Shown here: positions 1 to 64,000 of the stretch, one piece after another
Layout of the letters: each line of letters begins with the position of its first letter
Numbering within the stretch: position 1 is the stretch's first letter
NCBI GenBank assembly: GCA_963787835.1
Contig: CAWBEI010000002.1
Span: 704,001-768,000, forward strand
Direction: 5' to 3'
Length of the DNA: 64,000 bases
DNA from: Ignavibacteriota bacterium
Lineage (GTDB): Bacteria > Bacteroidota > Ignavibacteria > Palsa-1295
The notes under the pieces: model-generated
Databases searched by the model: none
What the model saw: the letters and a program-made list of their open reading frames with translations, nothing else
Told to the model about the DNA's origin: nothing
Position numbers and translations under genes: made by a program

Positions 1-1
1 T

Positions 2-997
2 TTGTCCACATCGTGCGGCGGATCGGACACCGGTCTTCGCATCGGCGTTACCGGCTGCCCGCTGCAGAATGGCACGTTAGATTCGGTGTGGCTTACCGGA
101 TCGCCAGCGCTCCAGATCAGCGATACCCGCTCCGTTCCACGATCGCTGCTGATAAATGACAGCATCGGTGTATTGTATTTACCCAATGGTGGTGGTTCGG
201 ATACTGCAGAACTTCATATTCGGTACGATGTCGGCTCCGGCCCGCAGGATACGGTGCTTACGGTCATCGGCTCGGTGGCATCGCCATTGCTTGCGCAGCC
301 GGCACACATGCGCCGGGAATCCTCATCCGCCTATTATGACGGACTCGATTCGCTTCCCCTTCAACTCGATATTAGTACCTCGGTCAATTTCGATTCTCTT
401 TGGAACTTAGTGACCGACATTCAGGGGACATGTGCGTTCGACCCGAACGTGGTCAGCGCGATTCAGTACTTGCCGCCAAGTCCGTGGACGCTGGTATCCT
501 TCACTGCACACGCCAGTTCCTTCGATTTCGAGATCATCAACAAAACGGGAAGGGCACAGAACCCGCTTGATCTCGGCACGGCAGTGTTCCGTCCGAAATC
601 CTCGGAACCGGCCACGAGCTGGGTCACGATGCCGCGGCTCCTGCTGACAATCGGGAATCAAACCAACTCCCTCTGCGTGATCGATAACGAGGATAATCAT
701 TGGGCTGTCAAGACGCTCGGGCTGACTGCAGGTGTTGCTTCACCCACGCTTCCGCCTGTTGGGGATGCGTTCGTTCTATTTCCCAATCCAGCAGAAGATG
801 ATTTGTTCGTTCGAAGCGAAGCGGATCAGCCGGCCACGATCACGATCTACGATGCTATCGGAAGGGTCGTGGGAACCGCGTCCGTCGCTGCACAGGCGAC
901 CGCTTCGATCGACACGCATTCGCTCGCATCCGGCGTGTATTTCGTCCGGATCGCCTGTGCTGATGTTATAGACTCAAAAATGTTCGTGAAAGAATAA
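2..997 (+). CDS. T9SS type A sorting domain protein (5'-truncated by window)
   Basis: Open from the window edge; C-terminus LFPNPAED...ITIYDAIGRVV...LASGVYFVRI...KMFVKE is a typical T9SS CTD. Confidence 0.85.
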   Translation: MSTSCGGSDTGLRIGVTGCPLQNGTLDSVWLTGSPALQISDTRSVPRSLLINDSIGVLYLPNGGGSDTAELHIRYDVGSGPQDTVLTVIGSVASPLLAQPAHMRRESSSAYYDGLDSLPLQLDISTSVNFDSLWNLVTDIQGTCAFDPNVVSAIQYLPPSPWTLVSFTAHASSFDFEIINKTGRAQNPLDLGTAVFRPKSSEPATSWVTMPRLLLTIGNQTNSLCVIDNEDNHWAVKTLGLTAGVASPTLPPVGDAFVLFPNPAEDDLFVRSEADQPATITIYDAIGRVVGTASVAAQATASIDTHSLASGVYFVRIACADVIDSKMFVKE

Positions 998-1032
998 CTT
1001 TCCTCTCATCCTCCTGGAGGACAGATGATCAG

Positions 1033-2319
1033 CTAAAAATAGCTCGATATTCCGAGGATAAAACCTCCAGTGTGTGAGGGCGGGTCGCCCAAAATATCAT
1101 ACTGCTCCATGTAGCGATAGTTGAACCTGAAAACAGTTCCCGACACAGGCCGGAAACTGATCGCCGGCATAATGCTCCAAAGATCATCGCCGATATTCGT
1201 TCCAGTTTCCGTGAACGTGCCAACATTCCAATCGACGTATTCCAGCCGTAACGCGAGCGAGAATGTAGCGTTCTCCCAGCCGAGCATCGAATGCGTATAA
1301 ACCGGTTGCACAATATCCATAAATCCGCCCTGCTGCGCGCTGCCATATTGTTGCGTATAGGTTGAAGGAACATCGACATGGATCCACGCCCATTCGGCGA
1401 TGAGATTCGTGTTCGTCCCGGGGAGGGTCACATTGCAATCGGCATCGAATACACGCACACTCCGCTCAGCGTCGATGACCGTCCCATCGGGCATCCAAGT
1501 GTTATAGACCCCGCCCATGTAGGAGAATCCCAGTTCATTGAGCGCGCCATGACCCACGGAGAGTTTTGCGGTGACGAGAGGCTCGCCGCTTGCGCTGCTG
1601 ATAAAGCGGGTCGGGTTGGTTTTTGCGGCCGGCAGGAACGTTTTATTTTCCGAATTACTGATGATCGAATCATTGAAGCCTCCCGTCAGATAGGCTTCAT
1701 ATCCAAACATCCAATCGTTCAAATATTTCTTGCCATAAAGCCCGAAGCCGGCGTTGCTCCAGGTGTCCGGAAGCAGATCGGTCATCGCGATGGGGCGGTC
1801 GGTAAATTCCCATTTAGGGCCATCATGATTTTCATTGAACGAGCCGATCGGATTGACGATCATGCCACCGCGAACATTTAGCAAGGGATCGAAATTAACA
1901 TCGAGTGCCGCATACTCGACTTCAACTTCTGTCTCAGGCCCGGAGGCGTTATCCTTATCTGCGAGCACATCGACGTCGTTTTCAAATTCTAATTCTGTGA
2001 TGAATTTTATTCTCGGCGCAATCGACGCGGCGAAAAACAAGGAAACTCGTCGGAATTGGAATTGCTGACCAACGGAGGCTCCATCCGTCGAAAGGTTCTG
2101 CCAATTCGCTTCGACATATCCACCAATGGTGATCGGCAATTTGCCGGTACTCAAAACGGGGCGATTGTACAGCGCGTCCATGCTAAGCGATGGTCTCGTG
2201 GTATCTTTCACAACAGTAGTGTCTCTCGCGGTGGGCGTGAGCAAGGTCGAATCGATCTGCGCGATGGCCACGGTTCCATGAAAAGCAAGGATAATGGTGA
2301 TAATAAGGTATTTGCTCAT
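1033..2319 (-). CDS. Outer-membrane porin-like beta-barrel
   Basis: Signal peptide; IGGYVEA, FITELEFE and EYAALD porin-like strands; ends GISSYF (terminal Phe); 4-bp overlap with the Rieske gene. Confidence 0.7.
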   Translation of the reverse strand: MSKYLIITIILAFHGTVAIAQIDSTLLTPTARDTTVVKDTTRPSLSMDALYNRPVLSTGKLPITIGGYVEANWQNLSTDGASVGQQFQFRRVSLFFAASIAPRIKFITELEFENDVDVLADKDNASGPETEVEVEYAALDVNFDPLLNVRGGMIVNPIGSFNENHDGPKWEFTDRPIAMTDLLPDTWSNAGFGLYGKKYLNDWMFGYEAYLTGGFNDSIISNSENKTFLPAAKTNPTRFISSASGEPLVTAKLSVGHGALNELGFSYMGGVYNTWMPDGTVIDAERSVRVFDADCNVTLPGTNTNLIAEWAWIHVDVPSTYTQQYGSAQQGGFMDIVQPVYTHSMLGWENATFSLALRLEYVDWNVGTFTETGTNIGDDLWSIMPAISFRPVSGTVFRFNYRYMEQYDILGDPPSHTGGFILGISSYF

Positions 2320-2771
2320 GATTTTTTCAAGGAAATTCGTAGATGGTCCGTTTCTACGGCAACTGGGAACGATCGTAATGCTTCATCCGCCGGGCCATTC
2401 AGGACAGCACCGGTTGATGTAAAGGCGCTGCCATGCGCGGGACATTCCAAGCGATCGCCAAAGACCTGAAGTTCTGCTCCCTGGTGTGTGCAGCGCATCC
2501 ACAATGCGGAATAATGCGTCTCTGAAAACCGATAGATGCAGATCGGGAATTCTAATTGCTTATTATAGACGATCACGGAATCATGGAACTGTGGTGCTTC
2601 ACCCGGCTTGGAATTTGGAATGAGGAAACTATTGGCAGGGATGAGAATGTCCGTCCCAGAAATTTCGCCATTTAGCGCCGGGGGACCGGAGCAGCCGGAC
2701 AGGATCGGAGTCAGTACGCTCCCACCGACACACGCCAGACAGCACAATTGAAGAAATTCTTTCCTATTCAC
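2316..2771 (-). CDS. Rieske [2Fe-2S] lipoprotein with Tat-like signal
   Basis: CTHQG and CPAHGS Rieske motifs; MNRKEFL Tat-like start (GTG) and LSGC lipobox. Confidence 0.9.
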   Translation of the reverse strand: MNRKEFLQLCCLACVGGSVLTPILSGCSGPPALNGEISGTDILIPANSFLIPNSKPGEAPQFHDSVIVYNKQLEFPICIYRFSETHYSALWMRCTHQGAELQVFGDRLECPAHGSAFTSTGAVLNGPADEALRSFPVAVETDHLRISLKKS

Positions 2772-2773
2772 TT

Positions 2774-3975
2774 TTAAAGCGATTGCAAAAACGTGATGAG
2801 CGCGTTCACGTCTGACGAAGTAAGTTGATGGAAGCGGTTCACGCTGGTGGTTGCTTCGCCACCATGCAATAGAATCGCTTGCTGGATGCTATGGGCACGG
2901 CCATCGTGGAGCAAAAATAATTGCCCTCCCTGAGAATTCTGCGCAAGCCCCAACCCCCAGAGCGGAGCTGTTCGCCATTCCGATGTTTGAGCGGTTCCCT
3001 CCGTATAGTGATCGTCCAGGCCGGGACCCATATCATGGACAAGCAGATCGGTAAAGGGACGGAATTGCTGGTAGGATAGGGAATCGACCGGCGAAAACCC
3101 TGTCGTCAATGTTTCGCGATGGCAGTTTGCACACCCGGTTTGTTCAAACACTACCTGACCGTGCATCACAGTTGGATCCGTTGGATTTCGCTGGGTTGGC
3201 GGCGCAAGTGCGCGAAGATAAAATTCGAGGGCTTGAACGGTATTATCCGATATTTTCGGATCGACATTTCGCAGATAATACGTGCTCAGAGGATTGTAGG
3301 TAGAGGTGATCCCAATGTCCTGATTTAAGGCATTGACGGTCTGTTGCAAAAGACTATAGACGCTGGCCTTTTTCCGAACCGGCAAATATACTTCCCATCG
3401 CTGCGGACAACATCGTTCGGATTCGGCGTAACATACGCTGGGATCGTATTCCAGTTAGGATGTCCCCGGACGCCATCGGGATTGTTTACATTTTCTGCGG
3501 CCATGGCTATGATCGAATCATCCGTAACAGCTTCGATGAGTCCTAATCCGGCGGTAATAGGAGGAGTCAGTTGCGAAAAGGTTGCGCCAATAGGGAGCTG
3601 TTCCGGCAAGTATCCGGGAATCGCACGGTTCTGTAATTGTGGCCCTCCCTGCGCTAAAAACTTATTTCCAGTCGTATCGCTTTGACCAAAACGAGTGAGC
3701 GTTGTAAACGGAGTTCCCTTTCCATCTCCCTCGTGGCAGCTAAAGCAGCTCGTCGCGTTGAAGATTGGCCCAAGCCCGTTCGATGCCGAAAACACCAGTT
3801 CGTTAAATGCCTCATCGCCCGCTACGAACTGGATCAACTGTGCGTTAGATAGCCCATTAACCTGCCCGGAATTGATCTCTTCATCACTCAGCGGTGCGGA
3901 CGGTTCCAATTGTGCACATCCCACTGATAAAAGTGCACAGAGTGGGAGCAGCTCATATAACTTCATTCTTTTCAT
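2774..3975 (-). CDS. Di-haem oxidoreductase (DHOR) family lipoprotein, split by a 1-nt frameshift at 3369-3373
   Basis: ORFs 3325-3975 and 2774-3385 join as ...ICRFGKKASVYSLLQQ... if one A is added; GLGPIFNATSCFSCH, GCANCH, TDLLVHDMG, WRTAPLWGLG, HDGRA and HGGEA motifs. Confidence 0.85.
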
Positions 3976-4011
3976 AGACTTATAGGGTTGGTGCTGGGAA
4001 ATTCTTGTTTT

Positions 4012-4032
4012 AACAAAGACTAAGTCTTAATA
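4012..4032. promoter_or_regulatory. Candidate Fur-family operator upstream of the DHOR operon
   Basis: aacaAAGACTAAGTCTTAATA matches the palindrome at 5972-5992. Confidence 0.55.
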
Positions 4033-4098
4033 GTAAGATTTAATAGTTCAATATCGTTTAATTCAATTTGCGCCGAAATAGTATTAGAAAATGTGAAA

Positions 4099-5304
4099 TT
4101 ACTCGACCCAGTCCGCGACGAAAATATTGGTATTATGCGGATGGGAACCGTTACGGTTGGAACAAAAGACAAGCTTCTTGCCGTCGCGGGTGAACATGGG
4201 GAAGCTGTTGAAGCCACCACCGTAAGTGATGCGCTCCAGTCCGGTGCCATCCTTTTTGATCATAAAAAGATCGAACGAGCGGCCTTTGGGATCGAGATAG
4301 TTTGAAGAAAAAATAATATGTTGACCATCCGGCGCCCAATACGGAGAAAAACTCGCTGCCCCTAAGTTAGTGACCTGCCGCTTATTCGTTCCATCGACAT
4401 TCATGATATAGATCTCGAGCTTCGTCGGCTTTACGAGACCTTGCTTCAGCAACTCGTGATACTCTGTAAGCTCATCGCCGGTTGGCCGAGAAGCGCGATA
4501 CACAATTTCGCTGCCGTCGGGCGAAAAATAGGCGCCACCATCGTAACCTACTTCATTTGTAAGCCGCTTTGGTTCCGTGCCATCGAGATTCATAGAATAG
4601 AGATCGATATCACCCGATCGTGTGCTGGTAAATACGATACGATCGCCTTTCTGAGAGATGGTGGATTCGGCATCGTAATAGGAGGTGTCGAAGGTGATCT
4701 GTCGTAAAACTTTTCCATTTGTATCGGAGACGTATATGTCATATCCCTTGTATAGAGGCCATACATAACCTTTGGAAAAATCCGGTTCCGGGGGGCATGA
4801 ACCGCCATACATCGCTTGTGTGGAAGAATAAAGGATCTTATCGCCTCCGGGAAGAAAATAGGAGCAGGTTGTACGCCCCGCCCCATTCGAGATGCGCTTC
4901 ACACGGCTGCCATCGATAGGCATCATAAAGATCTGATCGCACGATCCCGGTTTCTTTCCGTGCGCCTGAAACGTTAGAAATTTATCATCCGGACTTAAAT
5001 AGGCCTCTGCATTTTCACCTTCGAAGGAAAGCTGCTTAATGTTCTTGAGATGCTTCTCACCGGGGTAGTAGCATGAATCGGGAAGCGCTCGCGCTCCGGG
5101 GAATTGTTTCTTCATATCGATCCCGGAATTATCGTGCATGGAAAAATCATAGATCGGCGACATGCCGAGCATTCGCCCGGTCAGAACATGCTTCTTTGTG
5201 GTATCAACCTTCTTCGTAGTATCTGTGAGCGGCGACGTGAACTGTGCCGCTGCGACGGATGAAAGAAAAAATGACCCGAGGAGAAAAGAGTAGAAAAATT
5301 TCAT
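4099..5304 (-). CDS. TolB-like / PD40 beta-propeller secreted protein
   Basis: Signal peptide; repeated FSPDG/WAPDG blades; GENAEAYLSPD, YDAESTIS and GYDGGAYFSPDG motifs. Confidence 0.85.
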   Translation of the reverse strand: MKFFYSFLLGSFFLSSVAAAQFTSPLTDTTKKVDTTKKHVLTGRMLGMSPIYDFSMHDNSGIDMKKQFPGARALPDSCYYPGEKHLKNIKQLSFEGENAEAYLSPDDKFLTFQAHGKKPGSCDQIFMMPIDGSRVKRISNGAGRTTCSYFLPGGDKILYSSTQAMYGGSCPPEPDFSKGYVWPLYKGYDIYVSDTNGKVLRQITFDTSYYDAESTISQKGDRIVFTSTRSGDIDLYSMNLDGTEPKRLTNEVGYDGGAYFSPDGSEIVYRASRPTGDELTEYHELLKQGLVKPTKLEIYIMNVDGTNKRQVTNLGAASFSPYWAPDGQHIIFSSNYLDPKGRSFDLFMIKKDGTGLERITYGGGFNSFPMFTRDGKKLVFCSNRNGSHPHNTNIFVADWVE

Positions 5305-5350
5305 TGTCTATAAAATTACAATAGGAGCCTCAACGTTCACGCATGATCGA

Positions 5351-5968
5351 TCATGCGCCGTGTTGTTCTTTTATTTTGTTGAGCGGCAGTACGCCACTTG
5401 AGCCCGGTGAACCCGTGACCGATAGATGGTCTCCCGAACGAGTATGCTCGTTCACGCGACCCGGTCCACTGGTACGGCATTCAAGGCAGAGGCCGAAGAT
5501 CTGAAACGAATGATACATAGGAGAAAATCCATACTGCGCGCAGGCATCGTCCTGTAACCGTTCAACGCGGGCATTCTCGAACTCCACGATCTTTCCGCAT
5601 TTCGTGCAGACCATGTGGTCGTGGTGCGGTCTGTCGGTGGTTTTCTCGTATTGAGCATGGCCCTGCGAAAAACGATAACGCGAAACCAACCCGCATTCAT
5701 GTAAGAGCGCAAGTGTCTTATAAACGGTAGCCCGAGAAACCTTCGAGCCGTTATTCTTCAGATAAATAAAAAGATTATCGGCATCGAAATGGTCGTTCCA
5801 GGCAAGCACGGCATCTAATACATCGAACCGCTCGGGGGTAATGCGGTATTGGCCATCCTGTAAGAATTTCCGGAAGTGCTCGTGCGGCTTTAGTGCCTCG
5901 CGCCGAATTCCTGCCGCGCGGGAAACTGGCGTTGCCTTTTTTCGGGATACACGAGTGGTGCCTGTCAT
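5351..5968 (-). CDS. fur: Fur family transcriptional regulator
   Basis: RITPER, VSRATVYKTL, HHDHMVCTKC and GLCLEC motifs; Fur versus PerR/Zur subfamily not certain. Confidence 0.85.
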   Translation of the reverse strand: MTGTTRVSRKKATPVSRAAGIRREALKPHEHFRKFLQDGQYRITPERFDVLDAVLAWNDHFDADNLFIYLKNNGSKVSRATVYKTLALLHECGLVSRYRFSQGHAQYEKTTDRPHHDHMVCTKCGKIVEFENARVERLQDDACAQYGFSPMYHSFQIFGLCLECRTSGPGRVNEHTRSGDHLSVTGSPGSSGVLPLNKIKEQHGA

Positions 5969-5971
5969 GCT

Positions 5972-5992
5972 TATTAAGATTGAGTCTTAATA
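5972..5992. promoter_or_regulatory. Palindromic operator directly upstream of fur (autoregulation candidate)
   Basis: TATTAAGA-TTGAG-TCTTAATA, a perfect 8-5-8 inverted repeat 3 nt before the start codon. Confidence 0.6.
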
Positions 5993-6059
5993 CAAGGTTT
6001 CAAACAGAGTCGTTCCACTGCCATTCGAATCTTAAATCAAGCTTCAGGCCGCGTATTTC

Positions 6060-8216
6060 TTAATACTTCCCGACCAGCACCTCGATCAACCCGGTCCCCG
6101 GACCATTGAAATTATCAAGCGCCTTGCCAAGAACCTCACCGATCTGCACCTTAGTAAGATCGGCTTTCATAGCGTGGCCGGGCGTCGAGGATGTAACGAG
6201 AAGATCACCGATCTGAATCGGGCCATTTTCTGCGGACACTTTCGTGGGAATCACGCCAATCACGCCAAGCGGTACTTTTTCCGATAGATCGGCATCGATA
6301 TTTTCGGGTGTAAGCAGCACTCCGGGCTTGGTAGCATATACGCCAGCGACAAGTCTCGAATACGACTCACTGCACTTTTCTACCTTGCGGCTACCCGTGC
6401 GTGAGATCACCAGCACGTCACCCGGCTCATAGCTCGATCGAGCATTGGGTACATCGAAGGTTTCGGCGACATCGGCACCGCCTGTCTGCGTGCCTCCATC
6501 GAAGAATCCTTTTCCGGTATTATCGATGCGTGCTTTATTCCCGGCTAAAGTCTGGAAAATGGCGATGTTGTTGTTAAACGTGGTCGAAGTTCCGCTTCCC
6601 TCGTACACTGCAACGAGCGCATTGCCCGTCGTGCTAGCTATGGCAAGCACGCCGGTTCCCGTACTGGACCAACCCTCGACCCCATTTCCGGGAGTGGAAA
6701 CTCCGTAGACCCCATCCGCACTGGTGGAAGTTCCGGATGCATTGCCATAGACCCCGATCCCGGAAACGGTCAGCCCATACACACCCCATCCTCCGCCGGC
6801 GTGGGAACCATAAACGCCAATTCCTAAAGAGCCAGTCCCGTCGTTCGTGCCCAGCACGGCGGCGGAAAAACCACCTGGTGAAAGCGCGGTGATCTCGCCT
6901 TGAATGGCCGCAGCGTTGGAAGATGTCGAACTGCTTTGAGCAAGGATGGATGGTTTTGTCGTTGACGATAACGAGGATACCGCTTTGATGGCGCTCCCCG
7001 ACCCGGCATTATTCACCTCAACGGTATTGGCCGTTGCCGATGTGTTCGTGATCTCAAACAGACCGGCGCGACCTGTCATCGTTCCTGAACCAACCGTACC
7101 ATAAATTGCTACGCCTGACGAATACGTAGCGCCCTCTATACCATATCCAGTATTCGTCAAACCGGCTATTCCGGATGAAGTAGAAGATGCACCGCAAACG
7201 CCGGAGTTGGTGAGTACGCCAACCGAGGCACCATCGGATGAATACCCGACCACCCCAATGCCGGACGAACTGGATGTGGTGCCTTGTACACCGGCAATGG
7301 CCCCAGCAGAGGCAGAGCCATTCAATGCGCTGCCCGAACCGCTATTGGTTACAGAGAACAATGCAGAACCTGAGGATACCGTTTGCGAATAAGGCAAAGA
7401 AAAAACGGCGGGGCTCACCCAGGCAGCGCCGCCGGAACCATTCGCAGTCAGAACCTGACCGTTAGTTGCGGCACCGGAACCTACCACAGCATTCGTTACG
7501 GCGCCATTCGCTATCTTCGCCGTGGTCACGGCGGCATTTGCTAATTTTAGTGTTGAAACAGCACCATCTGCAAGACCAAGGGTAGCCGTTGGACCGTTCG
7601 GTGCCGTAACGTTGATCGTACCATCGGTATTCTGAATCCCTTGAATGCCCGTTCCCCCACCACCAGTTGAGCTGATCGTGATCGTCTGGCCGTTGTTGGT
7701 GATCGTTGTGCCACCCGCCCCGGTGAGTGTTATGGCGCCTGCAAGATTATTAACGGAATGCACCGCGCCACCGACCACGCGCGCGGAATCCGCAAAGCGG
7801 CTGCTCCACGCCGTGGGAACTGCCCCCAGCTTAGTCCGAGGCGCGAGTTCCGCACCGCCATCGATGCTGATGCCGAGATAATAATTTGGAGCGGGACGCA
7901 CCGTTCCCATATAATCTCCGGCATCGAAGAGTGGCAATGGATTCGCCTTGTTCGTACCGATCTGAATGTTGAATACCCCGGCACTGAAGGCTACCGCGCC
8001 TTGAGATTCCTGATACAGAGCCGTTCCGCCTGAGGAATCGGAATAGATCGCCAGCGCGACGGAGTGCGCCCCTTGCAACGGCGATCCATTACTTGATGCG
8101 GTTCCCTGATACGTGATGACTTGTTGAGCGAAGGATGAAGATGAGGCGAGCACCAGGAAAAGAAAGAAACCCAGAGCGCGCACCGAGGTTTGAGAAATGC
8201 CCTTCTGTGTTTTCAT
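6060..8216 (-). CDS. Secreted trimeric fibre/adhesin-like protein with C-terminal intramolecular-chaperone-like (S74/G2-type) domain
   Basis: Signal peptide; N-terminal ITYQG...GVFNIQIG...GAVPTA domain; AVTTAKIA and GVYG repeats; C-terminal GADVAETF...PGDVLVI...GPIQIGDLLVTSSTPGHAMKA...LGKAL. Confidence 0.7.
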   Translation of the reverse strand: MKTQKGISQTSVRALGFFLFLVLASSSSFAQQVITYQGTASSNGSPLQGAHSVALAIYSDSSGGTALYQESQGAVAFSAGVFNIQIGTNKANPLPLFDAGDYMGTVRPAPNYYLGISIDGGAELAPRTKLGAVPTAWSSRFADSARVVGGAVHSVNNLAGAITLTGAGGTTITNNGQTITISSTGGGGTGIQGIQNTDGTINVTAPNGPTATLGLADGAVSTLKLANAAVTTAKIANGAVTNAVVGSGAATNGQVLTANGSGGAAWVSPAVFSLPYSQTVSSGSALFSVTNSGSGSALNGSASAGAIAGVQGTTSSSSGIGVVGYSSDGASVGVLTNSGVCGASSTSSGIAGLTNTGYGIEGATYSSGVAIYGTVGSGTMTGRAGLFEITNTSATANTVEVNNAGSGSAIKAVSSLSSTTKPSILAQSSSTSSNAAAIQGEITALSPGGFSAAVLGTNDGTGSLGIGVYGSHAGGGWGVYGLTVSGIGVYGNASGTSTSADGVYGVSTPGNGVEGWSSTGTGVLAIASTTGNALVAVYEGSGTSTTFNNNIAIFQTLAGNKARIDNTGKGFFDGGTQTGGADVAETFDVPNARSSYEPGDVLVISRTGSRKVEKCSESYSRLVAGVYATKPGVLLTPENIDADLSEKVPLGVIGVIPTKVSAENGPIQIGDLLVTSSTPGHAMKADLTKVQIGEVLGKALDNFNGPGTGLIEVLVGKY

Positions 8217-8253
8217 AGCAAAAAATGGTTGGTTAAACTAAGACTATCGTTTG

Positions 8254-8261
8254 CAAATATA
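8254..8261 (-). promoter_or_regulatory. Bacteroidota-type -7 promoter box (TATATTTG)
   Basis: Matches TAnnTTTG about 38 nt upstream of the fibre gene start. Confidence 0.55.
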
Positions 8262-8400
8262 CAATCAAAATTTGCCAATGCAACAAAAAGAAAATCCTGT
8301 GGTCTTCTTCCGGAAGACTATTCCAAAGGACAATGCTTTTGGAACCTCAAAACTTACTCAACGGGCCGCGAAATCGGCACAAGGTGCAGAAGATCGGAGG

Positions 8401-9675
8401 CTAAGCCTGAAAGTATGCCATCCCGTTATTGATCACTCCCACGACCTTCCCGGTAAATTCCTTCCCGATAAATGGCGTATTCCGAGAATGCGAATGAATG
8501 TCCGTTTCCGAAAATCTCCATGTGCAATTGGGATCGAAAATGGTGAAATTCGCGCGCTCCCCTTCTCTGATTTGGACGTTTGGAAGTCCCAGCAATGTAC
8601 GCGGATTTGACGACGAGCACTCGATATAGTGTGAAAGTGTGAGATGCCCCGCATGAACGAGAGTAGTCAGCCCGATCGGAATTGCTGTTTCGAGACCGAT
8701 AATTCCCATAGCTGCGCTTACCATATCCGTCTCTTTTTCATGCGTGGCGTGCGGTGCGTGATCGGTGGCAATGCAATCGATCGTTCCATCTCGCAATCCT
8801 TCAATGATCGCATCCACATCCTCTTGCGTGCGGAGCGGCGGACACATTTTCGCCATAGTACCATGCGCTTCGACAGCTTCATCGGTTAATGTGAAATGAT
8901 GCGGAGTAACTTCGCACGAAACAGACAATCCGCGCGCCTTCGCTTCGCGGACGAGCCGGACCCCGCCTTTCGTGCTTACATGCGCTACGTGATAACGCAC
9001 CCCTCCGACATATTCCGCAAGCAAAATATCGCGCGCAATAATAATTTCTTCTGCTACGCTGGGCCAGCCGGGAAGACCGAGTCTTGTAGAAACACGACCT
9101 TCGTTCATTGCGGTGCCAGATGTCATCGAATGCTCTTCACAATGCTGCGTTACCAGCAGATCGAACATTTTTGCGTATTCGAACACACGTCGCATTACTT
9201 CGGCGCTTCTGACTGCCGCACCATCGTCGGAGATCATCTTTACACCCGCCTTTGCGAGCGCGGCCATCGGGGCAAGTTCTTCGCCTTTGCGATCCTTCGT
9301 CATCGTTCCGCAAATAGATAGATCGACAAGATGCCCTGCGGCTTTCTCTTTGATATAACTTACGACGAATGGATCGGATATCGGCGGCTCGGTATTCGGC
9401 ATGCAGCATACACCGGTAAAACCGCCGGCCATTGCTGCATTCAATCCAGATTCAATTGTCTCTTTATATTCTTGTCCGGGTTCCCGCAAATGGACGTGCA
9501 TATCGAAAAACCCAGGTGCAACGACGGCTCCGGCAAGGTCGCGCGCTTCAACATCCGATTCCAACCCACGCCCAATACGCGTGATGACGCCTTCGCGAAT
9601 TTCAAGATCGACGCCAGACTCATCGAGCTTTAGCGAGGGATCGATCACACGCGCATTTCGAAGAACTATATCCAT
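8401..9675 (-). CDS. pyrC: Dihydroorotase
   Basis: DMHVHLREPG, MPNTEP, HCEE, CEVTPHH and ATDHAPH motifs; downstream of pyrB. Confidence 0.95.
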   Translation of the reverse strand: MDIVLRNARVIDPSLKLDESGVDLEIREGVITRIGRGLESDVEARDLAGAVVAPGFFDMHVHLREPGQEYKETIESGLNAAMAGGFTGVCCMPNTEPPISDPFVVSYIKEKAAGHLVDLSICGTMTKDRKGEELAPMAALAKAGVKMISDDGAAVRSAEVMRRVFEYAKMFDLLVTQHCEEHSMTSGTAMNEGRVSTRLGLPGWPSVAEEIIIARDILLAEYVGGVRYHVAHVSTKGGVRLVREAKARGLSVSCEVTPHHFTLTDEAVEAHGTMAKMCPPLRTQEDVDAIIEGLRDGTIDCIATDHAPHATHEKETDMVSAAMGIIGLETAIPIGLTTLVHAGHLTLSHYIECSSSNPRTLLGLPNVQIREGERANFTIFDPNCTWRFSETDIHSHSRNTPFIGKEFTGKVVGVINNGMAYFQA

Positions 9676-9697
9676 TCTTAATTCTTAATTTTTACTT

Positions 9698-10612
9698 TTA
9701 ATCGAATACCCATTCCATCACAGCCATTCTTAACGCGACGCCGCGCTTCACTTGCCGAAGCACCAGCGAGCGTGGTCCATATACCATTTCGCTTTCGAGT
9801 TCGATCCCGTGGTTGATCGGGCCGGGATGTAGAATAAGAGCGGTGGATTTTGCCATGCGTTCCGGCGTCATTCCATACAGCTCGCGATATTCTTCAAGAC
9901 TTGGGAAAAATCCGCGAGCCTGGCGCTCCATTTGAATGCGGAGCATCATAATGACATCGGCCTTTTGCAAAACCGAATCAAGATCGTGCGTGGTCTCGAT
10001 GCCAAAGACTTCCGAAGTCTCGCGCGGCAGGAGGGTATCCGGAGCAACGAACGTAACAAGAGCGCCAAGCTTTTTCAACAGCCACGCATTCGAGCGCGCC
10101 ACACGAGAATGCAAAATATCACCAACGATGGCAATGCGTTTCCCATTCAATTTTCCAAGCGCGGCACGCATTTCTGCGGCATCGAGCAATGCTTGCGTGG
10201 GATGTTCGTGGACGCCATCGCCCGCATTAATGACATGCACATTTTCCGGAAGCCGCTCCGACAAAAACTTCGGAACACCTCCAACATTATGCCGAATCAC
10301 AAAGGCATCGACCTTCATCGCTTCCAGCACGAGGATCGTATCTAAAATGGATTCGCCTTTACTTAGGCTGCTGACAGCGGGGGTTAGCGTAATGACGTCC
10401 GCACCCAAACGGCGTTCGGCAAGTTCGAAAGATGTTCGAGTGCGCGTAGAAGCTTCGAAGAATAGATTCGCAATTGTTCGGCCTTCGAGCAGATGCGATC
10501 TTTGAAATGGGCCGGGCGCGTTGAGAAATTCTAAATAATAGTCGCTTCGGTCGAGAAGATGGAGGATGGTCTCGACGGGCAGGGCCTCGATGGTTAGGAG
10601 GTCTTTCCTCAA
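9698..10612 (-). CDS. pyrB: Aspartate carbamoyltransferase catalytic subunit
   Basis: FFEASTRTRTSF, INAGDG, HPTQALLD, GDILHSRV, LRIQMER and HPGP motifs. Confidence 0.95.
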   Translation of the reverse strand: MRKDLLTIEALPVETILHLLDRSDYYLEFLNAPGPFQRSHLLEGRTIANLFFEASTRTRTSFELAERRLGADVITLTPAVSSLSKGESILDTILVLEAMKVDAFVIRHNVGGVPKFLSERLPENVHVINAGDGVHEHPTQALLDAAEMRAALGKLNGKRIAIVGDILHSRVARSNAWLLKKLGALVTFVAPDTLLPRETSEVFGIETTHDLDSVLQKADVIMMLRIQMERQARGFFPSLEEYRELYGMTPERMAKSTALILHPGPINHGIELESEMVYGPRSLVLRQVKRGVALRMAVMEWVFD

Positions 10613-10650
10613 AGTGTGCCGTTAACACCGGGTAGCGGGCGTCGGTTTCT

Positions 10651-10750
10651 GACTGAGATTTATGGGATTTTTAGGAGATTTTGGGGATGGCAACAAGCAC
10701 CCCTGAGCCACATCCCATAAAATCCCTAAAAAATCGCACGAATCTCAGTC
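10651..10750. repeat. 100-bp imperfect inverted repeat (REP/MITE-like or terminator)
   Basis: GACTGAGATT...GATTTTTAGG arms pair with CCTAAAAAATC...AATCTCAGTC; abuts the stop codon of the LuxR module. Confidence 0.7.
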
Positions 10751-12346
10751 ACATTTTAGCCAGCACAATAGCCAATTCCTCCGAGCGTTTCAGCTTCATC
10801 TTTTGCCGGATGTGATTCCGGTGGTTCTCGACCGTCCGCTCCGATAGGCACAGCAGCCGCGCTATATCCTCCGATTTCAAATTCATGCGCACGAGCAAGC
10901 AAATGCGAAGTTCGGTTGGTGAAAGCTCGGGATATTTCTCCAACAGCTTTTTCGTAAACTCCGGGTGCGCGGCTTTGAACTGCGTGTCGAATTTCTCCCA
11001 ATCGACCGCCTTGCATGGCAGCGTCTTCAGCCGCTCGCGGAGTTCTTTGGCGGCGCCATCGGGCATGGGGAATTTGCGGATGAATTTCAGGAGACCGTTC
11101 TCAATTCTGAAAGTAATTCAGTTTGAGCGATGAGTTGGAGGGTGGAATTGGCAAGTTCTTTCTCCGTTTGCTGGGCTCGCAAGTTCGCAAGTTCCGTTTC
11201 TTTATGACTTCGCTCGACTTCCAATGCGGACTCAAGAGTTTTAAGCCTAAGCCGAGTTTCCTCGGACTCGTGCTTCTCGTGATTTTCTTTGAAAAGCTCA
11301 AAAAAATGAAGTGCTTTTTCAAATTCGTTGATCTCCTTATAGATCATTGCAAGAAGCTGGTTGGAAGTACACCCCAAAGTATGATTAGATATTGAAGTGC
11401 CTATCTGGGCAGCTTCCATGAAATGGGGAATTGCAGATTGATGATCGCCCAGCTCATTTTTGATACGGCCCAAAAGAAATTCAGCGGATCCCGTGAAGAG
11501 CGCATGTTTGGATTCTTGCGCAAGTGATAGCGCTGTTAAGGCATGATTTTCGGCTTGATCAAACTCTTTCAATTCACGATAGGTATCGGCTAAAATCCTA
11601 TGAGCGTGTGACTTCCCAACATTGTTCGTTGCAAGCATAAGTGCCTCTTGTGCAAAAGGAATGCTTTCGCGATAGAGACCATGCCCACCTTTTGCTTGAC
11701 TTACCTGCAAAAGCAAACGTGCTTTCCATGCTCTGTCGGAAGTATCGCCAGCCAATCTGAGTGCTTCCTCAGCATGATAAAGAAACCCATCGAGATCATG
11801 CGAAATTTTTGCAATCTCGGACAATCCTAAATGGCAATTTTGAATTTCCCTGATGAGATTATTTTTGTTCGCTACCGCAAGTGCTTCTTCAAGATACTCT
11901 AAAGATTTGGCCGTATTGCCGAGAAACATTGAATCATTTGCGATGCGAATCAGGGCATTAGTGATAAGTTTATGGTCATTTGTTTTTTTTGCGAGCCTCA
12001 AGGTCTCAACACGGCTTACAAACCCTTGCTCTGTTTTGCCAAGGAAGGTATTGGAGTTCTCTAAATCCGAGCGGCATCGAACTAAGTTAACAATATCGTC
12101 TAATTCAGAATACAATGCAATTGCTTGCGACAACGGAAGGAGTGACTTCTCGTAATCTGCTAATTCAATAAAGCCTTTACCGATGGCAGCTTGCGCTTTA
12201 GCAACCCATATCTTCGAATCAATTTCTTGAGCAAGAGCGAGTAATTCTTCCCCAAGCTTCACGCGATCTGCTCCGGTGTGGTCTTTTCCATCAAAATCGC
12301 GTTTCTCAATCTCTTGGAGCGCATTGAGTTTGCGTTTTTCGGTCAC
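10749..12346 (-). CDS. TPR + LuxR-type HTH regulator, split by a 1-nt frameshift near 11098
   Basis: TPR repeats in 11087-12346; LSPTELRICLLVRMNLKSEDIARLLCLSERTVENHR HTH in 10749-11066; adding one A gives ...SELRNGLLKFIRKFPMPD... Confidence 0.85.
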
Positions 12347-12429
12347 TGAATTATCGAGGAATTAAAGAAAAATGCACCAAGCCTACCAAGGCTTTACCCC
12401 GGCAGGCATGATACAAAAATACCACTATT

Positions 12430-13461
12430 TCACCGCACCCAATTAAGATCGCCTTCGACGCCGGTAGTCGAAGCTACTGTCGTGGTTGACGATGTAAACG
12501 TCACAACCTTCGTCAGAGCGAGCGTGGATAAATTTAGATATGCTATTCCGCTATTATTCGGTGACCACGTCGGGCCTGTACACTCGACGGAATTTGTCGT
12601 TGGCGTCGAACCGGTGGACGGGGCTACGTAATATAGCTCCCAAGGTGTAGAACTATTCGGGGTGTACATATACGCGAGTTCGTTCATGCCGCTATTCGAC
12701 CATTCGAGATTCCTGCACGAGCCCGAGATTGGGATCGAGTCCTCTGCTGCGCCAGTGGAAGAGTTGAAGATCAGGATGGTAAAATGTAGGGTTGTATCTT
12801 GGCGCAAGACTGCGATTTTCGAATCATCTGGACTCCATGTCGGATTTTCGTAAAGGCCAAGACAAACTGTCCCCATCACCTTCTTAAAAGATGCAAGTAC
12901 GGTAGGTGTTCCTCCCGATTGGGAAATCGTGCAGAGATCCGTAACACCGTATTGTGAACTTGATGTATGCAGCCGAGTAAATGCGATTTCACCCACAGAT
13001 GAAGTTGCACACCACGCCGGTCCGCTCTGAATTCTGTCCGAATCGCTGGATGTGAGCGAATAAATCGTCTGCGCATTGCTGGCGACGGGAACTCCCTTCG
13101 AATTCACGCTAATATCGACAGTGTTAATGGCCCAAGACGCGCTCTCCGCACTAAAATAGACAATCGAAGCTCCGTCGTAATTCCAGCTTGGATTTAAGAA
13201 GTTCTCAACCGTGTAGTTCGAGGGCGCTCTGACAACATTTGTCTGGTTTGCACCAGTTGAATCCATCACGCCGATAGTAATATACGTATTTCCCTTGATG
13301 GTTGTATCTCCAACATAAGCAATGACGGGGTCAGCCGGCGGTGGGCTGCTCTTGAGCGGCAGATTAATACCACTGTTAGCCGATTGTGGGTCTTGCTGGC
13401 AGGATGAAAGAAATGAAGCAGCCGCGAACACAGCGACGGCAAGAAGAAGCGATGTTTTCAT
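12430..13461 (-). CDS. TolB-like beta-propeller lipoprotein
   Basis: LSSC lipobox; PSWNYDG, PTWSPDD and PTWSPNN blades. Confidence 0.75.
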   Translation of the reverse strand: MKTSLLLAVAVFAAASFLSSCQQDPQSANSGINLPLKSSPPPADPVIAYVGDTTIKGNTYITIGVMDSTGANQTNVVRAPSNYTVENFLNPSWNYDGASIVYFSAESASWAINTVDISVNSKGVPVASNAQTIYSLTSSDSDRIQSGPAWCATSSVGEIAFTRLHTSSSQYGVTDLCTISQSGGTPTVLASFKKVMGTVCLGLYENPTWSPDDSKIAVLRQDTTLHFTILIFNSSTGAAEDSIPISGSCRNLEWSNSGMNELAYMYTPNSSTPWELYYVAPSTGSTPTTNSVECTGPTWSPNNSGIAYLNLSTLALTKVVTFTSSTTTVASTTGVEGDLNWVR

Positions 13462-13491
13462 GGGAAGTTTAATATTTAGAATGATGAAAAA

Positions 13492-13935
13492 TTAGTTACG
13501 AATGGAAAGTTTGTAGGAATAGCGTTCTTTGCCATCATCGAGCGTGAGCATATAAGTGCCGCTCGCCAGGCTGTGAAGTGTGAATTGAAGGTTATCGTTC
13601 TCGCGCATCATAAATGGCGTTGCATCGAGCACGAATGCTCCGCGTTCGTCATAGAGCGAAGCTGAAATATGATTCCCGATGTCGGCAGCGTCGATAGTGA
13701 AAATGCCCGTTGAAGGATTAGGAAAAAGTGATGTCGAATCCGTTTCCATTTGGATAACGACACTATTGTTGGTCAAAAAGAATGGAATAAATAACCCTCC
13801 CACGAATCCATATCCGGCAGCACCATTGCTGTTCGTAAGCAACGCCGAGCCGTTGCCATAGATCGTTGCGCTGGAATCCTGCGCTTGAGTCGATGAAGCC
13901 AGAAAGGAAATTGCAAATAAAAAAAGTATTTTCAT
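13492..13935 (-). CDS. Small T9SS CTD protein
   Basis: Signal peptide, about 45-aa short domain, then LFPNPSTG...LASGTYMLTL...YKLSIRN CTD. Confidence 0.85.
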   Translation of the reverse strand: MKILFLFAISFLASSTQAQDSSATIYGNGSALLTNSNGAAGYGFVGGLFIPFFLTNNSVVIQMETDSTSLFPNPSTGIFTIDAADIGNHISASLYDERGAFVLDATPFMMRENDNLQFTLHSLASGTYMLTLDDGKERYSYKLSIRN

Positions 13936-13939
13936 GGCG

Positions 13940-14944
13940 TTACCTCACTTTGATGAGCCAATACACGTAGGCGTTGTTCGGGCGAGTCTCAGTACAACTC
14001 AGTACAGCGCCGCTGGCTAATGGTGGCCCCGCATAGCTTGCTTGGTTTGGCACAGTGTTCACGTCTAAATAGAAAGATCCAGCACCACTATTTTCAGAGT
14101 TCAGTATTGGGCCGCTACCCCAATTTGGCAGCTGCTGAGAGTTAGAGCCGCTACCGTTGAAGTTATATCCCAAATATGCGACCTGATGCGTGTGATCTTG
14201 AATCATATCGGTCTGTACTGAACCTACTCCAGTACGGCTCGCAGTGGCATTTTCTGCGGTTGGAGCAGAACGACCATCTTGCGGATCGGCAAATTGATCA
14301 ACTCGTGCAGCATAAGGCCCCGAAGATTGGGTTCCTGTATTTACTCCGCGTAAAAATAATCCGCGCAAATCAGGAAGAGCGAGTGAATCACCAAAATTGT
14401 TCGAACCGTAAAGGGTTCCGACATTTTCGTTATATGATGGAAAGCTGTCCGCTGCGATTAGTCGTCCATCACACACGAACCAACCTAATTGAGCTTCATT
14501 TCCAAGCCCTCGAATGCTACCAGCGTAAGCAACTATCGTTCCCACGGGCGCTTGAGGAATATGAATCGCAGAATCGGCGATTCGTGCATTCATAGCATAC
14601 GGGGATGCAGCCAGTTGAACACGACCAAGTGTGTTGCCGTTGATAAGCACTTCCAACCAATACTGATTATTGAACGTCGTGTATGGGTTCTGCCAGTTTT
14701 GGCTGAAGTTCAGCATAACGGTATAGTACCCGTTCGTGACCTGAACATTCTGCGATTGCTGGTTCCAGGCCTGCGTACCACCCGATTGCTGATCCCAGAG
14801 CGTAAAACTCGCTGGAACGCTGCCATTGAAAGGTTGCCCGTTCTGAGTGAGATAACCCTGATACGCTATATTTTGCGGTATCTGCGCTCGAACGGCAGAG
14901 GCCGCTCCGATACTCAGAACCAAGAAAAGAAGTAGTTTTTTCAT
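13940..14944 (-). CDS. Signal-peptide-bearing protein with phage tail collar/fibre-tip domain
   Basis: Likely start MKKLLLF at 14944; N-terminal IAYQG...LAASPYA domain; PVGTIVAYAG, GWFVCDG, LPDLRGLFLRG, QDHTH and ETRPNN collar motifs. Confidence 0.85.
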   Translation of the reverse strand: MKKLLLFLVLSIGAASAVRAQIPQNIAYQGYLTQNGQPFNGSVPASFTLWDQQSGGTQAWNQQSQNVQVTNGYYTVMLNFSQNWQNPYTTFNNQYWLEVLINGNTLGRVQLAASPYAMNARIADSAIHIPQAPVGTIVAYAGSIRGLGNEAQLGWFVCDGRLIAADSFPSYNENVGTLYGSNNFGDSLALPDLRGLFLRGVNTGTQSSGPYAARVDQFADPQDGRSAPTAENATASRTGVGSVQTDMIQDHTHQVAYLGYNFNGSGSNSQQLPNWGSGPILNSENSGAGSFYLDVNTVPNQASYAGPPLASGAVLSCTETRPNNAYVYWLIKVR

Positions 14945-15111
14945 TGTATTTGCATCCGATTGAATAAAGTGAACTAACGGATACAAAATTACCGGGTACT
15001 ACACCTTTGTCGTTACTCATTTAATACTCATTCCTGAGATTTATTTCTTGAAATTCGTTCAGCTTAGAGTTTCGCGCACACAATGAAACCCGAACGTGTT
15101 ATATCCCAGAT

Positions 15112-18072
15112 ATGGCAGCGGCGAAGCGTAAAACAGTGGCAAATGAGTCGGTCGAGCACATGGCAGCGGCTCCTCCGGGCAATCCAAACGATTCTATCGT
15201 GGTTCGTGGCGCGCGCGTGCATAATTTGCGCGGCGTGGATGTCGATATTCCGCGCGAGAAGCTTGTGGTCATTACGGGCATCTCCGGTTCAGGGAAATCC
15301 TCGCTCGCGTTCGATACTATTTATGCGGAGGGCCAGCGGCGTTATGTGGAATCGCTCTCGCCGTATGCGCGTCAGTTTCTGGATATGATGGAGCGCCCGG
15401 ATGTCGATTATATCGAGGGACTTTCCCCTGCCATTTCCATCGAGCAAAAAACCATTGGCTCGACACCACGCTCGACCGTTGGCACCGTTACGGAGGTCTA
15501 TGATTTTATTCGCTTGCTTTTTGCCCGAACGGGTACGCAATTCTGTGTCGATTGTAATCTTCCTGTCGTGAAGCAAACGGTCGATCAGATCATCACGGCA
15601 CTCCTGAAATATCCGGACGGAACCAAAATTACGATCTTCGCTCCCATCGTTCGGGGCCGCAAAGGCCAGTTCAAAGAACTGTTCCGAGATGTCTTGCGCC
15701 AGGGCTTCGCGCGCGCCCGCGTCGACGATCTCCCGAAAGAGATCAGTGAAGATCTGGAACTTGACCGCTATAAAGCGCATACCATCGAGATCCTGATCGA
15801 TCGCATCGTGCTGAACGAAGGCATCCGCGACCGGCTGACGGCCTCGGTCGAAACGGCCCTCAAAATGAGCAAGGGAACGATCAGCGCCGAGATCGAGCAA
15901 AGCAAACAAAAGGAGAATGTGCTCTTCAGCGAAAAATATAGCTGCCCAAATTGTGGAAGGTCCTACGAAGAGCCGCAGCCCAATACCTTTTCGTTCAATT
16001 CACCGACCAACGCATGCCCGGAGTGCCACGGCTTAGGCGTTCGCAGGGATTTCGTGCTGGAACTTATTACTCCCGACAGATCGGTCTCTATCGAAGATGG
16101 CGGGATCGTTCCGTTTGGAAAACAAGGCAAGAACTGGCTTTGGGCGCAATTGGAAGCGCTGTTCGACCATTTCAGCATCCCGCTTTCCACGCCCATAACA
16201 TCGCTTCCCGAACCATTTCTCGAACTGCTCATGAATGGTTCCGGAAAACAAAAATTTCACGTTGTGTGGACGTCCGGTTCGGGCCGAACCACCAAATACC
16301 AAACAAAATGGGCTGGCGTGTTCGAGACACTTCGCTATTGGTTCAACGAATCCGGTTCCGAAGCGCAACGCGGCTGGGCCGAGCAATTCATGGCTGCCCA
16401 TACGTGCCCGGCATGCAATGGCGGAAGATTGAAACCCGAAAATCTCGCCATTCGCGTCCATGGCAAGAACGTCCGGGACATTGTGATGCTCTCGCTTATC
16501 GAAACGATCGAGTTCTTTCGCACGCTCTCGTTCGAAGGCATTAAGCAAACGATCGCTGAGCCGATCCTGAGAGAAATCATTCCACGTATCGATTTCCTGC
16601 TCCAAGTCGGACTTGGGTATCTTTCGCTCGATCGGTCGGCGCAATCGCTATCCGGCGGCGAATCGCAACGCATTCGCCTTGCTACGCAAATTGGCACGCA
16701 GCTTGTCGGTGTGCTCTATATCTTGGATGAGCCGAGCATCGGCCTTCATCAACGCGATAACCGTCGGCTCATTCATTCATTAGAACAATTGCGCGATCTC
16801 GGCAACACCGTTATCGTGGTCGAACATGACCGGGAGATGATGGAATCTGCAGATCTCCTGATCGATATTGGCCCTCGTGCCGGAGAGCATGGCGGGAACC
16901 TTGTGGCATACGGGCCACCGGCGCTATTTCAGTCGGCAACAAATGGGACTGCTCCGGCAAATGGATATTTTATAGGAGAGAATTCTCCTACCGCAAAATA
17001 TTTGGCGGGAATTTCTTCTTTGGAAATTCCCAAAGAGCGGGTAATTTCTAAAAAAAATAAAGCCATCGTACTCGAAGGAGCAACGGGAAATAATTTGCGT
17101 GACGTCACGCTCCGAATTCCGCTCGGAACATTCACGTGCATTACGGGAGTCTCCGGTTCTGGAAAATCAACGCTCATTAACGAGACGCTTGCTCCGATCT
17201 TGCAACGGCATTTTTACGATTCGCACGTCGTCCCGCTCCCGTTTAAGAAAATCGAAGGTTTAGATGAGATCGACAAGGTGATCGAGATCGATCAAACCCC
17301 CATTGGCCGGACGCCACGCTCGAATCCTGCGACTTATACCGGGCTGTTCACGTATATCCGCGATTTTTTTGCCTCACTGCCGGAATCGAATATTCGCGGA
17401 TATAAGATCGGGCGATTTTCTTTTAATGTCAAGAGTGGCCGATGTGAGGCGTGCGAGGGCGATGGCGTGAAAAAGATCGAGATGAATTTCCTGCCGGACG
17501 TTTATGTAACCTGCGACGTCTGTCGAGGCAAACGATACAATCGTGAAACACTCGAGGTGCATTACAAGGGCAAATCCATTGCGGATGTATTAGCGATGAG
17601 CGTAACGGAAGCCGAAGAATTCTTTTCGGAGATCCCTCGCATCAAGCGGAAGCTGCATGCACTGTCTTCCGTTGGAATGGGCTACATCCGGCTGGGTCAG
17701 CAAGCGCCAACGCTTTCCGGTGGGGAGGCGCAGCGCGTGAAGCTCGCGACGGAGCTTTCAAAAGTCGCTACCGGAAAAACGCTCTACATTTTGGATGAAC
17801 CGACGACCGGCCTTCATTTCGAGGATATCAAACATCTCATGGATGTGCTGCTCCGGTTGCGCGAGCGGGGAAACACCGTGGTCGTGATCGAGCATAACCT
17901 AGATGTGATCAAAATGGCGGACTGGGTCGTCGATCTTGGCCCCGATGGAGGCTCAGCCGGAGGGCACATCGTCGATGAAGGCACACCGGAAGCGCTTGCG
18001 GCCCGTTTTGGCGCGACCGGAAGCCATACCGCATTCTTTCTCAGGAAAGAATTAGGGATGCCGATCGATTAA
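15112..18072 (+). CDS. uvrA: Excinuclease ABC subunit A
   Basis: Two ABC domains ([18 protein letters not shown]), LSGGE motifs, zinc fingers. Confidence 0.97.
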
Positions 18073-18253
18073 AAGAAGATTTCGTTGGAATTCGTATGAA
18101 GGAATTGTGTTGTGGCTGCACCAGTTAATTCGTCGCGATAGCGAATTATTCATCCACGAATTGCATTCTTCGACATCGCATGAACACGGAATCGCCTTCC
18201 ATATCCCCGATTTTTCCAATCCCATTCTTCACGCTTAACTTTTAATTTCTTCA

Positions 18254-19363
18254 TTGTTTCAGTACATCGTCCGCCGGATCTTGCTTTATCTGCCCACGCT
18301 GTTCATTATTACAGTGATCTGGTTTGGCATCACACGGATGGCGCCCGGCGACCCGGCGGAACTCAAAGCTGGCGTAGGAAGCGAAGGCTCACAGCGTGGC
18401 AATCAACAGCTTAATGAGCAGATCATCAATCAGATCAGGGCACAGTGGCATCTCGATAAACCAATCTGGTACTGGACCATCTTTACCGATGACAAAGATT
18501 CCAGCGGACAGCTAAAGCCACTTTCGGAACGAACCACGTTCCGGTGGAACGGCACCAACAACCAGTACCATCTTTGGATGTCGGAGCAGCTTCGTGGCGA
18601 TTTCGGTGTTTCGTTTCAGGACCAGCGGCCTGTGATGGATAAGATCATCGAGCGCGTACCGATCACGGCATTTCTTTCGCTGACCTCGATCTTCCTCTCC
18701 TTTATCATTGCGATTCCCATCGGCATCTACTCTGCGGCAAAGTCCCGTGAGAACAGCACGATCGACCGAGCGGTATCGACCACGCTCTTTATCTTATACT
18801 CCCTGCCGAATTTTTGGATCGCCACCATGCTCATCATCTTTTTTGGCGGTGGAGATTTTCTGGCCTGGTTTCCGAACAACGGCTTGCATGGCAATGATTA
18901 TCCCTATCCTACCTGGATCGCAAACACCGGCGACCTGTTTTGGCATCTCGTTCTTCCGATGGTCTGCTATACGTATGGGTCCCTCACGTATCTTTCCAGA
19001 CAGATGCGCGGCTCCATGCTCGAAGTCATTCGACAGGATTACATCCGCACCGCCCGCGCCAAGGGCCTTTCGGAAAAGATCGTAGTCTATAAGCATGCGT
19101 TACGCAACTCCCTGATCCCCATCATTACCATTATGGGTGGAATCCTTCCAGCGATCGTCAGTGGATCTATTATTTTGGAAACGATCTTTACCATTCCTGG
19201 CCTCGGGTTGCTGGAATTCAATGCTCTTACATCGCGGGATTATCCCGTGATCATCGAGACCGGGCTTATTTCGTCGGTGCTTACGCTCGTTGGTATTCTG
19301 CTCAGCGATATTTTGTACTCCATCGTCGATCCTCGGATCGCATTTACGAAAAAGTCAGCATAA
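18254..19363 (+). CDS. Oligo/dipeptide ABC transporter permease (OppB/DppB type)
   Basis: APGDP, DYIRTARAKGL, HALRNSLIP and DPRI motifs; TTG start. Confidence 0.9.
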   Translation: MFQYIVRRILLYLPTLFIITVIWFGITRMAPGDPAELKAGVGSEGSQRGNQQLNEQIINQIRAQWHLDKPIWYWTIFTDDKDSSGQLKPLSERTTFRWNGTNNQYHLWMSEQLRGDFGVSFQDQRPVMDKIIERVPITAFLSLTSIFLSFIIAIPIGIYSAAKSRENSTIDRAVSTTLFILYSLPNFWIATMLIIFFGGGDFLAWFPNNGLHGNDYPYPTWIANTGDLFWHLVLPMVCYTYGSLTYLSRQMRGSMLEVIRQDYIRTARAKGLSEKIVVYKHALRNSLIPIITIMGGILPAIVSGSIILETIFTIPGLGLLEFNALTSRDYPVIIETGLISSVLTLVGILLSDILYSIVDPRIAFTKKSA

Positions 19364-19422
19364 GGATGACTGATACGAACGAGAACACACATCACCGATA
19401 AAAGCCAGGCATAGAGTATCTG

Positions 19423-20643
19423 ATGGACGAGAATAACGAATTTCGAAATATGGGATCGCTGAAAGCCGAAAAACCTTCGGCCGAAACGGTTGGCCCCCTC
19501 GATCGCATACCCGTTCGGGACGAATATCTGATCGGCCAGCAAAATTCCCAAACGGCCCCATTGCCGGAGGAGATCCCATCTAATTTCGAATCGGAGACAG
19601 AAGCAAAGCGGATCGAAGCTCGGCGCATGGTGACGCAAAGCTTTTGGTCGCTCGTTCGGCACCAGTATAAGAAAAATCGTATCGCAGTTTATGCACTGTA
19701 CGTGGTATATTTCCTTTTTGGCATAGCGATCTTAGCCGATGTACTTGCCAATGATAAGCCGTTATATGCAGTCTATAAGGGAACAACCTATTTCCCGGTC
19801 TTTAAGCAGTATCTTGCCGATCTTCATATCAGCCAATGGTCGCCCGATCTTGTGATGGCAGACTGGAACGACCTGGAAAAATCTGGCGATGTAAAAAATG
19901 CAATTTGGCCACCAATTAAGTATTCTGAATCCGACGAGGACCTGGCGAACACGCTGTCCCCGCCTTCCGGAACGCACTTGCTCGGCACAGACGGAATTGG
20001 CCGCGATGTGCTCGCCGGGATGATCCATGGCTCGCGTATAGCCCTCTCGATAGGGTTTGTGTCCATGTCATTCGCTATCATTATTGGAGTGTTTTTGGGT
20101 GCATTAGCTGGATTTTATGGCGGTTGGATAGACAACATCATTTCCAGGCTTATCGAGGTCGTGCTTACGCTGCCGACATTCTTTCTCATTATCGCCATCG
20201 TCGCGATGGTACAGACAGGCTCAGTCTGGCTGATCATGGTACTGATCGGTATCACAAGCTGGCCCAGCGTTGCGCGATTCACACGCGGGGAATTTCTTCG
20301 AATTCGTAACATGGAGTTCGTTTCGGCGGCATCGGCACTGGGGTTTAAGAATTCCAGGATCATTCTTCGGCATATGCTTCCGAATTCGCTCGCGCCAGTA
20401 TTGATCTCCGCTGCCTTTGGCATCGCAGGTGCGATCCTAACAGAGGCCAGCCTTTCTTTCTTGGGATTTGGCGTTCCTCCGACCGTCGTGACCTGGGGTA
20501 GTGTATTGAACGATGCCCGAAACGACATTCACGCCTGGTGGCTTGCGGTCTTTCCGGGATTTGCAATTTTTCTTGCCGTCGTTGCGTATAATCTTGTCGG
20601 CGATGGCCTGCGGGATGCGCTTGACCCACGCCTTAGAGATTAA
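19423..20643 (+). CDS. Oligo/dipeptide ABC transporter permease (OppC/DppC type)
   Basis: HLLGTDGIGRDV, RHMLPN, EASLSFLG and GDGLRDALDPR motifs. Confidence 0.9.
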   Translation: MDENNEFRNMGSLKAEKPSAETVGPLDRIPVRDEYLIGQQNSQTAPLPEEIPSNFESETEAKRIEARRMVTQSFWSLVRHQYKKNRIAVYALYVVYFLFGIAILADVLANDKPLYAVYKGTTYFPVFKQYLADLHISQWSPDLVMADWNDLEKSGDVKNAIWPPIKYSESDEDLANTLSPPSGTHLLGTDGIGRDVLAGMIHGSRIALSIGFVSMSFAIIIGVFLGALAGFYGGWIDNIISRLIEVVLTLPTFFLIIAIVAMVQTGSVWLIMVLIGITSWPSVARFTRGEFLRIRNMEFVSAASALGFKNSRIILRHMLPNSLAPVLISAAFGIAGAILTEASLSFLGFGVPPTVVTWGSVLNDARNDIHAWWLAVFPGFAIFLAVVAYNLVGDGLRDALDPRLRD

Positions 20644-20945
20644 GCCCACGAAAAGTACAATTTCGCGATTTTTTTGATTTTCTGGATTGATTCTTGCAAT
20701 TATTAGATTATCAGATTTAATGGATGAACACTCACAATTATGAGCATTCGTCCTGCGATCCTTTCTATCTGGAACGTCTTGGTTTACGATTAGCGGAACC
20801 AAACACCACTAAAAATGGAATTAGCAACCTGCAAACGTGAGAATGGAGTGCCGTGCGTTGATCGTGAGGCGCTGAATGGGCACCGCGTCGGTATCGACGC
20901 CACGCCCGCTCATTCCCCCCTTAACTGTCATTCTAATTTTTTCCC

Positions 20946-21176
20946 ATGCTTTGGACCTCAGAATTAGCCGAATATTTACAAGACGCCCCATGGCCTGCCA
21001 ATAAGGCCGAACTCATCGATTATTGCGAACGTATCGGCGCACCGCCGGCGGTCGTCAGGAATTTGGAAGAGCTTGAAGACGAAGACGAGCAATTCGAGTC
21101 GATCGGCGAAGTGTGGCCGGATTACTCTCCTGAAGACGACGAGTTCTACTACGACGATGAATTGAACGAGTATTGA
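20946..21176 (+). CDS. DUF2795 family small acidic protein
   Basis: MLWTSELAEYLQDAPWPANKAELIDY...VWPDY matches the conserved small Bacteroidota family. Confidence 0.85.
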   Translation: MLWTSELAEYLQDAPWPANKAELIDYCERIGAPPAVVRNLEELEDEDEQFESIGEVWPDYSPEDDEFYYDDELNEY

Positions 21177-21266
21177 GCGTAAGGCGCTCCATTGACCCGG
21201 TTTCTCACGGCGGGGAGTTTGGTGACAACCCGCATTCATCCTATGTGAGTCTCAAGGATTGACCGA

Positions 21267-23528
21267 ATGCAAGTGATAATTTCATCCTATTCGGCCGCGA
21301 TCCTAAGGCCTCCCTTATCACTTCGGAGATTCTTACCGATCACCTCGTGGATCGTAACAGTATTGTTGTGCACCCTTGCGCCTTTTGCCAATGCGCAAAC
21401 CCTCTCCCCGGAATCGGAAGGCCAGTCTGTAAATATGACCGCCGGTCAGGTGGTTGCTATTGAGTTTCAAGGCAACCATGCCCTTTCGAGCGATGAGCTT
21501 GCAACGGTCACCAGTACAAAAGTTACGGGATGGCTAAGCCGGACTGTGTATGGGTTTCCTCTCCTGAAATCGTATGGGTCAGACTATCAAACGCTTTCCC
21601 AAACAACCCTCAGTCATGATACCACTGCACTGAGCAGATATTATCAAGACCATGGGTTCATCGATGCGCATTGCACTTATGTTGTACGTGCCGACCACGA
21701 AGATCTTCATAATTACTTCGAGCAGATCCGGCGTGAACGCCTGACGTTATCCACCGGTGCTAAACGGGGGCCACTGCCAGAAGTGCGTGACACTGTTATT
21801 TTTACAGTCAAGGAAGGACCAGCGTTTCATATTTCCCGCGTTGCCATTGAAGGTCTTGAATCGCTTCCCAATGAATTTCAAGGAGATCTGAATGAAAAAG
21901 TAACCATTAAATCCGGCCAGCAATGGTCCCGGGCTGCTGCCGCGAGTGAGGTCCAACGCCTGACCAGCATTTTGATCGAGAATGGCTATCCGAACGCTCG
22001 ATCGGATACCGTCATAGCACAACACACCGAAGGAGATAGCACGGTAAACGTTCTCTTTTATTTTCACCCAGGTCACCGGTATCGATATGGGCGGTTTGAA
22101 ATAAAATTTGATACTGCTTCCGCAGAAAAATCCCGAGTTGCAAATGGGGTGGTTCTATCGCAGATGTATATTGATAGCGGACATTGGTATAAACTTTCGG
22201 AGATCCAACGCAGCGAGGCGGCTTTGAACAAGCTGGGAACATTCGACTTGTTTCGCATTTCGCTGGACACCGATTATATCAACAGGCTGCCAGATTCCGC
22301 CCGCGATTCTGCCGCTGTTCCGGTCGAGATCTATCTCCGGATGAAACAACGGTGGGAAATTCCAGTTGGAATTTTTGGTGGGGAAAGTAGCCAGAAAGAC
22401 CTGGTATTCGGTTTTTCCGCCGGACTTACCAATAGGAACTTTTTTCAGAATGCCGATAATGTAAGCGCTCAAATCTCGTGGCAGTTTCTCCCAACCTCTC
22501 TTACCAGGTTAACCGCAAACATTGATTACACCGTACCGTATATCGGCCTCGGCCACATCCCACTCATCATGGGACTTGGCACCAGTAAACAGGTAACGTC
22601 CGACTCCCCCTCCTACACGTTCTACTCGGTCACGGCCCATTTGGGAACTACTTTTATCCTTAGCACGCTCGATAACAGAACGACGGTCACTCCGGATTTT
22701 CTCGTAGCATACGATAGTACACAAACTACCGATTCCAGTATCCGCGCCAACGCCCCACCGCACCAGGTAAACCTTATTCCATCCATCGCTTATCAGGATG
22801 ATCGTACGAATGATCTTATCAATCCCACGAGTGGATATTTACGTTCTGCCTCAGTAGAAATGGGTATCCCAACCACATTACTAAACGCACCAAGTTCAGC
22901 ATACCTGAAAAGTGTTTTTCAGATAAAATATTATTTCGATCTTTCGGATCGCGGCACCACCGTCATCGCCACCCATCTACGAGCCGGTGCATCCTATCTG
23001 TTCTATCCCGATTCCGATCGCGCCCCCTCACTTGACCGGCGTTTCTATGGTGGTGGAGCGACCTCGAATAGAGGCTGGGCCGAACAATCGCTGCTCGTCT
23101 CGAATTCTATTGCGAATAGTGCCACTCAGGGTGGATATAATGACCTGGAAGCTAACATCGAATTGCGCTTTGCACCATTCCAATATCCTGGCGAATTCAC
23201 GTCATGGCAGCAGTATTCCTCTCCGGTGAGAATCGTGTTATTTTACGATATTGGCAATGTGTGGGATAATATTGCGTGGACCGATTTTTCACAAGCGATC
23301 AACTTCAAGATGCTGGCTCAAACTATAGGTCTCGGCCTTCGATACAATACCTTTTTTGGGGCATTGCGTGTCGATTGGGGCTTTAAATTGTATGACCCAT
23401 CCAATCAATTCAATAACTTCCAATCGGCCATCACTCCAGACATGACTGGCGGCTGGCTTTTTAAACATAGATTTCTCTCCGTCGGCAACACGAGCAATTT
23501 TCATTTCGGGATCGGTCAGGCATTCTGA
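21267..23528 (+). CDS. Omp85 (BamA/TamA/TamL-type) protein
   Basis: POTRA-like segments, FYGGGATSNRGW loop, FYDIGNVW, GLGLRY; ends FGIGQAF. Confidence 0.85.
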   Translation: MQVIISSYSAAILRPPLSLRRFLPITSWIVTVLLCTLAPFANAQTLSPESEGQSVNMTAGQVVAIEFQGNHALSSDELATVTSTKVTGWLSRTVYGFPLLKSYGSDYQTLSQTTLSHDTTALSRYYQDHGFIDAHCTYVVRADHEDLHNYFEQIRRERLTLSTGAKRGPLPEVRDTVIFTVKEGPAFHISRVAIEGLESLPNEFQGDLNEKVTIKSGQQWSRAAAASEVQRLTSILIENGYPNARSDTVIAQHTEGDSTVNVLFYFHPGHRYRYGRFEIKFDTASAEKSRVANGVVLSQMYIDSGHWYKLSEIQRSEAALNKLGTFDLFRISLDTDYINRLPDSARDSAAVPVEIYLRMKQRWEIPVGIFGGESSQKDLVFGFSAGLTNRNFFQNADNVSAQISWQFLPTSLTRLTANIDYTVPYIGLGHIPLIMGLGTSKQVTSDSPSYTFYSVTAHLGTTFILSTLDNRTTVTPDFLVAYDSTQTTDSSIRANAPPHQVNLIPSIAYQDDRTNDLINPTSGYLRSASVEMGIPTTLLNAPSSAYLKSVFQIKYYFDLSDRGTTVIATHLRAGASYLFYPDSDRAPSLDRRFYGGGATSNRGWAEQSLLVSNSIANSATQGGYNDLEANIELRFAPFQYPGEFTSWQQYSSPVRIVLFYDIGNVWDNIAWTDFSQAINFKMLAQTIGLGLRYNTFFGALRVDWGFKLYDPSNQFNNFQSAITPDMTGGWLFKHRFLSVGNTSNFHFGIGQAF

Positions 23529-23630
23529 GATTCTTCTTTTCCAAAACACACGAACCCGAACCGCCCTTACAAAGGTTATTAACTATCCAACAAATCCTTA
23601 ACCTTGATTTAACGAAAGGAAAAAACTGCT

Positions 23631-25712
23631 ATGAGTACGCAGATTCGTAATCTTGCCCTTGCCGGACACGCAGGGTGCGGCAAGACCACCTTAGCCGAAG
23701 GCATTGCTTTTGCCGCGGGGGCCATAAACCGCCGCGGCACGATCCAGGAATCGAATACGATCTCCGATTATCACCCCGACGAGACCGCCCGAAAACATTC
23801 GATCAATACGTCCCTTATTTCCCTCAACTCCCAAAATACCAAGCTAAATATACTCGACACACCCGGATATGCCGATTTCACAGGTGAAGTGCGTGCGGCG
23901 CTGCACGTCGCCGATACTGCGATGATCGTGATCGATGCTCAGCATGGTGTCGAAGCCGGAACTGTTCAAGCATGGGACTTTTCTCAGCATGACCAAAATT
24001 CTGTCATCTTTATCATAAATAAACTCGATCACGTTGAAGCAGACTTTGATGCGGTCATCGAAAGTGCGAAAAGCCACTTCGGACACGAAGTAGCGATCGT
24101 TCAATTTCCATTGAACGAGGGCGAAGGTTTTAATGCTATCATTGATGTCATGAAGATGAAGCTTCTCCGATTTTCTACGGATGGGAAGTACACGGAAGAA
24201 GAAATTCCTGAGAACGTTCGCACTCGCGCCGATGAACTGCATCGGCAACTCGTCGAGATCGTGGCCGAAAGCGACGACACATTAATGGAGGAATATTTTG
24301 CGAACGATGGCCAGCTCGATGAATCCCATTTCGCCGGCGGCATCCATGAATCGCTCGCGCACCGAAAGCTTTTCCCGGTTCTTTGCGCTTCCGCAGAGAA
24401 GAATATTGGCGCTAAGCGCATCTTGGAGTTTTTGGTTACGAACGCTCCGGCCCCTGAAGATCATTTATCGGACGTAAAGGGAATCAATCCCGACACAAAA
24501 AAGGAAGTCAGCCTAAACGCCGCCCCGAAAGATGCGACTACACTCTTTGTGTTCAAAACCGTGAGCGAGCCGCATTTGGGCGATCTTTCGTTCTTCCGAG
24601 TGTATCATGGCGAACTTCATCCCGGCACGGATCTGGTGAATGAAGCGAATGGAAAAAGCGAGCGCATCGCTCAACTTTTTGTCATGAGTGGGAAAAACCG
24701 CAAGGAAGCATCATCCGTCCCGTGTGGTGACATTGCCGCTGCGGTAAAACTGAAAGATACCCATACCAATAATACGCTTTCCTCGCGAAGTTTTCCGGTC
24801 GTACTACATCCGATCGAATTTCCATCGCCGATCATCACAAGCGCCGTCGCGGCGAAGAATAAAGGCGATGAAGAAAAGATGGCCATCGGACTTCATTCCC
24901 TTCATGAGGAGGATCCAACATTCCTCGTGAGGCACGACCCCGAATTGCATCAGATGCTGATCGAAGGTCAGGGTGAATTGCACTTGGATATTGCGATTCG
25001 CCGGCTGAAAGAACGGTACAAAGTCGATATTGAGATCGTCGAACCGCGCATTGCATTCCGCGAAACGATCAAATCGAATGCGGACACCCGTTATCGCCAC
25101 AAAAAACAATCCGGGGGGGCAGGACAGTTTGGCGAAGTGGCAATCAAACTCCAGCCAAGACGGCGTGGCGAAGGATATGAATTTATCGATGCGATCGTTG
25201 GGGGCGTGGTCTCGAACAAGCATATTCCCGCTGTCGATAAAGGCATCCACGAATTCCTGACAAACGGCCCGCTGGCTGGTTATCCCGTCGTCGATGTGGC
25301 CGTCACATTGTATGATGGCAAGGAACATCCCGTCGATTCGAATGAAAATGCGTTCAAGACAGCCGGTAAGATGGCCTTCAAGGAGGCATTCCTGTCTGCT
25401 AAACCTGTATTGCTCGAACCGATCTATGATGTCGAGATCGCAGTTCCCGGCGATCACATGGGCGATGTGCTCGGCGATATTTCCTCGCGACGCGGCAAGA
25501 TCATGGGGATGGATTCCCGCAGTGGTTTCGAAGTGATCCGTGCGCAAGTGCCACTGGCTGAACTCTATCATTACTCCACGCGACTTCGATCACTTACTCA
25601 AGGCCGCGCTACCCATAAACAATCCTTCAGCCACTATGAAGAGGCGCCGCGGGAATTCGCGGATAAAGTGGTGCAGGAATCCGCGAAACATAAAGTAGCC
25701 GAAGTGGAATAA
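23631..25712 (+). CDS. Elongation factor G paralogue (EF-G2 type)
   Basis: GHAGCGKTT, DTPG, NKLD, GQGELHL, KKQSGGAGQF and HPVDS motifs; non-canonical switch I (ARKHSI); not in the str operon. Confidence 0.9.
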   Translation: MSTQIRNLALAGHAGCGKTTLAEGIAFAAGAINRRGTIQESNTISDYHPDETARKHSINTSLISLNSQNTKLNILDTPGYADFTGEVRAALHVADTAMIVIDAQHGVEAGTVQAWDFSQHDQNSVIFIINKLDHVEADFDAVIESAKSHFGHEVAIVQFPLNEGEGFNAIIDVMKMKLLRFSTDGKYTEEEIPENVRTRADELHRQLVEIVAESDDTLMEEYFANDGQLDESHFAGGIHESLAHRKLFPVLCASAEKNIGAKRILEFLVTNAPAPEDHLSDVKGINPDTKKEVSLNAAPKDATTLFVFKTVSEPHLGDLSFFRVYHGELHPGTDLVNEANGKSERIAQLFVMSGKNRKEASSVPCGDIAAAVKLKDTHTNNTLSSRSFPVVLHPIEFPSPIITSAVAAKNKGDEEKMAIGLHSLHEEDPTFLVRHDPELHQMLIEGQGELHLDIAIRRLKERYKVDIEIVEPRIAFRETIKSNADTRYRHKKQSGGAGQFGEVAIKLQPRRRGEGYEFIDAIVGGVVSNKHIPAVDKGIHEFLTNGPLAGYPVVDVAVTLYDGKEHPVDSNENAFKTAGKMAFKEAFLSAKPVLLEPIYDVEIAVPGDHMGDVLGDISSRRGKIMGMDSRSGFEVIRAQVPLAELYHYSTRLRSLTQGRATHKQSFSHYEEAPREFADKVVQESAKHKVAEVE

Positions 25713-25719
25713 AGCAATT

Positions 25720-25753
25720 GTGTAGCACCGGGAATATATTCCCGGTGCTACAC
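25720..25753. repeat. GTAG-type REP palindrome (perfect, 34 bp)
   Basis: GTGTAGCACCGGGAATATATTCCCGGTGCTACAC is its own reverse complement. Confidence 0.85.
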
Positions 25754-25921
25754 CGATTTCGTACGTTGTATCCTCATGGAGTAAAAACGATTGTGTTTTG
25801 ACAAGTTCCTTACATTCTTCTTACATTTCCGTGACAACTCGCAAATGGCGATCTGGTATTTTTGTATCGTCTTTTTGGACACACCGAAAAGCAGAACTTA
25901 ACAATCAAACCAAACACGATT

Positions 25922-26131
25922 ATGACACGGAAATTAGCTTCACTTCTTACCCTCGGTTTTCTCATCTTTGGCTCGGCGATCGGATTTACGGGCTGTTCCT
26001 CTCCAGATTTTCCGGACAGCAACCTCGGACATCAGTTAGGAATGTTAAACATCAAAGCCGACACCGATAGCTATCTTATCGCACCGACTACTCCGAGCAA
26101 AGCCGACTCGATAGCGCAACCAGCGCGCTAA
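25922..26131 (+). CDS. Small lipoprotein (69 aa)
   Basis: ATG at 25922; MTRKLASLLTLGFLIFGSAIGFTGC signal and lipobox. Confidence 0.65.
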   Translation: MTRKLASLLTLGFLIFGSAIGFTGCSSPDFPDSNLGHQLGMLNIKADTDSYLIAPTTPSKADSIAQPAR

Positions 26132-26156
26132 ATTGCGGCAGGACATAAAACAATCG

Positions 26157-26189
26157 CGTAGCGCCGGGAATATATACCCGGCACTACAC
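26157..26189. repeat. Second, imperfect GTAG-type REP copy
   Basis: CGTAGCGCCGGGAATATATACCCGGCACTACAC is homologous to 25720-25753. Confidence 0.8.
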
Positions 26190-26202
26190 GGTTAGTTGCC
26201 GC

Positions 26203-27915
26203 ATGACGCCCATCAAATTCTGCCTCCTCTGGCACCAGCACCAGCCGTATTATCGAACAGACCATCGCTTCCTCATGCCGTGGGCGTGGCTGCATGCCAC
26301 GAAAGATTATCTCGAAATGGCCGAGCATTTCGAGCGGCACCCGAACATGCGCGGCACGATCAATCTCGTGCCTTCGCTTCTTAAGCAAATTCAGGAATAT
26401 ATTTCCGGCGAGGCCGTCGATCCCGTGGTCGAGCTAATGTCTAAACCCGCCCAGGCACTGACGGCATCTGACAAATCCTTCATGCTCGATACTTTTTTTC
26501 ATGCACAGAAGGAGCGGCTTATCGATCGATCACCGCGATTTCGGGAATTATACGATAAAGCGAACGGACCAAATCCCAAAGCCCATTTCGAGCTTCAGGA
26601 TTACCGCGATCTCGCGGTTCAATATTCCCTTGCCTGGACGGGTGAGATCGCTCGCAACCGGGAACCGTTCAAAAGTCTTGTCGAGAAAGATCGTGGGTAT
26701 TCCGAGGATGATAAACAAACGCTTGCAAAAGCACAATTAGAAAATGTAAAGAGAATTATTCCTCTGCATCGGAAGCTGGCGAAGAAGAAACAGATCGAAC
26801 TCACTACGTCACCTTTTTACCATCCCATTCTTCCTCTGCTTGTAGATACCGAAAGTGCGCGCGATGCTATGCCTGGTGTGGAGCTTCCCCACCACCGCTT
26901 TCAAGCGCCGGAAGAAGCCTACGAACAAATATATTGCGCCCGCACCTTTTTCAAGGATAAATTGGGAATCGATCCACGCGGAATGTGGCCCAGTGAAGGA
27001 AGCCTTTCGTGGGACGCCCTCACGCTCATTCGCAAAAATGGATTCGAATGGACTGCAACGGATGAAGCCGTCCTCGACCACACGATCCATACAGCATCCA
27101 TCACGGCTGGGAACAATACGATCAAACCAAAACATGCTAAATATTTTCCATGGATCGCAAACACTGCCGAAGGTGATATTACCCTTTTCTTCCGGGATCA
27201 CGGGCTTTCAGATGACATCGGGTTCTTGTATTCCTCCTGGAACGCCGACCATGCCGTCGAGCATTTCGTTGGGAACCTGCTGAGTATTCGTTCCGAGTTG
27301 ATCCAGGATCACGGAGAAGACATCTTGCAGGAAGCGTGTATCTCTGTCATCCTCGATGGTGAAAATTGCTGGGAATATTATCGGAATAATGGATTTGAAT
27401 TTCTCGATAAGCTCTACTCGACGCTCGCTTCTACCCCGGAGATCAAACCTGTGACGTTCCGTGAATCTATCGCTGGCACCCAGCAAGACTCACTTCCAAA
27501 ATTATCGAAACTCATCGCAGGTTCCTGGATTCATGGCAATTTCCAAATATGGATCGGACATCCGGAAGATAACGCAGCCTGGGATGCGCTTTCTTTGGCT
27601 AAACAAGCATTGGACGATGCGCGAGCTAAAGCCCGAAAACTTCGCGGCACCGCCCATACCGAAGCGCTTGCCCGCATCGAGGCTGCGCATGAAGAACTAA
27701 AGATCGCCGAGGGAAGCGATTGGTGCTGGTGGTATGGTGATGATAATATAAGCGATCAGAGCGAGATATTCGATCAATTGTACCGAATGCATATCAGCGA
27801 AGTGTATCGGCAACTTGGCCTGAATCCTCCCGAAGACCTTTCGCATCCTATCTCCGGCAGGTTTTCCTCGAACTCACCTTCGGCACGATCTGGCGCTATG
27901 CACCGAGCCACCTAA
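26203..27915 (+). CDS. Glycoside hydrolase family 57 (amylopullulanase-like)
   Basis: WHQHQP, HATKDY, PFYHPILPL, GMWPSEG, LDGENCWE and AEGSDWCWW motifs. Confidence 0.92.
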   Translation: MTPIKFCLLWHQHQPYYRTDHRFLMPWAWLHATKDYLEMAEHFERHPNMRGTINLVPSLLKQIQEYISGEAVDPVVELMSKPAQALTASDKSFMLDTFFHAQKERLIDRSPRFRELYDKANGPNPKAHFELQDYRDLAVQYSLAWTGEIARNREPFKSLVEKDRGYSEDDKQTLAKAQLENVKRIIPLHRKLAKKKQIELTTSPFYHPILPLLVDTESARDAMPGVELPHHRFQAPEEAYEQIYCARTFFKDKLGIDPRGMWPSEGSLSWDALTLIRKNGFEWTATDEAVLDHTIHTASITAGNNTIKPKHAKYFPWIANTAEGDITLFFRDHGLSDDIGFLYSSWNADHAVEHFVGNLLSIRSELIQDHGEDILQEACISVILDGENCWEYYRNNGFEFLDKLYSTLASTPEIKPVTFRESIAGTQQDSLPKLSKLIAGSWIHGNFQIWIGHPEDNAAWDALSLAKQALDDARAKARKLRGTAHTEALARIEAAHEELKIAEGSDWCWWYGDDNISDQSEIFDQLYRMHISEVYRQLGLNPPEDLSHPISGRFSSNSPSARSGAMHRAT

Positions 27916-27918
27916 GGC

Positions 27919-29790
27919 GTGTTGCAAGAACACTTTGATCCCCATCGGGAGCGAAAGACAGCCGTCTTTCATTCTACTCTTATAATGAGCAGCTTCATGA
28001 GGAACGGTACGGCTATTTTTTTGCTGATTCTTTGCTCGTCGGTCACTCGCGCGTATCCCATTTCAAAAATTCTCTTTCATGGTAATTCACAGATTACGAA
28101 TGGACAGTTGCTCGATGCCCTCGGCGATAACATTCTAAAACGAAACCTCACAAGCAGATCTGAAGCCTTCCTGGTTGTAGAGCAGGCCAAGCAATCTATC
28201 CAAAAAACGTATTCCGAAGCTGGCTTTTTGTATGCGCAGATCGACTCGTTTCAGATCAACCTTGCAGTTCCCAACGATTCCTCGCAAGGATTTCAATTCG
28301 ACTTCTTCATTTTCGAAGGATCGCCATATCACATTAGCTCGATCTCCATTCGTGGTAATACGATCCTTACCGAACATGAGCTTACGAGCAAAATGGCGAG
28401 CGTTCCCGGTCAGATCCTGAATGAAACGACGCTTCAAGATGACATTTCCCGCCTCCTTGCACTGTACGAGCAATATGGTTACCCCCTTGCAAAGATTTCT
28501 ATCGATGCCATTATTCCACGCTATGATACTGCAAAGCACAGTGGACTTCTGACCATTCACCTTCGAGTCACCGAAGGGCCGCGCGCCAAAATTGGGAAGA
28601 TCGTTATCCTTGGGAATGATAATACGAATGCCAACGTCATCACCCGTGAATTAGCGCTGCGTCCCGGCACGTTTTACAATGCCGAGGAGCTCACAGCAGC
28701 TCGTGCCCGCGTCGAGCGGCTCGGTTTTTTCGAATCGGTCTCCGAGCCGGAACTCTATCTCGATCACGATTCCAGCGTGGTCGTGGTGCTTCGGGTAAAG
28801 GAAGCCAGCACCAGCGCGATCGATGGCGTGCTGGGATATAATCCTCCTGCCACTACGACCGAATCCGGCTACCTGAGTGGCCTGGTCGATCTCAGCTTGC
28901 GCGATATTTCCGGAACTGGCCGTAATGCCACGCTCCATTACGATCGCACCACTGCTTCGACGCAAACCCTTCAAGTGAGCTATCTCGAACCCTGGCTCTT
29001 CGGCTATCCACTGAATTTCTCCGGCGATTTTGCCCAGCGGCAGCAGGATAGCACCTACACGCAAACCACTGCTTCCGGGAACCTCTCGCTTGCGCTTACG
29101 CAGGATATTCGCATCATCGGCATGCTCTCGTATGAGCGCGTTATTCCGAGCAACGAAGATAGTACCGCATTCACTACCTACGACAGCAAAACCATCACCA
29201 CCGGACTCAGCGCAAGCATCGATACGCGAGATAATTCCATTGCACCTCGCAGCGGGGTCGTTGGCCTGCTTGGCGCGAGTTATGGAATTAAATCCATCTA
29301 CGGCCCCGCGCAATATATCGATTCTTCTACTCCCTCCTCGATCGGACTCAGCACCGTTTCCCTCGATGCCAGCGGTTATCATACGCTTTTTTCGCAGAAG
29401 GTCGTCGGCGTGATCGGGCTGCATGCGCGAAGCATCACGGCGAACAACGGTCAGCTCGATGCCAGCGATCTTTTTCGAATCGGCGGCATTTTCACCATTC
29501 GCGGATACCGCGATGAGGAACTGATCGCCTCCCGTTATGCCTACGCTAATCTCGAACTCCGATTCATGATGTCCCAGCTTTCGTTTTTCAATTTCTTCGT
29601 CGATGGCGGATATCTGAAAAAAGATTCGACTGCCTCATCGTCTGCGGAATTGCCACAGTATCCTTTGAGTTACGGGATGGGTGCGCAGCTCGAAAGTCCG
29701 CTTGGCATCCTTGCCGTTTCCATCGGGCTTGCTCGCGGCGAACCGATCTCGCAGGCCATCTTTGCATTTGGATTAGTAAAACAGTTTTAA
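27919..29790 (+). CDS. Omp85 family protein with POTRA domains
   Basis: I.GN...T..VI.REL POTRA motifs, YLEPWLFG, GGIFTIRGY; ends KQF; true start possibly near 27985-27997. Confidence 0.85.
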   Translation: MLQEHFDPHRERKTAVFHSTLIMSSFMRNGTAIFLLILCSSVTRAYPISKILFHGNSQITNGQLLDALGDNILKRNLTSRSEAFLVVEQAKQSIQKTYSEAGFLYAQIDSFQINLAVPNDSSQGFQFDFFIFEGSPYHISSISIRGNTILTEHELTSKMASVPGQILNETTLQDDISRLLALYEQYGYPLAKISIDAIIPRYDTAKHSGLLTIHLRVTEGPRAKIGKIVILGNDNTNANVITRELALRPGTFYNAEELTAARARVERLGFFESVSEPELYLDHDSSVVVVLRVKEASTSAIDGVLGYNPPATTTESGYLSGLVDLSLRDISGTGRNATLHYDRTTASTQTLQVSYLEPWLFGYPLNFSGDFAQRQQDSTYTQTTASGNLSLALTQDIRIIGMLSYERVIPSNEDSTAFTTYDSKTITTGLSASIDTRDNSIAPRSGVVGLLGASYGIKSIYGPAQYIDSSTPSSIGLSTVSLDASGYHTLFSQKVVGVIGLHARSITANNGQLDASDLFRIGGIFTIRGYRDEELIASRYAYANLELRFMMSQLSFFNFFVDGGYLKKDSTASSSAELPQYPLSYGMGAQLESPLGILAVSIGLARGEPISQAIFAFGLVKQF

Positions 29791-29803
29791 GAATTTTTAT
29801 TAT

Positions 29804-29929
29804 GTCATTGCGAGGAAGAATTGTGGAGCGAAGCGGAACAATTCTGACGAAGCAATCTCACTCTTAAAGCCGGGAGATTGCTTCGTCGAATCGAACTCCC
29901 TCCGGTCGTTCGATTCTTCTCGCAATGAC
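29804..29929. repeat. Paired inverted REP/RPE-like element (GTCATTGCGAG family)
   Basis: GTCATTGCGAG...GACGAAGCAATCTC / GAGATTGCTTCGTC...CTCGCAATGAC; homologous to 50700-50801. Confidence 0.85.
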
Positions 29930-29943
29930 GTCGTAACTTATTC

Positions 29944-30690
29944 ATGAGTACCAATATCACATCAGAACCTACCACGATAAAGCCCAGAGAGCGAAAACCA
30001 CTTTCCTGGAAAACCGAACGTGCCCATTGGAAACGTGGAATTTTTTCCATCATGGGCGTCGATGAAGCGGGTCGCGGGCCGCTTGCCGGGCCGGTCGTTG
30101 CTGCCGCCGTGTATTTCGATCACGACAAATGCAAAAATTTCCCGAAATCTCTGCGCGATCTCAACGATTCCAAGCAGCTTCTCGAAGAAGAGCGCGAGCG
30201 TTTCTACACGCTGATCCTTAAACATGCTCGAAGCTGGGGTGTCGGCATCGTTTCTCACGAAGAGATCGACCGCATCAACATTCTCCAGGCCACGATGAAA
30301 GCAATGACCATCGCAGTCGAGCAGGCTGCAGAAAAACTTGCCGCCGATGAAATTGCGCCTGAACTTCTGCTGGTCGATGGAAACTATTTTCGCACCAAGC
30401 TTCCCTACCAATTCCAAACCGTGATCGATGGCGATGCCAAATCGCCGCTCATCGCAGCAGCCTCGGTCATCGCCAAAGTTACCCGCGACCGCATTATGGT
30501 GGAGCTTCACGAGAAATATCCGCAGTACAATTTCCGATCGAACAAAGGCTATAGCGTCCCCGAGCACTTACGCGCACTGAAGGAGCATGGCCCATGTCCC
30601 GAGCATAGACGCAGTTTCCGCCCCGAGCGGTTTCAGGAGAATCTGGAATTTGAAACGATAGTGAGTGATGAAGCCCTTATTAGCTCGTGA
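29944..30690 (+). CDS. rnhB: Ribonuclease HII
   Basis: GVDEAGRGPLAGPV, DSK, VDGN, IAAASVIAKVTRD, NKGY and HRRSF motifs. Confidence 0.95.
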   Translation: MSTNITSEPTTIKPRERKPLSWKTERAHWKRGIFSIMGVDEAGRGPLAGPVVAAAVYFDHDKCKNFPKSLRDLNDSKQLLEEERERFYTLILKHARSWGVGIVSHEEIDRINILQATMKAMTIAVEQAAEKLAADEIAPELLLVDGNYFRTKLPYQFQTVIDGDAKSPLIAAASVIAKVTRDRIMVELHEKYPQYNFRSNKGYSVPEHLRALKEHGPCPEHRRSFRPERFQENLEFETIVSDEALISS

Positions 30691-30708
30691 ATTGCAACCA
30701 ACATTTCT

Positions 30709-31116
30709 ATGTCCTTTGAATTCAACGACAACGCTGGTGAATTCCGCGCTCCCTCAAAGCTATCGCGTATCGAGCTTGCGAAGCTTGGCGAGGAACATGC
30801 TGCGAAGCTTGTGGCTTCGCTCGGCTACCGGATCGTGAAGCGGAATTTCCGGTTTGGCAAGGTAGGCGAAATAGATATTGTCGCCTACGATGGCGAGTGC
30901 CTTGTTTTTATCGAAGTCAAAGCGCGGCAGGATCACAGCCACGGCACGCCGGAATCATCCATTGATTTCCGCAAACAGGCGCAGTTAAAGAAGGTTGCGC
31001 GGATGTATTATTATGTGAATGCGATTCAAGAAGCCGTCTGCCGGTTCGATGTCGTTGCCGTCGATATTTTTGGGAAGAAAATTGATGTTCGACATCATAA
31101 AAATGCGTTTAGTTAA
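30709..31116 (+). CDS. yraN: YraN (UPF0102) family endonuclease-like protein
   Basis: GEEHA, GEIDIVA, LVFIEVKAR and RFDVVAV motifs; follows rnhB. Confidence 0.9.
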   Translation: MSFEFNDNAGEFRAPSKLSRIELAKLGEEHAAKLVASLGYRIVKRNFRFGKVGEIDIVAYDGECLVFIEVKARQDHSHGTPESSIDFRKQAQLKKVARMYYYVNAIQEAVCRFDVVAVDIFGKKIDVRHHKNAFS

Positions 31117-31119
31117 ACT

Positions 31120-31788
31120 ATGACGGATTCGATCGAACTTTCAAATATTGTTATTTGGTATAACGAGCAGACTATCGTGGATGGATTTAATCTGCGCGTC
31201 GAAAAAGGAAGCTTATGCGTTTTGTTAGGTTCCGGTGGTTCTGGAAAAACTACGATCTTCAAACTCCTCACCGGCGAAATAAAACCAGAACGTGGCGAGG
31301 TAACAATTGGCGGCATAGATCTGACCTCACTTACAGGCAGCACGCTTGCAAAGTTCCGGAGATCTGTTGGAGTCATATCCCAGAATGAATCCCTTCTGGA
31401 TAACCGAACCGTTGAAGAGCAGATTATGCTGCCATTAGAAATTGATGGAATGAATACAGCACGGCGTCATGCGCAAGCGGAAGCAGTGATCGAACGATTC
31501 GGATTGCAGAATTCCCGAACCAGGTTGCCATCATTTCTTTCGATGAGCGAGCGTCAGCGGACAGAGATAGCGCAGGCCGTCGTTCGGGAACCGCTGCTGC
31601 TCCTTGCCGATGAGCCGGCAGCCCATTTGGATAGAAATGATGCAAAGGAGATTGCCAGACTTTTATTGCACGAGAATCTTCGCGGCATGACGGTCCTTAT
31701 CGGCACCAGCGACGAGCATTTTGCTTCAAATTTCCCGGAAACGGCGATCTGCACCATGGAAGCTCTAAGTATAAGCGTAGAAAATTGA
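31120..31788 (+). CDS. FtsE-like ABC ATPase (degenerate)
   Basis: Walker A GSGGSGKT and Walker B LLLADEP; signature LSMSE and H-loop GTSD deviate from consensus. Confidence 0.75.
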   Translation: MTDSIELSNIVIWYNEQTIVDGFNLRVEKGSLCVLLGSGGSGKTTIFKLLTGEIKPERGEVTIGGIDLTSLTGSTLAKFRRSVGVISQNESLLDNRTVEEQIMLPLEIDGMNTARRHAQAEAVIERFGLQNSRTRLPSFLSMSERQRTEIAQAVVREPLLLLADEPAAHLDRNDAKEIARLLLHENLRGMTVLIGTSDEHFASNFPETAICTMEALSISVEN

Positions 31789-31834
31789 ATTTGGTTGAGC
31801 GGAGCCGAGTAGCACGTCACGCTGTTCCATCAAA

Positions 31835-32329
31835 ATGTCATTGGAAACGATCAACAGAAAAAAAGGTACGCTGGATGGCCGCGAACTTCGCGTGGGCATC
31901 GTCGTGAGCAGATGGAATCGGGAAATTACCGAGGATCTCCTGAACGGCGCGTTACGCGCCCTTGTGGTCTGCGAGGTGCCATCCGAGCACATTACCATCC
32001 TTGAAGTACCCGGCGCGTTGGAAATCCCTATCGCAGCCGAACGGCTTGCAACCATGGGGATGGATGCCGTTATCGCCCTGGGATGCGTCATAAAGGGCGA
32101 AACTACCCATTTTAAGCATGTGAGCCGCCTTGCACTCGATGGCATTTCGGCTATTTCCAGGGATTACGAAATACCTGTAACTTGCGGGATTCTGACGACG
32201 TACGACGTGGCTCAAGCAGAAGCGCGGTCGGGCCCGGACGAAGCCAATGTCGGAAGTCAGGCGGCGCTTGCAGCAATCGAGACCGCAAATCTACTTCGTT
32301 CAATCCCGATAGGGAACTCGGATTATTAA
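31835..32329 (+). CDS. ribH: 6,7-dimethyl-8-ribityllumazine synthase
   Basis: VVSRWN, VPGALEIP and LGCVIKGETTHF motifs. Confidence 0.93.
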   Translation: MSLETINRKKGTLDGRELRVGIVVSRWNREITEDLLNGALRALVVCEVPSEHITILEVPGALEIPIAAERLATMGMDAVIALGCVIKGETTHFKHVSRLALDGISAISRDYEIPVTCGILTTYDVAQAEARSGPDEANVGSQAALAAIETANLLRSIPIGNSDY

Positions 32330-32340
32330 CAGATCTGTCG

Positions 32341-34638
32341 ATGCGCATTTTCATTGCATCTTTTATATTCGCAACGCTCCTCCTGTCATCATGGGCAAGC
32401 GCACAGCCGCTCAAGCCCGGTCAGTGGCAGACCTATACCTCTATGCGATCCGTGTCGGACATTGCGGTCAGCTCGGATTCGAACTTCGTGTGGGCCGCTA
32501 CCAACGGTGGCGTGTTCCGCGCCGACCTGCGCAATGCACAAGCCTCGCTTCTGGCGCTTCGCACCACGGATGGACTCACAGAGAATGATGTCACCTCCGT
32601 TGCCTCGGATGCTCAGGGAAACATCTATTTTGGCGAAGGATCCGGCGGGTTCGATATTTATAATACGAGTACTGGCACGTTTAATAGTCTAAGCGATATT
32701 CGAAATCAGGGTTATTCGAACGAAGCGATCAATGGTATTACCATTTTCCGAGATACGGTCTATCTTGCGATGGCATATGGCATCACTGTTTTTTATCCGG
32801 GGAAAGATGGATTCGGAGTATTCGGTGCTACTGCGACACAACTTGCATCCTTGCCGCAGCAGGATAGTGTCCGGCAAGTGATCGACGATGGAACATTCGT
32901 GTATGCCGCAATGTATCAAGGGATTGTTTGGGCAAAAAATAATTCCGATCTGCACGCCGGTTCGAATTGGACTTTCCTTCCCGACTCCGGATGGGCGGTT
33001 CGCGCACTTGTCAATTTTAATGGCAGGATCTACGCTGGGGCCGAGAATGGACTTTATATGATCTCCGCGAATCGCGATTCTCTTATCTATGTCCCTCTTC
33101 AGGACTCGCTTGCGATCGATCGTTTATTAGTAGCAAATGATTCACTCTATTTGCTCGATGAGTCCGGGATCCTTTATTCGACTCGCGACCTGACCCATCT
33201 TACAACGCGCATGATCAGTTCCGATGCGGGCAGCACGGTAACAGCGATCGCCTTAGCGCACTCTGGCATTGCCGCCGGGACGGTCAGTACGGGAATTGGG
33301 TATCCCGTTAATAGCACCTTCAATGGATCGATCTTTCCACCAGGACCCATTACAAATACCATTAACTGTGTGTATTATGCAACATCCACCGATCAGCTCT
33401 GTGTAACCAATCTTGGCTCCGGATTTGGGCTCTTTCAACCAAGTACCGATGCCTGGACCGATTACCAAAGCGGCGTGAACACAACGCCGATCGCCACTTA
33501 CGATCAAGTGTTCTATGACTCCATTCGGAATGTTACCTGGCTTTCCACACACGGCTCAGGGTTATATAATGTGACTGGATTGGGAACCGGGCAACTAACG
33601 TGGACGGCATTCAACCACACCGAAATTCCCAATACCGACGGCGGCACGGATGATTTTATTATCACGAGCGGAATGGGCCTGGACGCCAATAATAATTTCC
33701 TCGTAACGTCCTGGGCTGGAAACGGGGAAGGACTTTCTATTTCCAGCGATGGTAAAAACTTCAAGTCCTATCCGCTTGGGTTCTATGCTCCGTGGGGTTG
33801 CGTCACGCAGGATCTAAATGGCAATTATTGGGTCGGTACGCAGTTTAACAATGCCCCAAAATCACAAGGCGTCTATTGGTACAATCCATCCACAGGCTTG
33901 AATGGCGTTATTTATGGTGGTTCTGGCGGTACATTAGGGCCTGCCATCGAGGGAACAGAAGATGTGAATGCCATCCTCACCGATCAGGATGACGGCATCT
34001 GGTGCGGCACCGAAGGCGGCGTTGAGATCATCTCCGACCCGGAAACGATCTTGCAAAACAATCAAACGCCGACCTCCATCCGCAGCGTACAATTCACGAC
34101 CAATCAAGTGGTGCATTCCATGGCAGTCGATGGCGTGGGAAATAAATGGATCGGGACCGAAGATGGGATCTTTGTTGTCTCGGCAGATGGCTCCGACAGC
34201 ATTGCGCATTTCACCGCAGAAAATTCCCCCCTGGTGAACGATATTGTAACGTCCATTGCCATCGATCCCACCCGGGGAGAGGCGTATGCAGGTACACCGG
34301 CTGGCATTTCGCGTTTCAGCACCATCTTCAAACGCGGCCAGCCCGATTACAGCGGCATTCGCATTTATCCAAATCCTGTGGTACAAACGGCGGAGCAAAG
34401 CCCCACGGTCTATATCGATGGCCTGGTCGCCGGCTCGACCGTCCAGATCTTTTCCCTTGCCGGCCAGTTAATTACATCGATCGATGGAACCCAGCTTGGC
34501 TCCATCGTTACATGGAACGGCCGCGATGCCCTGGGCAGACAGGTTCCCAGTGGTCTATATCTTGTCAGTGCAACATCGCCTCAGGCCGGAGGAAACGGCG
34601 AAGCCAAAGTGGTCATCGTTCGCAAACCCTCGAACTGA
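32341..34638 (+). CDS. porZ: PorZ-like T9SS component (two-component-regulator propeller + CTD)
   Basis: Start MRIFIAS at 32341; GQWQTY, AVDGVGNKWIGT, FTAENSPL, IYPNPV and WNGRD...VPSGLYLV motifs. Confidence 0.75.
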   Translation: MRIFIASFIFATLLLSSWASAQPLKPGQWQTYTSMRSVSDIAVSSDSNFVWAATNGGVFRADLRNAQASLLALRTTDGLTENDVTSVASDAQGNIYFGEGSGGFDIYNTSTGTFNSLSDIRNQGYSNEAINGITIFRDTVYLAMAYGITVFYPGKDGFGVFGATATQLASLPQQDSVRQVIDDGTFVYAAMYQGIVWAKNNSDLHAGSNWTFLPDSGWAVRALVNFNGRIYAGAENGLYMISANRDSLIYVPLQDSLAIDRLLVANDSLYLLDESGILYSTRDLTHLTTRMISSDAGSTVTAIALAHSGIAAGTVSTGIGYPVNSTFNGSIFPPGPITNTINCVYYATSTDQLCVTNLGSGFGLFQPSTDAWTDYQSGVNTTPIATYDQVFYDSIRNVTWLSTHGSGLYNVTGLGTGQLTWTAFNHTEIPNTDGGTDDFIITSGMGLDANNNFLVTSWAGNGEGLSISSDGKNFKSYPLGFYAPWGCVTQDLNGNYWVGTQFNNAPKSQGVYWYNPSTGLNGVIYGGSGGTLGPAIEGTEDVNAILTDQDDGIWCGTEGGVEIISDPETILQNNQTPTSIRSVQFTTNQVVHSMAVDGVGNKWIGTEDGIFVVSADGSDSIAHFTAENSPLVNDIVTSIAIDPTRGEAYAGTPAGISRFSTIFKRGQPDYSGIRIYPNPVVQTAEQSPTVYIDGLVAGSTVQIFSLAGQLITSIDGTQLGSIVTWNGRDALGRQVPSGLYLVSATSPQAGGNGEAKVVIVRKPSN

Positions 34639-34722
34639 ATGTTGCTTGTTAAGGACGAATAAGGAATTATTAACGTTCTCTCTTCCAGCATTTCATCATT
34701 CATCATTCATCCTTTCCCATCG

Positions 34723-35046
34723 ATGCCAACGTACGAATACCGCTGCCGTTTTTGCCATCAAATGACCGATGCATTCCAGCGCATGAGCGATGCCCCGCTG
34801 CTCACATGCCCCCATTGCGGCAAGGATGGACTCGAACGCATCGTCTCCGGTGGCGCCGGGGTCATCTATAAAGGCGAAGGATGGTATGTCACCGATTACT
34901 CCAAGCGATCTTCCGGCGGCAAAGAACCGACTGCCAAAACCGAAGTTAAATCGGATGCTCACAAAACCGACGCCACGAAAACCGATACCCCAAAAACTGA
35001 AACTCCACCCAAAGAGTCAAAAGCTGCCTCGACACCTTCCGAGTGA
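34723..35046 (+). CDS. FmdB family zinc-ribbon regulatory protein
   Basis: MPTYEYRC..C, CPHCG and KGEGWYVTDY motifs; low-complexity tail. Confidence 0.9.
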   Translation: MPTYEYRCRFCHQMTDAFQRMSDAPLLTCPHCGKDGLERIVSGGAGVIYKGEGWYVTDYSKRSSGGKEPTAKTEVKSDAHKTDATKTDTPKTETPPKESKAASTPSE

Positions 35047-35330
35047 AATGCTTTTCGTGTGTTTGTTCATTTCAAATTCATAATCACCCTCGATTCCGAG
35101 CCAATTTCGCCATTTAGTTTGCCAAATATTTTTTTGCATTAGGAAGTCATAAAGGCACCATTTTCTTGAAAACGGGTGCTCATCAAAATCAATTGAATTG
35201 TCATTTAATGAACTCACCCTTCTCTTTCATGAATTCATGCAATGTTTGTTCTCCAAGAAATAGGTGCTCCTAATACCACTTTCTAATATACGACACTTTT
35301 CTCAAACTCCATCGAAAATAAATTTTACGA

Positions 35331-37433
35331 CTACTGAGGGTAATTCGGAATTATAACATCCTTTGGTACATCCCAAACCTTGACGTAATCGATCAGATGG
35401 TGTGCAGCATGAACCCAATGCCCACTACCAGGAGGAATTTCTACATCCCAACAACCAGGATTATACGGATGGGTATCAAAGTAGTGATATTCCTCATAGG
35501 TTATTGATTTATAATAGGTAACACCCCCGGAAACCCAAGCTACCGTATCATTCCGGGCGAAGGTATCCTTGATACCGACATCAATATCGGTTTCGGCGGG
35601 ATTAATAGCCACCATTCCACGCGGGAGGGAGTTGGCAAAGTCGTAGTAAGGATTAGTATTCGGGACCAGCCGATCTGGGAATCTTCGCACAACCACACTA
35701 TCGACCAAGTAGCGAATCTCATGCGGAAGCAATTCCATAGCGTATGTATGATATTGGTACCCGCTGACCGTATCCATCCCATTGAAAAGAAGTGGCGGGA
35801 TCGGATAACTATTGTGCGGCGAATAAATATCGTCGATATTAAATGAATAGGCCTCTGTACCGCTGTGAAGATCGCCGGGTGCCATCGTATCGTCCAAATA
35901 TAATTTACCCGAGTCGTGCGGATGGTTCAGGTTATATTCCCAATGACAACCAAATGATTTTTGAATCCCAAAACCTGTCGTCAACGTAATCGAATTTGGC
36001 TGATGCGTTTTTGTGAAATGAAGTGTATCACCCGCCCGATTAATGTGATAGCCAGGAGTGGAAAAGTACCTCCATTTGCCATGGCTATCGGTATCGACTC
36101 TCCATGGGAAGATATCTGAAGTATACGGATTAGCGATCGAATAATTGAATGAAAAAGAACCATGCGGACTCGTGAGGGAGGATGGCCAGCCCATGTTTTG
36201 GGTCCAACTGGCCGCCATAACGGTATCCATGCCATGATGAGGCACAAACTGTACCTGATAGGCAACATTATTGATGATGATCGCATTGGGGTTGTTCGAA
36301 AGGCACCATTCCGGTTGGGAGCTGGTGAAGATAACGGTGTCATGGACCGTTCCAAAGGAACCTTGAAACGGTCCATACTGGAACTGGTGGGAAAATCCTG
36401 GGCTGATGGTATCCATGATATTCCCGTTGTAGTCGGTCTCGTTCAGATCGAATTCGTACCCGTAGTTCCATGAGCCGCCCCAGTTGTTCGTATGGTGAAT
36501 GACATGTGGAATCTTTTCTCGAATTTCATATTTCCCGTAAGGCACGTGCGCGTATGCTGCGGTAAGCGGGAACGTGTCCAATTGTGTAAATGGAAACGGG
36601 CAGCTCCGAATAAACCCGGACGAAAATACAAACCGATCCGTGTCGTAAGGAATTAGAGAATAATTTTGACACTTGTCAAAAGCTGTGTCCGTAAGGATCG
36701 GAGAATTTTCACTATCGCGGAACTCACGGATAATAATATCGAGCGCGTGACCATCATGTGCCTGGTAATCCGTATCGAGATAGACGTTGGTATCGTTATC
36801 ACATTGAAGACCTTGCGGGTAATTGTTGCCGCCATGTCCGCCAACATGCCATTGATTTCGGAACTTTGCGGTATCGTTGAATTCGTCAGAAAAAACGGCT
36901 GTATCCCACTTCGGTTCGGTATAGGCATGAAAAAATGCTCCCGGCTTCACATGGAATCCGGATTTCAACTTTATTCTTCCGCTTGCCCGAAAATCGACAT
37001 CCTCGTTCTTGCTGACCGTAACCCAATCACCAACTCCTCCACCGGCGATAATGTCGGAGGGTGCTCCACCCGGCTGATTCCTGGCTTGAAACAAGCGCTG
37101 CCACACGGCTGTAGGGCCCAGCGTATCGCCATACGGATGCCAGTTTTGCAGCATTACGAAATGCGACCCCGAATCATTGATGATGGGACCGTATTTCGGA
37201 TAGTTCACATTCATGCCATCCGAATCCCGGATCATTATGCTTTGATTGGAAAGGTTTTGTCCAGAATCCAGTGGCCCCGGTGGTTTCATTGGATTGTAAT
37301 ACACGTCGGTATTCTGAAGCGTGATAGTACACGACTGCTGGATATTGTAGGGATTAATAGAATCCTGGGCAACGGCCTTAGTAGTCAGGGCCGATGAGCA
37401 CAGAAGAAAGATTAGGATATGGAAGTATTTCAT
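35331..37433 (-). CDS. Secreted GH16-like glycoside hydrolase with large insertion
   Basis: Signal peptide; FSDEFN, YGKYEIR, EFDLNE (ExDxxE), YHTYA..YLVD and IDYVKVW motifs; IKLKSGFHVKPGAFFHAY coathanger-stack-like segment. Confidence 0.65.
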   Translation of the reverse strand: MKYFHILIFLLCSSALTTKAVAQDSINPYNIQQSCTITLQNTDVYYNPMKPPGPLDSGQNLSNQSIMIRDSDGMNVNYPKYGPIINDSGSHFVMLQNWHPYGDTLGPTAVWQRLFQARNQPGGAPSDIIAGGGVGDWVTVSKNEDVDFRASGRIKLKSGFHVKPGAFFHAYTEPKWDTAVFSDEFNDTAKFRNQWHVGGHGGNNYPQGLQCDNDTNVYLDTDYQAHDGHALDIIIREFRDSENSPILTDTAFDKCQNYSLIPYDTDRFVFSSGFIRSCPFPFTQLDTFPLTAAYAHVPYGKYEIREKIPHVIHHTNNWGGSWNYGYEFDLNETDYNGNIMDTISPGFSHQFQYGPFQGSFGTVHDTVIFTSSQPEWCLSNNPNAIIINNVAYQVQFVPHHGMDTVMAASWTQNMGWPSSLTSPHGSFSFNYSIANPYTSDIFPWRVDTDSHGKWRYFSTPGYHINRAGDTLHFTKTHQPNSITLTTGFGIQKSFGCHWEYNLNHPHDSGKLYLDDTMAPGDLHSGTEAYSFNIDDIYSPHNSYPIPPLLFNGMDTVSGYQYHTYAMELLPHEIRYLVDSVVVRRFPDRLVPNTNPYYDFANSLPRGMVAINPAETDIDVGIKDTFARNDTVAWVSGGVTYYKSITYEEYHYFDTHPYNPGCWDVEIPPGSGHWVHAAHHLIDYVKVWDVPKDVIIPNYPQ

Positions 37434-37444
37434 AGCTTCTCTCC

Positions 37445-38656
37445 TTATTTATCGATCACGATCTTTTTAAGTGCAATACCGCTTGCCGTTTGAATCTGTA
37501 AAAAGTACGTTCCTGCGGCGAATGTCGAAAGATCGAATGTAAAGCTCGCATTCGATGGCTGTGAAATATCGAGCAAATCCATTCCGAGCAGATTGAGCAC
37601 GATTATTTTTAGAATGCGCGTCGAACCGGCATCGATGGTTACTAACCCCGTTGCGGGATTCGGATAGATCTCCAGGGTATCGCTCGCTGAAGGTAGCTGC
37701 ACCACGCTCGCGGGAGAATCCGGTGCCGTCAACTCCGAGATCGGACGGTCGAATACATAATACTTTCCCGTGCCATATGTGACCTCGATAAAGAGCGATG
37801 TATCGAGAACAATCATTTGGGTTACTGCCGGTGAAATTGCTCCATAGAGACTATAGAGGCTGTCATTCTTTGCATGCCAGGTTGTACCAATATCGGTTGA
37901 GACTAAAACGCCTCGCTGAGTTCCCGCAAACAGATTTTTTCCGTCTGTCGCAAGGCAATTCACTGTTTCCTGCGTACCAGCGCTATCGACGGCAACCGTG
38001 ATCCACTGCGTGCCGCTATCGGTCGATTCCGCGAGAGTACCATTACCAACTATAAAAAGCATGGAATTCATGACGGTCATTGCGCCAATGAATGGGGGGG
38101 GAATTTGAGACCACGTATTGCCAGTATCGTATGAACGTAAGACTTCACTGCCGGTATTCGCAAAAATGCAGATACCAATTGCGGCGTAAGAAAGGGCCTC
38201 AGGACAGGCTATAACTTCCCAATTAGCTCCTGTGTCCCGCGAGCGATATGCTGAAGACAAGCCATTACCGAAAAGATACCTGCCATTTGTGAAAGGAGGA
38301 GCAGCAGCCTGAATGTCGAGCCAATTTGCACCATTGTTGGTCGATTCATACATTGGTCCTACGGTACCGTTTGTTGTGTGTGTAAACCCTGCAAAAAAGT
38401 ACGTTCCCAGCGAAGCAAACGATGTGACATTTCCCTGGGTAAAATCCAATCCACTTTCACTCTTGGCCCAAGAAGTTGGAGGAATGAAGCGATAGACATA
38501 GGACCCTCCGCCAGAATTGTCCACACCGGCCACAAACAGAGTCGTATCGTGAACCCCGAACGCTATGACTTGCCCGCCAAAGGATGCGTTTTTCCATTGC
38601 GCGGAGCAGGGAATGGCAATTGCAATGATGATGATGCAAATAGGCATTTGTTTCAT
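37445..38656 (-). CDS. T9SS cargo with BNR/Asp-box beta-propeller
   Basis: STNNGANW, SRDTGANW, STDSGTQW and STDIGTTW repeats; IYPNPA...GTYFLQI...KKIVIDK CTD. Confidence 0.88.
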   Translation of the reverse strand: MKQMPICIIIIAIAIPCSAQWKNASFGGQVIAFGVHDTTLFVAGVDNSGGGSYVYRFIPPTSWAKSESGLDFTQGNVTSFASLGTYFFAGFTHTTNGTVGPMYESTNNGANWLDIQAAAPPFTNGRYLFGNGLSSAYRSRDTGANWEVIACPEALSYAAIGICIFANTGSEVLRSYDTGNTWSQIPPPFIGAMTVMNSMLFIVGNGTLAESTDSGTQWITVAVDSAGTQETVNCLATDGKNLFAGTQRGVLVSTDIGTTWHAKNDSLYSLYGAISPAVTQMIVLDTSLFIEVTYGTGKYYVFDRPISELTAPDSPASVVQLPSASDTLEIYPNPATGLVTIDAGSTRILKIIVLNLLGMDLLDISQPSNASFTFDLSTFAAGTYFLQIQTASGIALKKIVIDK

Positions 38657-38658
38657 AG

Positions 38659-40083
38659 TTACTTCTCTTTCTGATTTTTTAACTCTTGCACTTCTGCTTC
38701 CAGCGATTCGATCTTGTGATTAAGTTGCTCAATGTAAAGCATTTCTTCTTCGAGTTGCTTTGTAATTGCCTCTTCGGTTCTGCCAACCGGCACCCCCGTC
38801 TTCGCCATCTGTTTTGCAGAAGGAATATCCGGTAAATGATGATTTTCCTTAGTAAAGTTCTCGACTTCGGCAAGCGGCTTGAGTTGGTAACCAGGCTCGA
38901 AGACATAATCGGCCCAAGAGCTATCAAGAATATAAAATTCCTTCGCTATTGCAGCGCCACTCACTGCAAGCATCCATGTTAGTCCATCGCCGATATCAGG
39001 ACGAACATTCGAAAAGTTCGTAAAGTCCGGTAACGGTTTCCCGGGTGTATCCACACCGATACAAAGGGGCGTGTGGAAGTAGGAGATCCCACTTATGTTC
39101 CGCGTGACTCCGTAAGGTAGCGCTCCCGGCTGAAACACATCGAACAGATGATGATAGGGATTAGATGTGGTATCCAAATACCACATTTCTAGACCATAAT
39201 GTCCATCGACTTGCAGTGTGACACACTGGGAGAAATTGTTTTGACCCCGACCGGCACTGTAAGGCCAGGCATTGAGTTCCACGACGCCGCTTTCACTATC
39301 GACACGATTCGTGAACGAAATACCGCAGGAACCCATGCGTGCCAAACGGAAGAAACGTGCAGAGGAGCTATCGGTATGATTAATAGCACTGTTAAAATTA
39401 ATATATCTCCAATCGGCAGGATATTTTCCGCCTGTATTATACAGGCCTTCATAACGGTTACCACCATAGAACGTAAGTCCAGGGGTAGGATCGAGCTCCC
39501 CAGCCGCAGGAAGGGAACCACCACCAAACTGCAACTGATCTTTCGGCGTATCGAGACCTATCGAGTCCGGTGGCAAGTTTATTCCTACATTGCCATTATC
39601 CAAGATAGTCAGACGCTCAAGGTCGTGATGGCTTTGTTTAGGGCTTGGCTGAATGATAGTGTCTCCAGCGGTAGCAAATCGGATCGCTCCTCCTGTTTGT
39701 GATGAAAAAGCGCCGCCCGCCCAGTAATTTGTGATGATAATGTCGCCTCCCTTATTCTCATGAAGCACAAGGTCTTGCCCTTTCGAGAGTGATGAGTAAA
39801 GCGTATCTGTGCTTGGTGACATTAGCCCGAGGATGCCATAATAGTTCGAGGGTGACAATCCTCCGTTCGATAATCGAATAATCGCCTCCATGGTCGAACT
39901 TGATGACGAATCTTTGTTAATGTGCAGGGCATTCAACGCCCCGTCCGTAAGGCCATATTTCGTATCAATTCCAACGGGCGCATGAGCGGGCCAGGGCGAC
40001 GAGTTCGTCGCCTGTGAAAAAACCTCACCGCTTGTTAAAACCAATCCCCAAAACACTACTACTAAAAAACTCCAACGTCTCAT
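38659..40083 (-). CDS. Secreted tail-fibre-like protein with C-terminal chaperone/coiled coil
   Basis: Likely start MRRWSF at 40083 with AAGAGG RBS; ERLTILDNGNVGIN fibre repeat; WADYVF...ENHHLPDIPSA...LEEEMLYIEQL C-terminus. Confidence 0.75.
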   Translation of the reverse strand: MRRWSFLVVVFWGLVLTSGEVFSQATNSSPWPAHAPVGIDTKYGLTDGALNALHINKDSSSSSTMEAIIRLSNGGLSPSNYYGILGLMSPSTDTLYSSLSKGQDLVLHENKGGDIIITNYWAGGAFSSQTGGAIRFATAGDTIIQPSPKQSHHDLERLTILDNGNVGINLPPDSIGLDTPKDQLQFGGGSLPAAGELDPTPGLTFYGGNRYEGLYNTGGKYPADWRYINFNSAINHTDSSSARFFRLARMGSCGISFTNRVDSESGVVELNAWPYSAGRGQNNFSQCVTLQVDGHYGLEMWYLDTTSNPYHHLFDVFQPGALPYGVTRNISGISYFHTPLCIGVDTPGKPLPDFTNFSNVRPDIGDGLTWMLAVSGAAIAKEFYILDSSWADYVFEPGYQLKPLAEVENFTKENHHLPDIPSAKQMAKTGVPVGRTEEAITKQLEEEMLYIEQLNHKIESLEAEVQELKNQKEK

Positions 40084-40142
40084 TTTAACACCTCTTTTAA
40101 TAAATAACTTCGTGAAACACGCTTTGTTACTGAATCCTGGTA

Positions 40143-40150
40143 CAAAGATA
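40143..40150 (-). promoter_or_regulatory. Bacteroidota-type -7 box (TATCTTTG) for the fibre operon
   Basis: TAnnTTTG match about 60 nt upstream of ATG 40083. Confidence 0.55.
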
Positions 40151-40193
40151 CGAAATAAAATGGCTGTTAGTCGGTATAGCGACTGGCGCACGA

Positions 40194-40427
40194 TTGGCGT
40201 TAATGCTATTTTATTCCCTTTTGAAACTTCAGGGAATCGTTGGGCAAAATATTCGAGCTTTCAGGAAAGCAAAATCTTGGAGTATCGAAAAATTAGCGGA
40301 ACATGCAAACGTAAGTCCTGCCTATCTTGGCGAACTCGAAAGAGGTAGAGAAAACGTCTCCATTAAAACGATTGAGTCAATTGCCAAAGCCCTAAAAGTT
40401 ACACCCGATCTTCTCTTAAAAGAATAA
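40194..40427 (+). CDS. XRE/Cro-CI HTH regulator
   Basis: GQNIRAFRKAKSWSIEKLAE...YLGELERGRENVSIKTIESIAKAL; divergent from the fibre operon; start may be 40221. Confidence 0.88.
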   Translation: MALMLFYSLLKLQGIVGQNIRAFRKAKSWSIEKLAEHANVSPAYLGELERGRENVSIKTIESIAKALKVTPDLLLKE

Positions 40428-40473
40428 GTTTTTTATACCTTGAAGATTTTAGGACGAGATTGAATTCCTGTCG

Positions 40474-40481
40474 TATTTTTG
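40474..40481 (+). promoter_or_regulatory. Bacteroidota-type -7 box (TATTTTTG)
   Basis: TAnnTTTG match about 22 nt before ATG 40503. Confidence 0.5.
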
Positions 40482-40502
40482 CAGCGACTCATTTATATCA
40501 CC

Positions 40503-40887
40503 ATGCAAAAATCACTCTTTGTTTTACTGTGTACTGTTCTGTGTGCTACTCTGATTTCCTGCGGGAAATCTGCCACCTCCTCCGGGGCCTGCCGATGCGA
40601 TCACTGCCACCTATGCCGCGCTCGAAGCGCAGGACTCCACTGCGTTCCTTGCCTCGCTCTCGCAGGATAAGCAGGACGAATACGCCATCAATACCGGTAA
40701 GGTCGATAGCATTCTCAATCACTGGAAAGGACGTCATGCCGAGGTGAAGATCCTCTCGGTAAAACAGAATGACTCTGTTGCGACGGTCGTCTATAACTTA
40801 ACGGTCACCGGCAACAACCCACAAACGCACGATTCGATCATCGCACACACGTACCTCGAAGGCGGAACGTGGAAGCACGGCTATTGA
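40503..40887 (+). CDS. NTF2/DUF4878-like lipoprotein, frameshifted at G4 40584-40587 (absent from ORF track)
   Basis: MQKSLFVLLCTVLCATLISC lipobox; removing one G continues PADAITATYAALEAQD...ATVVY...EGGTWKHGY-stop. Confidence 0.7.
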
Positions 40888-40906
40888 TCGCCGCGCGTTC
40901 TGGCAG

Positions 40907-41395
40907 CTAAATGTGGCAGGTTGCCAGCCCGCGCTTTTCGAGATACTGCTGATGATAGTCCTCCGCGATCCAAAAATCGGTGGCAGGAACGATCTGCGTC
41001 ACAATCGGCCGGCGAAAGCGCCCGGATTCCGTCAGGGATTGTTTTGATGCTTCGGCAAGGCGTTTCTGCTCGTCCGAATGATAGAAGATAACCGTCCGGT
41101 ATTGCGTACCGAAATCCGGCCCCTGTCGGTTCACCTGCGTTGGGTCGTGATTCTCCCAAAAAACTTTTAACAAATCCTCATACGACACCACCGAGGGGTC
41201 GTATTCTATTTCCACCACTTCGGCATGACCAGTACGGTCTGTGCAAACATCTTTATAGGTCGGATTTGTGGTATGCCCGCCTTCATAACCAACAGCCGTC
41301 GATCTCACGCCATGAATTTTTCGGAATTCGGCTTCGACACCCCAAAAGCATCCGGCCCCGAATGTAGCCTTTTCTAATGTAGCGATATGTTCCAT
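40907..41395 (-). CDS. msrA: Peptide-methionine (S)-S-oxide reductase
   Basis: [22 protein letters not shown] and AEDYHQQY motifs. Confidence 0.96.
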
Positions 41396-41403
41396 GGTAT
41401 CTA

Positions 41404-41904
41404 TTACGGATCAACGCGCCAAATGTTAATTGTGATCACGCCGTTCTGCAGCTTTCCCAGTATCCATTGACGGTTACCCTTCATGTAGTCGATATACATC
41501 AGTGTAGAGGCTGTTGGAAGCCCGATCTCTTTCGAAATACTCGCAGCGACCTTCGCGAAATCATCCGTCGATGCATTCGTTCCGAGCTTGCGCGGGTAGG
41601 GAGCAGAAACCTCCGAACTGACCGACATGCCCGAATCGCCAACTACCACCGTGATCTTTGCTGGCATTCCTTCGAAAAGAAGGTGCGCAAAAACAAGTTG
41701 TGTGTGTGGTCTGGGATTGGGTGTGCTCTTACCAAGTGGCGAATTAACGGATCGTTGGCGGGTATCCAACGCGGAGCTTGCGTCCGAGATGAGAGACGAA
41801 TCGATCAAATGCTCCCTGCCAAAAAGCTCAATCGCTTCTTTCTGCGAAATCGGGCGAACCAGGTCGCTTATTGTAATAAGTTTGGGTTGCACTGAAATCT
41901 GCAA
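41404..41904 (-). CDS. Hypothetical protein (may start at 41977 if one base of the run at 41929-41934 is removed)
   Basis: 166-aa ORF co-oriented with msrA; no recognisable motif. Confidence 0.5.
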
Positions 41905-42070
41905 TGCACCCCCTCCGTGTGGCCCGATAAAAAAGCCAAAACGCTGAGAAAAAAGCCATTCGTAACATCGTACTCATAGGCTGTTAAACATTTTGCAGGC
42001 TACTGGGTTCAAATCAATCCGCACGAGGAATGCGAATTAGAACAATGAGCATCAAAAATTCATAAAAGGC

Positions 42071-42170
42071 AAAAAAAATGGGCGAGGCGCGGTGCCAAGC
42101 CCATTCCTTTGTTCTTCGCTTGCTTTCCCCACTGCACGCATCGTCGCCGATGCTTCGCAGTAGTGAAACA
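42071..42170 (-). ncRNA. Candidate small RNA with GNRA-capped stem and intrinsic terminator
   Basis: Minus strand: CUACUGC..GCAUCG-GCGA-CGAUGC..GCAGUGG stem, then AUGGGC..GCCCAU hairpin followed by U-run. Confidence 0.45.
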
Positions 42171-42402
42171 CTTGTTTTATACCTGCTCGAGGTGCGAGGT
42201 ATCTAAAATTCTGAAATATCCTCAAAAACGATATATTTCAGAATGGGATCATGTCACTGCTTACATGAATCTAAAGTGTAACCCACGAATCGACGGTTCA
42301 TAACAAAGAATTTTTAAAAATCCAAATATTTCTTATGGAAAGAGTTTGGCGACGAAAAATCAATGAATTAATCCTGTCACAAACCGTTAGGTCTGGGGTT
42401 AC

Positions 42403-43218
42403 ATGTTTAAGAAACGTACTGAATTGAACGAATTCGCCATACCGGTTCCTGCCATCAGGACGCGGCGTGCGCCGGATGAGCGTATCAGGATCGAAGGAGC
42501 CCGCGAACAAGCTCCCTCATCTCGTGGCTCCGAGGCTCACCCAGCGCCGGCGATCGATCATGCAAGACCGTTTCAACTCAAGGAACCAGCCGCTGCGATC
42601 GCCTCCAAAAATGGAGTGTTTAGTAACAATGGTACGTCAGTAGCTAAACGAACAAAGGAAGAGCTTGCAAAGCTTGAAGACAGTGAGCTGCTAACCCTGT
42701 TTCAATCCGGTGACGAGCGGGCATTCTACACACTCTTCGAGCGCCGCCAAAAAGAGATCTATACGCATTGCTTTCGGATGTGCTCGCGGGATGCCGAAAA
42801 AGCCAACGATGCGTTTCAGGATACGTTCGTAAAAGTTTTTACACGAAAGGCGCTTTTTACAGACGCAACGAACGGGCGGGCCTGGCTCTACCGCATAGCG
42901 ACGAACACCTGTTTGAACTATCTTCGGTACGATAAGCGGCATCCGCGCGAAGCGCTCGATGAAAATCTGAACTCACAGGATCCGCAAATGCAGCCGGATT
43001 TTGGCACCGAACAGGAATCGCTGAAAAACTCGCTGGAAGCGGCGATCGCCGAACTGCCGATCGAACTACGAGAGCCATTTTTGCTCCGGGAGATCGATGA
43101 GTTCAGTTATGAGGATGCAGCGGCTCAACTTGGGATCACGGTTCCCGCCTGCCGTCAGCGCGTGTATCGCGCGAAGCAGTTATTACGCGAAGCTTTGGAA
43201 GATGTCGTGAAGGAATAA
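42403..43218 (+). CDS. ECF sigma-70 factor with N-terminal extension
   Basis: GDERAF, DAFQDTF, AWLYRIATN, LPIELREPFLLR, SYEDAA and RAKQLLR motifs. Confidence 0.92.
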   Translation: MFKKRTELNEFAIPVPAIRTRRAPDERIRIEGAREQAPSSRGSEAHPAPAIDHARPFQLKEPAAAIASKNGVFSNNGTSVAKRTKEELAKLEDSELLTLFQSGDERAFYTLFERRQKEIYTHCFRMCSRDAEKANDAFQDTFVKVFTRKALFTDATNGRAWLYRIATNTCLNYLRYDKRHPREALDENLNSQDPQMQPDFGTEQESLKNSLEAAIAELPIELREPFLLREIDEFSYEDAAAQLGITVPACRQRVYRAKQLLREALEDVVKE

Positions 43219-43261
43219 ACGCTGAAGCAAACGCCTATAAAGTTTTATCAGGAATACAAAA

Positions 43262-44629
43262 ATGCAATACGAAGAAAAATCGAATTTAGATGATCGCTCT
43301 GGATTAGAACAGAGGATCATCGCGCATTTCGATGGTTCGCTGAACTCTCAGTCATCGAAAGCACTGCTCGATGAAGTGATGGCGAGCCCGGAGAAGCGCG
43401 CGCTCTTTCGCGCCCACGAGACGCTTAATAGCGTCATCGCGGCCGCACGCGTTCCCATGGAAGCGCCCCTCGAAACCCGGCGCGAGATCGCCGACCGTAT
43501 TCCCGGCCTCATCGCGTTCATTCCCGGTCTTTTAGGAACGGCCGAGACCATGCCGATCCTCCAGCAGGCTACCAATCCGTTCATTTCGTTCTTTGCTCGG
43601 ATGTCACTTCAGACGGCAGTTTCTATCGGCGCTGCGGTTGCCCTGCTGACCACGGCTGGAATCGTCGTTAAGAACAATCTCGATAATAGCAGCCCGCCCA
43701 CACCGAAGATCGCGACCATTCAGCAGGCATCGCCAGCAACATCTCAGCCATCAACGAATTATGCGTTAGGGAACTCTGCGATGAGCGCCACAACTCCGAG
43801 CGCCGCCGTTAGCAATAGTTTGAAGCGTAATTCTGCAAATATTGCTTCGAACACTGTTGCTACTAAACTGAACGTTTCAGAAGCTGTTTCGCAAGACAAT
43901 GTGAATGCTTCGCAGAGCATAGCACCATCCAAGTCAATCGCGAATGCCGCAACGAACAACAGCGACCACCTTCTGGTAAGCAATGCATTCGATTCCCCGA
44001 GATCCACTGCTGCAATCGCTGAGAACATACCTGTGACGCACGCAGGGATCCTCATGCCAACGCCCTATGAAGTGGGCGAAGGAATCACCGTTCGACCGTA
44101 CGCATCGTATGGTTCACGCATGCTTCAGCTTCCAGGCATCGATGCCCCCGGCAAGAGTGCATTCGTATCGAACTCCGTGCTCGGCGTCGAATTCGAAATT
44201 GGAGACCGTTATGCGTTCCGTGTGCAAGGCGGACAAACCGGCTTTGCGCAGTTCGCATACGTGAAGACCTCGCGATCCTTCGCTGGGTTCCCGATCTATG
44301 GCTCTGCGATGTCCACACAGACCGCAGATTGGGCAACCGCCGGAATATCGTATTCCTTTGTTCTGACCCAATCATTCCCACTCATTCTAAGTGCGGATGC
44401 CGGGGCAGTCTTTACGAACACGACAGGCCTGATGGCGATCTTTGGAGCATCCACAGAAATTCCCCTTACCGGGCAGTTAGTAGTGCGGCCAACCTTAACG
44501 TACGACCTGGTTGGAACTTCCCTCTCCTCGCCAACGGTAACGAACGCTATTTATACCAATCCGATCACGCAGACCTCGATGCTCACCGGCGCGTTAGGAT
44601 TCCAGATCAATATACTGTTCCGTCCGTAA
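43262..44629 (+). CDS. Anti-sigma factor with TM helix, disordered linker and C-terminal beta-barrel-like domain
   Basis: IIAHFDGSL anti-sigma-like N-terminus; TM AVSIGAAVALLTTAGIVV; S/A/N-rich linker; amphipathic strands ending GFQINILFRP. Confidence 0.7.
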   Translation: MQYEEKSNLDDRSGLEQRIIAHFDGSLNSQSSKALLDEVMASPEKRALFRAHETLNSVIAAARVPMEAPLETRREIADRIPGLIAFIPGLLGTAETMPILQQATNPFISFFARMSLQTAVSIGAAVALLTTAGIVVKNNLDNSSPPTPKIATIQQASPATSQPSTNYALGNSAMSATTPSAAVSNSLKRNSANIASNTVATKLNVSEAVSQDNVNASQSIAPSKSIANAATNNSDHLLVSNAFDSPRSTAAIAENIPVTHAGILMPTPYEVGEGITVRPYASYGSRMLQLPGIDAPGKSAFVSNSVLGVEFEIGDRYAFRVQGGQTGFAQFAYVKTSRSFAGFPIYGSAMSTQTADWATAGISYSFVLTQSFPLILSADAGAVFTNTTGLMAIFGASTEIPLTGQLVVRPTLTYDLVGTSLSSPTVTNAIYTNPITQTSMLTGALGFQINILFRP

Positions 44630-46150
44630 ATGCGCAAGCTGATCTACATATCGCTCATTGCGTTGGCTGGGTGTACGACCGAGCTTACGGGGCCACAGGC
44701 GCCGACCGGTGTCACTGGCTCCGATATGGCTGATTATTTCTGGCATGATAGTACGTATCACTATCAGTCTTCCACCGGACTTCAAACCATTCAGGTGCAG
44801 GCCAATGGAACGATTGTCGATTATAATCCGGCTGTTGGACAGAATACGTTCTTTTCAACGACGAAATCCAATGGCGCTTTTTCGTTGAGCGGATTTTCGC
44901 CGTCTGATATTTTTGGCCTGGATCCGTCACTTCAGGTGGTGCCCGATACGATCTTCGGTAACCCTTGGACGGAGACGATTCGCTCGATCGCAGCGGTTAA
45001 TTCAGAAAGCGGCAGTTACTTGTTCGCTGCTTCTGATTCGGTTCTGTATCAGGTTACGTTGCAGCCCATCAATAGCCTTGTCCGTCTGAGTGTGCTGCCC
45101 GTGAGAGGTCTGACGCTCGTACAAGATGTAACAGGAAATGGCCTCTACGCCTATCAAAAAGGTGGTGACACCATCCTCTGGACTGACGATGGCTATAACT
45201 GGTTGGCATTCACAGCACCAACTGCGGGAATTACAGCGTTCGCTTCTTCGAGTCCCACGATCAACGATGGCGATGATCTGTTCTGGGTGGCGTGTGGTGC
45301 AAACCTGTATCAATTCTCCAGCATCTCCAAAGCACTCACTGCCGTTACCTCCTGCCCGCTGACGAACATTGTAGCTTTGGAAGCCAATCGTAACGGCGTG
45401 ATCGCCGGAGGAGACAACGGTCAGATCTACGAAGTCAGCTATTATGGCTCCTCTACGTTGCAAGCAACGGTTCCCGGAACGCTCGATGGGATCGCCGCAA
45501 AGTTTGCTTCTACTTCGAGCGGGGTCTATGATTTTACGAACGCATCCGCTACGGTGCTTTCGGGTAACTATTCGACCATCTATTCCACGGGCGTAAGTAT
45601 CTTTGCTGCTCAAAGCGGCGGCGCTGTAGATCATTTCGCACTGTTCGGCGCTCCGAACGACGTTGTTCTACCGGCGCCAAATGGCAGTAACGTCGTTACC
45701 CAATTTGCTTTACCCTCTCAAGGTCCATACGATCCAAACAGCGGAGTTTTTGCCCTGGCTGGCACGCAAGTGTATTACCGTCAAAATGCGACGACGTGGG
45801 TACCCGTCAATCAGACCGTTGTACCACCCCCCGCTCTGAAACCTGGTTCCCTGACGCTGCTTGATTCCAATAGCTCCTGGATCGCCGGGTATATTGAGCG
45901 AAACAACATGGGTGGTCCACAGCATAGCTATACCTATTATGCTACGAGTTCCGGACCGGTAGCTCAGGTAAAGTTCGGCGGAGCGACGTATAACAATGTG
46001 CTGCTTGTTAATTATGTAGCGAAATTAAATGGCATGACGGATTCGGATGATGTCCCTCAATATAATATCTATTTCGAAAAGGGCTTAGGCCCTGTCGTGA
46101 TCCAGCGATCTGAAAATGGGAGTGTAACAACAACCACGCTCGTGAAGTAG
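44630..46150 (+). CDS. Beta-rich (propeller-like) lipoprotein
   Basis: LAGC lipobox; starts immediately after the anti-sigma stop; C-terminal YFEKGLGPV motif. Confidence 0.7.
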   Translation: MRKLIYISLIALAGCTTELTGPQAPTGVTGSDMADYFWHDSTYHYQSSTGLQTIQVQANGTIVDYNPAVGQNTFFSTTKSNGAFSLSGFSPSDIFGLDPSLQVVPDTIFGNPWTETIRSIAAVNSESGSYLFAASDSVLYQVTLQPINSLVRLSVLPVRGLTLVQDVTGNGLYAYQKGGDTILWTDDGYNWLAFTAPTAGITAFASSSPTINDGDDLFWVACGANLYQFSSISKALTAVTSCPLTNIVALEANRNGVIAGGDNGQIYEVSYYGSSTLQATVPGTLDGIAAKFASTSSGVYDFTNASATVLSGNYSTIYSTGVSIFAAQSGGAVDHFALFGAPNDVVLPAPNGSNVVTQFALPSQGPYDPNSGVFALAGTQVYYRQNATTWVPVNQTVVPPPALKPGSLTLLDSNSSWIAGYIERNNMGGPQHSYTYYATSSGPVAQVKFGGATYNNVLLVNYVAKLNGMTDSDDVPQYNIYFEKGLGPVVIQRSENGSVTTTTLVK

Positions 46151-46254
46151 CCTTTCCCTCTTCGAAGGCCGGATTCTGTTGAGACTAAAATAGGTCAGGA
46201 AGCGTTTATATCACTTCGTTCATAACTCTTCCAATTGATTCTGACTATCTAACT

Positions 46255-47418
46255 ATGCAGATCGCCGACCGCATCAACCGTCTTGGTACTGAAACCTCTT
46301 TTGTCGTATTAGCCCGCGCCCGTGAGCTGGAAGCTCAGGGCAAGGACATCGTCCATCTCGAAATTGGCGAACCCGATTTCGATACCGCACCCAATATTAT
46401 CGCAGGCGCAAAAAAGGCGCTCGATGATGGCTTCACCCACTACGGCCCGGCACCGGGTCTGCCACAGTTTCGCAAGTGTATTGCGGAGGTCGAAGGCGCT
46501 CGCCGAGGTTTAGAATTCAAGCCGGATATGGTCGTGGTTACCCCCGGTGCGAAACCGATCATGTATTACGCCATTATGGCGATCGTTAATCCCGGCGATG
46601 AAGTGATCTATCCGAATCCTGGATTCCCGATCTACGAAAGCGCCATCGAACTTGCTGGCGGCACCGCGATACCGCTTCCGCTCACCGAAGAAACTGGATT
46701 CAGCTTTTCCATCGAGGATCTTCGCTCGCGCATTACGCCGAAGACGAAGATGCTCGTCATCAATTCCCCGCAAAATCCGACGGGCGGAATTCTTACGCAA
46801 GACGATCTCAAACAAATTGCCGAGCTTGCCGTGAAGCATGACTTCTGGGTGCTTGCCGATGAAATTTATGGCCGCATCGTCTATGATGGTTTTAAGAATT
46901 ACACCATTGCGAGCTACCCCGGCATGATGGATCGTACCATTATTCTCGATGGCTTTTCAAAAACGTACGCGATGACCGGCTGGCGATTAGGTTATGGCAT
47001 TATGCCGAAGGAGTTAGCTGAAGTCGTCTCAAAGTTGCAGACGAACGTTGCAAGCTGCACCGCAAGCTTTATTCAGATCGCTGGGATTGAGGCGCTGACC
47101 GGTCCGCAAAAATGGGTCGATGATGTGGTCGAGGAATTCAAACGCCGCCGCGATCTTATCGTCGATGGTATGAATTCCCTTCCCGGATTTAGCTGCCACA
47201 AGCCGCTCGGTGCATTCTATGTGTTCCCCAATGTAACCGGCACTGGCATGGAGTGTCGAACACTTGCGAACCGTCTTCTGACGGAGGCTGGCGTGGCCTG
47301 TCTCTCCGGTGCGATGTTCGGCGAGTATGGTGAGGGCTATCTACGCTTTTCCTATGCCAACTCGATACCCAACATCGAAAAGGCGATAGAGCGCATCCGG
47401 AAATTCCTGGGAACCTGA
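46255..47418 (+). CDS. PLP-dependent aminotransferase class I/II (AspC-like)
   Basis: GEPDF, NSPQNPTG, DEIY and SKTYAMTGWRLG motifs. Confidence 0.93.
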   Translation: MQIADRINRLGTETSFVVLARARELEAQGKDIVHLEIGEPDFDTAPNIIAGAKKALDDGFTHYGPAPGLPQFRKCIAEVEGARRGLEFKPDMVVVTPGAKPIMYYAIMAIVNPGDEVIYPNPGFPIYESAIELAGGTAIPLPLTEETGFSFSIEDLRSRITPKTKMLVINSPQNPTGGILTQDDLKQIAELAVKHDFWVLADEIYGRIVYDGFKNYTIASYPGMMDRTIILDGFSKTYAMTGWRLGYGIMPKELAEVVSKLQTNVASCTASFIQIAGIEALTGPQKWVDDVVEEFKRRRDLIVDGMNSLPGFSCHKPLGAFYVFPNVTGTGMECRTLANRLLTEAGVACLSGAMFGEYGEGYLRFSYANSIPNIEKAIERIRKFLGT

Positions 47419-47438
47419 ACCTGGATTACGCGGATTGG

Positions 47439-50400
47439 ATGGATTACGCGGATTTATTCCAAACTGTCATTCCCGCGAACGCGGGAATCCAGTCCCTTGC
47501 CCTACGTGCGATACGTCTTTCCACCCTTCTCTTCTTACTTCTTACCTCTTACTTCGTACCTTCCGCAAAGGCCTATTGGCAGCAGCATGTCTCTTATGAC
47601 ATCCACGCCACACTGATCGATTCCATCCACACATTGGATGGATCGCTCTCGGTCGTCTATACGAATAATTCGCCGGACACGCTGCGGGAAGTATTCTTCC
47701 ACCTCTACGCCAATGCCTTCCAGCCCGGCAGCATGATGGATGAACGCGCCCTTGTGGTCCACACCGCGCCAGTCTATGACCGCATTCATAAACTTCCGGA
47801 ATCCGAATGGGGAAAATATTGGATCAATTCGGTTACTGCCGATCAGCAAAATGCCACGTTCGAAATAACTGGCACGATCATGCGTGTCGCGCTGGCTGAA
47901 CCACTCGCCCCGGGTGCATCCACTACGATCGCCATGCCCTTTCGCGAACAAATTCCCAGGCAGATTCGCCGAAGTGGATGGATGTCCGCTGAAGATGTAG
48001 AATATTCTATGTCGCAATGGTATCCAAAAGTGTGCGAATACGATTTCGAAGGCTGGCACCATCAGGAATATATTTCGAGAGAGTTCTATGGCGTCTGGGG
48101 TGATTTTGATATGGAACTCACCGTGCCCTCTCGTCTCATTGTCGGGGCAACAGGAACGTGCATGAATCCTTCCGAAGTCGGACACGGCTACGAACGGATT
48201 GCGGCCGGCGAAAAAGAGGGACTCGTTCAACCCAACCCCAATCTTCAGGGAATGACGACATGGAAGTTCCACGCATCGACCGTCCATGATTTTGCATGGG
48301 TCGCTGATCCTCAGTACGTTCATGAGTGGACGACGTGGCAGGATTCTATCACCGTTCACGCCATATACAAACGATGGGTACAGCGATGGTGGCAAAAGAG
48401 CGCGCTCGCCTATTCCATCCACGCACTCTCCACCTACAGCGAGCTTTACGGCCCTTACGCCTACCGGAATTTTTCTTGCACGATGGCCGGCGATGGCGGC
48501 ATGGAATATCCGCAGCTCATTATGATCACGGGATACCGCCCAGCGCCGATTTCGCTCGCCGGGGTCATCGCACATGAGGTGGGACACCAATGGTTCTATG
48601 GCATGCTCGGCTCCAACGAAACGCGGGAAGCATTCATGGATGAAGGATTTACCAGCTACGTCACCACCATCGCCATGAATCGGCTGTTTGGCGATTCGCA
48701 GGAGTATCCCGGCCAAAAACATTCCTGGCTTGATTGGTTTATCCCCACCTTTAGTAATAAGCGCGATAATTATCGCGGCTATCAGCAAATAGCTTCCCGG
48801 GGTTACGAAGAACCCCTCGATATTCCGCACGATTGGTTCCGTGAGGACGCAACGGCAGGACAGGTCTATGGCAAAACACAAGCGATCCTCTCCATGCTGC
48901 AATACACCCTCGGCGATTCCACGTTCGCGGCTGGAATGAAAAACTATTACTGGGAGTGGCGCTTCAAGCATCCGCATCTCACCGATTTCAAGAACGTGAT
49001 GGAAAAAACCGCGCACACTGATCTTACATGGTTTTTCGATGAGTGGTTCAAGACAACGCGGACGGTGGATTATGCGGCGGATGGAGTCGAATCTTCCTCC
49101 TCCTTAAGAAGGAGGGGGCCACGGGGGTGGTCTTGATTCAGAGAAGGGACCACCCCCAACCCCCTCCTTCTTAAGGAGGGGGAGTATGTTACTACCGTTA
49201 CACTCCACAATAATCAGCTTGCTGTTATGCCGCTCGATCTGCTCCTGCATTACAACGATGGCACATCCGACGCCGCGACCATTCCGCTTGCAGTAAATAA
49301 AGATCTCGATTATCACAAAGATGGCGTCAGCCTGTTCTTCCCAAGCTGGGATTGGACCGCACCACAATATACCGGTTCCCTCATCACGCCAAAACCCGTT
49401 TCCTGGTTTGAGATCGACACCTCCTGGCGCTTGCAGGATCTGAATTGGCTGAATAATTACAGTACGCTTTTACCACCGGGCGAATGGGTTTTGTGGAAAC
49501 AGCTTTTTCTCAATCCGCCAATTGATAAATATTATGCCGTAGTGCGGCCAATTGTGTGGCCAGATTATTATTCGTTATGGGATGTTGGGGCTGGAATTAA
49601 ATATGGAATGAACAATAGTTTTACAGGGGATTTGAAATTGATGTACACCGGCTATACGGTTGCTGGACCGGACAATGCCGTTCCATGGTATGATGACGTT
49701 GATGCCGCGCTTTTATTCAAGGCTCCTGTTGACTGGCTTGGAAGGCTTTCAGCCTTTGATATTGATGCAGAAAAACTGTACGGTATTTCCACGATCCGAG
49801 CGGAAATCACAAAAACATTCCGGCCAGAATTCTGGCGGCTTGGTGGTTTGCAATCTGCTTCGTTCTATGTCGAAGATCAGCAACTTGTGGATAATAAGGA
49901 ATTTTATCCGGTCTGGCATTCTGGATGGGGCGAACGATCTTTTTTTGATGGAGAAGTTGGAATTATCGTCCCCTATGGAATGCATACTCAAGTTTCCGGA
50001 CTCAAATATTCCATCGCAAGCGAGGGCGGCGAAACGCATTTCGATATGTTCGGCGAATCTAGCATTCTCAATTCCGATGCTACATTCTCGCGCGCGGAGG
50101 CTACGTTTAACAGTACTCTGACCCTCCAGAAAGATATGAGCGCCCATATCAGGCTTGCCGCCGGCATCGCAAGTTCCGGCACGCCTTATCAACGCGAGTT
50201 CTGGCTCGACCGCGCCGATAATTACGAAGAGCAGAATAATGGTTTTTATCGAGCTGTCTCCAGTATCAGCGAACCGTTTAGCCAGAATACTTCCATGTTC
50301 ATCAATGGCGGCGCTGGCGTTCGCGGGTACAATGCAGGAAATGCCGCAGAAAATATTTATGGCGATCAAATGGCGGGAGCCAGTGTAGATCTCAATCTTC

Positions 50401-50678
50401 CCAATCCCCTTTCGACGATTTCGGGATTTTCGGCAATCACCCCCGGTATATTTCTGGATGCCGGATGGATCGAAAACGATTCACTTCGTGGCGACGCCGG
50501 AATTAAATTCGATGTAAATATTCTTTCTTGGCTTCCTAATCAACTGCGCGGCGTAGCAGAAGAATACGATAAAATTCCTACCATGGCTGTGAATTTCCCA
50601 TTATACGAAAACCTTCCGCTCGATGGCAAAGCAAATTTCGCATTCAGGTGGGCTGTTTCAATTGGTGCAGCCTTTTGA
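47439..50678 (+). CDS. M1 aminopeptidase fused to Omp85-like barrel, interrupted by in-frame TGA (49134-49136)
   Basis: ORFs 47439-49136 and 49227-50678 share one frame; GGMEYP and HEVGHQW...DEG motifs; C-terminal GVRGY, FLDAG; ends GAAF. Confidence 0.8.
47466..47491. repeat. dRS3/RPE-like palindrome GTCATTCCCGCGAACGCGGGAATCCA
   Basis: ATTCCC-N8-GGGAAT at 47469-47488, translated as VIPANAGIQ. Confidence 0.75.
49094..49184. repeat. Intragenic paired REP-like palindrome (CCTCCTT/AAGGAGG family)
   Basis: CCTCCTTAAGAAGGAGGGGG..GGGGGTGGTC / GACCACCCCC..CCCCCTCCTTCTTAAGGAGG; the TGA lies in the central loop. Confidence 0.9.
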
Positions 50679-50699
50679 TAATCATGGATTTATTATTAC

Positions 50700-50801
50700 G
50701 TCATTGCGAGGAGTCCCGGAGGGACGACGAAGCAATCTGTTGAGATTTACCTGTAATGCATGGGATTGCTTCGTCACCCCTTCGGGGTTCCTCGCAATGA
50801 C
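50700..50801. repeat. Paired inverted REP/RPE-like element (GTCATTGCGAG family)
   Basis: Same termini and GACGAAGCAATC/GATTGCTTCGTC cores as 29804-29929. Confidence 0.85.
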
Positions 50802-50821
50802 ATTATTCATAAATATCGACT

Positions 50822-53800
50822 ATGCGTCTATTCCTTGTCATAACTTTTTGCATCGTGGCTGGGCTGGAAGTACCATCCTACGCCCAAACCTCCGCCACGG
50901 GGATTCCCTATTTTCAGCAGCAGGTCCATTACACACTTGCTGCGAAATTCAATGACGATTTCGCCAATCCATCCATTGATGGCACCGGTTCTCTCATCTA
51001 CACCAATAATTCGCCGGACACGCTGCACGAACTGTACTTCCATCTCTACTGGAATCTCTTCAAAAGCGGCAGCTATGGCGAGACCGCACCGGAGCGCGAT
51101 CATTCACCGGACTCGAAATATGGGCATGGTGGGATTGATATAGAATCTTGTAAGCGAGAAATAATAATTGGGCCAACTGTTGACGTCATGCCCGGTGGTG
51201 CGAATCCAGTGCCCCTAAGATATGAGATTGACAATACTATCATGCGAGTATTTCTCGATAAGCCACTTTACCCACGAGGGAAGATGACTATAAGGTTCTC
51301 TTGGCACGGCCTCCTCCCCAACTACGGCATTCGTTCCACCTGGGGATGGCACGATAACGGCGCGCGCAGTTTTGCGACAGCACAGTGGTATCCGCAAATA
51401 TGCGTGTACGATAACCACGGCTGGCACCCCGACCAATATATCGGCATGGGCGAGTTTTATACGGATTATGGCTCGTTCGACGTATCACTGACTCTACCGG
51501 AACGATTTTCGACGGTGGTTTCTACCGGTTGGCAAACCAATCCTGAAGAGACGCTGCCGGATTCTGTGCGTGAACGTCTCGCATTCGCCAAAGCGCATCC
51601 TGATTCCATCGTTCGCATTGCGGATTATTCTGATTTTCAGCCATTTCGAATCTCGAAGGACGCACCAGCGCAGACCTGGAAGTTCCATGCCGACTCTGTC
51701 CGTGATTTTGCGTGGTGCGCTGATGAGGCCTTTATTCGAGACGCCGTCTATGATAATGGCATCATGCACAATGCTTTGTATTGGGAAAATTCCCGCGATT
51801 TCTGGTCGAAGGAAGCCGCAAAAATAGAATTGCTGACCATCCAGACCGATTCGAAATTTGCGGGGCAATATCTCTATCCCAATATCTTCATGTGTGAGAC
51901 GTACGAAGGCGGGATGGAATATCCCGGTATCGTTTTTATTGGCCCGTATTCGGATGGCTCGCGCGATCACGACGCACAGAACACCATGATGCACGAACTC
52001 GGACACCAATGGTACCCGATGATGATGGGTTCCAACGAAACCGATTACGGCTACATGGACGAAGGCTTCAATACCTTTATCACCACCTTTGTGCATGAAA
52101 AATATTTCGGAAGGTGGAATAATTCGTACGGCCCGGGACTGGGCTATAACGATGACGAACGAACGGATAATTATCGCACCGCTCTGTTGCAGCAGCTCTC
52201 CGGCAATCAGGAACCCACCAAGCAAAAGGCCGACCTATATTATAGTTACCGCGATTATGCGGATGCGACGTATCCACATCCCTCGAGCGTGTTTTTTATG
52301 CTGCGCTACACGATGGGTGATACGGCATTCGCTGATTTCATGAAGCTGTATTACGAGCGCTGGCGTTTCAAGCATCCCTACCCCGACGATCTGGAAAACG
52401 CCGCCGAAGACATCGATCGCCGCGAAGGCGATACCAACCGCGTCCGCGCGCGCGGCGATCTCCGCTGGTTTTTCAACGAATGGTTCGAGCAAACCTGGAA
52501 GCTGGATTACACGGTGAGCAGTTTTCATACGACCCCTCGCCTTACCCTCTCCCCTAATGGGGAGAGAGAATTCGATGTGTCCGTTACCATCGAGAAGTTA
52601 CAGCGCGCCGTTATGCCGCTCGATCTCGTGTTCACCTTCGACGATGGAACGACAGAACAAAAATGGATCCCCGTCGATGATTGGCTACGGACTGTTGCGG
52701 ATGAGCGAAGCTATACCTACACCTTTTCGAAGCAGCCAACCAAAGTTGAGATCAATCCCTCGCGTGAATTGCTCGATGTCAATCGGCTGAATAATACCAG
52801 CTCGTGGATTCCGCCGTTGGAGGTTGGGCTCGTCCCGAGATTTTTTGGAGATGTGAAACCGATCGACGAATATGCAGTGCGATCCTTACCGTTTATTGTG
52901 CCACAATCGGTCTTCCAGAATTGGACTGTTGGCTGGACGCTGCTCGGCAGCTATCTCGAACGTAGCGACCGAATTGCATTCGGCATTCGCGAGAATACCA
53001 ACGATCTGAACTGGATCCCTGGTATGGTCACACAATATCATACAGTACTGGACTGGCTCTCGCCGTGGACCGATCTCGATGTCGCCGGTCTCATTCATAC
53101 CCAGAACGAGGAATTCTTCGGGATGCAAATGAGTCAGGCTGTTTATGCTCCGGGGAGCATGAAGGCGCGGCATATCTTCAATGCCGGGTATGATCTTTCC
53201 GGGTACATCGTGTCGAAGCAACCCGCCACGCTCGATCCGGATGGTTCCCTTGCATCTCCAATTCCATTGCTGAACCGCGTCACCGCTGGTTATACTTTTT
53301 ATGACGATGAAACGATAAATCAGTTCAGCGTTGCAGCAGAGTTCGAAAGCGGCGTAGGCGATCCGAGAACAACGTATTCGAAACTTGCTGCCCTCGTCGA
53401 TGACCGCGTGCTGCTGGGTCCGGACTGGAATGCATTCCTTCGATTTTTCGGCGGTAGTATGCAGCCAATAAATGGCAATATCCCCACGCAGACACTCTTT
53501 CAACTTGGTGCTTCGAGCGATCTCGATCAACTCAGCGATCTCTATGCCTCGAATTTCGGCAGCACGGACCGGGATAAAATTCGGAATGCGACGATGAGTG
53601 GTCCGTTCGTGCGGGGATATTTAGTCGATGCGAACAACTATGGCCGCGTTGCCGCAAGCGGGACGTTCGAGCTTGGCAATCAATCGCTTTTTCCATTCTC
53701 CTTCCTTACGGATATTCCTTATGCCGGCAAAGTGTTCGATATGTTCGGCCTCAACCTATTCGGCGACGCAGGATTTGTTACCAATGTCCTCAGCCGAGGA

Positions 53801-54001
53801 GATTTGCCTGGTGTTATTAAGAGCGATCTCGGGATTGGACTTCGATTTTTCGGATTCAACAAGTACGCGCATCGAACAGGGAATTTCGATCTCGACCGAT
53901 CCGATATTCAGATCGATTTTCCCTTGTATCTCGATAAGCCCGAAGATGGATCTAAAAAGCTCGCCCTCCGAGCTGTTGCGGTCGTGAGGCAGGATTTTTA
54001 A
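50822..54001 (+). CDS. M1 aminopeptidase fused to Omp85-like barrel (intact paralogue)
   Basis: Signal peptide; YFQQQVHY, AQWYPQ, GGMEYP and HELGHQW...DEG motifs; GPFVRGY, FGDAG; ends RQDF. Confidence 0.88.
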   Translation: MRLFLVITFCIVAGLEVPSYAQTSATGIPYFQQQVHYTLAAKFNDDFANPSIDGTGSLIYTNNSPDTLHELYFHLYWNLFKSGSYGETAPERDHSPDSKYGHGGIDIESCKREIIIGPTVDVMPGGANPVPLRYEIDNTIMRVFLDKPLYPRGKMTIRFSWHGLLPNYGIRSTWGWHDNGARSFATAQWYPQICVYDNHGWHPDQYIGMGEFYTDYGSFDVSLTLPERFSTVVSTGWQTNPEETLPDSVRERLAFAKAHPDSIVRIADYSDFQPFRISKDAPAQTWKFHADSVRDFAWCADEAFIRDAVYDNGIMHNALYWENSRDFWSKEAAKIELLTIQTDSKFAGQYLYPNIFMCETYEGGMEYPGIVFIGPYSDGSRDHDAQNTMMHELGHQWYPMMMGSNETDYGYMDEGFNTFITTFVHEKYFGRWNNSYGPGLGYNDDERTDNYRTALLQQLSGNQEPTKQKADLYYSYRDYADATYPHPSSVFFMLRYTMGDTAFADFMKLYYERWRFKHPYPDDLENAAEDIDRREGDTNRVRARGDLRWFFNEWFEQTWKLDYTVSSFHTTPRLTLSPNGEREFDVSVTIEKLQRAVMPLDLVFTFDDGTTEQKWIPVDDWLRTVADERSYTYTFSKQPTKVEINPSRELLDVNRLNNTSSWIPPLEVGLVPRFFGDVKPIDEYAVRSLPFIVPQSVFQNWTVGWTLLGSYLERSDRIAFGIRENTNDLNWIPGMVTQYHTVLDWLSPWTDLDVAGLIHTQNEEFFGMQMSQAVYAPGSMKARHIFNAGYDLSGYIVSKQPATLDPDGSLASPIPLLNRVTAGYTFYDDETINQFSVAAEFESGVGDPRTTYSKLAALVDDRVLLGPDWNAFLRFFGGSMQPINGNIPTQTLFQLGASSDLDQLSDLYASNFGSTDRDKIRNATMSGPFVRGYLVDANNYGRVAASGTFELGNQSLFPFSFLTDIPYAGKVFDMFGLNLFGDAGFVTNVLSRGDLPGVIKSDLGIGLRFFGFNKYAHRTGNFDLDRSDIQIDFPLYLDKPEDGSKKLALRAVAVVRQDF
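52532..52570. repeat. Intragenic single REP-like hairpin
   Basis: CTCTCCCC-TAAT-GGGGAGAG at 52547-52566, in frame as TPRLTLSPNGERE. Confidence 0.7.
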
Positions 54002-54056
54002 CCTGGATTACGCTGATTTTTCTGATTGGAATTTCAGCTAATCAATGCGACCGCAG

Positions 54057-54884
54057 TTAGGGTCCCACATTTGCTGTGATCGGCGCAGTGCGGAGTACTT
54101 CCGAGCCATTCATGCGGATACCAAGCGTGAGCGAGGCTGGGCCTGGCGCTAAGTCTGGTGGCGCGGTAAATTCAAGGGACATTCCATCGAGCGTAATGCC
54201 ACAGTTCTCGACAAAACAGCGCCAATTTTTCCCTCCCTGCTCGATATAGAGAAAATTCCCACCGGATAATTTATCCCAATCTTTCATAATGCGGTGATTG
54301 ACGGCCGTCCACTGCTCGGCTGGGGAGAGCTTGCTGAGTCCGATATTCTGTTCCAACTCCTCGCGGGCTTGTTTTTCATCGACGAACCCTTCCGGCACGA
54401 ATCCATCCCCGATCACCTGGAAGTTCGCGAGCGGCTTCAGCGTACCACCCCCTACTTTGATGAGCTTTGCCTCCGGTTTCGGCGCGATCGTTAGCGGATA
54501 CGGAATGCTCGGGTCGGTTCCGTTCACGATATAGACCGTCGCCTTGCCAGGCTGAAAGATCGCGGGCGCCATGAACGTGGCGATGCACGAGTCCCCCACG
54601 CTCTGGTACGAACCAAGCGAAGTCCAGACTTGCTTACCATTTTGCTCGATACGCAGGATGGGAACGTCCGATTTCATCCAGGCAATAAGTTTTTCCGCCG
54701 TGCATTTTGAGCGCGTGATCGCGTGATCGGGATCAGGATTCTCGAAAATAATAATGCCAAGCTGACCGGGAATGATCGCTTTCGGGAGGCTATAGATCTT
54801 GAGTTTTCGGGCGTTCGCGGTCAGTGAGAGAATAAACGTGATCGCTATAAGAGCAGACCACACCGCCAAATAACGTTTCATCAT
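54057..54884 (-). CDS. Secreted hypothetical protein with two Ig/IPT-like repeats
   Basis: Signal peptide; internal duplication IEQNGK...FMAPAIFQPGKA / IEQGGK...FTAPPDLAPGPA. Confidence 0.65.
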   Translation of the reverse strand: MMKRYLAVWSALIAITFILSLTANARKLKIYSLPKAIIPGQLGIIIFENPDPDHAITRSKCTAEKLIAWMKSDVPILRIEQNGKQVWTSLGSYQSVGDSCIATFMAPAIFQPGKATVYIVNGTDPSIPYPLTIAPKPEAKLIKVGGGTLKPLANFQVIGDGFVPEGFVDEKQAREELEQNIGLSKLSPAEQWTAVNHRIMKDWDKLSGGNFLYIEQGGKNWRCFVENCGITLDGMSLEFTAPPDLAPGPASLTLGIRMNGSEVLRTAPITANVGP

Positions 54885-54962
54885 ATTCGCACTACTTTTT
54901 CCGATTCACAACATCGGGATCGGGTAGTGTTTAAACAACAAACCATACCTATCCTGTTCTCG

Positions 54963-56855
54963 CTATTTCCGAAGCATAAGCCATGCGCCCGCTCGTATGC
55001 GTTCAAGCGTGGTATCGGTGGCTGGCGCAAGCCCCTCAGGCCGATACACGCGGAAGACATTGAATCGTGCAAGAGGAAGCGTGGGAATAAATGGCGGCCC
55101 ATTTTCCTGAGTAACATCTTCTAAGATCGGTTCGCCTTGCAGATCGATCAGGCCGGATTGCATAATGAGCATATCTCCCGAATGAACGAAATCGCTGGAT
55201 AGATAATCTTCAACCGGCAACCTCTGCAAAAGTTGTGCGGAATCCGAGACATGTTTTGTGAGTGCAAGAAATTGCTTTGGCGAGTTTAAAATACGAGAGA
55301 TTCCCCACTCCCGTGCCAGCCTGCGAGTAACTAATACTTTGTCGCCTTTCCATTCGGTAGCATAGGGCACTGCCGCAAATTCAAAGAAATTCTGATCGGC
55401 TGTCGGTCCATCCAGATTTGGACGAACGGCACGAGAGTATCGCTGTGTATAGCCGAGATAATACGCGGCAATGGGTTCCGGCACAAGCCAGAAAGCACGG
55501 CGGGTCGAGGTTACACCAACCTTGTCTGGCTTCTCCAATGAAAGCACCGCGTGCGCAAGGCCTGCATAATCGACATCGTTTCGAAGGTATTTGAAATAAT
55601 TGGAATAGGAATTGTGAGCTCCCATTACGAGAAAAAAGATAATTTCATAACGGGCAAGGAAAAGCACAATATCCATTCCTTTCGCTTTTGGAAGTTTTTC
55701 CTCCTTTGCTTCCATAAAGGCGAACATCCAGCGATTTGGATACCATTTCATGAGGCGTTCCAGAGCCTCGAGTACAGCCACGATCAGGATACACCCAAAT
55801 GGAACAAGCACCAATAAATACCGCTCGAACATCCTGCCGAGCACAATGAGCGCAGCCGTTTGCAATAGCAGAAATATAGTGAGGTGCAGCATCGCTTTTG
55901 ACGATCGTACTATAGTGGCGGACTTATCATCTTGCATCAAACTTGCCTTTCCATGCTTTCGAAGAAGCAGCCAAGCCAACAGGAATGATCCTGCGAACAC
56001 GACCTCCGTGATTCCAAAGAAAACAAGATGAATCTTTGAGAGATAATAATTCAACGCATACGAGAACGTATAACTTCCCGCTTTTCCCATGAACGCGAAC
56101 AACCAAACGGATTCATCGTACGGCCAGATCATCAGGGTTACGAAGGCTCCGAACATCATCGCACAAAGTCCTGCACACGCAGTAGAAATGCGATACCGGC
56201 GAGCGACCACGCCACTGAACATCCAAATAGCTCCCGGAACGACGGCATTGTACTTCATGATGAAGGCCAACCCCCAAATACATACCAAATAGAACAGTAG
56301 CATCCATTTGCGCGGAGCTGTACGCCACGTATTCGTGGCAAGGCGGTCGAACCCATAGCAACCAAGCAATACGAAAAACACTTGAAACGGGTCGGCGAAT
56401 AACACTCGGCTAAAGGCGACAGCGAACGGATGCAGCGCGAGCAAAATTGCACTTGCGTTCGCGATCTTTTCATGGAATAACCGGCGTGCCAACCCATACG
56501 CCGCAGCGATCGTGGCTACACCGATCAGCGCCGATGGAATACGCAGCAGGAAATCACTCGCAAGGCCCGCAGTGCCGAGCATCTGCGCGATCATCCAGAC
56601 GAACGGCGCGTTCGACATTGCTTCCCACATCCGCGTGTGATTCTGGATGATGTCGCGCGCGCCCACGGCAACGGTCGCTTCATCCAGCAGCACGCTATGG
56701 GCAGAAAGCCACAGGATCCTCGCGAGAAGACCCAATGTCATCGCCAAAAGAAGCGGCCAATATTGTTTTAAAGTGCGGGAAATAGGATTCTTGAGATGAG
56801 TATTACTAATGAAATGACCTTTGGCAAGCAATTGTTTCATGCCCATCGCAACCAC
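54963..56855 (-). CDS. GT-C (ArnT/PMT-like, family 39/83) membrane glycosyltransferase
   Basis: LLDEA acidic loop motif, LRIPSALIG, many TM helices; start uncertain. Confidence 0.75.
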   Translation of the reverse strand: MVAMGMKQLLAKGHFISNTHLKNPISRTLKQYWPLLLAMTLGLLARILWLSAHSVLLDEATVAVGARDIIQNHTRMWEAMSNAPFVWMIAQMLGTAGLASDFLLRIPSALIGVATIAAAYGLARRLFHEKIANASAILLALHPFAVAFSRVLFADPFQVFFVLLGCYGFDRLATNTWRTAPRKWMLLFYLVCIWGLAFIMKYNAVVPGAIWMFSGVVARRYRISTACAGLCAMMFGAFVTLMIWPYDESVWLFAFMGKAGSYTFSYALNYYLSKIHLVFFGITEVVFAGSFLLAWLLLRKHGKASLMQDDKSATIVRSSKAMLHLTIFLLLQTAALIVLGRMFERYLLVLVPFGCILIVAVLEALERLMKWYPNRWMFAFMEAKEEKLPKAKGMDIVLFLARYEIIFFLVMGAHNSYSNYFKYLRNDVDYAGLAHAVLSLEKPDKVGVTSTRRAFWLVPEPIAAYYLGYTQRYSRAVRPNLDGPTADQNFFEFAAVPYATEWKGDKVLVTRRLAREWGISRILNSPKQFLALTKHVSDSAQLLQRLPVEDYLSSDFVHSGDMLIMQSGLIDLQGEPILEDVTQENGPPFIPTLPLARFNVFRVYRPEGLAPATDTTLERIRAGAWLMLRK

Positions 56856-58368
56856 TCCATTATTTCTCCGCCGTTTCTGGCCCTCTGTCGTCTATCTTGC
56901 CGTGATGGCGATGGCAGGATGGCTCTCGCATTTTGCCATTCTGATCAACGATATTTTCCCACTGAACTGGCAGGCAGAGCATCTTACTATTACCACACCC
57001 GAGAGTTTTTACAACGGCTTTTTCCCCATTGGCTTCCCACTACTGCTGCGCTTGGTGTCTTTCACAGGCAATTCCATTCTTACTCTGATCCTCTTTCAAA
57101 TAGCGATTGCGCCGTTCTATGCAGTGCTCGTTTATCGCTTGATAGACAAACTCGCCCCCGGCCCCAGCGCCGCGATCATACTTCCCCTCGCGCTTTTTGC
57201 ACCGCCAATAATCCACGCCATTCTCGGCGCGACTCCAGATTTTTTTGCTGCGATGGCCGTCCTTGGAGGGTGCCTTTTTATTATTCGCGAGAATGGAAAA
57301 TGGAATTACCTTCTCGCCGGACTCGGAGTGGGATTTGGCTGTCTTTTCCGTTCACATATTTTAGTGCTCGCTGTTACACTTTCTCTTTCGATCCTTCTTT
57401 TTGAAAAAGATCACCGCCTGCGCGCCACTGTAGAATTTTGCCTCGGCGTCCTGCCTTTTGTGATCGCGCAGGGACTGCTACAGGTCTGGTCTGGCCACGG
57501 ATTTTTCGAAAATGCACAAGCCTTCAATATCTGGAAAGCAATGCACGGCATGGATTGGAGCAACCCACCCGCGCTCGCACACACAAGTGCAGTACGTGTG
57601 ATATTAGCAGAGCCTGCATTTTTATTCACATCCACCGGTAAGTGGATCCTCCAAAATTCGCTATACTTCATCTCCTTTGTCGCGGGAACGATCTTTTTGT
57701 TGGTGCATAGAGGAGCGGAAAACTTTGCACGATTTAAACCGCTTCTACTCTTGGCTGTGGCATCGTTCGTGTATCTATTGATCACCTCTGTCGGTAAAAG
57801 TACAAGCGCATTCACGCCGGTCATTCCATTTGCTGCCGCTTGCGTAGTGCCAATGATCGACTTTGTATTTTCCCTCAGCGGAATGAAATTTCTCGACCGC
57901 CATCTTAAGATTCTTGCGGGAGTATGTTGGATCTCTTGTATTATTGGGTTCTATCTGTTTATCGAGGGACAAGCCGGTCGAGTGGAAGACTACGTAAACG
58001 TCGAACGCGTATTGGAATTGCATTCCGTGAGTGCATCATCACCGTCCACAATCGAACGATCGAGTACAACCCTTAAAATTTATACGGACGATTACGATCT
58101 ATATTTTCCAGACCTGCAATATCGCATTCCGCTCACCAGTGGAGGTTGGGCAGCAGTGGGGTTGCCACTTTATCCAAAATATTTTCCACATATTCGCAAT
58201 ATTTCGGCAGAAAAAGAACGAGACGATCTTATCCAAAATGGGATTCAGTGGGCTATTTACCGCACCCCTCCTTATGACCCGCTCGGTTATCAAAATGTGA
58301 AAAGCGATACCTTACACTTCAGGCTAACCTATCGCACTCGCTTTCATGAGATCTATCGCGTTCAGTAA
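56821..58368 (+). CDS. GT-C-like polytopic membrane protein
   Basis: FFPIGFPLLL, ATPD and LAGLGVG..CLFR motifs; many TM helices; likely start ATG 56838. Confidence 0.65.
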   Translation: MASNCFMPIATTPLFLRRFWPSVVYLAVMAMAGWLSHFAILINDIFPLNWQAEHLTITTPESFYNGFFPIGFPLLLRLVSFTGNSILTLILFQIAIAPFYAVLVYRLIDKLAPGPSAAIILPLALFAPPIIHAILGATPDFFAAMAVLGGCLFIIRENGKWNYLLAGLGVGFGCLFRSHILVLAVTLSLSILLFEKDHRLRATVEFCLGVLPFVIAQGLLQVWSGHGFFENAQAFNIWKAMHGMDWSNPPALAHTSAVRVILAEPAFLFTSTGKWILQNSLYFISFVAGTIFLLVHRGAENFARFKPLLLLAVASFVYLLITSVGKSTSAFTPVIPFAAACVVPMIDFVFSLSGMKFLDRHLKILAGVCWISCIIGFYLFIEGQAGRVEDYVNVERVLELHSVSASSPSTIERSSTTLKIYTDDYDLYFPDLQYRIPLTSGGWAAVGLPLYPKYFPHIRNISAEKERDDLIQNGIQWAIYRTPPYDPLGYQNVKSDTLHFRLTYRTRFHEIYRVQ

Positions 58369-59909
58369 CGCATTACCGGAGCGGGAAGCATACCGTTTCC
58401 TTTCTCATTCAACTGACGCAGGAACTCTCTTTTGCAATCGATATAAAACGGACTATTAACATTCAGCAGCCATACCAGCGGATAAGGGAATGCTTCCGTA
58501 GTTGCAACAGCCTCGAAAGAAGGTGATCGTGCAAGACCATAAGCATCTTCAACCCAGCCGCCGGTATCGCGGGAATACACCGGCAACAACATAATATCCG
58601 GCTGCTCTGCGCGAAGAATTTCACCTCTTTCCGCGATGGTATGTGCATGCGCGATTCGTGTATCGTTCAACCCGAAGAGATCGATATGATGAACGTCCGA
58701 CTTATACACAACATATCCGGCATCCCCGTACGCGAATTGAAGCGAATCGGAATGTGGCAGTGTTCGTAGTACCCGAACGATGGGATCCATACTGGCATCC
58801 CACACTTCCTCATGTGCAGCAAGCGCCTGCTGCGTGCGCGGACTGAATACCGAGAGCATTATTTGCACAACAGTCATCAGAACGGTGGGAACTATGAGAG
58901 ATCGCAGGTGCATACGTTGAGCGAGCGCGTGCGTGCCAATGGCCGCAGTAATGCACAGCATCGTAAACACGGGCCAAAGATATCTATCGTAAAGCCCTTC
59001 GAGCGGAAGTACGAATAAGTAAAACGCAAGTAAGGCTACCACCCACAGCACGGGAATCAACACTGCTTTTTCATGCCATTTACGAATCGCGAGCGTTAGC
59101 ACGAGCAACACCAGCATACTTACAAAGAACAATCGAACATATTGCAATCCTGGCAGCAAGGAATGCGGATTTGAAAGGACTTTTACATAGAACGAATTCG
59201 GGAGCCACTCGCCGAAATAACAATACTTCCAGATCGCATATACTATTCCAGGCAGAACAAATGCTATCACAAACGCACGAATGACCTTCTTCAAATTCGA
59301 TCGTTCAAACGGCGGCTTTGATACCATGGCAATGGCCACTAGAATGATCAATCCTATTAATGCACCCTCTGGACGAGTAAGCGTAGCAAGGAACGCAGCG
59401 CCGAACGATAAAAACAATCGATCCCGGACTGCCCAAAGAACAGCAAGTGTTATAAACATCACAAACAGGCTCGTCTCCATCCCACTCAATGCGTTGACCC
59501 ACGTCAGTGGAGTGAAGAGAAAGAAAGCAGCCGCAAGTAAACCAGTCTCTACACTATACGCTTTCGACCCTATTCGATACAGAAGGATACTTGTTATGAT
59601 AGTAGAGACAACACCAACGATCTGTGCAGCAACAAGAAGATCTGATGTGACAGATCGTATCCCGGCGAGAAGCAACACATAGAGAAAATTGGTGTATCCT
59701 TCCGTGGGCGGTCCGCCAACGTTCCACACAAAGCCCAACCCAGCAGCAACATGCTCCGCATAACGAAAAGTGATAAACACATCGTCGAACGGAAATCGTA
59801 AACGGAATTGCCAGATAAGCACGGATATAACAATTCCAACCAGGCCAGCCACGGCTGGATAGAGCTTTTCCAGTCGCCGATGATGAAGGTTCTGCGCCGG
59901 ACTACTCAT
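58362..59909 (-). CDS. GT-C glycosyltransferase (DD-xxI-xxRYA, arabinofuranosyltransferase-like type)
   Basis: FDDVFITFRYAEH, EGYTN, SGMET, TRPEG, PNSFYVK, DAG and IDLFGLND motifs. Confidence 0.8.
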   Translation of the reverse strand: MSSPAQNLHHRRLEKLYPAVAGLVGIVISVLIWQFRLRFPFDDVFITFRYAEHVAAGLGFVWNVGGPPTEGYTNFLYVLLLAGIRSVTSDLLVAAQIVGVVSTIITSILLYRIGSKAYSVETGLLAAAFFLFTPLTWVNALSGMETSLFVMFITLAVLWAVRDRLFLSFGAAFLATLTRPEGALIGLIILVAIAMVSKPPFERSNLKKVIRAFVIAFVLPGIVYAIWKYCYFGEWLPNSFYVKVLSNPHSLLPGLQYVRLFFVSMLVLLVLTLAIRKWHEKAVLIPVLWVVALLAFYLFVLPLEGLYDRYLWPVFTMLCITAAIGTHALAQRMHLRSLIVPTVLMTVVQIMLSVFSPRTQQALAAHEEVWDASMDPIVRVLRTLPHSDSLQFAYGDAGYVVYKSDVHHIDLFGLNDTRIAHAHTIAERGEILRAEQPDIMLLPVYSRDTGGWVEDAYGLARSPSFEAVATTEAFPYPLVWLLNVNSPFYIDCKREFLRQLNEKGNGMLPAPVMRY

Positions 59910-61492
59910 CGTGATAATTGAAATAGAAGCAGTGTGTCTTGCCAGTGTAACCCATCGAAATAATCGCGGCCCATGTCACCATTCGTGCCAGGATAGCTCC
60001 CCTTCAATATGCCAACTCTCATTACTTGCCGATAGAATGGATCGTCCCGCATTCGATCTTTAGGATAGACCGGCGAATTATACAACACCGCATAATTGAC
60101 ATGCTCCTTTATAAGGAACGAATCTATTGGCAGAAAATATAGTGGGAATGATATAAAATGATCGGTCATCGCCTGAATGCTGGTATCCTGCGAAAGACGG
60201 TCAAGCGCAAACGGCTCGCACACAACGCGCGGCTTACCCGTTCCTTGCCAACTCGAACGAATACTCTCCGTTAAACTATGAATATTCGCTCGATTGGATC
60301 GGTCGATGGCGGCAGCAGTGGACATCGCATTCCAACTATCATCAAATCCAAACCGAACGCTGACAAGAGCAAGCAGCGTAAAAACTGTTACACCAACATA
60401 TCCCCAGCGTTCTACGATGGTAGTAGCAATGAGTGCAATACCGAGAAAAATAAGTGGAAGCAGGTGCATCAAATAATTGATCTCCGCGCCTTCGAGAAGC
60501 AGCCAGCTAAGAAACACAATCCCAACTGCTATTACAAATGAATGTCGATGCTCGGAACTTCGTCTTGGCACGATCACAAACAAGAGCGCTAATACAAAAG
60601 CCTGAGGAGCCTCCGATACGAATTGCTTAAAGCGGATCACAATATTAGAAACCTGAACCGAACGCGAGAACGGACGCCGTATAGGGATCGAAGAAATGAC
60701 ATCGTGAAACTGCACGGGACCAGCCGTTACTGCAAAAAGAGTAAGAATCCCGCTCGTGCAATAATAGACGGCGACCAGAATCGACATCATTCCCGCTGCT
60801 CCAGCAATTGCAGCGGCTGTCAGCGACCACCGCTGCATTCCCCCAAGCCTCCAGAGGAAGTACAAAGAAACCGGTCCTAGCAAGGTTAGTAAATGGATCG
60901 ATGAACTAAAAGCCAGAAAAATGACAACCGCTCCATATCCGAACCAACCCCATGTGCCAAGTTCCTTCCTCTGTTGTGCAAATTTTGTGCATACCACAAC
61001 AAAAGCAAGCACGATACCGCCCGCTAATAGGTCCGGCCTCACAGAATGACTCGCAAAAAAGAACGAGCGCGTACAAACAAGAAGCAACGACGCAAGTGCG
61101 GAAGCAAACCGAGATGCCCCCAACCATCGAGAGCAAAAATACATTGACAAGAGCAACCCGAACGCCAACACTGCTGTAACTACTCTTCCAACTGCAACAG
61201 GATCGTGCCCAGCGACCAATGCTGGGAACCCATATAGAAGCGAAGAAAGCCACGTCATGCTAAGCACAAGCCCCTTGCCATGTTCAAGTGTCGAGCCAAT
61301 TGCCAACGGATAGTGAACAACGCCGGTCGCGATCTGCTGCACTGCTTCGGTCATGAGCCACGTTTCGTCACCGAACCACCGAAGCGAATTCGGCTGCGGA
61401 AAAATAAAAAGCGACTGGAGTTGCAGCGCGAACAGCACACATGCCAGCGTGAGCATCGAAAATGCGATCGTATTTGGGATCCGTATCTTCAT
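59906..61492 (-). CDS. GT-C glycosyltransferase (WxGDExWLM paralogue 1)
   Basis: Likely start MKIRIP at 61492; WFGDETWLM, SHSVRPD and FSRSVQ motifs. Confidence 0.72.
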   Translation of the reverse strand: MKIRIPNTIAFSMLTLACVLFALQLQSLFIFPQPNSLRWFGDETWLMTEAVQQIATGVVHYPLAIGSTLEHGKGLVLSMTWLSSLLYGFPALVAGHDPVAVGRVVTAVLAFGLLLSMYFCSRWLGASRFASALASLLLVCTRSFFFASHSVRPDLLAGGIVLAFVVVCTKFAQQRKELGTWGWFGYGAVVIFLAFSSSIHLLTLLGPVSLYFLWRLGGMQRWSLTAAAIAGAAGMMSILVAVYYCTSGILTLFAVTAGPVQFHDVISSIPIRRPFSRSVQVSNIVIRFKQFVSEAPQAFVLALLFVIVPRRSSEHRHSFVIAVGIVFLSWLLLEGAEINYLMHLLPLIFLGIALIATTIVERWGYVGVTVFTLLALVSVRFGFDDSWNAMSTAAAIDRSNRANIHSLTESIRSSWQGTGKPRVVCEPFALDRLSQDTSIQAMTDHFISFPLYFLPIDSFLIKEHVNYAVLYNSPVYPKDRMRDDPFYRQVMRVGILKGSYPGTNGDMGRDYFDGLHWQDTLLLFQLSR

Positions 61493-61508
61493 TATCTCGG
61501 TAGATTCA

Positions 61509-63125
61509 TCATCGTTGGTTAACGCGATACAGCCGCAATGTGTCCGGCTCCGATAACGTGGTATCGAAATACGATCGTCCAATATCGGTGAAGTATCCGG
61601 GACGTTCCCATACCGGGGTAGCGATATGAGCGAGCGCCGCGCGGATCGGCCCCACCTCACGCATGTAGTCCGGCTTTAGAGCACTCGAGTAAAGCAGGAC
61701 ATAATTCACCCCTGCACTTCGAAGCACAGAATCCACAGCCACGTTCTCCAAAGGATATTCAATAAATTGCGTCGTCATAAGCCGCACATTGGTATCCCGC
61801 ATCACTTCATGCACGGCTGGATTGAACGCAAGCACAAGTGGATGCTGGCCAGAATCAGGTTGCTCTACTTCTCCAAGAGCTGCCCCAACGGCAAGGGCAT
61901 TTGATGTCATCAAATGGTAACCTTTTCCATGCCTGCCCGGAACATCGCGAAAAGCAACGATCGCAAGAACAATACTAGCACACGCAATGGCCCATGTCCG
62001 CAACTCTTCTCCTAACAGTCGTTTCAGTGCTAGCGCCACTACAACGCTAAGAACAGGCAGCATATAAATGAGATAGCTCGATGGGGCCGAGCTTTCAAGT
62101 TCCAGCCATGAAAAGATCACTACTGCTAATATTACCGAAGTTTTGGAAACAGAAAGTGGGATAGGTTTACGAATATATTGAACAATAGCGAGAACTGCAA
62201 TTGATGCGAATATAAAAATATACCCAAACCCATACATACTTAACATACTCCACCGCTGAACGAGGTTTGCGGCTTGCACCGAGCGTGAATACATCCGCAA
62301 TGCAGGAATATCGTGAATGTTCAGAGCAAACGAATTACTACCCTGCGACCCAAAGAGTGTAGCGCCGCCACGAAGCGCAGATATTGCGATCAAGAATAAT
62401 AAGAATATCACACCCCCACCAATGAATGCAGCAATCATTCGAGGACGATGATTGTGGGAATGGAATATGGCGGTCACTAACGCAGCCAGAGTAAGAGCGA
62501 TCGTCACATGGATGGTGATCAGCATGGTGGCCGCAATTGTGCATCCAAGAATGGCAGCACGAAATATCGTCAGCTCCCGATGAATGCGTAGAAGATAATA
62601 AATTCCGCCAACGATCGCAAGCGCGGAAAGAATATCGTACCGGGCAGAGTGGCTGGTAAAGAGAAACGACCGTGAGGCGAGAAGCAAGAATGCACTGAAG
62701 AGTGCGAGCAGCCTGTCAGAGGTGATCCTTCGTGCGATCTCGTATAAAACAACGAGCAGCGTGAAGGCAAATATCGCGGTAATGCTCCTGCCGAGCAACA
62801 CAATATCCATTTGCTGTGGGCTGACCAGAGCCGCTGGAATCCCATACACGATGGCTGGCACCCACATATTGCCAAAAATAATTCCACTTCCGTACAAGAG
62901 ACTGGAACCAAGTGCATAAGGATGTTGAAAAATCCCGTGCAATATCTGGTTACGGAATTCAAGCATCAGCCAACTCTCATCCCCCCACCAAAGATAGGAA
63001 TCGGGGATGGGCGTCGAATAGAGCGACAGCATTTGGAGCAAGAACAAAGCGGACGCAAACGCGAGCAATCCGGAAAATACGATTTCCTCGCTTCGGGAAA
63101 AAAGAGATGAAAACTTAATGCGCAA
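61509..63125 (-). CDS. GT-C glycosyltransferase (WxGDExWLM paralogue 2)
   Basis: WWGDESWLM, SHSARYD and YSRSVQ motifs; many TM helices. Confidence 0.75.
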   Translation of the reverse strand: MRIKFSSLFSRSEEIVFSGLLAFASALFLLQMLSLYSTPIPDSYLWWGDESWLMLEFRNQILHGIFQHPYALGSSLLYGSGIIFGNMWVPAIVYGIPAALVSPQQMDIVLLGRSITAIFAFTLLVVLYEIARRITSDRLLALFSAFLLLASRSFLFTSHSARYDILSALAIVGGIYYLLRIHRELTIFRAAILGCTIAATMLITIHVTIALTLAALVTAIFHSHNHRPRMIAAFIGGGVIFLLFLIAISALRGGATLFGSQGSNSFALNIHDIPALRMYSRSVQAANLVQRWSMLSMYGFGYIFIFASIAVLAIVQYIRKPIPLSVSKTSVILAVVIFSWLELESSAPSSYLIYMLPVLSVVVALALKRLLGEELRTWAIACASIVLAIVAFRDVPGRHGKGYHLMTSNALAVGAALGEVEQPDSGQHPLVLAFNPAVHEVMRDTNVRLMTTQFIEYPLENVAVDSVLRSAGVNYVLLYSSALKPDYMREVGPIRAALAHIATPVWERPGYFTDIGRSYFDTTLSEPDTLRLYRVNQR

Positions 63126-64000
63126 TGGCCGGCAGTCTATATAATATCAGGGTATCGAGCGACAGATCTTCATTCAACGCATCTGTGGAAAAATAATCCC
63201 TGTGAACGTCGAAAAGGATTCCGGTTTTGCGAAGAATAATCTTCCCTAAGCTATCTGCAATCGGTCGCAACGCCCGGTAATCAGCCGAATAGATCGATCC
63301 ATCATGTGAAGCATACAGAAGCATATATTGGACGTTAAGTTTTCGCAACACATTCGCAATAGGTTCACTCGAAGTTGGAAAGCTTACGAGATGGGTTGTC
63401 ATAAGCCGCACACTTTTTTCATGCTCGAGCATAGCGATCGCAGGATTTTGAGCTAGCACGATCGGGCGCTCGGCTACTTCACTGCTTCGAATTGAATCCA
63501 TCGCTTCCATAAGTGCTGCGTGGTTATTTCGATCAATTATGCCGGCTGCTCGTACTGCGCGCATCGCATCGCTGAACCCAAAAGCAAAAAGGATAATGGA
63601 AAGAGCCGTCACTATTATGCATGAGGCAAGCGTTGATCTCCACCTCCTATTTATTCCTATCACGATCGCAAGAATAAATAGCGGAATTACTTGTATATAA
63701 TAATATAGCGCCGGACTTTGCAATAGCAACCAAGCCAGACAGATCACAATTGCTGCACGCGAAATCCATTTTTCACGATCCGATCTGTGGCTCAATGGAC
63801 GAATCGCAAATCTTAAGATAGTTGCGGCAACAGCAAGCAGCAAAAATGCCGGTGCTTCATTCCACAGGCCATGGAAACGCTCCAGGATATTTGCAAACTG
63901 CACCGACCGAGAAAACGGACGAAGAATCGGTAACTCCGCCGTAACACTTTGAAATTGATTGGGCGCGGTCGATGGACCATACAAGGAAAACGGTGCGCCG
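63115..64000 (-). CDS. GT-C glycosyltransferase paralogue 3 (5' part outside window)
   Basis: PILRPFSRSVQFAN, LMTTHLVSFP, RDYF and DTLILYRL shared with the two downstream paralogues. Confidence 0.7.
   Translation of the reverse strand, partial: GAPFSLYGPSTAPNQFQSVTAELPILRPFSRSVQFANILERFHGLWNEAPAFLLLAVAATILRFAIRPLSHRSDREKWISRAAIVICLAWLLLQSPALYYYIQVIPLFILAIVIGINRRWRSTLASCIIVTALSIILFAFGFSDAMRAVRAAGIIDRNNHAALMEAMDSIRSSEVAERPIVLAQNPAIAMLEHEKSVRLMTTHLVSFPTSSEPIANVLRKLNVQYMLLYASHDGSIYSADYRALRPIADSLGKIILRKTGILFDVHRDYFSTDALNEDLSLDTLILYRLPAIAH

Follow-up and report, generated by a model that had tools for sequence, protein, structure and literature searches.

Does a bacterial gene whose product ends like a phage tail fibre act together with the small neighbour that carries a secretion tag, and if so, how? 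The question is raised by two adjacent minus-strand genes in the window (the whole stretch of DNA that was analysed, 64,000 nucleotides). Gene A (13940–14944) encodes a short fibre resembling the mosaic adhesive trimers (MAT) of Bdellovibrio bacteriovorus, as these are presented in the available part of Caulton et al. 2024 (PMC10769870; NCBIfam model NF053851), and gene B (13492–13935) encodes a candidate adaptor. The first-pass annotation of this DNA had proposed that the product of B carries or anchors the fibre by means of the T9SS, and had implied that a lipoprotein and a regulator encoded further downstream belong to the same system.

Domain composition of the fibre gene

Read from the ATG at 14944 on the minus strand, A encodes 334 aa, comprising a Sec-type signal peptide (aa 1–20; 14885–14944; judged by eye), a YQG...PYA base domain (aa 21–118; 14591–14884), a phage tail collar domain PF07484 (aa 135–197; 14354–14542; 46.8 bits against a cut-off of 24), which is the sole collar match in the whole genome, and a gp12-like receptor-binding tip (13943–14353). 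The motifs from which this architecture had originally been read are all present (YQG at residue 28, PYA at 115, PVGTIVAYAG at 133, LPDLRGLFLRG at 190, HxH at 251 and ETRP at 319). Profile scans against Pfam and NCBIfam gave no match to a T9SS CTD in A, in agreement with the first-pass annotation, and the Pfam scan gave none to the S74 chaperone domain.

In the AlphaFold model of the A monomer (mean pLDDT 73), a confident N-terminal β-sandwich and a short helix precede the C-terminal half, for which gp12 is the match. The fold comparison identified T4 gp12 as the counterpart of the tip (1ocy; scores: VIA Z 9.2, rmsd 3.7, 111 aligned residues, 31% identity), and residues 123–334 matched 1pdi (Foldseek E 1.2e-6). 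By this fold, recognised in a single modelled chain, A is expected to form a trimer. Both His251 and His253 (14186–14194) are at least 90% conserved among 51 homologues and are probably equivalent, by analogy, to His445/His447 of the gp12 zinc site; in T4 gp12, the HxH pairs of three chains hold zinc on the axis (available text of PMC3004832). A variable stretch within the tip (residues ~255–315) has low pLDDT. The nearest named homologues (P0005, P0102) come from Candidatus Kapaibacterium/Kapabacteria.

The base domain, predicted to be an Ig-like β-sandwich, yielded only chance-level matches to PDB sequences and only generic β-sandwiches by fold (Z up to 7.1, taken from the model of whole A), and in the ESM Atlas it falls in clusters without a Pfam family. 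It is not, for all that, a new domain: in the base-domain alignment headed by A, 57 of the 64 members match NF053851 at E<=0.1 (best E 1.7e-10), and at family level it is related to the N-terminal domain of Bdellovibrio MAT. A itself gives no match to this model at E<=0.1, and none of the YQG copies of the host reaches its cut-off of 60 bits (best paralogue: 36.9). The host genome contains 11 genes with the YQG base domain, in open frames of ~310–4170 aa that differ in their C-termini and none of which carries a CTD (0/11); a further copy is found inside the window at 6060–8216. Across the class, 94 of 201 genomes contain a match to A, largely by way of the base domain.

The downstream gene and its stub

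The ATG of B lies 4 nt past the stop codon of A, and its 147-aa product is composed, as had been described, of a signal peptide (judged by eye), a short stub and a T9SS type A CTD. The CTD (aa 70–145; 13501–13728, minus strand) is recognised by PF18962 (37.6 bits) and TIGR04183 (33.9 bits), both above cut-off, and is modelled with a pLDDT of ~90. In the single-chain model the CTD is confident and mature residues 1–48 have low confidence; on this model, B seems to bring no cargo with a confident fold, just a stub of ~34 residues (aa 19–52; 13780–13881, minus strand). In the ESM Atlas, B falls in small CTD clusters.

The alignment presents this glycine-rich stub as a shortened form of the one that defines the stub family, i.e. 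short genes in which a glycine-rich stub of the consensus GG..GQ..GFW is joined to a CTD. B retains the first hairpin and the terminal motif and is ~20 residues short of the family; three glycine columns are invariant across the 20 rows. Compared directly, the stub of B scores 0.4 bits against the family profile, has an hhalign probability of 8.5% and is missing at E<1 after iteration. B can nevertheless be tied to the family in an indirect but consistent manner, by way of relatives in which the same CTD accompanies a full-length stub, and through its place beside a YQG gene. Its CTD shares 75–80% identity with the CTDs of P0102 and P0103, whose stubs are full-length and match the profile, and the CTD tree groups the three together (support 93/91, unstarred). 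The next-best match (40%) is the CTD of the adaptor at locus L081, described below, which outscores in bits all 247 other CTDs of the host; the position of the L081 adaptor in the tree has no supported grouping.

A shortened stub invites the reading that B is degenerate and binds nothing, and that A relies on no adaptor at all or on the one canonical stub-CTD gene of the host (C2:1206821–1207366), an orphan with no fibre beside it, which may serve the 11 fibres in trans. Besides the non-significant family scores, this would agree with the ten of 11 host YQG genes that lack a small CTD neighbour and with the B-type copy of genome G362, which seems to be 5'-truncated. Against it, five sequence clusters keep the short stub behind an N-terminus that is intact and signal-peptide-like, and this stub is better conserved than the CTD in P0098 (97% vs 89% identity) and P0099 (88% vs 78%), though less conserved than the CTD in the other two homologues (56% and 50%). 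Moreover, the base domains of the A lineage (15 of 51) have a distinct motif in common, which, taken with the B-type adaptor at L081, suggests a dedicated pair. A non-binding B seems to us improbable.

Conservation of the fibre-stub pair

The stub query matched 58 of the 201 genomes of the class. When the search was started from the stubs, a YQG gene was found within 300 nt and on the same strand at 24 of the 30 best stub loci of the class, a set that is drawn from related genomes and includes the query's own locus (L051); the six loci without a YQG neighbour include one contig end and the orphan copy of the host. The conserved adjacency sought by the first-pass annotation is therefore present, and it extends to L081 (equivalent to G359:C21, a single locus), where the best orthologue of A among genome contigs (39% identity over residues 2–334) has after it a stub-CTD gene of 175 aa, to which the family stub profile and the profile of B both give matches. 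In a sample of the phylum, whose loci are partly shared with the class set, 14 of 30 stub loci are adjacent to a YQG gene, and 11 of the remaining 16 adjoin a fibre-like C-terminus (by eye). Because the class and phylum counts overlap and the genomes are related, the two figures are not independent.

Searches started from the fibres gave lower counts: a stub lies upstream at 7 of 29 loci, in a view that for long fibres covered 1.5 kb upstream and left the downstream side unseen. Among hand-picked regions a stub lies upstream in 10 of 19. Across all bacteria, an adjacent stub was detected at 4 of 39 collar-bearing YQG loci, with a stub profile that was built mostly from the class of the host and may miss distant stubs. 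Three A-like/B-like pairs, in each of which the two members lie on contigs of one and the same length (6333, 2529 and 6371), point indirectly to linkage. A metagenome locus search with A returned 35 pattern matches, of which none was confirmed.

With 4,884 clusters at E<=0.001, the stub family is a large one. Among its best 150 stub proteins, a CTD is present in 106 and a fusion to a YQG domain in none. Eight members without a CTD were scanned: three match dockerin (two of them above cut-off) and one IPTL-CTERM, as expected if the stub were a swappable tether.

In the host itself, 251 of 2809 crudely called genes (~9%) encode a CTD and 15 of 2809 (0.5%) are small CTD genes; by our own arithmetic, the chance that one of 11 fibre genes acquires a small CTD neighbour is ~1 in 10. 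The lone adjacency of the host is weak evidence for that reason, and it is the recurrence of the pair in other genomes that carries the case. Three features are peculiar to the host locus: its tip is of the gp12 type, its adaptor gene lies downstream, and the stub is shortened.

Genomic neighbourhood

The lipoprotein gene downstream of B (12430–13461, minus strand) is present as had been noted; its assignment as a propeller is less secure, the PD40/TolB matches being weak and below cut-off. The TPR-LuxR regulator likewise exists, as one gene that is split by a frameshift near 11090 into a TPR frame (11087–12346) and a LuxR HTH frame (10749–11066), both on the minus strand; in a relative it is a single frame. 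The implied membership of these two genes in the system was not borne out. A fibre or stub gene lies within ~1.5 kb at 0 of 22 loci with a lipoprotein homologue, and we rejected the lipoprotein as a part of the system. No support was found for the TPR-LuxR gene as regulator of the pair: genome G359 keeps this gene, together with the lipoprotein, at pyrB-uvrA and has the A–B pair on another contig. A TPR(-LuxR) gene follows the lipoprotein homologue at 7 of the 22 loci by BLAST, and at more by eye. By this comparison of gene order, the lipoprotein and the TPR-LuxR gene are a cassette separate from A and B. The exception is G362: there, no fibre lies upstream of the B-type frame that stands before the lipoprotein and that has no signal peptide in frame. 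A scan for promoters and terminators did not exceed shuffled sequences (7 vs 5.4 and 3 vs 4.9).

The locus is flanked by pyrB and uvrA, with pyrC also in the neighbourhood. The distance between pyrB and uvrA is at most 1.5 kb in 15 of 23 relatives, and the stretch between them is therefore a variable island; its GC content is 0.44–0.49, compared with ~0.51. Could A then be a relic of a prophage or a contractile-injection system, placed beside B by chance or by a link of B to the lipoprotein? The phage-like tip, the island and the lipoprotein-associated frame of G362 are what such an origin might leave behind. However, 50,697 phage records contain nothing that matches the base domain, a signal peptide heads A, and the host genome (97.9% complete) gave no match to Baseplate_J, tail sheath or Terminase_6N, so that the earlier statement that no other phage genes lie nearby applies to these markers genome-wide. 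The N-termini of the fibre homologues examined are mostly signal-peptide-like (by eye), again in line with the non-phage setting that had been assumed. The lipoprotein loci, as described above, are devoid of fibre and stub genes, and the order A-then-adaptor is retained elsewhere without a lipoprotein. The relic reading is already largely refuted, and we regard it as very improbable. Given its cellular base and signal peptide, and with none of these three phage markers in the genome, we class A as a MAT-like protein of the cell that has borrowed its tip from a phage, and not as a prophage gene.

Proposed export and anchoring of the fibre

The host genome encodes SprA and PorV, and the gene directly upstream of porV codes for a C25 peptidase, an arrangement that we take to be the porU-porV order. 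Together with the conserved pairing, these genes speak for the proposal that the CTD protein carries or anchors the fibre. The involvement of the T9SS has to be narrowed, however, to particular lineages. Many of the collar-bearing YQG loci found across bacteria belong to Verrucomicrobia, Endomicrobium, Planctomycetota and Myxococcota, which are not known to have a T9SS, and since the fibre family occurs in these lineages too, the T9SS link is lineage-specific.

What is established here is the make-up of the two genes, their recurrent pairing, the presence of T9SS genes in the host and the fold of the tip. From this we infer the rest: B would dock onto the base of A, carry the fibre through the T9SS and anchor it as a short surface adhesin, a reading to which we give slightly less than an even chance. 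Both proteins would reach the periplasm by Sec. Collar and tip would bring A together as a trimer, probably with a metal bound at His251/His253 as in T4 gp12, and the stub of B, which has no confident fold alone, would fold on the base domain of A. The CTD of B would engage PorV and SprA and the A–B complex would be exported, after which the CTD would be cleaved and the stub attached to the surface; in Porphyromonas, the CTD of T9SS cargo is cleaved and the cargo becomes surface-attached. The variable tip of A would then bind a ligand. That this ligand might be prey is suggested solely by the likeness to Bdellovibrio. A complex prediction with three A bases and mature residues 1–45 of B, both supplied as alignments, scored 0.04 against a mark of 0.32; since its controls did not fold, we count it on neither side of the question of binding. 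The proposed mechanism is less certain for the shortened stub of B than for the stub family.

The main rival to this model keeps the anchoring and discards the export: B would merely hold the base of A, and A would leave the cell by a T9SS-independent route shared with the fibres of Bdellovibrio and Verrucomicrobia, the two proteins meeting outside. Collar-bearing YQG fibres that span phyla without a known T9SS must have another exit there, and the dockerin and IPTL-CTERM ends of some stubs suggest that anchoring is the role common to the family. In the lineage of the host, on the other hand, an export signal is the commonest tag of the partner (the 106 of the best 150 mentioned above), A and B are probably co-translated, given the 4 nt between them, and there is no alternative transporter gene between 8000 and 20000 of the window. 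We consider a separate exit of A to be on the unlikely side.

Or perhaps B could be an escort for folding and export that leaves after secretion and frees A, which would then be no surface adhesin but a soluble trimer, lectin-like or serving as a decoy? Fibres of the gp12 type require the chaperone gp57A for trimerisation (available text of PMC3004832), A has no S74 match, and its 334 aa are few for a projecting fibre, the typical size of MAT being ~1,000 aa according to the available part of PMC10769870. Yet the same stub accompanies long fibres with many types of tips, and it also bears tags of the anchor type, which leaves a transient escort with a slim chance.

The adaptor model may be extended beyond this locus. 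The N-terminal domain of MAT is predicted, in the Discussion of PMC10769870, to bind an as yet unidentified surface element, and the available sections of a 2026 review (PMC13689555) add no partner for the MAT base. We suggest, tentatively and in the awareness that the idea is clearly more apt to fail than to hold, that the stub family is this missing partner of MAT-type bases: a general plug that would connect them to the sorting tag of the given lineage and, where the tag belongs to the T9SS, would drag the folded trimer through SprA. The host locus would be the minimal form of such a device, with a 34-residue plug and a 334-aa fibre, and would define the smallest binding element. It offers a candidate partner for the MAT base, found from the gene neighbourhood and directly testable with two small proteins. 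The plug would likewise account for the recycling of phage receptor-binding tips as exchangeable adhesins of the cell surface, and in combination with the ~100-residue base it could serve as a surface-display module. If B does export A, the T9SS secretes proteins that lack a CTD, and predictions based on the CTD consequently undercount the secretome; no account of such piggy-back secretion, with an untagged protein as the passenger, turned up in the literature searched, most of which lies outside subscription journals.

Comparison with known systems

As a fibre, A belongs to a known kind; for the adaptor no description turned up, since neither the fibre-stub pairing nor the stub family was found in the literature, in a search that covered mostly papers outside subscription journals. 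A differs from the tail fibre of a prophage or eCIS by its signal peptide (by eye) and by its setting in a genome without baseplate, sheath or terminase. With T4 gp12 (1ocy, 1pdi) it shares the fold of the tip and the conserved HxH; unlike gp12, it has neither the baseplate-binding part nor the long shaft, and is fused instead to a cellular base with a signal peptide. B resembles T9SS type A cargo, as described in the available part of PMC10994853, in its signal peptide and type A CTD and in the presence of SprA, PorV and the C25 peptidase in the host, and departs from such cargo in having the ~34-residue stub in place of a folded passenger. The closest parallel is MAT, with which A has in common the signal peptide, the conserved base, the variable phage-like C-terminal tip and the membership of a multi-gene family (11 in the host), whereas A falls below NF053851 membership, is short, has a collar tip of the gp12 type and gives no S74 match. 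Finally, where the available text of PMC10769870 leaves the surface partner of MAT unnamed, A has a neighbour that is tagged for the T9SS.

Stub-CTD genes and the remaining fibre genes of the source genome

The source genome contains a single canonical stub-CTD gene (contig C2, 1206821-1207366; locus L031), coding for the glycine-rich stub and a T9SS CTD, and this gene is an orphan, with no YQG fibre gene adjoining it. Since three further stub loci listed from the host's bacterial family (L069, L074 and L079) are likewise orphans, the product of L031 may serve as a common adaptor of all YQG fibres. Other homologs, including P0145, P0203, P0204 and P0233, comprise the stub alone (~95–105 aa) and end in a short C-terminal 'LP.V.R' tail, a possible additional sorting signal.

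Another fibre gene with the YQG base lies in the window at 6060-8216 (reverse strand) and encodes a protein of 718 aa, which gave no match in Pfam, NCBIfam or PHROG; no small CTD gene was found adjoining it. Two YQG fibre genes elsewhere in the genome (C2, 1656333-1658237 and contig C4, 102136-103923) are each directly followed by a gene for a CTD protein of ~590–630 aa, in which the stub was not detected. Genome-wide, a T9SS CTD was identified in ~250 of ~2,800 crude genes (9%), and C25 peptidases are encoded by 3 genes. The secreted fibre-like proteins encoded at C2, 271749-274994 and 282266-283612, belong to a distinct family, matching neither the YQG base nor the stub.

The reverse-strand gene at 12430-13461 of the window and loci L234-L255 represent a family of propeller-like lipoproteins, nearly restricted to the host's bacterial family and present in up to 6 copies per genome; the homolog at L241 has a CTD and lacks the lipoprotein N-terminus. 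A TPR(-LuxR) gene often lies directly downstream, and the pair possibly forms a sensor-regulator cassette. The TPR-LuxR regulator in the window (10749-12346, reverse strand) is split by a frameshift near 11090, which could be an assembly error or mark a pseudogene; in a relative (G359) the regulator is one intact frame.

Large proteins downstream of fibre genes

At several Bacteroidota loci (L114, L122, L123, L133 and L171), a collar or other fibre gene precedes a gene for a large protein, whose N-terminus appears stub-like by eye, and significantly so only in L171; stubs may therefore also head large surface proteins. L085, L088, L116, L146 and other loci of lineages not known to have a T9SS exhibit clusters of YQG-collar genes (the largest, at L090, comprising 7 genes) preceding large secreted proteins. 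The latter share a common N-terminus and, judged by eye, appear similar to those of the Rhs/SpvB type.

What the first reader, a model, noticed from the sequence alone, without database searches (positions are those of the whole stretch)
49094..52570. Palindromic repeats inserted into the same protein loop of two paralogous peptidases, one placing a UGA in a hairpin loop
Seen: paralogue 1 reads VDYAADGVES[SSSLRRRGPRGWS*FREGTTPNPLLLKEGE]YVTTVTL..AVMPLD. The bracket is an about 90-bp double palindrome that preserves frame, with TGA at 49134-49136 in its central loop. Paralogue 2 reads LDYTVSSFHT[TPRLTLSPNGERE]FDVSVTI..AVMPLD, with a related single hairpin at the equivalent position. Known: Rickettsia palindromic elements insert in frame into tolerant protein loops. 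Inference: this loop is an insertion hotspot or an ancient insertion. The UGA could be a pseudogenising mutation, a read-through switch between soluble and barrel-anchored enzyme, or an assembly error in a hairpin.
Basis: partly seen in the sequence, partly recalled or inferred. Interest (0 to 1): 0.7.

Follow-up and report, generated by a model that had tools for sequence, protein, structure and literature searches.

The report
Triplex repeats reuse one peptidase loop
Two neighbouring peptidase genes of a soil bacterium each carry a small mobile-type DNA repeat, in frame, at the tip of the same predicted surface loop, which related species fill with other repeats or leave empty; the stop codon reported inside one repeat is likely a sequencing error, not a recoding switch.

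Summary
The inserts are real; the UGA probably is not. A short-read contig of the same strain crosses the element and differs from the window only by a -1/+1 pair either side of the TGA. That reading opens one 1,079-codon frame and restores the repeat family's usual spacing. None of 146 homologous loops holds a stop; no tRNA-Sec or SelA was found. This rests on one contig of depth 3.9.

Both inserts are BoxC/PIT intrastrand-triplex repeats, described as intergenic in E. coli. Here 20 of 31 copies of the paralogue-1 type lie inside long reading frames. The loop is the first beta-hairpin turn after the M1 catalytic domain. It is empty in most orthologues and in the outgroup, and filled in scattered lineages, once by an unrelated GTAG-REP. 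So it is reused, not an ancient shared insertion. TsaD and GatA loops behave the same way, so the peptidases are not special.

Triplex units lie beside 33 of 46 DUF559 nuclease genes, the candidate mobiliser (untested). The scan had found this link and such reused loops before on other DNA. Verdict: new variant of known in-frame palindromic insertion; interest 0.42.

The parts
47439..50678 (+). Paralogue 1: M1 metallopeptidase with beta-sandwich domain and a likely outer-membrane barrel; split by the TGA in the window, one 1,079-codon frame as read in the X1 contig (start codon uncertain)
   Evidence: PF01433; orthologue frames about 910-1150 aa, no stops, apart from contig-edge cases
49094..49184 (.). 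Inverted pair of triplex units (tails inward) with a 16-bp spacer, in the loop of paralogue 1
49096..49131 (+). Triplex unit 1 (pyrimidine block, purine block, G-rich third block); the only genome copy of this type with an 11-base linker, the commonest being 10
49134..49136 (+). TGA; in frame only in the window's reading, likely an assembly artefact between two single-base indels (49122, 49152)
49148..49182 (-). Triplex unit 2, inverted; one G shorter in the linker than the other GTTG-type copies
50822..54001 (+). Paralogue 2: intact 1,059-aa M1 metallopeptidase of the same architecture
52534..52568 (-). Single triplex unit, one substitution and one deletion from the E. coli TM_ECO consensus, read in frame on the + strand; forms the beta-hairpin turn in the model
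   Evidence: confirmed by an X3 contig

Best explanation
Both inserts are copies of dispersed BoxC/PIT-type triplex repeats sitting in frame at the predicted first beta-hairpin turn after the peptidase domain, a loop that was likely filled independently several times in this genus, and the TGA is likely a two-indel assembly error in an intact gene. Shown: repeat class, genome-wide copies, empty and filled states across relatives, and the contig that reads through. Inferred: the repeats are gene-less, non-autonomous units spread from DUF559 nuclease cassettes. The paralogue-1 pair has the tails-inward layout of such a cassette without its gene, but it may instead have grown from a single unit, as found at this site in two relatives. 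Inferred: insertions land widely and survive where a surface turn accepts 10-25 extra residues; four of six frames of the unit are open, and a loop once lengthened is easily overwritten or swapped between relatives. The peptides are likely neutral passengers. Odds by step: TGA artefact about 0.88, recurrent filling about 0.85, DUF559 as mobiliser about 0.45.
For: TGA: X1 contig 49000-49557, 0 substitutions, indels at 49122 and 49152. Over 19.9 kb, 99 contig pieces of runs X1-X3 laid at 97% or more list only 1 substitution and 3 indels. Two of the indels are these; the third (41929, in an A run) gives another frame an ATG and a hydrophobic start when read as in the contig. The contig reading gives both units the 3-base second loop that is commonest in the genome (22 of 41), one CCN and one TTN, as in E. 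coli inverted pairs (PMC4666352 section 18). It also reads the GATTC behind unit 1 as Asp-Ser, as in two relatives with a single unit here (L003, L153). 0 of 146 homologous loops hold a stop. Class: all three units fit the published class II pattern. Loop: strands 215-224 and 236-244 flank the insert in a model with mean pLDDT 90.9, which matches M1 aminopeptidases. Reuse: repeats at this loop in 4 of 18 paralogue-1 and 3 of 16 paralogue-2 genes, against 1 elsewhere in the mature parts (some genes partial). In the paralogue-2 tree with the loop removed, 10 of 36 parsed loops are long, six are sister to an empty loop at support 0.989 or more, and all 5 parsed outgroup loops are empty. G005 has an exact GTAG-type REP there (22 copies in that genome). 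DUF559: unit within 250 bp at 33 of 46 loci; 67 units in 25,157 bp near against 16 in 84,157 bp farther; random places in the genome 14 of 3000.
Against: Read-through of the TGA rests on one contig in one run at depth 3.89; X2-X5 show no piece across it, and no raw reads were available. The window's sequencing platform is unknown to me. Four paralogue-2 alleles in different clades share the same junction (ERE[YF]D), which fits allele swapping or common origin as well as independent insertion. Repeats also sit in the signal-peptide regions of both paralogues, so the loop is not the only permissive site. 13 of 46 DUF559 loci have no unit by this definition, only 13 of 21 two-sided loci have tails inward, and the genomes are kin, not independent. 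No movement, nuclease activity or translation of the inserts was tested. Four of the ten long paralogue-2 loops could not be assigned to a repeat (three protein only; one with DNA and no motif hit).
Confidence: 0.75

Rival explanations
1. The TGA is real in the assembled population: paralogue 1 is a recent nonsense allele made by slippage or template switching inside the hairpin, and the X1 contig is another allele.
For: Triplex motifs are linked to local instability in E. coli (PMC4666352, passages of section 19). A second paralogue could buffer the loss. Only one contig contradicts the window.
Against: It needs two opposite indels 30 bp apart that restore the frame but leave a stop between them, which selection would not favour. 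Both move the units away from the family spacing. The strains are otherwise nearly identical over 19.9 kb.
Confidence: 0.09
2. The UGA is a programmed read-through or recoding site that switches between a soluble and a barrel-anchored peptidase.
For: UGA at the top of a very stable hairpin with the frame open downstream. Barrel-less M1 homologues of about 620-690 aa exist. Two of 120 homologues carry PF01103, and both genes end in Phe, in line with a barrel.
Against: 0 of 146 homologous loops have a stop. No tRNA with a TCA anticodon among 47 found, and no SelA (genome 97.9% complete, and tRNA-Cys was also missed). TGA ends this same gene at 50676-50678. The five short homologues whose loop could be parsed run 60-68 residues past it and keep the whole beta-sandwich, while this stop would cut it after one strand. 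The one crossing contig has no in-frame UGA.
Confidence: 0.02
3. The loop is actively targeted: the insertion machinery prefers this DNA site, or re-cuts a resident repeat and replaces it, instead of the loop merely surviving random insertion.
For: 7 repeat inserts at this loop against 1 elsewhere in the mature parts, although several other loops vary in length. The window's units match its own genome's sub-family, while relatives have another sub-family at the same junction.
Against: An unrelated GTAG-REP uses the same loop, and heptamer repeats use the GatA loop; one enzyme's preference does not explain that. The empty sites share no obvious sequence (by eye). The loop was chosen because the window has inserts there.
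Confidence: 0.2
4. One insertion predates the duplication of the two peptidases and has decayed or been lost in most lineages.
For: Equivalent position in both paralogues; a shared junction among four paralogue-2 alleles.
Against: Different sub-families and orientations. Empty loops of constant length and conserved sequence in most members and in the outgroup. The inserts are nearly identical to current genome copies while the paralogues are about 35% identical.
Confidence: 0.04

Closest known systems
BoxC / PIT element / intrastrand triplex motif TM_ECO (Holder et al. 2015, PMC4666352; sections 11, 15, 18 and passages read)
   Same: Three-block G/C-rich class II triplex layout, 3-base second loop, dispersed copies, inverted pairs joining a CCN-loop with a TTN-loop unit; the paralogue-2 unit is two edits from the consensus.
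   Different: TM_ECO is always intergenic in E. coli K-12 and was not linked to a mobile element. Here most copies of the paralogue-1 type are inside reading frames, that type has a different stem sequence, and the units flank DUF559 genes.
Rickettsia palindromic elements and intragenic GTAG/CGTC REPs (Di Nocera et al. 2013, PMC3733652, section 15 and passages read; Ogata's papers recalled, not read)
   Same: Palindromic repeats, single or as dimers coding 20-30 residues, in frame in unrelated and essential genes; held to be tolerated in loops and linkers.
   Different: No GTAG or CGTC tag and a third G-rich block. That survey reports inserts at about the same site only for recB of two Xanthomonas species, while here one loop takes different repeat classes across a genus.
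REP/REPIN with RAYT transposase (REPtron; as described in PMC3733652)
   Same: A small enzyme gene bracketed by the repeat, with gene-less single and paired copies spread through the genome.
   Different: The bracketed gene is DUF559 (PF04480; Vsr-like PD-(D/E)XK fold, recalled), not a tyrosine transposase; no activity is known to me.

Membership tests
BoxC/PIT/TM intrastrand triplex repeats | Class II layout: pyrimidine, purine and third block, stem 6-15, loops 1-6, at most one mismatch | tested here: met
   All three units fit, stems 8-10
BoxC/PIT/TM intrastrand triplex repeats | TM_ECO sequence consensus | tested here: inconclusive
   Paralogue-2 unit: 1 substitution and 1 deletion. Paralogue-1 unit 1: no match within 3 edits, so a variant sub-family; unit 2 not scored separately
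BoxC/PIT/TM intrastrand triplex repeats | Dispersed multicopy, above shuffled background | tested here: met
   41 units in the genome; 33 on C2 against 0 on shuffled C2
BoxC/PIT/TM intrastrand triplex repeats | Intergenic location, as reported for E. coli K-12 | tested here: not met
   20 of 31 type-A copies inside frames of 200 aa or more; random places 2206 of 3000
BoxC/PIT/TM intrastrand triplex repeats | Triplex formation by CD or NMR | not testable with these tools
   Needs oligonucleotide spectroscopy
Rickettsia palindromic elements | In-frame insertion absent from orthologues | tested here: met
Rickettsia palindromic elements | Sequence similarity to RPE families | not tested
   No RPE sequences in hand; Rfam gave only sub-threshold microRNA hairpin hits
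Rickettsia palindromic elements | Insert translated in the protein | not testable with these tools
   Needs proteomics; open frames in single-copy tsaD are indirect support only
GTAG/CGTC REP with RAYT | GTAG or CGTC tag at the end of the palindrome | tested here: not met
   Flanks of 46 copies read by eye: often ACTC-like, no such tag
GTAG/CGTC REP with RAYT | Cognate tyrosine transposase bracketed by the repeat | tested here: inconclusive
   10 Y1_Tnp hits; two have one type-A copy 260-450 bp away on one side, none was seen bracketed; flanks looked at for 2 of 10
Selenocysteine or programmed UGA read-through | tRNA-Sec and SelA in the genome | tested here: not met
   (assembly not complete)
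Selenocysteine or programmed UGA read-through | Stop conserved in orthologues | tested here: not met
   0 of 146 loops; none
M1 metallopeptidase (PF01433) | Peptidase_M1 domain with HExxH...E motif | tested here: met

The most novel reading that the evidence does not exclude
BoxC/PIT triplex repeats are the ends and gene-less offspring of a mobile element built on a DUF559 nuclease. In this genus they enter coding DNA about as freely as chance allows and keep rewriting the same few protein loops, including those of essential enzymes, so loop sequence is set by turnover of mobile DNA and by allele swapping. The paralogue-1 pair would be a collapsed cassette.
Probability: 0.35. Interest if true: 0.72.

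Novelty: new variant of a known kind. Interest (0 to 1): 0.42.

Why it matters
The recoding idea, which gave the finding its high first score, falls away, and the case is a warning: stops inside G/C-rich hairpins in long-contig assemblies can be paired indel errors that keep the frame. What remains is a clear natural example of a protein loop being filled, emptied or swapped by unrelated repeat classes within one genus. It also gives BoxC/PIT repeats, which have had no known function or mobiliser since the 1990s, a testable candidate enzyme in DUF559. I found no paper on that link: searches 'DUF559 + palindrom' and 'DUF559 / inverted repeats / mobile element', listings only; most subscription papers are not in the library.

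Tried and rejected
No RNA holder listed, so nothing on expression. Runs X2-X5 show no piece across the TGA. The second X1 contig with the same two indels belongs to another genome copy, by its loose ends, and was not counted. Rfam: only sub-threshold microRNA hits. Single-sequence fold of paralogue 2 failed (pLDDT 31.9); the alignment-based fold of residues 349-694 was used instead. PDB sequence search found only leukotriene A4 hydrolase at E about 1e-5. The concatenated IQ-TREE run timed out; only single-gene FastTree trees were read. A first loose unit definition under-detected (5 of 15 loci); the two-pattern scan gave 16 of 30; one search is the count reported. The hairpin-energy scan along the genes was too noisy to count inserts. 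Patterns D2, E and F were recalled motifs, gave mostly chance hits or none, and were dropped. No earlier finding resembled this stretch by sequence. A Y1 transposase as mobiliser was considered but not supported. Restart after the TGA: the first in-frame start is inside the conserved AVMPLD strand with no Shine-Dalgarno-like run.
Full report
Setting. The window lies in a 3.57-Mb, 7-contig genome. Public records of close homologues are labelled Candidatus Kapabacteria or Kapaibacterium. Two tandem genes, 47439-50678 and 50822-54001, encode M1 metallopeptidases (PF01433). Both end in Phe, and 2 of 120 homologues carry the Omp85 barrel family PF01103, so the C-terminal barrel is likely but was not modelled.

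The observation. A 91-bp inverted repeat (49094-49184) adds 24 codons to paralogue 1 and has TGA at the top of its stem; a single hairpin adds 11 codons at the equivalent place in paralogue 2. A model of paralogue 2 residues 349-694 from a 104-sequence alignment (mean pLDDT 90.9) puts the insert between strands 215-224 and 236-244, the first hairpin after the helical catalytic part. The model matches M1 aminopeptidases such as IRAP and PepN.

The UGA. Five public DNA runs hold parts of the stretch. One contig of run X1 covers 49000-49557 with no substitution and two gaps: one base fewer at 49122 and one C more behind 49152. Read that way, the gene is one 1,079-codon frame. Four lines favour the contig. 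First, over 19.9 kb, 99 pieces from X1-X3 list only one substitution and three indels, and the third indel, in an A run at 41929, also improves a reading frame. Second, unit 1 of the window is the only copy with an 11-base linker, where 10 is commonest (20 of 34 rows, some of them spurious), and unit 2 is one G short of its sister copies; the contig removes both oddities. Third, two relatives with a single unit at this site read the following GATTC as Asp-Ser, the contig's frame, and another genome copy is read in that same frame inside a recombinase gene. Fourth, none of 146 homologous loops has a stop. Against this: it is one contig at depth 3.89, and no raw reads were available. Long-read assemblies are known to gain false frameshifts and stops (PMC12007338, abstract in listing), but the platform here is unknown to me. 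Recoding has no support: no tRNA-Sec among 47 tRNAs, no SelA, and the short homologues that could be parsed keep 60-68 residues beyond this loop.

What the repeats are. An earlier scan note suggested the name BoxC/PIT; I tested it. Each unit is a pyrimidine block, a purine block that pairs with it and a G-rich third block. All three fit the class II triplex definition of Holder et al. (PMC4666352, sections 11, 15, 18 and passages). The paralogue-2 unit is two edits from the E. coli consensus; the paralogue-1 units are a variant sub-family, found by exact pattern in all 14 other genomes of the genus. In E. coli the motif is always intergenic, and inverted pairs join a TTA-loop with a CCG-loop unit; the contig reading gives the same pairing here. 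Unlike E. coli, 20 of 31 type-A copies lie inside frames of 200 aa or more, close to the 73.5% expected at random, while two other palindrome families of this genome are depleted (3 of 23 and 3 of 47). Of 19 host frames scanned, 17 have Pfam families, among them TsaD, UvrD, CoaBC, an amidase (GatA-like) and ribonucleotide reductase. I checked orthologues for two of them only.

Is the loop special? Recognisable repeats sit at this loop in 4 of 18 paralogue-1 and 3 of 16 paralogue-2 genes, with one more elsewhere in a mature part and several in signal-peptide regions (some genes partial). One of the seven is an exact GTAG-type REP, an unrelated class. On a paralogue-2 tree built without the loop, 10 of 36 parsed loops are long (4 of 40 not parsed), six are sisters of empty loops at support 0.989 or more, and the outgroup is empty. 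This rules against one ancient insertion. It does not separate repeated insertion from allele swapping, since four alleles in different clades share a junction. The behaviour is genus-wide. The TsaD loop holds repeats in 8 of 14 readable genomes and the GatA loop in 8 of 14 readable loci, by triplex units, GTAG pairs or heptamer runs, all in frame (classed by eye; one locus unreadable in each set).

Candidate mobiliser. Both DUF559 genes of this genome are bracketed by triplex-type repeats. Of 46 DUF559 loci (the 30 fetched and 16 more from the genus, out of about 90 listed), 33 have a unit within 250 bp and 21 on both sides. Unit density is 67 in 25,157 bp near against 16 in 84,157 bp farther, and random places score 14 of 3000. 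In 13 of 21 two-sided loci the inner units face inward, like the paralogue-1 pair. In relatives DUF559 is read in one frame with RNase H-like, RecQ-like and another protein through repeat-like linkers (names by eye). The genomes are kin, and no activity was tested.

Mechanism, as committed. Triplex units, likely shed from DUF559 cassettes, insert widely; four of six frames of a unit are open. Copies survive where a surface turn accepts them, and such loops are then overwritten or exchanged. The peptides are likely neutral.

Comparison and novelty. In-frame palindromes are known from Rickettsia and from intragenic REPs (PMC3733652, section 15 and passages). Triplex repeats inside genes, their link to DUF559 and reuse of one loop by several classes were not found in searches (listings only, apart from the two papers named). 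I did not open the supplements of either paper; their tables of intragenic elements and triplex positions may bear on this. The scan's own notes report the DUF559 link and reused loops in other genomes; they are unchecked notes and were used as leads. Verdict: real inserts, likely false stop, new variant of a known kind, interest 0.42.

Noticed in passing
window 41929: An X2 contig has one A fewer in an A run; read so, the minus-strand frame 41407-41982 gains an ATG and a hydrophobic N-terminus. Likely a second assembly indel.
   Followed up: partly
window 47466-47491: A palindrome of another family (47 copies in the genome) lies in frame in the predicted N-terminus of paralogue 1, also in L149 and L228; no in-frame start codon was seen between it and the signal peptide.
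   Followed up: partly
window 50858-50881: The signal peptide of paralogue 2 looks like a decayed GTAG-REP (5 mismatches by eye); closer copies read GLEAPTY at this place in several relatives.
   Followed up: partly
window 50695-50806: Inverted pair of a third palindrome family between the two peptidase genes; many copies in the genome, mostly outside genes.
   Followed up: partly
L110 (G000:C2:1483000-1484000) and L086: Both DUF559 genes of the genome are bracketed by clusters of triplex-type repeats; those on C5 carry an extra hairpin in the linker.
   Followed up: yes
L308:970-1854, L309:945-1835, L310:1155-2468, L311:42-1355, L312:1803-4001: DUF559 read in one frame with an RNase H-like protein, a TPM-like membrane protein or a RecQ-like helicase through repeat-like linkers (names by eye).
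   Followed up: partly
L111-L125 and L132-L148: TsaD and GatA loops carry triplex units, GTAG pairs or heptamer runs in different species, always in frame.
   Followed up: yes
G001 and G006: tsaD and gatA matches are split across short frames in these two long-contig genomes, suggesting indel errors in them too.
   Followed up: no
G000, all contigs: At least four triplex sub-families whose three blocks change together, indirect support that the triplex, not the sequence, is conserved. Units are concentrated on C2 (33 of 41 units on 54% of the bases).
   Followed up: no
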